Below are positions 1-26,156 of a stretch of 26,156 bases of DNA, piece after piece. The stretch is from Actinomycetales bacterium (lineage in GTDB: Bacteria > Actinomycetota > Actinomycetes > S36-B12). The stretch lies in NCBI GenBank assembly GCA_017849335.1, contig JAFIHP010000423.1, positions 1-26,156 of the forward strand. Direction: 5' to 3'. The notes beneath the pieces were generated by a model. That model was given only the letters and a program-made list of their open reading frames with translations, was not told the origin of the DNA and did no database searches. Both the position numbers and the translations under genes were made by a program. How positions within the stretch are numbered: the first letter of the stretch is position 1; every line of letters starts with the position of its first letter.

Positions 1-537
1 AGAGCTGCTCGACGACGCGGACGAGCTGGACGAGCCGGAGTTCGCCGGCTTCCGCCCGCTCGATCCGGACGAGCCCTTGTGCCCGCCACCGGATCCGGCG
101 TTGTGCGAGGACGAGCCGGCCGAGGACGTTCCGGCCGACGTCCCGCTCCAGGACGAGGTGGATCCGGTGGATCCGGTCGACCCGCTCGCGCCGACCTGAG
201 CGGCGAGCCGCTCGAGGCGATGAGCGATCCGGACCAGCTTCTTGTGGTACCGGTCCAGCCGGTCGCTCTCGGCGGCCAGTGCCGCGGCGTACGCGTCCAG
301 CCGCGCGCGTTCGGTCGTCGCCGCGGACGCGCCCGCTGTCGTCGCCGCCGTCAGGTCGACCTGGACGTCGCCGGCCGGTGCGGCTGCTGGCGCGTCGTTC
401 GTGGCCGCGTTCGCCTCGACGGTTCGCACGCCGACGAGGCCGGCGGTGGCGAAGCACGCCGCGGTGGCCAGGCCGGCCGTGACGATCTTCTGCGCTGGCG
501 AGGAACCGCGGGCCGGCTTGCGCGTCGGGCTAGTCAT
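1..537 (-). CDS. Secreted or membrane-anchored Ser/Gly-rich hypothetical protein, last visible gene of the apbE operon; 3' end runs off the window
   Basis: Not in the ORF track (no stop inside the window). I translated it by hand from the ATG at 537-535, which overlaps the upstream stop (ATGACTAG): MTSPTRKPARGSSPAQKIVTAGLATAACFATAGLVGVRTVEANA...ERARLDAYAAALAAESDRLDRYHKKLVRIAHRLERLAAQVGASGSTGSTGSTSSWSGTS... It has an N-terminal hydrophobic segment with an AxA motif, a helical segment and a Ser/Gly tail, and is open to position 1. Confidence 0.8.
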   Translation of the reverse strand, partial: MTSPTRKPARGSSPAQKIVTAGLATAACFATAGLVGVRTVEANAATNDAPAAAPAGDVQVDLTAATTAGASAATTERARLDAYAAALAAESDRLDRYHKKLVRIAHRLERLAAQVGASGSTGSTGSTSSWSGTSAGTSSAGSSSHNAGSGGGHKGSSGSSGRKPANSGSSSSSASSSSS

Positions 538-1303
538 CGTCGCCGCCGTGGTCGTCGTCATCGTGCTTGCCGCCGTGGTCGTCGGAACCCGACCCGGAGT
601 TCGACCCGGAGCCCGAGCTCGACCCCGAGGATCCCTGCGTCGGCTTGGGGGCCTCCTGGTCGACCTTCCAGTCGAAGATCACGCCGGACACCCGGTCGAC
701 GTACCCGGTGACGATCGAACCGTCGTGACGCAGGACCTGCACGGCCCAGGCGTCGTACCCGCCGTGCGACTCCGGCGAGACGGAGCGGGTGACACCGCCG
801 CCGGTCGCGGTGAGCACGGCGTCGCGGGCCTGGTCGCCTGTGACGGTCGGGGCCTGGGTCGTCGAGCTCGATGAGGGCGTCGACGATGCTGAGGATGCAG
901 ACGACGAGGGCTTGGGTCGGTGGGTCGCGGAGGGCTTCGGCTTCGGCTTCGACGACGTCTGCGCGGGCTGCGGGCTCGCCGTGGCGGCTCCCGCGCCGGT
1001 CCGGCTCGCGGTCCGGCTCGGAGTGGCGGGCACGGATGGCAGCTCGGGCAGCTCGTGCGGGGTCACGGTCGGCACGGAGCGCTCCGTCGACGCGGCGATC
1101 GACACCGCATCGGACGGCTCGCCGGTGATGACCGGCGGCGCCGGGGTGAACGTCGACGACGTGAGGGGGGCGACCAGGGCGACGGTCGTCGGCTGGGCGG
1201 CGTTGCTCGCCGCCGCGTTGATCACGGCGACCGTGGCGACGGAGGCGGCGATGAGGACCCCGCTGCCGGCCACGACGGTGGCGATGATGCTCGAACGTTC
1301 CAC
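530..1303 (-). CDS. PepSY-like domain protein with N-terminal hydrophobic anchor, Pro/Ser/Thr linker and His/Asp-rich C-terminal tail
   Basis: GTG start preceded by GGAGG. The segment VTGDQARDAVLTATGGGVTRSVSPESHGGYDAWAVQVLRHDGSIVTGYVDRVSGVIFDW fits the PepSY pattern. C-terminus is DDHGGKHDDDDHGGDDD. Confidence 0.75.
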   Translation of the reverse strand: MERSSIIATVVAGSGVLIAASVATVAVINAAASNAAQPTTVALVAPLTSSTFTPAPPVITGEPSDAVSIAASTERSVPTVTPHELPELPSVPATPSRTASRTGAGAATASPQPAQTSSKPKPKPSATHRPKPSSSASSASSTPSSSSTTQAPTVTGDQARDAVLTATGGGVTRSVSPESHGGYDAWAVQVLRHDGSIVTGYVDRVSGVIFDWKVDQEAPKPTQGSSGSSSGSGSNSGSGSDDHGGKHDDDDHGGDDD

Positions 1304-2022
1304 GGTGTCCTCCGATGAGTCAGGTCCGCGTCCAGCGGTTCCGACAGATGAGACGGTACGGGCTGATGGGGAAGGGCCTCGCCAGGAACGGGTTGGGCGG
1401 AGGTAAGGCCTGTGGGAACCTCGACGGCGCCCGCTGCGGCCGTTGCTGGTGCGGCCGGTGCGGGCCGGCTGCGGCGTTCAGGACGCGGCGGCGGGACGAA
1501 CCCACGGGCGAGCAGCGTGACGACGACGAGAGCGACCCCGGCCACGAGGACGGCCAACGACCAGGCGGCGAGAGCGTCGGTTCCGGCAAGGACGTAGTGA
1601 GCGGTCGCGAACGGCCACGCGGCGTATGCCAGCAGGTGCGACCGCTTGAACCACGTGTTGCCTGCCTTGCCGAGACGCGTGCGGATGCGCCCGACGACAG
1701 ACACCGGGACGAGCAGCCAGAGCGCGATCGTGCCCAGCGCGACGGCCGTGGTGCTCCACGGGGCGAGGCCCGGGACGAGGATCTGCGTCACGGTGAAGTG
1801 CACGGACGGGTCGACGAGCAGCAGCCCGAGGTGGATGCCGAGGAAGACCAGGGCCACGGCACCGAGCCAGCGGTGCAGCTCGAGCAGCCGCACCGGTGCG
1901 GCGAGTCGTCCGAGCAGCCGCGACCGGAGCAGGAGCCCCCACACGACGACGGCGGTGAGCAGTCCCCAGGTGGTGATGCCGGACGCGCGGATGCCGAGCC
2001 AGGTCCACGGGATGTCAGCCAT
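1222..2022 (-). CDS. Ferric reductase-like (MsrQ-type) di-haem transmembrane protein; C-terminal ~60 aa doubtful
   Basis: About five hydrophobic segments and four spaced His (LELHRW, GIHLG, RSHLL, TAHYV) typical of b-haem ligation. The ATG overlaps the apbE stop (ATGGCTGA). The ORF overlaps the next gene by 82 nt. Confidence 0.85.
   Translation of the reverse strand: MADIPWTWLGIRASGITTWGLLTAVVVWGLLLRSRLLGRLAAPVRLLELHRWLGAVALVFLGIHLGLLLVDPSVHFTVTQILVPGLAPWSTTAVALGTIALWLLVPVSVVGRIRTRLGKAGNTWFKRSHLLAYAAWPFATAHYVLAGTDALAAWSLAVLVAGVALVVVTLLARGFVPPPRPERRSRPAPAAPATAAAGAVEVPTGLTSAQPVPGEALPHQPVPSHLSEPLDADLTHRRTPWNVRASSPPSWPAAGSSSPPPSPRSP
1353..1407 (-). promoter_or_regulatory. Putative internal response-regulator-dependent promoter for the PepSY gene
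   Basis: Minus strand reads CTTACCT-N4-CCAACCC (1407-1390), 31 nt, then TACCGT (1358-1353). Same layout as 3048-2994. Confidence 0.6.
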
Positions 2023-2959
2023 GCGACGCCTCCAGCAGGTCGAGTCGGGTCGGATCGGTCAGGACGATGCCCCGGGCGTCTTGACGGGCCAGCCAGTCGG
2101 GCGCGTCGTGCGCGGGAAGCAGGAGGGCCGCGGTCGCGAGGACCTCCGCCCGGCAGGCGGTCTCGGCGATGACGGTGACCTGGGCGGTAGCCCCGACGCT
2201 GGGCAGCCCGGTGCGGGGGTCAATGACATGGTGGCGGCGGCCCTGCGCCCACCGCCTCTTCAGCGTGGTCGAGGTCGCGATGCCGACTCGATCGACGTCC
2301 GCGGGGAGGCGGATGGTCTCCAGCACGCGCAGCGGGTCGTCCGTCGTACGACGCTCGTCCTCGACGTCGATGGCCCACGGCTCGTCCGTGTGTCCGACGA
2401 TGGACAGATCGCCGCCGAGGTTGACCAGCGCACCGGTCGCCCCCGCGCCACGCAGCTCGGTGGCGACGAGGTCGGCGGCCAGGCCCTTGCCGATCGCCCC
2501 AGGGTCGAGGTTCACCCCGTCGGGCACGGACACGGTCGAGCTGCGGCGGTCGACGGTGACGCCGGCCATGCCCGGGACGCCGACGAGGGCGATGTCGTGC
2601 CATGACGACGCGGGGCGCGCAGCGACGACGTCGAAGTCGGCGTCGTAGCCCGCCGCGCGCATCGCCGGCAGGACGGTCGGGTCGAAGAGCCCGTCCGTCG
2701 CGCGCCAGGCGTCGCGCATCTGCTCGACGAGCATCAGCAGATCGGCGGAGACGGGGACCGGCCCGCGCCCGCTGCGGGCGTTGAGCCGGGACAGCTCGCT
2801 GTCCGGGCGGAACCGGCTCCAGCTCTGCTCGAGCAGTTCCACGCGCTCTTGGGCAAGCTGCGCGAGCTCCGCGGCGGCCAACGTCGGTGCGTCCACGAGC
2901 ACGTGGCACTGCGTGCCCATCGCGCGGAATCGGAGCTCGTGGCCGGTGGTTCGCATCAC
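2015..2959 (-). CDS. apbE: FAD:protein FMN transferase (ApbE family)
   Basis: Motifs FRAMGT, WSRFRPDSELSRLN, TDGLFDPT, DPGAIGKG, VNLGGDL, ATSTT..RRW, HHVIDPRTG. Real start is GTG 2959 or ATG 2956 after GAGGGGA; the ORF-track start at 3682 is an over-extension through the antisense of the response regulator. No signal peptide visible. Confidence 0.92.
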   Translation of the reverse strand: MMRTTGHELRFRAMGTQCHVLVDAPTLAAAELAQLAQERVELLEQSWSRFRPDSELSRLNARSGRGPVPVSADLLMLVEQMRDAWRATDGLFDPTVLPAMRAAGYDADFDVVAARPASSWHDIALVGVPGMAGVTVDRRSSTVSVPDGVNLDPGAIGKGLAADLVATELRGAGATGALVNLGGDLSIVGHTDEPWAIDVEDERRTTDDPLRVLETIRLPADVDRVGIATSTTLKRRWAQGRRHHVIDPRTGLPSVGATAQVTVIAETACRAEVLATAALLLPAHDAPDWLARQDARGIVLTDPTRLDLLEASHG

Positions 2960-2993
2960 GGTCCCCTCGGCTGGTCCGGTCGTCAGTACCCCG

Positions 2994-3048
2994 ACGGTAG
3001 GAGGCCGAAGGCGAGGGCTCGCTGTGATCCAGGTTAGGTGCAGGTAAG
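2994..3048 (-). promoter_or_regulatory. Putative OmpR/PhoB-type direct-repeat box plus -10 element for the apbE operon
   Basis: Minus strand reads CTTACCT-N4-CTAACCT (11-bp period, 3048-3031), 31 nt, then TACCGT (2999-2994). It lies in the divergent region between apbE and the response regulator. Confidence 0.65.
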
Positions 3049-3118
3049 CCCTGCATCCGGCCCGATTCGCGCACGTCGCCAGCGGGAGTGCGGACGTCGT
3101 GCGTGCGACGATGGCGCC

Positions 3119-3772
3119 ATGCGAGTCCTGGTCGTCGAGGACGACTCCGCCGTGGCCGAGCCGTTGCTCGCCGGTCTGGTGCGCAACGGCATCGAGGTCG
3201 AGCACGTCATGCTCGCCGCGCAGGTCCTGGCCGCCGCTCCGGGCGTCGACGTCGTCATCCTCGACCTCGGCCTGCCGGACGACGACGGACTGTCCGTGCT
3301 GCGCGAGCTGCGGCGGATCTCCGACGTGCCGGTCATCATCGCGACAGCGCGCGGCGACGAGACCGACCGGATCGTCGGCCTGGAGCTCGGTGCCGACGAC
3401 TACGTGGTCAAGCCGTTCTCCGTGCGGGAGCTCGCCGCGCGCGTGCGTGCCGTCGCGCGTCGGCGACGGGTCGACACGACGCTCGAGAGCGGTCGGATCC
3501 AGGTCGACCGTGGCCGGCATCGCGCACTGCTCGACGGAGTACCGGTCGAGCTCACGGCCAAGGAGTTCGACCTGCTCGCGGTGCTCGCCGAGGAGCCCGG
3601 TCGCGTGGTTCCACGCCAGGAGCTGTTCTCGCGGGTGTGGGACCCGGTCTGGGTGGGCACCGGCAAGACCTTGGACGTCCACGTCGCATCACTGCGGCGA
3701 AAGCTCGGCGACGCCACGGTGATCGAGACCGTCCGGGGCGTCGGCTACCGCCTCGCCACGGGCGACGAGTGA
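3119..3772 (+). CDS. OmpR-family response regulator
   Basis: MRVLVVEDD receiver start, LDLGLPD phospho-Asp, ATARG, GADDYVVKPF, and a winged-helix C-terminus (LTAKEFDLL, LDVHVASLRRKLG, IETVRGVGYRL). Start taken as ATG 3119. Confidence 0.95.
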   Translation: MRVLVVEDDSAVAEPLLAGLVRNGIEVEHVMLAAQVLAAAPGVDVVILDLGLPDDDGLSVLRELRRISDVPVIIATARGDETDRIVGLELGADDYVVKPFSVRELAARVRAVARRRRVDTTLESGRIQVDRGRHRALLDGVPVELTAKEFDLLAVLAEEPGRVVPRQELFSRVWDPVWVGTGKTLDVHVASLRRKLGDATVIETVRGVGYRLATGDE

Positions 3773-5139
3773 CTCGTCGGCTCGTCCTTGCCATGGCGCT
3801 GCTCGTCGCCGTGGTCGCTGCGGCACTGGCGGTGCCGCTGACCATCGTCGTGTCGAACGACCAGCGGGCGGCGTTCGTCTCGGGACTGCAGATCGACACC
3901 CTCACGACCGCGGCGACGTTGGCGTCGCAGCCCAGGATCGACTGGGGGAAGACGGTGGCGGCGGTCGCGCAGGCGACGGGTGCTCGCGTCGTCGTGGTCG
4001 ACGCCGGCCGCAACCTCGTCGCCGACAGCGACAACTCCTCGCTCGATCGCTCCTTCGACCGCCCGGAGGTGCAGGCGGCCCTGGCCGGTTCGCTCACGTC
4101 CGACGTCCGTCCGTCGGTGACCTTGGGCGAGCAGCTGCGCTACGTGGCGGCGCCGGTCGTCCAGAACTACGACGTGGTCGCCGCCGTCCGACTGTCGCTG
4201 CCGGAGTCGATCGTGACCGAGCAGGTCCAGCGGACCGCACGCTGGCTGGCGGTGTTCGTCGTCACCGTCGTGATCGCAGCGGCGCTCGTGGCATGGCTGC
4301 TGGCCCGGTCGATCGCCTCGCCGTTGCGCCGGCTCGCGGCAGTCGCCCACGAGCTGCCGGACGACCTCGACCGCCGGGTGGACGAGACGAGCGGGCCGGT
4401 GGAGGTCCGCTCGGTGGCGCACGCCCTGAACTCGACGGCGACGCGGCTGTCCGGCCTCATCCGGCGCACGCAGCGCGTCGCGGCCGACGCGTCGCACCAC
4501 CTGCGTACGCCGTTGACCGGAGTCCGCCTGCGGCTCGAGGCGATCGAGGACCTGTCGGACCAGGCCGAGGTCCAGGCGGAGGCCCAGGCGGCGACGCACG
4601 AGGTCGACCGGCTCGCCCGGCGTATCGAGCAGGTGCTCGCCCTGGCACGCAGCGATGCGGGGACCGCGCACTTCTCGCCGCAGGCGATGTCGCAGGTGGT
4701 CGGTGACCGTGCGGAGGCGGCGGCCGGGATGTTCGCCGAGCGCGGGATCGACCTCGAGACGGAGCTCGAGCCCGGCGTGTTCGTGTCCGCACCCGTCGGG
4801 GTGATCGCGCAGGTCACCGACGAGCTGCTGGGGAACGCGTTGCAGTACGCGCGCTCGCGGGTCCTGGTGTCGCTGGACGTCACCGCCCGCACGGCCGTGC
4901 TGCTGGTGGAGGACGACGGACCCGGCCTGCCGGCCGAGGACCGCGAGGCGGTCTTCGAGCGGTTCCGGCGTGGGAGCACCGCCGCCCCCGGCGGAAGCGG
5001 GCTGGGCCTGGCACTCGTCCGCGAGTCCGTCGCCGGCATCGGTGGCCGGGCGACGGCGACGGCGTCGCGCTGGGATGGCTTCGCGGTGCAGGTGACGGTG
5101 CCGTGCGCCGACACGCCCGTCGCCTCCGGCGACCACTAG
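3769..5139 (+). CDS. HAMP-domain sensor histidine kinase
   Basis: The GTG overlaps the regulator stop (GTGA). Two TM segments, HAMP, H-box ASHHLRTPLT, N-box LLGNALQYA, G1 EDDGPG, F-box FERFRRG, G2 GGSGLGLALV. Confidence 0.95.
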   Translation: MTRRLVLAMALLVAVVAAALAVPLTIVVSNDQRAAFVSGLQIDTLTTAATLASQPRIDWGKTVAAVAQATGARVVVVDAGRNLVADSDNSSLDRSFDRPEVQAALAGSLTSDVRPSVTLGEQLRYVAAPVVQNYDVVAAVRLSLPESIVTEQVQRTARWLAVFVVTVVIAAALVAWLLARSIASPLRRLAAVAHELPDDLDRRVDETSGPVEVRSVAHALNSTATRLSGLIRRTQRVAADASHHLRTPLTGVRLRLEAIEDLSDQAEVQAEAQAATHEVDRLARRIEQVLALARSDAGTAHFSPQAMSQVVGDRAEAAAGMFAERGIDLETELEPGVFVSAPVGVIAQVTDELLGNALQYARSRVLVSLDVTARTAVLLVEDDGPGLPAEDREAVFERFRRGSTAAPGGSGLGLALVRESVAGIGGRATATASRWDGFAVQVTVPCADTPVASGDH

Positions 5140-5780
5140 GCGGGAAGCAGCGTCCCCATGCCGGTGTAGGCGCGCGACCACCACGAGCCCGAGATCGGGC
5201 TGATCCGGACGCCCTCGCCGTACCCGGCGGCGTCGATCATCTTCCCGCCGCCGATGTAGATGCCGACGTGGTGGGCACCGCCGCGCAGGAAGAACACCAG
5301 GTCTCCGGGCTTGGCCGCGGACTTCGAGATCTTCTTGGTCCGGGCGTACTGCGCGCCCGAGTAGTGCGGGAGCTGCTTGCCGGTCACGACCCGGTACACG
5401 TAACGGACCAGCCCGGAGCCGTCGAACGACGAGGGCCCGGACGAGCCGGCGCGGGAGCGGTCGCCGATCTGCTTGCGGGCCACCTGGACGATGTGGAAGC
5501 GGACGGCCTGATGCTTCGCGGCCACGGAGACACGTCGGGCGGCGGCGATCTCGCGCGGCACCTCGGCGGTCGCGGCGGTGACCAGGCGGGCCCGGTAGGC
5601 GGCGTGCGCGGACTGGCGGGCGGCGGCGATGGCGCTGCTGGATGCCGCGGCGGCCACGGATCCGGACGCCTGCGCCGGAGCCGGGGCGAGGGTGACAACG
5701 AGGGCGGTGACGATGCCGCCGACGAGGACGGCGAGAAGCAGGGCGAGACTGCGTGGGCGCGCGGCGATGCGCAACGGCAC
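5136..5780 (-). CDS. NlpC/P60 (C40) family secreted protein; catalytic Cys replaced by Gly
   Basis: Signal peptide with AQA. Motifs GPSSFDGSGLVRYVY (canonical FDCSGL), LPHYSGAQY, PGDLVFF, HHVGIYIGGGKMIDA. RBS GAAGGA before the GTG. Confidence 0.9.
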   Translation of the reverse strand: MPLRIAARPRSLALLLAVLVGGIVTALVVTLAPAPAQASGSVAAAASSSAIAAARQSAHAAYRARLVTAATAEVPREIAAARRVSVAAKHQAVRFHIVQVARKQIGDRSRAGSSGPSSFDGSGLVRYVYRVVTGKQLPHYSGAQYARTKKISKSAAKPGDLVFFLRGGAHHVGIYIGGGKMIDAAGYGEGVRISPISGSWWSRAYTGMGTLLPA

Positions 5781-5790
5781 TCCTTCGTCG

Positions 5791-5953
5791 GCTGCTTCCC
5801 AGGTGAGCTGACGGGCTCGGGCGCGACGGTGCCCTACCGTCGGCCGGCGGGCCGGTCGACGGATTCGCCCCGTGGGTCGCGGTGTGCGACCCGGTGGGTC
5901 CCCGGTACCGACCGTTCGTCGAGGGGTGACGGCGGGCCGGACTCAGCAGGTCG
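5791..5953 (-). ncRNA. c-di-AMP riboswitch (ydaO/yuaA family) in the leader of the NlpC/P60 gene
   Basis: Minus strand carries the family's conserved blocks in order: GCTGAGTCC...TACCGGGGACCCAC...GGGGCGAATCC...GTAGGGCACC...GCCCGAGCCCGTCAGCTCACCTGGGAAGC. Location upstream of a cell-wall hydrolase gene is typical for Actinobacteria. Ends are approximate. Confidence 0.9.
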
Positions 5954-6063
5954 TGCGGCCCGCGACCGGTTGTCGCGTCGTGACCGACGGCTCGGTGACG
6001 CTAAGTCGCGGTCGGCTGAGATCGTGCTGGGAAACCGGTAATCGGACGGGCACGCGGAGAGGC

Positions 6064-6079
6064 TGTGACGCGCGTCATA
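6064..6079. promoter_or_regulatory. Putative CRP/GlxR-type binding site
   Basis: TGTGA-CGCGCG-TCATA, one mismatch from TGTGA-N6-TCACA, in the divergent region between NlpC/P60 and trpB2. Confidence 0.45.
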
Positions 6080-6089
6080 CCTCTCAGAC

Positions 6090-6114
6090 GTCACATCTGT
6101 CACATCTGTCACAC
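6090..6114 (+). repeat. 9-bp tandem direct repeat GTCACATCT x2 plus GTCACAC; possible regulator (MtrA-like) site
   Basis: Direct reading of 6090-6114. The repeat is certain; its function is inferred. Confidence 0.6.
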
Positions 6115-6211
6115 GGTTGGAGGCAAGGCCGCATTCCGGTCGCATTCGGATCGCAGCGGCGGGACGCGGTCGCTACCGTCCGGGGAACGGGGCCGACCAG
6201 GAAAGGCAGCG

Positions 6212-7582
6212 ATGGACGACAGCGTTCGGCAGCACAAGTACGTCTTGGCCGAGGACCAGATGCCGACGACCTGGTACAACCTGGTGCCCGACCTGCCCGC
6301 GCCGCCCCCGCCGCCGCTGCACCCCGGTCGGATGGACCCGGTCGGGCCCGACGACCTCGCGCCGCTGTTCCCGATGGACCTGATCCTGCAGGAGGTCACC
6401 GGCGACCGGTACGTCGACATCCCCGGCGGCGTGCTCGACGTCTACCGGCAGTGGCGGCCGTCGCCCTTGTTCCGGGCGCACCGCCTGGAGAAGGCCCTGG
6501 GCACCCCGGCGCGCATCTACTACAAGTACGAGGGCGTCTCGCCGGCCGGCTCGCACAAGACCAACACGTCCGTGCCGCAGGCGTACTACAACGCCAAGGA
6601 CGGCACGACGCGCCTGACCACGGAGACCGGCGCCGGTCAGTGGGGCACCGCGCTCGCGTTCGCCTGCGCGCTGTACGGCATCGAGTGCGAGGTGTGGCAG
6701 GTCGGCGCCTCATACGACTCCAAGCCCTACCGCCGGCTGATGATCGAGACCTTCGGCGCGACCGTCCACCGCTCGCCGTCCGACCTCACCGACGTGGGTC
6801 GGCAGTTGGCGGCGGATCCGGCCAACTGGTCGGGGTCGCTGGGGATCGCCATCTCCGAGGCGGTCGAGGTCGCGGCCAAGGACCCGAAGACGCGGTACTC
6901 GCTGGGCTCGGTGCTCAACCACGTGCTGCTGCACCAGACGATCATCGGCGAGGAGGCCCTGCTCCAGCTCGAGCTCGCGGGTGACACCCCGACGCTGATC
7001 GTCGGCTGCACGGGGGGTGGATCGAACTTCGCCGGCCTGTCGTTCCCGTTCCTGCGGGAGAAGCTGGCGGGCAAGATCGCGCCGCAGATCCTCGCCGTCG
7101 AGCCGGAGTCCTGCCCGTCGCTGACGAAGGGCGTGTACTCCTACGACTTCGGCGACACCGCCGGCATGACGCCGCTGATGAAGATGCACACGCTGGGCCA
7201 CGACTTCATCCCGGACCCGATCCACGCCGGCGGACTTCGCTATCACGGGATGGCTCCGCTGATCTCGCACGTGAAGGAGCTCGGCCTGCTCGACGCGGTC
7301 GCGGTCCCGCAGTCGGAGTGCTTCGCTGCGGCGGTCCAGTTCGCCCGCACCGAGGGGATCGTGCCGGCACCGGAGTCGTCGCACGCGCTGGCCATCGCGG
7401 TCCGGCAGGCGCTCGCCGCCAAGGAGACCGGCGAGGAGACGGTCGTCCTCACCGCCCTGTCCGGCCACGGGCACTTCGACCTCGCGGCCTACGACGCGTA
7501 CCTGTCGGGGACGCTCGTCGACGAGGCCGTCCGGGGCGACCGGTTCGACGAGTCGCTCGCGGCGCTGCCGACCGTCGGGTAG
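6212..7582 (+). CDS. trpB2: TrpB-like pyridoxal-phosphate enzyme (TrpB2, stand-alone tryptophan synthase beta type 2)
   Basis: RBS GAAAGG then ATG 6212. Motifs WYNL, RPSPLFRAHRLEKALGTPARIYYKYEG, GSHK.NT PLP lysine, TETGAGQWG, YSLGSVLNHV, GGGSNFAG, HAGGLRYHG, PAPESSHA, LSGHG. No other trp genes are adjacent. Confidence 0.95.
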   Translation: MDDSVRQHKYVLAEDQMPTTWYNLVPDLPAPPPPPLHPGRMDPVGPDDLAPLFPMDLILQEVTGDRYVDIPGGVLDVYRQWRPSPLFRAHRLEKALGTPARIYYKYEGVSPAGSHKTNTSVPQAYYNAKDGTTRLTTETGAGQWGTALAFACALYGIECEVWQVGASYDSKPYRRLMIETFGATVHRSPSDLTDVGRQLAADPANWSGSLGIAISEAVEVAAKDPKTRYSLGSVLNHVLLHQTIIGEEALLQLELAGDTPTLIVGCTGGGSNFAGLSFPFLREKLAGKIAPQILAVEPESCPSLTKGVYSYDFGDTAGMTPLMKMHTLGHDFIPDPIHAGGLRYHGMAPLISHVKELGLLDAVAVPQSECFAAAVQFARTEGIVPAPESSHALAIAVRQALAAKETGEETVVLTALSGHGHFDLAAYDAYLSGTLVDEAVRGDRFDESLAALPTVG

Positions 7583-7599
7583 CCCGGCGACCGGACCCG

Positions 7600-8142
7600 T
7601 CAGGCCGCCCGTCGAGAGGCGGCGCGCAGGCGGTCCAGCGTGGCCGGCGGAACGATGAGCGGCACGGCGTCGCCGGGCGCGCGCAGGATGCCGCGGAGCA
7701 CGTGCGTCGTGGAGATGGTCCGTGCGTGGTCGGCGACGGCCTCGCGCAGGCTCAGCTCGAGGCTCTTGCGCATGGCGGGCGTGACTCGGCTGACCCGGCC
7801 CAGGAGACGCTCGGTGAGGCTGCGGTCACCGCGGCGACGCGGTGCCGCATCGGTCCACGCGTCGGGTCCGAACGTCGCCTCGACGCTGGCGCGGATGCTC
7901 GCGAGGTCCACGCCGATCGCCCGCAGGGCGCGGGCGTCGCCCTCGGGGCCCCCGGCCAGGTCGCCGAGGGCGCGGCTCAGGTCGGCGGCCGTGATGCCGG
8001 CGCCGACGAGCGTCGGCTCACCGGCTGCGGCGAGCCCGATGAGCAGGTGGTGGCATCCGGTCGTCCCGTCGCCGCGCTCGGCTGCGAGGGTCCGCGCGCG
8101 GACCACGGCATCACGGGCATCGGTCGTGAATCGTTCGAGCAT
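7600..8142 (-). CDS. Clp N-terminal (repeat) domain protein, no ATPase domain
   Basis: MLERFTTDARDAVVRA...GCHHLLIGL and a second repeat TPAMRKSLELSLREA...ISTTHVLRGIL. Confidence 0.85.
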   Translation of the reverse strand: MLERFTTDARDAVVRARTLAAERGDGTTGCHHLLIGLAAAGEPTLVGAGITAADLSRALGDLAGGPEGDARALRAIGVDLASIRASVEATFGPDAWTDAAPRRRGDRSLTERLLGRVSRVTPAMRKSLELSLREAVADHARTISTTHVLRGILRAPGDAVPLIVPPATLDRLRAASRRAA

Positions 8143-8145
8143 CGC

Positions 8146-8346
8146 TCAGCCCTCCCGGCGCTGGTGCTTCTGATGGACGGCCTGCTTGCTGACGCCGAGG
8201 ACCGCGGCGATCTCGGCCCAGCTCCAGCCGAGCCGGCGCGCGTTGTCGACGTGCACGGCCTCCAGTCGGTCGGCGAGCCGGTGCAGCGCGGCGACCGCCG
8301 CGAGCCCGACCGCGGGGTCGGCGGCAGTGAGTGCGTCCTCGTCCAT
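8146..8346 (-). CDS. Small helix-turn-helix protein (66 aa) paired with the Clp-N gene
   Basis: MDEDALTAADPAVGLAAVAALHRLADRLEAVHVDNARRLGWSWAEIAAVLGVSKQAVHQKH, with a GWSWAEIA..LGVS.QAVH HTH. Start taken as ATG 8346. Confidence 0.85.
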   Translation of the reverse strand: MDEDALTAADPAVGLAAVAALHRLADRLEAVHVDNARRLGWSWAEIAAVLGVSKQAVHQKHQRREG

Positions 8347-8348
8347 GG

Positions 8349-8397
8349 CGTCAACGTACCTTGACGGACCGCGAGGCGTCAAGAAATGTTGACGCCT
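8349..8397. promoter_or_regulatory. Tandem palindromic operator CGTCAA-N6-TTGACG x2 overlapping a leaderless promoter of the HTH gene
   Basis: Palindromes at 8349-8366 and 8377-8394 (the second extends to AGGCGTCAA/TTGACGCCT, 8374-8397). Minus strand reads TTGACG (8382-8377), 18 nt, TACGTT (8358-8353), 6 nt, ATG. Confidence 0.7.
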
Positions 8398-8453
8398 GGT
8401 TCCGGCGAGCGCCTCGGCCGGCTCGGGGCGCTCGCCCGGCATAGGGTGACGCC

Positions 8454-9686
8454 GTGACGACGCCGGGACCGCGGGCCGCGCTGGCCCGAGGCCTGGCCTT
8501 CGTCGGGGCGGCCACCGTCCTCGGCAACGGTGCCGCGTTCTTGCTGACGATGGTCGCCGCGCGCGTGCTGACGCCCGCGGAGTTCGGCGCCCTCGGGGCT
8601 CTCCTCGGAATGCTCGTGATCATCTCGACCGTCAGCATCGCGACCCAGGCGCTGACGGCTCGACAGGTCGCCGTCGCGCCGGACGCCGCCACACGGGCGG
8701 AGGTCGAGGGCCAGGCCGTCCGGCTGGCCGTGCTCGTGGGCGCGGCGATCGTCGTGGGCGGCCTCGTCGTCGCCTGGCCGCTGGGAGTGATCTTCACGAT
8801 TCCGACCGTGGCCGTCGCGACCGGCATCGCCTCACTCGGCTTCGTCGTCGTCGGCTCGGCGGCGATGGGCATCTCGCAAGGTCGCGAGGAGCACCTGCGC
8901 CTGTCGTGGTCGTTCCTGGCCAACCAGCTCGGTCGGGCGGCCGGCGGCATCGTGTTCGTGCTCGTCCTGGGCAGCGTCACCGGGGTCGGCGTCGGCATCC
9001 TCGTCGGCTGCGCCGTGGGGGCGGCGATCGCGTACCGCATCTCCTGCCCCGGTGCCTGGGGACCGCACGTCTCGCGCGGCGTCGCGACGGAGTTCGGCCA
9101 CGTCGTGCACGCGCTGCTGGTGCTGTTCACGCTGACGAACGTCGACGTGCTGCTGGCCCGTCTGTTCCTCGACGCCGACCAGTCGGGGGAGTACTCGGTC
9201 GGGGTCCAGCTGGCGAAGATCGCGTTCTTCCTGCCCGGGGCGATCGTGATCGTGCTGTTCCCCAAGATGACCGGCGGGAACACGCGCCGGGCGGTCTACG
9301 TCGCCACGGCGCTGACGGCGGTGGTCGGCGTGGGTGTCACGGGCTTCAGCCTGCTCTTCGGCAACCTCGTGGCCCGGATCCTCGGCGGTGCTCAGTACAC
9401 CGACCTCGGCTCGGAGATCTGGCTGTTCGCCCTGGAAGGCTCGGCGTTCGCGCTCGTCCAGGTGCTGCTCTACGGCCGGCTCGCCACGCAGGACCGCTCG
9501 GCGGTCCTCGCGGTCTGGGCCGGACTGGTCGTCCTCGTCGCGGTCGTGGTGTTCTGGCGCCACGACTCCCTCGCGGAGATCGTCACCTCCGTCGTCGCCG
9601 TGTCGCTGGTCCTCACCGCTGCCGGGCTGCTCATGGACCGTCGCAAGCCGGCATCCGTCCCCGTCCCGATGGAGACCGCGGAGTAG
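8454..9686 (+). CDS. Polysaccharide biosynthesis / Wzx-like flippase (MOP superfamily) membrane protein
   Basis: About 12 hydrophobic segments. Motifs ARVLTPAEFGALGALL, NVDVLLARLFL...GEYS...AKIAFFLPGAIVIVLFP. TAGGGT lies 6 nt before the GTG, suggesting a leaderless transcript. Confidence 0.75.
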   Translation: MTTPGPRAALARGLAFVGAATVLGNGAAFLLTMVAARVLTPAEFGALGALLGMLVIISTVSIATQALTARQVAVAPDAATRAEVEGQAVRLAVLVGAAIVVGGLVVAWPLGVIFTIPTVAVATGIASLGFVVVGSAAMGISQGREEHLRLSWSFLANQLGRAAGGIVFVLVLGSVTGVGVGILVGCAVGAAIAYRISCPGAWGPHVSRGVATEFGHVVHALLVLFTLTNVDVLLARLFLDADQSGEYSVGVQLAKIAFFLPGAIVIVLFPKMTGGNTRRAVYVATALTAVVGVGVTGFSLLFGNLVARILGGAQYTDLGSEIWLFALEGSAFALVQVLLYGRLATQDRSAVLAVWAGLVVLVAVVVFWRHDSLAEIVTSVVAVSLVLTAAGLLMDRRKPASVPVPMETAE

Positions 9687-10262
9687 CTACCCGAGCAGCT
9701 CCGCCCGGACCCAGTCGCCCAGTCGCTCGGCGCACTCGTCGACGTTCTGCTTCCACGTCCGCGCCGCCGAGTCCCCCGCGCGGTCGCTGACCTGCTTGAC
9801 GAGGGTGACGGGCACGCCGGCGGCACGTGCGGCGAGGGCGACGGCGTAGCCCTCCATGTCGACGAGGTCGGCGGTCCGGGCCAGCCGCTCGCGGGTCGCC
9901 GGATCCGACACGAACACGTCGCCCGTCGCCAGGGTCAGCCCTGCGTCGGTAAGCCGCACCGGCTCACCGAAGCGCATGCCGGTGAGCCCGAAGAGGGCGT
10001 CGTCGTCGAGGTCGTGCTGGACGACCGTGCAGACCACGTGCGTGCCGGCCACGTCGTCGCGCAGGGCGCCGGCCGTGCCCAGGTTGACGACCGCCGACGG
10101 TGACGCGTCGGCCAGCGTGAGCGCGACCGCGATGGCGGCGTTCACCTTCCCCACGCCCGTGACGAGGACCGGCAGGTCGCTGACGTGCAGGTGCGTTGCC
10201 TCCTCCTCCAGGGCGACGACGAGCAACGGCCGGTCGGATGAGATGGTTCGATGGAGCCGCAC
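9687..10262 (-). CDS. Nucleosidase (MTA/SAH nucleosidase / PNP-UDP phosphorylase fold)
   Basis: Motifs LLVVALEEEA, TGVGKVNAA, VNLGTAG, LATGDVFV, VDMEGYAVA, VKQVSDRA. Start inferred at GTG 10262 (TACGTT just upstream); the ORF-track start at 10931 is an over-extension. Confidence 0.85.
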   Translation of the reverse strand: MRLHRTISSDRPLLVVALEEEATHLHVSDLPVLVTGVGKVNAAIAVALTLADASPSAVVNLGTAGALRDDVAGTHVVCTVVQHDLDDDALFGLTGMRFGEPVRLTDAGLTLATGDVFVSDPATRERLARTADLVDMEGYAVALAARAAGVPVTLVKQVSDRAGDSAARTWKQNVDECAERLGDWVRAELLG

Positions 10263-10286
10263 GCGGGCAACGTACTGGAGGTGCAG

Positions 10287-11537
10287 GTGTCGGAAGACCC
10301 GACCGAGGCGCCGCGCCGCCGCGGGCGTCGTTGGGTGATCGCGATCTCGGTGGTCGTCGTGGCCGCGCTCCTGGTCGGGGGAGGCGTCGCCCTGGGGCGC
10401 GTCACGGCTCCGGGGCCGGCCGTCGTCGTGGCTGCCGGACCCGTGGTGGAGGCGTCGCCGGAGGCCGAGCCGATCCCGGTCGGCCTGCCGCCCTCGCCGG
10501 ACCCCGCCGAGTCGACGCCGGGGCCGGTCGTGCTCGTCGCGGCGAACGCGACCGGTGGTCCGGCCGTGGTGATGACCGCCGGTGACGACCTGCCCGACAC
10601 GTCGACCCAGGCGCTGGGCTACCGCGTGACGAGCGAGGGGGTCAGCCCCGGGCAGGTCGCAGCAGTGCTGGCGAACACCCTCGGCGCGACCGGCACGCCG
10701 GTCGAGGCGTCCGGGACCTGGACGGTCGGGTCGCAGACCGGTCGACGACTCGTCGTCCAGGGCGACCCCCTGGTCAGCTGGGAGTTCACCGACGCGCAGG
10801 CGACCGCGCAGCCGGCGACCGGTCCGCCGATGGACGCGGACCAGGCCATCGGCCTCGCGAAGAACCTGCTGAGCAGCATCGGCGTCGACACCGAGACCGT
10901 GGACTGGCAGGTGGACCGCTACTCCGGCCACACCGAGGTCACCGCCTGGCAGACCGTCGACCGAGCCCGCACCAGCTTGTCCTGGAAGGTCGGGCTCGAC
11001 CCGGCCGGCACCATCGTCAGCGCCAGCGGCTTCTCCGCCGGCCTTCGCCAGGTGCCCGGCTACCCGGTCGTCGGGGCACGCACCGCCGTCAATCGGACGA
11101 GCATGGCGGGATGGAGCTCGCTGGTCCCGCGGCTGGTCAGCCCCGGAAGCAGCCAGCCGTCGCCCACACCGAGCCCGTCGGGTTCGCCGGACGCGACCGG
11201 TGCCGAGCCGGCTGACACCCTGCCGAGCGACACGTTCGGCACGTACGCCCCGTCGACGCTTCCTAGCCAGCTCACGACCGACAACACGGGCGCGTCGACG
11301 CCGCCCGTGCCGGACCCCAGCCCGTCCTCGCGGCCCTCGCTCGCCGTCCCGGTCACCACGGTGACGGCCGACTCAGCGGACCTCGGCGTCGCGCAGTACT
11401 GGCAGCCGGACGGCAGCCTGCTGATCCTCCCGGCGTACGTCATCACGGCGTCGGACGGCAGCCGGTGGTCCGTCCTGGCGATCGACGGCAGCTACGTCGA
11501 CTTCGTCCCGACCGACCCGAGCCCCGTGTCGTCCTGA
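10287..11537 (+). CDS. Single-pass membrane-anchored hypothetical protein with large Pro/Ser/Thr-rich extracellular region
   Basis: RRRGRR followed by a long hydrophobic segment, then a long soluble region. Start inferred at GTG 10287 (GGAGG 5 nt upstream); GTG 10281 or ATG 10251 are alternatives. Confidence 0.75.
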   Translation: MSEDPTEAPRRRGRRWVIAISVVVVAALLVGGGVALGRVTAPGPAVVVAAGPVVEASPEAEPIPVGLPPSPDPAESTPGPVVLVAANATGGPAVVMTAGDDLPDTSTQALGYRVTSEGVSPGQVAAVLANTLGATGTPVEASGTWTVGSQTGRRLVVQGDPLVSWEFTDAQATAQPATGPPMDADQAIGLAKNLLSSIGVDTETVDWQVDRYSGHTEVTAWQTVDRARTSLSWKVGLDPAGTIVSASGFSAGLRQVPGYPVVGARTAVNRTSMAGWSSLVPRLVSPGSSQPSPTPSPSGSPDATGAEPADTLPSDTFGTYAPSTLPSQLTTDNTGASTPPVPDPSPSSRPSLAVPVTTVTADSADLGVAQYWQPDGSLLILPAYVITASDGSRWSVLAIDGSYVDFVPTDPSPVSS

Positions 11538-11568
11538 CCGATCGGCACGCCGGTACGGTGGGCGCCCT

Positions 11569-11653
11569 GGCGAGGTGGCAGAGCGGCCGATTGCAGGCGC
11601 CTTGAAAGCGCCCGAGGGGCAACCCTCCGGGGGTTCAAATCCCTCCCTCGCCG
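11569..11653 (+). tRNA. tRNA-Ser (anticodon TGA); CCA not encoded
   Basis: Acceptor stem GGCGAGG/CCTCGCC, anticodon arm GGCGC-CTTGAAA-GCGCC, long variable arm, GGTTCAAATCC T-loop, discriminator G. TACGGT -10-like hexamer at 11554-11559. Confidence 0.95.
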
Positions 11654-11654
11654 C

Positions 11655-12119
11655 GTGTCTGTGGCGCTGATCCTGGTCGACGTCGCCTGGATCGTCGGTT
11701 CGTCCGTCGCGGTCGGCGCGACGGCACCGCGCTGGCCGGCCGCGTGGGTGAGCCGCGACCGCTTCCCGGTGTGCCGGTGGCCGGGCGAGTCGCCGCAGCT
11801 CTACCGCCGGCTCGGCGTGTCGCGGTTCGCGAGCCGGCTGCCGGAAGGCGGTGCCAGCTTCGGCGGGCGGAGCAAGGCGGCGATGGGAGGCTCGTCGGTC
11901 GCCGACCTGAGGCAGCACCTGGCCGAGGTGCGCCGGGCCGAGTGGGTGCACTGGTGGTCGATCGCGCTCTCGGTCGTGATCGTGCTGTTCAACCCGCTGT
12001 GGCTCACGGTGGCCTTCGTGGTCGCCGTCGCGCTCGGCAACCTGCCGTTCCTCCTGGTGTTGCGCAACAATCGCCTCCGGATCGCGCGCGCGGTCGAGTG
12101 GAGGGCGGCGAGCACATGA
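11655..12119 (+). CDS. CrtO-like (glycosyl-4,4'-diaponeurosporenoate acyltransferase family) membrane protein
   Basis: Pattern LYRRLGVSRFASRLPEGG...EVRRAEWVHWW...NLPFLLVLRNNRLRI resembles the family (recalled Y..LGV..WK..LP, RAE..HW, N.P....QRYNR.R). Confidence 0.7.
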   Translation: MSVALILVDVAWIVGSSVAVGATAPRWPAAWVSRDRFPVCRWPGESPQLYRRLGVSRFASRLPEGGASFGGRSKAAMGGSSVADLRQHLAEVRRAEWVHWWSIALSVVIVLFNPLWLTVAFVVAVALGNLPFLLVLRNNRLRIARAVEWRAAST

Positions 12120-12949
12120 CGACCCTCCCGTCGTTCGCCGGCCGCGTGCGCGAGTGGCCGGTCGTCAGCTTCCCGCTCCTCCTCCTCTCGCGCTTCTTCC
12201 GGCTCGAGTTGCTGGAGCGTTCCTTCGGGCTCGCGGCGCAGGCGTTCGTCGCCTTGCTCCCGCTCGTCATCGCGGTCGTGTCCGTGTTCGTGGACGACAG
12301 CGGCGCCCTCATCGCCGGCCAGCTGTCGGACCGCTACGGGCTCGACCAGGTGGCCCGTCGGGCGATCGAGTCGCTGTTCACCGCGACGACCGATGTCGTC
12401 ACGATCTCGTGGCTCGCCCTGGCGATGTCGTTCCTGTCGGCGTTCTCGCTGTCGCGTCGGCTCGCCCGGACCTACGCGGCCATCTTCGAGGTGCCGCCGC
12501 TCCCGCGCCGGCAGACGTGGCACGGACTCGTCTGGATCGCCCTGCAGGTCAGCCTGCTCATCGTCGCGTCCACGATGCGCGACATCTACCGGTCGCAGGG
12601 CGGCGTCATCGAGGTCCTGGCCGTGATCGGCCTGGTCGCCACCTGGCTGTTCGTGGACTGGTTCGGCGTGCGGCTGCTCGTGCCCGCCGTCGCCAACAGG
12701 CTGATCATCGCGTCCGCGATCGTGTGCGGGATCGGCCGTCTCGGCGTCACGGTGTGGGCGGCGATCTACATGCCCACGGCGATGTCGGACCAGGCCGCCC
12801 AGTACGGCCCGATCGGCGTGACCTTCACGATCTTCACGTACCTGCTGGTCAACGTCGTGGTCTACCTCGCGGGCCCGCTCCTGGTGACGAGCTGGCTCAC
12901 CTGGCGGGCCGAGCGGTCGGCCGGCCGGCAGCTGACGCTCGACACCTAG
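12116..12949 (+). CDS. YihY/virulence factor BrkB family membrane protein
   Basis: The ATG overlaps the CrtO-like stop (ATGA). About six TM segments. Motifs AAQAFVALLPL, YGPIGVTFTIFTYL. Confidence 0.7.
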   Translation: MTTLPSFAGRVREWPVVSFPLLLLSRFFRLELLERSFGLAAQAFVALLPLVIAVVSVFVDDSGALIAGQLSDRYGLDQVARRAIESLFTATTDVVTISWLALAMSFLSAFSLSRRLARTYAAIFEVPPLPRRQTWHGLVWIALQVSLLIVASTMRDIYRSQGGVIEVLAVIGLVATWLFVDWFGVRLLVPAVANRLIIASAIVCGIGRLGVTVWAAIYMPTAMSDQAAQYGPIGVTFTIFTYLLVNVVVYLAGPLLVTSWLTWRAERSAGRQLTLDT

Positions 12950-12979
12950 GCCGAGCGCGACCGCCGGCGCGGCCGGACG

Positions 12980-14026
12980 TCACGCTGTCAGGGACGCCGT
13001 GTCGATGACGAAGCGGTAGCGCACGTCGCTGGCGACCACGCGGTCCCAGGCCTCGTTGACCTGCTGGACGGCGATCGTCTCGATGTCCGCGCCGAGCCCG
13101 TGCTCGCCGCAGAAGTCCAGCATCTCCTGGGTCTGCGGGATGCTGCCGTTGTTGGTCCCGGAGATGCGTCGCCGCTGAGCGACCAGCGAGAACGGGCTCA
13201 CCGTGAGGTCGTTCTCCGGCAGGCCGACCATGACGAGCGTGCCGTCGAGGCCGAGGAGGCGCAGATACGGGTCCAGCGAGGTGATCGAGCTGGCGGTGTT
13301 GACGATGAGGTCGAGCGAGTTGCGCGCTGCTCGCATGGCGTTCTTGTCGGAGGACACGAGGAACTCGTCGGCGCCGAGGCGGCGGGCGTCCTCCTCCTTG
13401 CTCGGCGAATGGCTGATGACCGTGACGTCGGCCCCCATCGCGGAGGCGATCTTCACGCCCATGTGACCCAGACCGCCCAGCCCGACGATGCCGACGCGGA
13501 CGCCGGGACCGGCCTTCCACACCGCCAGCGGCTGGTACAGGGTGATGCCGGCGCACAGCAGGGGCGCCGCGACGTCGAGCCCCAGGGAGTCGGGCAGGCG
13601 CAGCACGTAGTTCTCGTCGACCACGATGTGGGTCGAGTACCCGCCGTAGGTCGGCGTCGTCCGGTCGGCCTCGGTGCCGTTGTACGTCGCGCTGACGTGG
13701 CCCGTGCAGTACGACTGCTCGCCGGCCAGGCACGCCGCGCACTCGCGGCACGAGTCCACGTAGCAGCCGACGCCGACGCGGTCGCCGGGCGCGAAGCGCG
13801 TGACGGAGTCGCCGACGGCGGTGACGACGCCGGCGATCTCGTGCCCCGGCACCATCGGGAAGATCGAGGTGAACCACTCCTCGCGTGCCTGGTGGATGTC
13901 GGAGTGGCAGATGCCCGCGTAGGCGATGTCGATCGCGACGTCGTTGGGGCCGACGTCCCTGCGCTGGACGACGAACGGTGCGAGGGGTGCGCCGGCGGCG
14001 GGGGCGGCGTAGGCGGCGACGTCCAT
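12980..14026 (-). CDS. Zn-dependent NAD(P)H alcohol dehydrogenase (cinnamyl-ADH / YahK / AdhC-like)
   Basis: Motifs GICHSD, VPGHEIAG, structural Zn CRECAAC...C, APLLCAGIT, GLGGLGH, DVRYRFVID. RBS GAAGGAG. Confidence 0.95.
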   Translation of the reverse strand: MDVAAYAAPAAGAPLAPFVVQRRDVGPNDVAIDIAYAGICHSDIHQAREEWFTSIFPMVPGHEIAGVVTAVGDSVTRFAPGDRVGVGCYVDSCRECAACLAGEQSYCTGHVSATYNGTEADRTTPTYGGYSTHIVVDENYVLRLPDSLGLDVAAPLLCAGITLYQPLAVWKAGPGVRVGIVGLGGLGHMGVKIASAMGADVTVISHSPSKEEDARRLGADEFLVSSDKNAMRAARNSLDLIVNTASSITSLDPYLRLLGLDGTLVMVGLPENDLTVSPFSLVAQRRRISGTNNGSIPQTQEMLDFCGEHGLGADIETIAVQQVNEAWDRVVASDVRYRFVIDTASLTA

Positions 14027-14101
14027 GGGGTTCTCCTTCGTCGAACGGGTGAGGGCGTGCGGATCGAACGGTCTGCGGTGGAGCGGCCTGCGGACGACGC
14101 G

Positions 14102-14851
14102 TCAGTCGACGGTCAGCCGCCAGATGCGTGCGCCGCCGACGAGGGCGGCGGAGTTCGGCACGATCACGACGTCGTCCCCGAGCCAGCCGAGGACGGTGGC
14201 GGTGATGTTCCGTGAGTTGCCGCCCCCAAGGTACAGGCGGTCCCAGAGGAAGACCGGACGCAGTCCGCCGACGACCTTCGCGACCCGGCGCGACCACATG
14301 GCGTTGCCGAGGCGGCGGCGCTCATGCTCGCCGATGTACGTGTCGTAGGACAGGCCCCAGCGCACCGGCGCCTGGGAGAGCTCCAGGTGCGGGGCCAGCC
14401 GGCCGCCGTCGTAGATCGCGCAGCCCAGGCCCGTGCCGAGGGTGAGGACCAGCTCGAGGCCGACGCCGGACACCACGCCCGCACCGTGCACCTCAGCGTC
14501 GTTGAGGACGCGGGTGGGCAGGCCCAGGGCGGTCTGCAGAGCCGTCTGCGCGTCGAACCCCTCCCACTGCTCGACCAGCTCGGGAAGCACGCGAGACCGG
14601 GGGCCCGAGCGGGTGACGTAGTGCGGCGTCGTGACGACGACGCCGTGGCGGATCATCCCGGGCAGTCCGACCGTGACGCGCTCGGCGGCCGGCAGGCTCG
14701 CCGCGAGGTCGACGAGGGTCTGCACGAAGAGGTCGGTCGTGAGCGGGTAGGGGGTGGGCACGCGGATCGGGTGCGCGCGCATCGTGCCGGCATCGTCGAG
14801 GACGGACGCCTTGATGCCGCCTCCGCCGCAGTCGATGGACAGGGTCGTCAC
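14102..14851 (-). CDS. ROK family kinase (polyphosphate glucokinase-like)
   Basis: Motifs SIDCGGGGIKA, LNDAEVHG, LTLGTGLG, HLELS, LGGGNS. Start is GTG 14851 (CAGAAT 7 nt upstream) or ATG 14860. Confidence 0.85.
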   Translation of the reverse strand: MTTLSIDCGGGGIKASVLDDAGTMRAHPIRVPTPYPLTTDLFVQTLVDLAASLPAAERVTVGLPGMIRHGVVVTTPHYVTRSGPRSRVLPELVEQWEGFDAQTALQTALGLPTRVLNDAEVHGAGVVSGVGLELVLTLGTGLGCAIYDGGRLAPHLELSQAPVRWGLSYDTYIGEHERRRLGNAMWSRRVAKVVGGLRPVFLWDRLYLGGGNSRNITATVLGWLGDDVVIVPNSAALVGGARIWRLTVD

Positions 14852-14917
14852 GCGGTGCATTCTGCCGCTCGGGCGCCGGGTATCCTTGGCGGGCCGTCGG
14901 AGCGATCCGGTCGGCGG

Positions 14918-15010
14918 GGAGGCATCGCCTAGTCCGGTCTATGGCGCCGCACTGCTAATGCGGTTTGGGTCTCAAGCCCATCGAGGGTTCAAATCCCTCT
15001 GCCTCCGCCA
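14918..15010 (+). tRNA. tRNA-Ser (anticodon GCT)
   Basis: Acceptor stem GGAGGCA/TGCCTCC, anticodon arm CCGCA-CTGCTAA-TGCGG, long variable arm, GGTTCAAATCC, ends in GCCA. Confidence 0.96.
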
Positions 15011-15095
15011 CGCGCCCAGCGCGTTCGGCTGGCCCCTCGGGTGTGGGAGGAGCGCCAGCGACGGCTCCCTCCGCCTCCGCGACGCGAGCGGCCGC

Positions 15096-15548
15096 TCAGG
15101 CGCCGCGGAGCGCCTCGATCACCTTCGCGACGCGGCGGTCCCGCGTCTCGTCCTTCTTCGCCTCCGCGACCGATCGTGCGTGCTCCTTGCGGTGCGTGTA
15201 GGCCAAGGCGTCCCACGCGGCCTGGGCCTGCGGGTCGGCGGCGCGGGCCGCGGCCAGCGCCGGCGGCACCTCGACCTCCCGGGTCCCGGCGTCCAGGGAG
15301 ACGGTCGCCGACACTTCCTGCCCGGGCTCGACGCCCAACTCGCCGCGCAGGGCCTTGTTCAGGCCCAGGAGGTTCTCCCCGCCCATCCGGCCGATGCGGG
15401 CACGGACGGTGACGCCGCCGATCGTGAGGGTCACCGGTGGCGTCTTGCCCCCGCCGAGCGACGCGACCTGCTCGTCGGTGAGCACGATGGCCGCGGCCGG
15501 CCCGCGCGGCTCGAGGGTCGTCGTGAGCGTCAGGGTCGTCGCGGTCAT
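15096..15548 (-). CDS. DUF1905 / YdeI-OmpD-associated family protein
   Basis: LTTTLEPRG...PVTLTIGGVTVRARIGRMGG...LNKALR; C-terminal VEVPPALAAA...WDALAYTHRKEHARSVAEAKKDETRDRRV. Start ATG 15548. Confidence 0.88.
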   Translation of the reverse strand: MTATTLTLTTTLEPRGPAAAIVLTDEQVASLGGGKTPPVTLTIGGVTVRARIGRMGGENLLGLNKALRGELGVEPGQEVSATVSLDAGTREVEVPPALAAARAADPQAQAAWDALAYTHRKEHARSVAEAKKDETRDRRVAKVIEALRGA

Positions 15549-15549
15549 G

Positions 15550-15963
15550 TCATCCTCCGAAGAGCTGGCCGATGCGCAGCTTGTTGCCGAACGGGTCGCG
15601 GATGCCGAAGTCGACACCGTACGGCTTCTGGCTGGGCTCGTCGGTGAACTCGACGCCCTTGGACCGGAGCTCGTCGGCCATCGCGAAGGCGTCGTCGGTC
15701 GTCAGCGAGATCCAACCGCCGGCCGCGCCCTTGGTGAGCGAGTCGCGCACCTGGGCGGCGACGTCCGGGCTGAGTGCCGGTGGCCCCGGGACCTCGAGGA
15801 GGATCTCCCGTTCGGGCTGGCCCGGCAGGCAGACCGTGAGCCAGCGCATGAAACCGAGGTCGACGTCGGAGTGGACCTCGAACCCGAGAGTGCCGACGTA
15901 GAACTCGAGCGCCTGGTCCTGGTCGAGGACGTACAGCTGCGTGAGCTTGATCGATGTGAGCAT
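15550..15963 (-). CDS. VOC (glyoxalase/bleomycin-resistance) family protein
   Basis: Motifs LYVLDQDQALEFYVGTLGFE, MRWLTV, LRSKGVEF, PYGVDFGIRDPFGN. Confidence 0.92.
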   Translation of the reverse strand: MLTSIKLTQLYVLDQDQALEFYVGTLGFEVHSDVDLGFMRWLTVCLPGQPEREILLEVPGPPALSPDVAAQVRDSLTKGAAGGWISLTTDDAFAMADELRSKGVEFTDEPSQKPYGVDFGIRDPFGNKLRIGQLFGG

Positions 15964-16027
15964 GCGGGGACGCTAGCTCGGCGGGCGCGTCGGGCGCTTG
16001 TCCGAAACTGCTCGATGTTGATCGGCG

Positions 16028-16414
16028 TCAGGCGGGTCGCGTCCAGGCCATCGCGAAGCAGGTCGGGACGGCGGGTGTCGCGGTGCGCCGGCGGTGCGCC
16101 GAGGGTGACTCGCCCATGACCCGGCCGAAGGTGCGGGTGAAGGTCGAGAAGCTGGTGAAGCCGACCGCCAGGCAGACGTCGCCGACGCTGAGGTCGGTGT
16201 CACGCAGGAGGGCGGACGCCCGCTCGATGCGGCGGCGTTGGAGGTAGCGGTGCGGGGTCTCCCCGAACGTCGCCTTGAACACCCGGATGAAGTGGGCCGG
16301 GGACACGTGGGCCACGGCCGCGAGACGGGCGATGTCGAGCGGCTCCGCGAACGATCGGTCCATCGCGTCGCGGGCGCGCAGCATCCGGCGGTTGGTGTCC
16401 TCGGCCGGCGTCAC
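16028..16414 (-). CDS. AraC-family transcriptional regulator (DNA-binding domain only)
   Basis: Motifs RARDAMDRSFAEPLDIARLA, SPAHFIRVFKATFGETPHRYL, VGFTSFSTFTRTF. TAGCCT lies 6 nt before the GTG (leaderless-like). Confidence 0.92.
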   Translation of the reverse strand: MTPAEDTNRRMLRARDAMDRSFAEPLDIARLAAVAHVSPAHFIRVFKATFGETPHRYLQRRRIERASALLRDTDLSVGDVCLAVGFTSFSTFTRTFGRVMGESPSAHRRRTATPAVPTCFAMAWTRPA

Positions 16415-16488
16415 GGTCCGAGGCTAGTGGGCGGTTTCGCTCGCCCCTGACCCAACGGATACACTTCCCGACGGTCGTTCGCGGCCAT

Positions 16489-16564
16489 GCGCCCGTAGCT
16501 CAACGGATAGAGCATCTGACTACGGATCAGAAGGTTGGGAGTTCGAGTCTCTCCGGGCGCGCCA
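16489..16564 (+). tRNA. tRNA-Arg (anticodon ACG)
   Basis: Acceptor stem GCGCCCG/CGGGCGC, anticodon arm TCTGA-CTACGGA-TCAGA, GTTCGAGTC T-loop, ends in GCCA. TACACT -10 at 16460-16465. Confidence 0.96.
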
Positions 16565-16578
16565 CGTAGTCCCTGGTC

Positions 16579-16613
16579 AGAGCCGACCTCCTCTTTCGAG
16601 AGGAGCCGGCTCT
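16579..16613. terminator. Stem-loop between tRNA-Arg and the convergent Fic gene
   Basis: AGAGCCG-AC-CTCCTCT-TTCG-AGAGGAG-C-CGGCTCT: 14 paired bases with a UUCG tetraloop. Confidence 0.7.
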
Positions 16614-16651
16614 TGGTCGATTTCAGCCCGCGCCAGTTACGGACGGCAGCG

Positions 16652-17827
16652 TCAGTCGTCGTCGAGGGCGCGAAGAACCGCCTCGCACGCATACGTACGC
16701 CCGTATGTCCGCCCCGTAAGCTCCTTAAGGAATCCAAGGGACTCCAGTCGCTTGATCGCCTCGTTGGCTGGCGGATACGTCACATGGTGCATGCTGGCCG
16801 CTTGCGTCGGAGTGATGATCGGGTACCCGATCAAGTCCTGTGCGATCTCGAGTACAACGCCCTTGGCCTTGTCTGCCTTCAGTCGGTCGAGCATGCCGTC
16901 GCGGATGTCGTTCAGCCTGCTTATCCGCTTCACGGCATCCTGGGCCTGGTCGAGGACTGCCTGGGCGAAGAACTCGACCCAGGGGTCGAAGTCACCCGTC
17001 AAGCTTGTCGACAGGAGTAAGTCCTTGTACTTCTCCTTACGTGGCTCGAGCCACGGGGACAAGTTCAAGATCGGTTGCGTCAGTGCTCCCGCCTCGATCA
17101 ACTGAAGCACCACGATGAGGCGCCCCAAGCGACCATTGCCGTCGCTGAAGGGGTGCAGGGTCTCAAACTGGTAGTGCCCTAGAGCGGCCTTGACCAGCAG
17201 CGGGATGTCGTCTTCCGCGTGAAGCCACTTCTCCCAGTCGCTGACGCCGTTGACGAGAGTTTCGCCATTGGGTGGGGGAACATATCGAGACTTCTCGATC
17301 CCGTTATGCCGCTCGCCGATGTACACCTGACGCTGTCGCAGGGCGCCAGCGTCGTACGAGTCTCCTCGCGTATTGCGGACCAGAGTTCGCTGAAGCTCGG
17401 CGATGACAGTGAGACAGATCGGCTTCTCGTGGATGAGTGCGAGACCGCGTTGCGCTGCGCGAACGTAGTTCAGAACTTCTCGAACCTCGTAGGACTGCTG
17501 GCCTTCGTCTACATAGTCGGCCTCCAGGACACTCGCGAGGGGCGCGTACGTCCCCTCGAGCGCGCTTGTGCTCACGGCCTCTCGATAGAGAGTCGGGCGG
17601 ACCAGCAGAGCTGGGTTGGGCAGGTGCGCTGCCGCGGCGTCGAGCCTGCCGATCGCACGATCTGCTTCAGAGACCGCCTTGTACGTACCTTGGTTGAGGG
17701 AAACCGTTGCGGGCAGTGGAGTCGGAACGAAGGCGAAATGCGAGTACGCGCGGTCGAGCATGGTGTCGTGGCCAGAGATCGGCACGAGTTGACCAACGGG
17801 ACTCTGACGGAAGGCATCGATGTCCAC
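16652..17827 (-). CDS. Fic family protein (AMPylase-type) with N-terminal inhibitory motif and probable C-terminal HTH
   Basis: Catalytic HPFSDGNGRLGR, inhibitory (S/T)xxxEG motif TSALEG, C-terminal helix-turn-helix-like region (ITPTQAASMHHVTYPPANEAIKRLESLGFLKE). GTG start after GGAGG. GC is lower than the flanks. Confidence 0.95.
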   Translation of the reverse strand: MDIDAFRQSPVGQLVPISGHDTMLDRAYSHFAFVPTPLPATVSLNQGTYKAVSEADRAIGRLDAAAAHLPNPALLVRPTLYREAVSTSALEGTYAPLASVLEADYVDEGQQSYEVREVLNYVRAAQRGLALIHEKPICLTVIAELQRTLVRNTRGDSYDAGALRQRQVYIGERHNGIEKSRYVPPPNGETLVNGVSDWEKWLHAEDDIPLLVKAALGHYQFETLHPFSDGNGRLGRLIVVLQLIEAGALTQPILNLSPWLEPRKEKYKDLLLSTSLTGDFDPWVEFFAQAVLDQAQDAVKRISRLNDIRDGMLDRLKADKAKGVVLEIAQDLIGYPIITPTQAASMHHVTYPPANEAIKRLESLGFLKELTGRTYGRTYACEAVLRALDDD

Positions 17828-17844
17828 AGCCGCCTCCGTTCACC

Positions 17845-17910
17845 TATAAGAGTCAGGGAGTGATTTATAGTTTATGTGCCCAAACTATAAATCACAACCG
17901 CGTATTTATA
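17845..17910. promoter_or_regulatory. AT-rich palindromic promoter/operator region upstream of Fic
   Basis: Perfect 14-bp inverted repeat GTGATTTATAGTTT-N8-AAACTATAAATCAC (17860-17895), and two TATAA-N15-TTATA units (17845-17869, 17886-17910). Confidence 0.7.
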
Positions 17911-17993
17911 CTCCGACGATCCCCGGATGACGACGGCGCAGAACCAGGCACGCGCGAACCGCCGGCGTCACGGCGGTGCCACCGTCAGACCGT

Positions 17994-18839
17994 TCACGGC
18001 TCGGGCGGCGTCAGCGGGGCAGCGTCGAGTGCGGCCACGAACGCGTCGAGCTCCGCCGCAACGATCCGCGAGACCTCGGCGTCGGACGGGAACGCTCCGC
18101 GGGCGACGTCGGCCCGGAACGCGGTGAGCGCGCGAACGCGCTCGGCCTCGATCTGCCGGTGCAGCGCCGCGAGATCGGCGTACGGGCGGGCGTGGCGAGG
18201 ACGGCGCTCGCTCTCGCCGCAGATGTCGCTCGTGAACAGGAACTGCACGTCGGCGTGCGGACCTGAGCCGAGCGAGATCGTCGCGAGTCCCGTCCGCGTG
18301 TGGATCTCCCGCATGACCTCGGCAGGGATGAGCTCGCACTCGACGGCGAACGCCCCGGCATCTTCCAGCTCCTGGAACTTCCGCCACAACGCACGAGCCT
18401 CGGGTGCCGTGCGGCCCACCGCACGGACGCCGCCGAAGAGGGTGGACTTCTTGGGCACGAAGCCGAGGTGCCCCATGACGGGGATGTCCTCGTGCGCCAG
18501 TCGGCGCACGCCGTCCAGTCCGCGGGCCGTGATCACGGCGTCCGCTCCCTTTCCCAACGCCGCGAGTGCATCGCGAAGCAGGTCATCGGTCGTGACAGCA
18601 CCCGAGAAGTCGATCGCCGCGGTCAGGAAGACGCGCTGCGACCCCTCGCGCACGGCCGGCACGACGTCGGACATGCAGACCACCATCTCGATGCCCGCGG
18701 CCTCCGCCGCCGCGGCCTCGGCGGGCGTCGATGCCGTCACCTGGGCGAGCTGCCGACCCTGCGTCTTGAGGTCGACGATGTCGGCCACCGTCACCGTGCG
18801 AAGGGCCTCACGGCCGTTGTAGTCGAGGATGCGCGGCAC
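17994..18839 (-). CDS. Divergent PanB-like (ketopantoate hydroxymethyltransferase fold) protein
   Basis: PanB-like motifs TVADIVDLK, PVMGHLGFVP, FGGVRAVG, LEDAGAFAVECE, ISLGSG..ADVQFL, FRADV..GAFP, but no LVGDSLG segment. Start GTG 18839 after GGGAG. Confidence 0.8.
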   Translation of the reverse strand: MPRILDYNGREALRTVTVADIVDLKTQGRQLAQVTASTPAEAAAAEAAGIEMVVCMSDVVPAVREGSQRVFLTAAIDFSGAVTTDDLLRDALAALGKGADAVITARGLDGVRRLAHEDIPVMGHLGFVPKKSTLFGGVRAVGRTAPEARALWRKFQELEDAGAFAVECELIPAEVMREIHTRTGLATISLGSGPHADVQFLFTSDICGESERRPRHARPYADLAALHRQIEAERVRALTAFRADVARGAFPSDAEVSRIVAAELDAFVAALDAAPLTPPEP

Positions 18840-18879
18840 CGTTGCTCCCAGTCCGGATCGAGGCGCACACGCTACCGGC

Positions 18880-19983
18880 CTACTCCTGGCGCGGCGGCAC
18901 CGTCGACTGATCCCTGCTCGCGCGCTCGGCGAGATCCAGCAGCTCGTGCAGGCGGAGCGCGTCGGTGAAGCGGGGCGCGGTGCGGGACCCGCTCGCCAGG
19001 TCGCGGACGATCGCGGCGTAGGCATGGGCCACGACGTGCGCCTGAGTACCCCGAAGCTGGGGATACTCGTCGTACCCGTCGGGGACAGGGAGGTCGCGGG
19101 ACGGTGCATCGACGTGGTGCGCGCGGACGACCACCGCGCCGCGGTTGAGCGTGCTCGCGTCGTTGAGGACCTCCAGCGACGCCCCGTCGCCCTGGATCTC
19201 CCACCGGAACCGCGGCGTCGGGACCGTGCCTCCGCGGTAGTGGATCGACGCCACCGCGCCGGTCGCCAGCCGCCCGGACAGCACCACCTGGTCGTCGGCG
19301 GCCAACGCGAGCTCGCCCCCGCCGACGCGCGGGACACGGTCCCGGACGCGCGCCATCGTGCCGGTGACCGTCGCGAGGTCGCCGAGCACCGACTCGACGG
19401 TGTCGAGCGTGTGGGCGGTCGGGATCGACAGCATCGTCGCGCCGTTCGTGCGGTCGAGCAGGTAGGCGCTCTGCTCGTCCATCGGGCCGCCCCACGGTGG
19501 CGCGCAGCCGACGAAGTCGGTCGACTGGACAGCCCCTACGACACCGTCGGCCACCAGGTCGCGGACGAAGCGGCTCACCGGGGCGGACCGGCCCTGCAAG
19601 CCCACGAACGAGTCGGGCGGGGCCATGGCGGCGAGGGAGCGGGCCTCGTCCGGCGTCCGGGCCAGGGGCCATTCGCAGAAGGCGATCTTGCCCGACTCCA
19701 GGATCGGGACGACCAGCTCGTAGTGACGCGGGACGCGGACTGACACGACGACCAGGTCCACGTCATCGCGGGCGACCAACTCCTCGACCGACCCGCACCC
19801 GGCGGGCACATCGAAGGCCGTCGCTGCGGCGCGAGCGCTCTCCGGCGAGCTGCCCGCGACGGCTCTCAGCTCGAGGCCGTCGACGGCTCGGATGGCGGCG
19901 ACGTGCGCCGCCCCGGCCCATCCGCCGCTCGCGCTGAGCCCGACGATCCCGACGCCGATCGGCGAACGTCCCACGACTGACAC
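18880..19983 (-). CDS. Gfo/Idh/MocA family oxidoreductase
   Basis: GVGIVGLSASGGWAGAAHV nucleotide-binding start, DVDLVVVSVRVPRH, GKIAFCEWPLA, HTLD, PRFTDALRLH. Confidence 0.93.
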   Translation of the reverse strand: MSVVGRSPIGVGIVGLSASGGWAGAAHVAAIRAVDGLELRAVAGSSPESARAAATAFDVPAGCGSVEELVARDDVDLVVVSVRVPRHYELVVPILESGKIAFCEWPLARTPDEARSLAAMAPPDSFVGLQGRSAPVSRFVRDLVADGVVGAVQSTDFVGCAPPWGGPMDEQSAYLLDRTNGATMLSIPTAHTLDTVESVLGDLATVTGTMARVRDRVPRVGGGELALAADDQVVLSGRLATGAVASIHYRGGTVPTPRFRWEIQGDGASLEVLNDASTLNRGAVVVRAHHVDAPSRDLPVPDGYDEYPQLRGTQAHVVAHAYAAIVRDLASGSRTAPRFTDALRLHELLDLAERASRDQSTVPPRQE

Positions 19984-20119
19984 GCCCTCCGAGTGGTTGC
20001 CACGGAGACGCTAGCGGTTTGCCCTCACGGGATGACCGCCGTATCTTCGTGACACTGGCGCGTCCCGGGCCGAGTACGTGGCGGACGGCACCGAGCCTCC
20101 GTGAAGTGACCGGAGGCCC

Positions 20120-20497
20120 GTGGAGAACAGTGCGCTGGGAACGCGGACTCGTGGTGCATCGCCGCAGTGGCGCGTCGACCGGACCGGTGCCGACGGTATC
20201 CGACTCACGTTCCTGCTGGTCGACGTGGCGCGCTCCGGCGTCGAACGGGTCGCCGTGCGGTGCGCGGGCTGCCGCCCGGTGACGTTCACCGACCAGCTCT
20301 GCCTCGACGACGGCGTGGCGCCCTTCACCGTCGAGCTTGCCGAGCGTGGCCGCGCTCTGCTGGTGCCGCCGACCGTCACCCTGGCCTGGTTCGTCGCGCG
20401 GACCGGATCTCTCGGATCGTGGTCGGCGCACCTGGAACCGCCGGACCCTCGGGTGTGTGGCCCGGACGGGTCGGCATCTGGGCTACCCGGCGCGTAG
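20120..20497 (+). CDS. Hypothetical protein (125 aa, CxxC)
   Basis: GTG with GGAGG 3 nt upstream; fills an otherwise empty 500-nt gap. No family recognised, and it overlaps the convergent gene by 15 nt. Confidence 0.35.
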   Translation: MENSALGTRTRGASPQWRVDRTGADGIRLTFLLVDVARSGVERVAVRCAGCRPVTFTDQLCLDDGVAPFTVELAERGRALLVPPTVTLAWFVARTGSLGSWSAHLEPPDPRVCGPDGSASGLPGA

Positions 20498-21442
20498 TGC
20501 GGGCAGGATCTCGTTCTCCCAGAAGGAGAAGAAGCCCTCCTGGTCCGGACCGATCTGGTGGAAGTAGATGTGGTCGTACCCCGCCGCGACCGACTCCTTC
20601 ACGGCGGCAAGCAGCGGGGCAGGGTCGGGCCCGCAGCTCACCGAGGCGCTGGCTTGCTCGCGCGTCACGAGGGTGGCCGCCTGCTCGAAGTGGGTCCAGG
20701 TCGGCAGGTCCTGCGAGAGCTGGCCCGGGATACCGGAGTTGGGCCAGATCTCGTGGACCGTCCGACGTGCCGACTCCTCGTCCGCAGCCCAGCAGACGTT
20801 GAGCTGGGCGTACCGCGGGCCGCGCCCGCCGGCGGCCTCGAAGGCGGCGACCGCCTCCGACTCGCCGGCATGACCCCAGAACCCGTCGCCGATCCTGCCG
20901 GCGAGCTCGATCGCGGCGTCCCCGAACCCGGAGACGACGATGGCGGGCTGCTCCTCGGGCGGGTCGAAGAGACGCGCGTTCTCGACCTCGTAGAAGTCGC
21001 CGTCGACGTCGACGGTGTCCCCCGACCAGAGCGCCCGGATGACCGCGACCGCCTCCTCGCGCATCTGCAGGCGGACTGCCGGCCTCGGCCACCGGTCTCC
21101 CAGGATGTGCTCGTTGAGGGCCTCACCGGACCCGACGCCCAGGAAGAACCGGCCGGACGTGAGAAGCGACGCCGTCGCCGACGCCTGGGCGATGATCGCC
21201 GGGTGGATCCGCATGATCGGGCACGTGACGCCTGTCCCGATGCCGATCCGATCCGTGGTCGCCCCGATACCTCCGATGACCGACCACACGAACGGGCTGT
21301 GGCCCTGCGCCGTCACCCACGGGTGGAAGTGGTCTGAGATCGAGACGAAGTCGAACCCGACCTCCTCGGCACGGCGCGCGTTCGCGACCAGGTCCTGGGG
21401 GCCGTGCTCCTCACTCGACAGCGTGTAGCCCCACGAGGTCAT
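20483..21442 (-). CDS. F420-dependent LLM-class oxidoreductase (G6PDH-like, TIGR03557-type)
   Basis: Motifs GYTLSSEEHGP, ISDHFHPW, GHSPFVWSVIG, GTGVTCP..RIHPAIIAQA, FFLGVGSGEALNEH, YFHQIGPDQEGF. ATG 21442 after GAGGAG. Confidence 0.93.
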   Translation of the reverse strand: MTSWGYTLSSEEHGPQDLVANARRAEEVGFDFVSISDHFHPWVTAQGHSPFVWSVIGGIGATTDRIGIGTGVTCPIMRIHPAIIAQASATASLLTSGRFFLGVGSGEALNEHILGDRWPRPAVRLQMREEAVAVIRALWSGDTVDVDGDFYEVENARLFDPPEEQPAIVVSGFGDAAIELAGRIGDGFWGHAGESEAVAAFEAAGGRGPRYAQLNVCWAADEESARRTVHEIWPNSGIPGQLSQDLPTWTHFEQAATLVTREQASASVSCGPDPAPLLAAVKESVAAGYDHIYFHQIGPDQEGFFSFWENEILPALRAG

Positions 21443-21480
21443 GACCACTCCTCCTGCTCGGCGGACGACGTAGTCCACCG

Positions 21481-21506
21481 GTACCCGCGCCACCCACGAG
21501 CCAAAC
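21481..21506 (-). promoter_or_regulatory. SigF/SigB-type promoter for the F420 oxidoreductase
   Basis: Minus strand GTTT (21506-21503), 16 nt, GGGTAC (21486-21481); matches the actinobacterial GTTT-N15-17-GGGTA consensus. Confidence 0.7.
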
Positions 21507-21513
21507 GGCGGGT

Positions 21514-21538
21514 GTTCGCCCCCGCGGCCGCGGGGTAC
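21514..21538 (+). promoter_or_regulatory. SigF/SigB-type promoter for the uORF/DUF6328 transcript
   Basis: GTTC (21514-21517), 15 nt, GGGTAC (21533-21538); an ATG follows 9 nt later. Confidence 0.55.
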
Positions 21539-21588
21539 CTCCGGCACATGGACGACCACCGGTACTCGCGCTCCGCCGGGGGCCTTCG

Positions 21589-22050
21589 ATGACGGCCGGT
21601 CCGGGCGGTCGGCACGACGTCGAACGCGACATCCCCGAGATCTTGCAGGAGGTCCGTGTCGCCCAGACCGGAGGACAGCTCTTCTTCGCGTTCTTGTTCA
21701 GCGTCGCGTTCGCGCCCGGCTTCGACGACCTCGACGGGCAGCAGCGCCTGCTGTACGCATGCGATCTGTTCGTCGTCGCGACCGCGTCCACCTTGCTGGT
21801 CGCCCCGGTCGCCATTCACCGGTGGAACTTCGGGAGGGGCCTGCGGCCCCAGCTCCTGGTGGCGTCTCACTGGCTCGCGTGTGCCGGGCTGGTGTTCCTC
21901 GCGGTCGGCCTCGTTCTCGGCCTCTGGCTGATCAGCTCGGTCGTCTTCCCGGGGGCGCCGGCGTGGATCGCCATCGTCTCGGCCGTCATCCTCGTGCTCG
22001 CCTGGCTCGTCCTGCCGATGTCGATCATGCGGTCGACGGCCCGACGTTGA
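21589..22050 (+). CDS. DUF6328 family membrane protein
   Basis: EILQEVRVAQTGGQLFFAFLFSVAF and LLVAPVAIHR motifs; four TM segments. Confidence 0.85.
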   Translation: MTAGPGGRHDVERDIPEILQEVRVAQTGGQLFFAFLFSVAFAPGFDDLDGQQRLLYACDLFVVATASTLLVAPVAIHRWNFGRGLRPQLLVASHWLACAGLVFLAVGLVLGLWLISSVVFPGAPAWIAIVSAVILVLAWLVLPMSIMRSTARR

Positions 22051-22105
22051 GCCGGCGGCCCGCGTCGGCGGCGCTGCCGTGATGGTCCGCTGCGGACGCC
22101 ACGGA

Positions 22106-22150
22106 CGCGAGGAGGGGCGGCCCGCCGACGCGGACCGCCCCTCCTTCGCG
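22106..22150. terminator. Long GC-rich stem-loop between the convergent DUF6328 and permease genes
   Basis: CGCGA-GGAGGGGCGG-C-CCGC-CGAC-GCGG-A-CCGCCCCTCC-T-TCGCG. Confidence 0.7.
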
Positions 22151-22156
22151 CAGATC

Positions 22157-24112
22157 TCAGACGTTCGCGGCCGACGCCCGGTAGGCCCGCCATCCTCCGT
22201 ACGAGGTGATCTCGGGGTGCTGCTCGGCCATCTCCCGCTTGTACAGGATTCCCGGCACGACGCGGCCGTCGCTGAGCTCCACCGGCCCACGGTAGAGGCC
22301 CGGCGGCTCGCCCTCGATGACCTTCAGCAGCACCTCCAGCGGCACGAGGTACAGCTCCCCCGGGATCGACGCCCCGGTCTCGCCGTCCTCGACGCGGTAC
22401 ATGCCGGGGTGCACGTCGCCGATCGTGTGGACGCGGTACCGGGGAGCCGTCGAGATCTCCTCCACGAACTCCGCGCCGGCGAGGTTGCCATGCAGCTCCA
22501 GTCCGCGCATCAGCGTGCCGTTGACGAACAGCACGCCGTCGTCCAGCTCTCGTGCGGTGTCCCGTCGACCGGCCCAGCCGAAGTAGGCGAGGATCGCCGC
22601 GAAGAGCAGGTATCCGATCGTGATCTGCGGCGACGCGTTCCATGCGACTTCGTAGGCGTTGATGATGCCGACGAAGGACAGCGCGGCGGCCACGAGGGCG
22701 GTCGCGGCTGCCGCGTACATCCGACGGTCGATCACGAACGCCGTGATCGCGCCGAGGAGGACGCCGACGAGCACCGACCCCTGGCCGAACAGCTTGAGGC
22801 CGTCGTAGATGACGCCGTTGCTGATGAGGACGTCGACCCCGACGGCCTGCGCGTTCGTCGACGCGCTCGCGAGGGCGTTGTCGACCAGTCCCGTGGCCCA
22901 CTCCGCGATGCTCGGCAGCATCGCCACGACGATCGCCGGCGCGTAGCGCTTCGCGTTCACGTTGAAGGCCTGCGCGCCGATCACCATGCCGATGTAGAGC
23001 AGCACCGGGACCAGCGCCTGCATCGGGAAGACGGCGAGGAACGTCCCGACCAGTCCGGTGAAGCACACGACGGCGACGACGATCCCGGTCGCCAGGGAGT
23101 AGCCGATCCTCCCGCCAGCCTGCTTCCATCCCGGGTGGCCGATGTAGACCGCCGGCGGGAAGGGAGAGCCCAGGAAGGAGCCCACGACCGCGCCGAGGCC
23201 GTCGGCCGTCAGGACCTGCCGCACGGAGTAGCGATCACCGGCAGCAGCCGCGGACTCGACGTTTGTCATGCCCTCGGTGAAGTTGTAGATGCCGAGCGGG
23301 ATCGCCGAGGCGAGCAGCGGGGCGATGTCCTGCAGGCCGGTGACGACGTCGCCCGTCGGGAACGGCAGCTTGAGCGCCAGGTTGCTGATCGAGTCGGAGA
23401 CGCCCGAGGGCTCCAGGATCCCGGACCACCCCGCGGCGACGGCGATCCACGCGACCGCGGTCGACACGACGACCGCGAGCAAGGCGACCGGGACGCCGAA
23501 CGGCATCCGTCGGTTGCCCAGGAAGCCCACGAGGATGATCGCGAACGCGATGAAGCCGATCCAGGCGGCCTGCCACATCTGCGCGGCCGGCCGCATCGAG
23601 ATGAACGTGATCGAGATGCCGGCGAGGGCGCCGAGCAACGCCGCCCGCGGCGTGATGCGTCGGATGTACGGTCCGAGCACGGCGCCGAGCAGCACGATCA
23701 CGCCGACGATCAACGCCCACGCGAGGCCGGCACGGTAGGCCTTCATTGCGTCCCCGGACTGGATCAGCACCGGCAGCATGACGACGAAGACGACGATGAA
23801 CGTGTGCGGGACGCTCGGCCCGTAGGGCAGCGCCGTCACGTCGGTCCGGTTCTCCTTGCGGGCGAGGCGCCGCGCGAGCATCGCGTACCAGATGTTGCCG
23901 AGCGGCAGCGCGATGCCTAGCGCCGGCAGGATGCGTCCGTACACCGTGTCGCTGGGGATCTGCACGACGAACAGGCACAGGCCTGTCAGCACGATGACGT
24001 TGAGCAGGACGTTGGTGCCCAGGCCGAAGAGGCCGTTCCAGTCACCGCGCGTCCACCACGGGATGCGCACGCTCGGGGCGGTCCGGCCGCCGGCAGTCGC
24101 TGTCGTGCTCAT
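22157..24112 (-). CDS. NCS2/AzgA-like (xanthine/uracil-type) permease fused to a C-terminal allophanate-hydrolase-C / GGCT-like domain
   Basis: ATG 24112. About 13 TM segments with WWTRGDWNGLFG, TALPYGPSVPH, GSPFPPAVYIGHPGWK. The last ~125 aa (from about 22540) are soluble: VLFVNGTLMRGLELHGNL...TAPRYRV...PGMYR...IPGELY...EPPGLYRGPVELSDG...ITSYGGWRAY. Confidence 0.88.
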   Translation of the reverse strand: MSTTATAGGRTAPSVRIPWWTRGDWNGLFGLGTNVLLNVIVLTGLCLFVVQIPSDTVYGRILPALGIALPLGNIWYAMLARRLARKENRTDVTALPYGPSVPHTFIVVFVVMLPVLIQSGDAMKAYRAGLAWALIVGVIVLLGAVLGPYIRRITPRAALLGALAGISITFISMRPAAQMWQAAWIGFIAFAIILVGFLGNRRMPFGVPVALLAVVVSTAVAWIAVAAGWSGILEPSGVSDSISNLALKLPFPTGDVVTGLQDIAPLLASAIPLGIYNFTEGMTNVESAAAAGDRYSVRQVLTADGLGAVVGSFLGSPFPPAVYIGHPGWKQAGGRIGYSLATGIVVAVVCFTGLVGTFLAVFPMQALVPVLLYIGMVIGAQAFNVNAKRYAPAIVVAMLPSIAEWATGLVDNALASASTNAQAVGVDVLISNGVIYDGLKLFGQGSVLVGVLLGAITAFVIDRRMYAAAATALVAAALSFVGIINAYEVAWNASPQITIGYLLFAAILAYFGWAGRRDTARELDDGVLFVNGTLMRGLELHGNLAGAEFVEEISTAPRYRVHTIGDVHPGMYRVEDGETGASIPGELYLVPLEVLLKVIEGEPPGLYRGPVELSDGRVVPGILYKREMAEQHPEITSYGGWRAYRASAANV

Positions 24113-24114
24113 GG

Positions 24115-24801
24115 TCAGGCCTTCCTGGTCTCGTCGGATGCGGCGATGGCGTCGAGCAGGTCGGCGGACGTCCCGACCCAGCCGACGATGCCGCCCTGCG
24201 CCGCGAACATCGCGAGGGCGGACTGGTGGAACTCGGGGAAGTACGAGCCGGTGCAGTCCGACAGCACGAGGCACTCGAAGCCCCGGTCGTTGGCTGCCCG
24301 AACGGTGGTCTGCACGCACACCTCCGTCGTGACGCCCGTGACGACCAGGTGCGTGACCCCGGACGCGCGCAGGATCGCCTCGAGGTCCGTGGCGTAGAAG
24401 GCGTCCTTCCCGGGCTTGTCGAGCACGACCTCGCCCTCGACCGGGGCGAGCTCGGGGACGATCTCGTGGCCGGCGGATCCGCGGACGAGGAGCCGGCCCA
24501 TCGGACCGTCGTCGCCGATGCGCAGCGACGGGTTGCCGCGGTCCCGCTTGGCCGGGTACAGGTCGCTGAGGTCGGGCCGGTGCCCCTCGCGCGTATGGAT
24601 GACCATCGCGCCGTGCTCGCGGAAGGCGTCCAGCACGCGCCGGGTGGGCTCGATGGCGACCTGCAGCCGGGACACGTCGTTGCCGAGGGACTCCCCGAAG
24701 CCCCCGGGTTCGACGAAGTCACGCTGGAAGTCGATGCACAGAAGGGCTGTGCGGCCGAGCTCGAAGCGGAACGGGTAGGGCTCCGCTGCGGTGGTGATCA
24801 T
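24115..24801 (-). CDS. trtA: Isochorismatase-like cysteine hydrolase, triuret hydrolase (TrtA)-type
   Basis: Catalytic D24/K129/C162. F35, L39, N41, E160, Y187 and I205 match the six positions I recall as separating TrtA from biuret hydrolase BiuH. RBS GGAGGA. Confidence 0.8.
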   Translation of the reverse strand: MITTAAEPYPFRFELGRTALLCIDFQRDFVEPGGFGESLGNDVSRLQVAIEPTRRVLDAFREHGAMVIHTREGHRPDLSDLYPAKRDRGNPSLRIGDDGPMGRLLVRGSAGHEIVPELAPVEGEVVLDKPGKDAFYATDLEAILRASGVTHLVVTGVTTEVCVQTTVRAANDRGFECLVLSDCTGSYFPEFHQSALAMFAAQGGIVGWVGTSADLLDAIAASDETRKA

Positions 24802-24838
24802 GCGTCCTCCTTGGTGGCGCGATCCTTCGTCGGCCGGC

Positions 24839-25804
24839 TCAGGCGCCGGTCCGGGTGATCCGTGTTCCCGACCGGCCGCGCAGGGCCTCCGGGAGGGCAG
24901 CGATGGACGTGATCACGGCCTGCTCGCCGCCGGCGTCCAGGAAGGCCAAGGCCGACTCGATCTTCGGACCCATGGACCCGGCCGGGAACTCGCCCGCCGC
25001 CAGGTGATCTCGCGCCTCGGCGGCGTCGATGGTGTCGAGCGCGCGCTGGCGGTCGGTTCCGAAGCCGACGTACACCTGGTCCACCCCCGTGACGAGGACG
25101 AGGGTCTGCAGGCCGATGCGCGCGGCGAGGAGGGCGGACAGTCGATCCTTGTCGATGACGGCGTCCACGCTGCGCCAGCCGTCCTCGTCCCGCACGACCG
25201 GGATCCCGCCCCCGCCGCCGGCGATGACGACCGAGCCGGTTCGCACGAGGGCGGCGATCTGCGTCGCTTCGAGCACGTCCCGCGGGAGCGGACTGGAGAC
25301 CACGCGGCGGAAGACGCCGTCGCTGGTCTCGCTGACGGTCCAGCCGGCCTCCGAGACGCGCAGGCGGGCGACGTCCGCGGACATCGTCGAGCCGATCGGC
25401 TTGGTGAGATGGTCGAACGCCGGGTCGGCCGGGTCCACCTCGGCATGCGTGAGGACCGTCACGGCGCGCTGATCGACGCCGCGGCGCGCGAGCGCGTTGT
25501 CGACCTCCAGGGTCAGGATGTGCCCGATGCCGCCCTGGGAGTCGGCGACGGCCAGCCACAGCGGCAGGTCGGGCAGGCCCTCGATCGGCGCCTCGGGCGC
25601 GACGAGCTCCCCGCGGCGCAGGATGTAGCCGACCTGGGGACCGTTGCCGTGGCTGACGACCACCTGCCAGCCGTCGGCCACCAGGCCCGCGACCTGCTCG
25701 GCGAAGGAGGCCGCCCGCTCCTGCTGGCGCACGATCGATCCGGCCTCGCCCTCCAGCACGAGGGCGTTCCCGCCGATCGCGATGAGAGCGCTGGGGGCGC
25801 TCAT
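24839..25804 (-). CDS. arcC: Carbamate kinase
   Basis: Motifs IGGNAL, SHGNGPQVG, KPIG, RRVVSSP.P, GGGGIPV, AVIDKD, GSMGPK. The ATG overlaps the upstream stop (ATGA). Confidence 0.95.
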   Translation of the reverse strand: MSAPSALIAIGGNALVLEGEAGSIVRQQERAASFAEQVAGLVADGWQVVVSHGNGPQVGYILRRGELVAPEAPIEGLPDLPLWLAVADSQGGIGHILTLEVDNALARRGVDQRAVTVLTHAEVDPADPAFDHLTKPIGSTMSADVARLRVSEAGWTVSETSDGVFRRVVSSPLPRDVLEATQIAALVRTGSVVIAGGGGGIPVVRDEDGWRSVDAVIDKDRLSALLAARIGLQTLVLVTGVDQVYVGFGTDRQRALDTIDAAEARDHLAAGEFPAGSMGPKIESALAFLDAGGEQAVITSIAALPEALRGRSGTRITRTGA

Positions 25805-26156
25805 CGTCCGGCCTCCCGCGCGAGCGCGTGGACGGCCGCCACGAACACCTCGGGCGGGGCGGTCACGATGCCGGCGCCGATCTGGCCGACCCCGGCCTCC
25901 CGGTGCGCGATCCCGGTGTTGATCACCGGGAGCACCCCGGTGTCGAGGACGGCGAGCACGTCGATGCCGCTCGGCGTCCCGGTGAAGTTGAGCGAGGGGA
26001 TGGGGAACGCCGGGTGGGGGCGCACGGTGATCCGCCGCATCGACCGCGAGATGGCGAGCGCATCGTCGGGCGTCCCCCCGACGAACTGCGTGATCGCGGG
26101 CGCGGCCGCCATGGCGAACCCGCCCAGGCCGACCGTCTCGGTGGTCGCCGAGTCGC
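25801..26156 (-). CDS. DUF1116 (YlbE/AllG/YahG-like) protein, C-terminal part; 5' end outside the window
   Basis: The frame is open to the window edge: DSATTETVGLGGFAMAAAPAI..FVGG...IPSLNFTGTPSGIDV...LPVINTGIAHREAGVGQIGAG, closely resembling the recalled E. coli YlbE C-terminus (GDSAITET.GIGGFAMA.APAI, LPVINTAIAHK.AGVG.IGAG). Confidence 0.9.
   Translation of the reverse strand, partial: DSATTETVGLGGFAMAAAPAITQFVGGTPDDALAISRSMRRITVRPHPAFPIPSLNFTGTPSGIDVLAVLDTGVLPVINTGIAHREAGVGQIGAGIVTAPPEVFVAAVHALAREAGR

What the first reader, a model, noticed from the sequence alone, without database searches (positions are those of the whole stretch)
22157..26156. Candidate new ureide pathway: triuret hydrolase coupled to a carbamoyl-phosphate/ATP-generating module
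Seen: four tightly packed co-oriented genes (ATGA overlap, 37-nt gap, 2-nt gap): DUF1116, carbamate kinase, TrtA-type hydrolase and permease fusion. Established: E. coli YlbE/AllG is part of the AllFGH oxamate carbamoyltransferase, which phosphorolyses oxalurate to oxamate plus carbamoyl phosphate, and carbamate kinase then makes ATP. The described triuret route is purely hydrolytic (TrtA, then biuret hydrolase BiuH, then allophanate hydrolase). Inference: here triuret, or a related ureide or ring-opened s-triazine/pyrimidine, is imported and deaminated. The product (biuret) could then be phosphorolysed by an AllG-type transcarbamylase to urea plus carbamoyl phosphate, conserving energy as ATP. 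No biuH or full allophanate hydrolase lies downstream in the window. I know of no description of such a route, but could not search the literature.
Basis: partly seen in the sequence, partly recalled or inferred. Interest (0 to 1): 0.8.

Follow-up and report, generated by a model that had tools for sequence, protein, structure and literature searches.

The report
Triuret hydrolase joined to ATP-yielding carbamoyltransferase operon
This is the actinobacterial version of a widespread, biochemically untested operon that probably imports the urea-chain compound triuret and breaks it down through carbamoyl phosphate, gaining ammonia and ATP instead of using the known all-hydrolytic route.

Summary
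On the minus strand lie an AllG/DUF1116 3' fragment, carbamate kinase, a hydrolase with the full TrtA (triuret) signature, and a UraA-fold permease fused to an allophanate-hydrolase C-like domain. Spacing is as described: ATGA overlap, 37 nt, 2 nt.

The missing upstream part lies on contig C170: the rest of allG, then allF, allH and a divergent PucR regulator.

The same seven-gene unit recurs with unrelated flanks in Cellulomonas, Mycobacterium and actinobacterial MAGs. It occurs rearranged in Chloroflexota and Proteobacteria, and in E. coli CFT073, where its small protein is the solved c4763.

In 80 TrtA loci, AllF/AllG lay within 10 kb in 15. AtzH/TrtB-type genes were never with them. Ten genomes with the linkage have no BiuH and no AtzH/TrtB, and 8 of 10, counting this one, have no AllD-family gene.

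My best reading (about 35%) is that the AllFGH-like complex phosphorolyses TrtA's product, carboxybiuret, to allophanate plus carbamoyl phosphate.

Colocation of trtA/biuH with allFGHK is published for nitrifier MAGs, read there as two pathways. I found no paper describing the route. This scan reported the same cassette earlier on other DNA (E. coli, Firmicutes, Rokubacteria).

The parts
25801..26154 (-). 3' end (117 codons plus stop) of the allG-like (DUF1116) gene. The first ~340 codons are on contig C170 (L002 18888-20000).
   Evidence: The C170 end overlaps the window end by 30 aa at 93% identity. The Pfam AllG domain (296 bits) is on C170. The joined length of about 457 aa matches the 458-aa orthologues.
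24839..25804 (-). Carbamate kinase, 321 aa. Its ATG overlaps the allG stop (ATGA).
   Evidence: PF00696 matches. NF009007 scores 319 bits against a cut-off of 266. Identity is 47% to E. coli YahI and 38% to AllK.
24115..24801 (-). TrtA-type (triuret hydrolase-like) cysteine hydrolase of the isochorismatase family, 228 aa, with an AAGGAGG site upstream.
   Evidence: The best PDB hits are TrtA 6XIX/6XJE at 281 bits, gapless over residues 1-215. All catalytic, binding and TrtA-versus-BiuH residues are in the TrtA state. The BiuH model scores 278 bits, below its cut-off of 370.
22553..24112 (-). Permease domain (residues 1-520) of the fusion protein, with a UraA/SLC26/AzgA-type fold.
   Evidence: Hydropathy is. 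The AF2 model has pLDDT 83. Foldseek matches SLC26Dg, SVCT1, UraA, AZG1 and UapA at probability 1.0, with TM by target 0.44-0.74. There is no Pfam hit. JGI names it an AGZA-family permease. A homologous permease follows TrtA directly in 59 of 80 loci.
22157..22552 (-). C-terminal AH_C / GGACT-like domain (residues 521-651) of the fusion protein, plus the stop codon.
   Evidence: PF21986 E 5e-31 and PF06094 E 2e-8. PDB 5C5Z (E. coli c4763) at 81 bits, allophanate hydrolase C domains at about 26 bits; 5C5Z TM 0.82; motif VNGTLMRG where AtzF C domains have VVGAHLSG.
22105..22151 (-). GC-rich hairpin directly after the permease stop codon; likely the end of the operon.
   Evidence: -48.1 kcal/mol, z-score -7.4 against shuffles, none of 200 shuffles as stable. 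It has no T tail, so the consensus terminator scan did not list it.

Best explanation
The four genes are the distal part of one PucR-controlled operon: allH-allF-allG-carbamate kinase-trtA-permease::AH_C, split over contigs C170 and C269. It is a self-contained unit for using triuret or a very close urea-chain analogue.

Proposed steps:
1. The UraA-fold permease imports triuret.
2. TrtA hydrolyses one terminal amide, giving NH3 and 1-carboxybiuret. This activity was shown for the Herbaspirillum enzyme and is inferred here from identical active-site residues.
3. The AllFGH-like complex is a third branch of the family, beside E. coli AllFGH and YahEFG. It transfers the terminal carbamoyl group of carboxybiuret to phosphate, giving carbamoyl phosphate and allophanate. 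This is an inference by analogy with oxalurate + Pi -> carbamoyl phosphate + oxamate.
4. Carbamate kinase converts carbamoyl phosphate and ADP into ATP, NH3 and CO2.
5. Allophanate is then removed. Either the AH_C-type domain acts on it (perhaps decarboxylation to urea, which the genome's urease can use), or a second phosphorolysis does. This is the weakest step.

In this reading AllFGH-like plus carbamate kinase replaces AtzE+AtzH or TrtB+BiuH of the hydrolytic routes and conserves energy.

My odds for the separate steps:
- one functional unit: 0.9
- the hydrolase acts on triuret: 0.7
- the complex makes carbamoyl phosphate from a TrtA-derived ureide: 0.5
- that ureide is carboxybiuret: 0.35
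For: - **Conserved unit.** The same seven genes with unrelated flanks occur in Cellulomonas cellasea, Mycobacterium sp. 21AC1 and an actinobacterial MAG, and in Chloroflexota (L031, L089, L094). Rearranged versions occur in Burkholderiales, Alphaproteobacteria and Anaerolineae. E. coli CFT073 has one with an NCS1 permease and a LysR regulator.
- **Linkage when both genes are present.** In the phylum sample, every genome holding both a TrtA-type hydrolase and AllG has them less than 3 kb apart (4 of 4).
- **Same hydrolase everywhere.** All 84 TrtA-type hydrolases share one active-site signature whatever module they sit with. They form one clade in which the AllFG-linked ones are scattered among AtzE/H- and BiuH-linked ones. 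This fits one substrate with interchangeable downstream modules.
- **Exclusion of the hydrolytic modules.** AtzH/TrtB-like genes are near 0 of 15 AllFG loci against 19 of 65 others. AtzE-like amidases are near 0 of 15 against 16 of 65.
- **Missing canonical steps genome-wide.** Ten genomes with the linkage, three of them 98-100% complete, have no BiuH over cut-off, no second BiuH-family gene and no PF11533 gene. The own genome likewise has none. The known fates of carboxybiuret are therefore absent.
- **Allophanate must come from somewhere.** L049 and L056 combine TrtA, AllF/AllG, carbamate kinase and AtzF without BiuH. L043 and L127 combine TrtA, a lone DUF1116 gene and AtzF without BiuH.
- **AH_C and AtzF alternate.** Cassette-type AH_C and AtzF never co-occur among AllFG loci (8 against 5).
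- **No source of oxalurate.** There is no Ldh_2/AllD-family gene in 8 of 10 linked genomes, counting the own genome, so the canonical source is missing.
- **Not an AllG orthologue.** The cassette AllG lies outside the E. coli AllG and YahG clades and is about equally distant from both.
- **Published hint.** PMC12625717 reports that comammox contigs with allFGHK lack trtB.
Against: - No biochemistry exists for any AllFGH-like complex other than E. coli AllFGH on oxalurate (PMC11326118).
- The exclusion statistics are modest (Fisher p 0.016 and 0.033), are not corrected for relatedness, and rest on 10-kb flanks and BLAST calls.
- BiuH coexists with AllF/AllG in L042, L050 and L077 and in published comammox contigs. 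AtzF coexists in others. The module is therefore not a clean replacement.
- Four Solirubrobacteraceae-type loci have only a divergent DUF1116 gene, without AllF, AllH or carbamate kinase nearby.
- The AllG tree backbone is unresolved, so a dedicated TrtA-linked subfamily is not shown.
- The role of AH_C is unknown. It lacks the His that is invariant in the 19 AtzF C domains compared.
- Most AllG genes in the phylum sample (33 of 37 genomes) are not linked to TrtA.
- A later check of the same idea on E. coli DNA in this scan gave the bold reading only 25 in 100.
Confidence: 0.35

Rival explanations
1. Carboxybiuret loses CO2, either spontaneously or helped by the AH_C domain acting like TrtB. 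The AllFGH-like complex then phosphorolyses biuret to urea plus carbamoyl phosphate. Carbamate kinase makes ATP and urease finishes the urea.
For: - No BiuH is found in any of ten linked genomes or in the own genome.
- Carboxybiuret decarboxylates with a half-life of about 20 min (PMC7948467).
- Urease is present in 6 of 7 linked genomes examined, and the seventh has an allophanate hydrolase. The base rate in the phylum sample is 40 of 251.
- AH_C-type domains derive from a domain that acts on an N-carboxylated product. This function is from my own knowledge; PMC5770610 states only that the N and C domains act sequentially.
- AtzH/TrtB is absent wherever AllF/AllG is present.
Against: - Biuret is neutral, whereas the known substrate oxalurate and its leaving group oxamate carry a carboxylate.
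- L049 and L056 (with AllF/AllG and carbamate kinase) and L043 and L127 (with a lone DUF1116 gene) keep a full AtzF with no BiuH in the genome. This route makes no allophanate to feed it.
- L042 and L050 carry BiuH next to TrtA together with AllG or AllF/AllG, which would make the complex redundant.
Confidence: 0.15
2. Two parallel scavenging activities sit under one regulator. TrtA takes one ammonia from triuret. The AllFGH-like complex and carbamate kinase act on oxalurate, as in E. coli. Both compounds are non-enzymatic oxidation products of uric acid, so they share a PucR-type regulator and perhaps a transporter.
For: - E. coli AllFGH is the only characterised member of the family, and it uses oxalurate (PMC11326118).
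- The published reading of the colocation in nitrifiers is two pathways (PMC12625717).
- Oxaluric acid and triuret are both listed as specific urate oxidation products (abstract of PMC11782772).
- PucR-family regulators are named for purine catabolism.
Against: - Biuret or carboxybiuret would be a dead end in all ten linked genomes, which have no BiuH and no AtzH/TrtB. AtzE-like amidases were absent from the 10-kb flanks but were not searched genome-wide.
- The linkage has been re-created in at least five gene orders across phyla.
- The cassette AllG is not in the E. coli AllG clade.
- Only one transporter is present.
- No oxamate-using enzyme is evident in the cassette.
Confidence: 0.2
3. The operon handles a different, still unidentified planar ureide taken up by the nucleobase-type permease, for example an amide whose hydrolysis yields oxalurate or another N-carbamoyl acid. 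The TrtA-like enzyme has a specificity that the known signature residues do not reveal.
For: - Identity to the characterised TrtA is only about 62%.
- TrtA was tested on few substrates (Table 2 of PMC7948467).
- The transporter has a nucleobase/anion-transporter fold.
- E. coli yahEFG-yahI-yahJ pairs a homologous module, in the same gene order, with a different hydrolase. These modules therefore serve various substrates.
Against: - All catalytic, binding and second-shell residues defined for TrtA are identical.
- Cassette hydrolases are interleaved in the tree with hydrolases that sit beside BiuH, AtzE/AtzH and AtzF, which are genes of carboxybiuret and biuret chemistry.
Confidence: 0.15

Closest known systems
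E. coli K-12 allF-allG-allH-allK (oxamic transcarbamylase plus catabolic carbamate kinase; PMC11326118, PMC9843812)
   Same: It has the same three subunit families (FdrA-like, DUF1116, DUF2877) followed by a carbamate kinase. The reaction logic is the same: an N-carbamoyl compound plus Pi gives carbamoyl phosphate, then ATP.
   Different: The gene order here is H-F-G-K, not F-G-H-K. AllG identity is 47-51%, the same as to the paralogue YahG, and the cassette AllG falls outside the E. coli AllG clade. There are no allantoin genes and no AllD in the genome. It is linked instead to a TrtA-type hydrolase, a permease and an AH_C domain.
Hydrolytic triuret pathway TrtA-(TrtB)-BiuH-AtzF of Herbaspirillum sp. 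BH-1 and Rhizobium (PMC7948467)
   Same: The first enzyme is the same: about 62% identity, all defining residues, and TrtA as the best PDB hit.
   Different: BiuH, TrtB and AtzF are absent from the cassette and from the genome. An AllFGH-like complex and a carbamate kinase stand in their place.
AtzE/AtzH route for 1-carboxybiuret in cyanuric acid degraders. The enzymology is from my own knowledge; the AtzH-like family is Pfam PF11533.
   Same: It has the same proposed input (carboxybiuret) and output (allophanate, NH3, CO2). It is the commonest neighbour module of TrtA-permease pairs in Proteobacteria.
   Different: It is purely hydrolytic and yields no ATP. It was never found together with AllF/AllG in the 80 loci.
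E. coli CFT073 island between ysgA and metE: cysteine hydrolase, DUF2877, FdrA, DUF1116, carbamate kinase, c4763 (PDB 5C5Z), cytosine permease, LysR
   Same: The gene content is the same. The hydrolase is 62% identical with an identical TrtA signature. AllG is 51% identical, the kinase 43% and the AH_C protein 44%.
   Different: The hydrolase comes first. AH_C is a free-standing protein. The permease is NCS1-type, not UraA-fold. The regulator is LysR, not PucR.
E. coli K-12 yahE-yahF-yahG-yahI-yahJ (function unknown)
   Same: The order is identical: DUF2877, FdrA-like, DUF1116, carbamate kinase-like, then a hydrolase. The cassette kinase is closer to YahI than to AllK.
   Different: The hydrolase YahJ belongs to the metal-dependent amidohydrolase family, not the cysteine hydrolases. 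There is no AH_C and no permease.
trtA/biuH collocated with allFGHK in comammox Nitrospira and ammonia-oxidising archaeal MAGs (PMC12625717)
   Same: It shows the same colocation of a TrtA/BiuH-type hydrolase with allFGHK. The comammox contigs lack trtB.
   Different: Those loci also carry biuH and atzF and an ABC transporter. The authors read them as two separate pathways (biuret and oxalurate).

Membership tests
Triuret hydrolase TrtA (isochorismatase-like cysteine hydrolase) | Catalytic triad Asp-Lys-Cys (D24, K129, C162) and the residues of the cis-peptide (V157-T158) | tested here: met
   One search gives the residue read-out. One search shows a gapless alignment to 6XIX/6XJE with the same numbering. 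The definitions come from PMC7948467. The cis conformation itself was not modelled.
Triuret hydrolase TrtA (isochorismatase-like cysteine hydrolase) | Substrate-contact residues E72, K132 and Q202, and the positions that separate TrtA from BiuH (F35, N41, A134, E160, Y187, I205 against Y, Y, S, D, T, V) | tested here: met
   All are in the TrtA state. All 84 TrtA-type sequences share the signature, apart from A134/S (and one I205V).
Triuret hydrolase TrtA (isochorismatase-like cysteine hydrolase) | Hydrolysis of triuret to carboxybiuret, with very low activity on biuret | not testable with these tools
   This needs an enzyme assay.
Biuret hydrolase BiuH | Score over the curated cut-off of NCBIfam NF050097 (370 bits), plus the BiuH residues | tested here: not met
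   277.8 bits; none of the BiuH-state residues is present.
Oxamate carbamoyltransferase AllFGH | Three adjacent genes of the FdrA/AllF, DUF1116/AllG and DUF2877/AllH families, with a carbamate kinase | tested here: met
   PF06545 at 294-296 bits, PF11392 at 62 bits, PF00549 at 111 bits; the kinase. The genes are split over contigs C170 and C269.
Oxamate carbamoyltransferase AllFGH | Orthology to the characterised E. coli AllF/G/H rather than to paralogues | tested here: not met
   equal identity to All and Yah proteins; the cassette AllG lies outside the well-supported E. coli AllG clade and the YahG clade. The backbone is unresolved.
Oxamate carbamoyltransferase AllFGH | Context of allantoin/ureidoglycolate catabolism that supplies oxalurate (AllD) | tested here: not met
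   No Ldh_2/AllD-family gene is in the own genome or in 7 of 9 other linked genomes. No allantoinase scores over cut-off. The own genome is 86% complete.
Oxamate carbamoyltransferase AllFGH | Pi-dependent formation of carbamoyl phosphate from oxalurate | not testable with these tools
   This needs an enzyme assay.
Carbamate kinase | Score over a curated NCBIfam carbamate kinase cut-off | tested here: met
   NF009007 scores 319 against 266. The equivalog TIGR00746 scores 296, below its cut-off of 358.
Allophanate hydrolase AtzF/AH | N-terminal amidase-signature domain joined to the AH_C domain | tested here: not met
   only the C-terminal domain is present (residues 528-645). TIGR02713 scores 60 bits against a cut-off of 511. 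The N-terminal part is a membrane transporter.
Allophanate hydrolase AtzF/AH | Conserved residues of the AH C domain | tested here: inconclusive
   Many residues are shared (G532, G537, Y559, R560, P569-G570, E586, W641-R642). The His that is invariant in 19 AtzF C domains (GAHL) is Leu in all 12 cassette-type domains. I could not read the paper that defines the catalytic residues.
UraA-fold transporters (NCS2 / AzgA / SLC26-SulP) | Match to Pfam Xan_ur_permease or a related sequence model | tested here: not met
   no Pfam family even at E 10. One search gives only a feature-based lead (0.89).
UraA-fold transporters (NCS2 / AzgA / SLC26-SulP) | 7+7 inverted-repeat fold | tested here: met
   The model has pLDDT 83. 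Foldseek gives probability 1.0 to SLC26Dg (TM by target 0.74), UraA (0.55-0.61), SVCT1 (0.58), AZG1 (0.44) and UapA (0.62).
PucR-type regulator | PucR N-terminal domain, GGDEF-like domain and C-terminal HTH_30 | tested here: met
   on contig C170, divergent from allH. The same regulator accompanies the cassette.

The most novel reading that the evidence does not exclude
AllFGH-like complexes are a general class of N-carbamoyl:phosphate transferases. This branch is a carboxybiuret phosphorylase that forms allophanate, and it may act again on allophanate. Urea-chain compounds would then be stripped one carbamoyl unit at a time, yielding up to two ATP per triuret. The cassette-type AH_C domain, including the solved but unassigned E. 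coli protein c4763, would be a new enzyme that disposes of the N-carboxylated remainder, for example an allophanate decarboxylase feeding urease.
Probability: 0.3. Interest if true: 0.8.

Novelty: new variant of a known kind. Interest (0 to 1): 0.6.

Why it matters
If the reading holds, there are four consequences.

- Triuret, a urate oxidation product and fertiliser impurity, and carboxybiuret, which is also the ring-opening product of cyanuric acid, would have an energy-conserving phosphorolytic route beside the two hydrolytic ones.
- The recently discovered three-subunit AllFGH enzyme class would gain a second substrate.
- A very common fusion protein, now annotated as 'gamma-glutamylcyclotransferase' or 'allophanate hydrolase-related', would gain a function. 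So would the structurally solved uropathogen protein c4763.
- It would explain why trtA/biuH sits with allFGHK in nitrifiers.

The cassette is compact, widespread and present in culturable strains, so the hypothesis can be tested directly.

Tried and rejected
- **Pfam and NCBIfam on the 117-aa AllG fragment alone.** No hit. The contig join resolved it instead.
- **Pfam on the permease domain.** Nothing even at E 10. The fold search resolved it.
- **AllFGH simply replaces AtzF.** Rejected, because a full AtzF sits with AllF/AllG in L049, L056 and L077, and with a lone DUF1116 gene in L043.
- **AllFGH simply replaces BiuH.** Weakened, because BiuH sits beside TrtA and AllG in L042, and AllF/AllG in L050.
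- **BiuH, AtzF or a cyanuric acid hydrolase elsewhere in the genome.**
  - No BiuH or AtzF scores over cut-off.
  - PF09663 matched none of ten genomes, but no control genome matched it either, so that negative result is weak.
- **A single origin of TrtA-linked AllG.** The tree could not decide.
- **Urease as support for urea being a product.** Urease is present in 6 of 7 linked genomes against 16% of the phylum sample. The families concerned are urease-rich anyway, so I give this little weight.
- **The papers on the AH C domain and on c4763.** They are not held. The catalytic residues of AH_C could therefore not be checked against a source.

Full report
**1. What is in the window**

The window is the whole of contig C269 of a 2.88-Mb, 433-contig, 86%-complete, 72%-GC genome. 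The four genes of the finding lie on the minus strand.

| Gene | Coordinates | Notes |
|---|---|---|
| AllG-like 3' fragment | 26154..25804 | 117 codons, runs off the contig end |
| Carbamate kinase | 25804..24842 | start overlaps the previous stop as ATGA |
| Isochorismatase-family hydrolase | 24801..24118 | follows a 37-nt spacer with an AAGGAGG site |
| Permease::AH_C fusion | 24112..22160 | 651 codons, follows a 2-nt spacer |

A very stable hairpin follows the last stop codon: -48 kcal/mol, z -7.4.

**2. The part beyond the window**

The 117-aa fragment has no Pfam hit by itself. The only AllG domain in the genome sits at the 3' end of contig C170. That end overlaps the reverse complement of the window end by about 95 nt with about four mismatches, which is 28 of 30 residues. 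The two contigs are therefore one locus, broken at a point of strain heterogeneity.

C170 carries, in order, a divergent PucR-type regulator, AllH (DUF2877), an FdrA/AllF-like protein and the first 370 residues of AllG. The operon is thus pucR <> allH-allF-allG-kinase-hydrolase-permease::AH_C.

**3. The hydrolase**

- Its best solved relatives are TrtA of Herbaspirillum (6XIX/6XJE, 281 bits, gapless over residues 1-215). A biuret hydrolase, RhdBiuH (253 bits), and then BiuH (223 bits) follow.
- The alignment has no gaps, so the residue numbers coincide.
- Against the residue list in PMC7948467, every position is in the TrtA state. This covers D24, K129, C162, E72, K132, Q202, F35, N41, A134, E160, Y187 and I205.
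- The NCBIfam BiuH model scores 278 bits, below its cut-off of 370.
- Among cluster representatives, two sharp signature classes exist, TrtA-type and BiuH-type.

**4. The transporter fusion**

Residues 528-645 match the allophanate hydrolase C-terminal domain (PF21986, E 5e-31). They match GGACT more weakly.

The closest solved protein is E. coli c4763 (5C5Z, 81 bits, TM 0.82). True allophanate hydrolase C domains score about 26 bits.

The first 520 residues have no Pfam match. An AlphaFold model (pLDDT 83) has the UraA/SLC26/SVCT/AzgA fold.

The fusion is common in Actinobacteria, with thousands of hits annotated as gamma-glutamylcyclotransferase or allophanate hydrolase-related. In Chloroflexota the AH_C part is a separate gene just after the permease, and in some Anaerolineae it lies just before TrtA.

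Cassette-type AH_C domains share many residues with AtzF C domains. They replace the invariant His of the AtzF motif with Leu, and read more like the GGACT motif.

**5. Is the linkage conserved?**

Three look-ups of fusion homologues returned the identical seven-gene unit with completely different flanks, in Cellulomonas cellasea, Mycobacterium sp. 21AC1 and an actinobacterial MAG.

I then fetched 80 loci around TrtA-type hydrolases (62-81% identity) from one-genome-per-species contigs of many phyla. I searched their 10-kb flanks with the cassette proteins.

- A homologous permease follows TrtA directly in 59 of 80 loci. TrtA plus permease is the core pair.
- AllF or AllG lies within 10 kb in 15 loci. 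Three more have only the kinase.
- The linked loci come from Actinomycetota, Chloroflexota, Burkholderiales and Alphaproteobacteria, in at least five gene orders.
- AllG occurs in only 37 of 251 genomes of the phylum sample, so chance linkage is negligible.
- In that sample, every genome holding both a TrtA-type hydrolase and AllG has them less than 3 kb apart.
- E. coli CFT073 carries the same gene set between ysgA and metE, with c4763 as the AH_C component. Its hydrolase is 62% identical with the identical signature.

**6. What accompanies TrtA elsewhere**

Clustering the neighbours and annotating them shows the usual partners in Proteobacteria:
- an AtzE-like amidase plus an AtzH-like protein (PF11533)
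- BiuH
- AtzF
- a GntR regulator

AtzH/TrtB-like genes are near 19 of 65 loci without AllF/AllG and near 0 of 15 with them. AtzE-like amidases are near 16 of 65 against 0 of 15. The Fisher p values are 0.016 and 0.033, uncorrected for relatedness. AtzF and BiuH are not excluded.

Cassette-type AH_C is strongly tied to AllF/AllG: 8 of 15 against 2 of 65. The two exceptions are kinase-bearing remnants, L027 and L079. Among loci with AllF/AllG, cassette-type AH_C and AtzF never occur together.

The TrtA tree places all TrtA-type sequences in one clade apart from BiuH. The AllFG-linked ones are scattered among the others, and all share one active-site signature. This is the pattern expected if one enzyme and one substrate have been combined repeatedly with alternative downstream modules.

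**7. Whole-genome checks**

| Feature searched | Result |
|---|---|
| BiuH over cut-off, or a second BiuH-family gene | none in ten linked genomes (three 98-100% complete) |
| PF11533 (AtzH/TrtB) | none in the same ten |
| BiuH and AtzH-like in the own genome | none |
| True allophanate hydrolase | only C. cellasea, among five cassette genomes |
| Cyanuric acid hydrolase | none found, but no positive control matched |
| Ldh_2/AllD-family gene | absent from 8 of 10 linked genomes, counting the own genome |
| Urease | 6 of 7 linked genomes; 16% of the phylum sample |

The known fates of carboxybiuret and biuret, and the known source of oxalurate, are therefore missing from these organisms.

**8. 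The AllFGH-like proteins**

- They are about equally distant from E. coli AllF/G/H and from the paralogous YahE/F/G. The kinase is nearer YahI.
- The yah cluster has the same order as this cassette: DUF2877, FdrA-like, DUF1116, kinase, hydrolase.
- In an AllG tree, the TrtA-linked sequences fall into several clades. None falls within the strongly supported E. coli AllG or YahG clades. The backbone is unresolved.
- Function therefore cannot be transferred from E. coli AllFGH by orthology.
- Most AllG genes in the phylum sample sit in other contexts.

**9. Mechanism**

*Shown:*
- the operon structure
- the family memberships
- the TrtA signature
- the conservation of the unit
- the absence of canonical downstream enzymes

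*Established for relatives:*
- TrtA converts triuret to carboxybiuret, which decays to biuret with a half-life of about 20 min (PMC7948467).

*Inferred:* the AllFGH-like complex takes carboxybiuret, which differs from oxalurate by one NH, and yields carbamoyl phosphate plus allophanate. This does the job of AtzE+AtzH, or of TrtB+BiuH, with a gain of ATP.

This accounts for three observations:
- the exclusion of AtzH/TrtB and AtzE
- loci that keep AtzF with no BiuH in the genome: L049 and L056 with AllF/AllG and the kinase, L043 and L127 with a lone DUF1116 gene
- the published remark that comammox contigs with allFGHK lack trtB (PMC12625717)

Allophanate would then go to AtzF where it is present. 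In this cassette it would go to the AH_C domain, perhaps giving urea for urease, or to a second phosphorolysis. That last step is the least certain.

**10. Rivals**

They are weighed in their own sections.

**11. Literature and earlier scan notes**

The only paper held that mentions both gene sets is PMC12625717. It notes the colocation in nitrifier MAGs and treats allFGHK as oxalurate catabolism. Searches for carboxybiuret with carbamate kinase, for biuret with phosphorolysis, and for triuret since 2021 found no description of the route.

This scan had already reported the same cassette type on other DNA, with the same reading: E. coli islands, a plasmid, a Firmicute and a Rokubacteria locus. 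One of those reports was later given 25 in 100 for the bold reading. I verified the E. coli CFT073 case myself.

**12. Verdict**

This is a new variant of known kinds. It is widespread, coherent and directly testable, but it rests wholly on comparative inference.

Noticed in passing
window 26062-26156 and G000 contig C170 23320-23414: The two contig ends overlap by about 95 nt with about four mismatches. The assembly broke inside allG at a point of strain heterogeneity, and the two contigs can be scaffolded as C170(+) followed by C269(-).
   Followed up: yes
L004 12019-15900 (Mycobacterium sp. 21AC1): The cassette is followed directly by a second AllF-AllG-AllH set. Its AllG groups with E. coli YahG at full support, so two different branches of the family sit in one locus.
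   Followed up: partly
L027 8996-12645 (Geodermatophilus sp.) and L079 8706-12812: Both carry kinase-TrtA-permease::AH_C with no AllF/G/H within 10 kb. In L027 the kinase matches in two pieces, a possible frameshift, next to a catalase-peroxidase gene. They look like remnants of the cassette.
   Followed up: partly
L043, L044, L072, L127 (Solirubrobacteraceae and relatives): A lone, very divergent DUF1116 gene on a long branch is transcribed divergently from TrtA-permease, with no AllF, AllH or kinase nearby. Two of the four loci (L043, L127) also have AtzF. What a DUF1116 protein does alone is unexplained.
   Followed up: no
L039 9230-12439 (Chloroflexota MAG): Two tandem paralogous permeases lie between TrtA and AllF-AllG-kinase.
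   Followed up: no
P0122, P0123, P0124, P0127 and others: Many metagenomic proteins are natural fusions of two isochorismatase-like domains. P0122 joins a BiuH-signature domain to a TrtA-signature domain. In P0123, P0124 and P0127 one domain has lost catalytic residues (Asp changed to Lys or Asn, Cys to Gly).
   Followed up: no
window 22160-22552 (residues 531-537 of the fusion): All 12 cassette-type AH_C domains read VNGTLMRG where 19 AtzF C domains read VVGAHLSG. The AtzF-invariant His is Leu, and the motif resembles that of GGACT/AIG2-like proteins (the resemblance is from my own knowledge).
   Followed up: partly
L107 3426-10008 (E. coli K-12 yahE-yahJ): The uncharacterised yah cluster has the same order as this cassette (DUF2877, FdrA-like, DUF1116, kinase, hydrolase) but with a metal-dependent amidohydrolase. 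This suggests a modular design of hydrolase plus carbamoyl phosphorylase plus kinase.
   Followed up: partly
G000 contigs C58 (6026-6397) and C116 (5933-6262): The genome has two urease alpha-subunit matches, at 174 and 103 bits. The second may be a paralogue, a strain variant or contamination.
   Followed up: no
L108-L124: Most AllF-AllG(-kinase) sets in the sampled phylum lie in other contexts, without TrtA and often near PucR-type regulators and amidases. Their partners and substrates were not examined.
   Followed up: no
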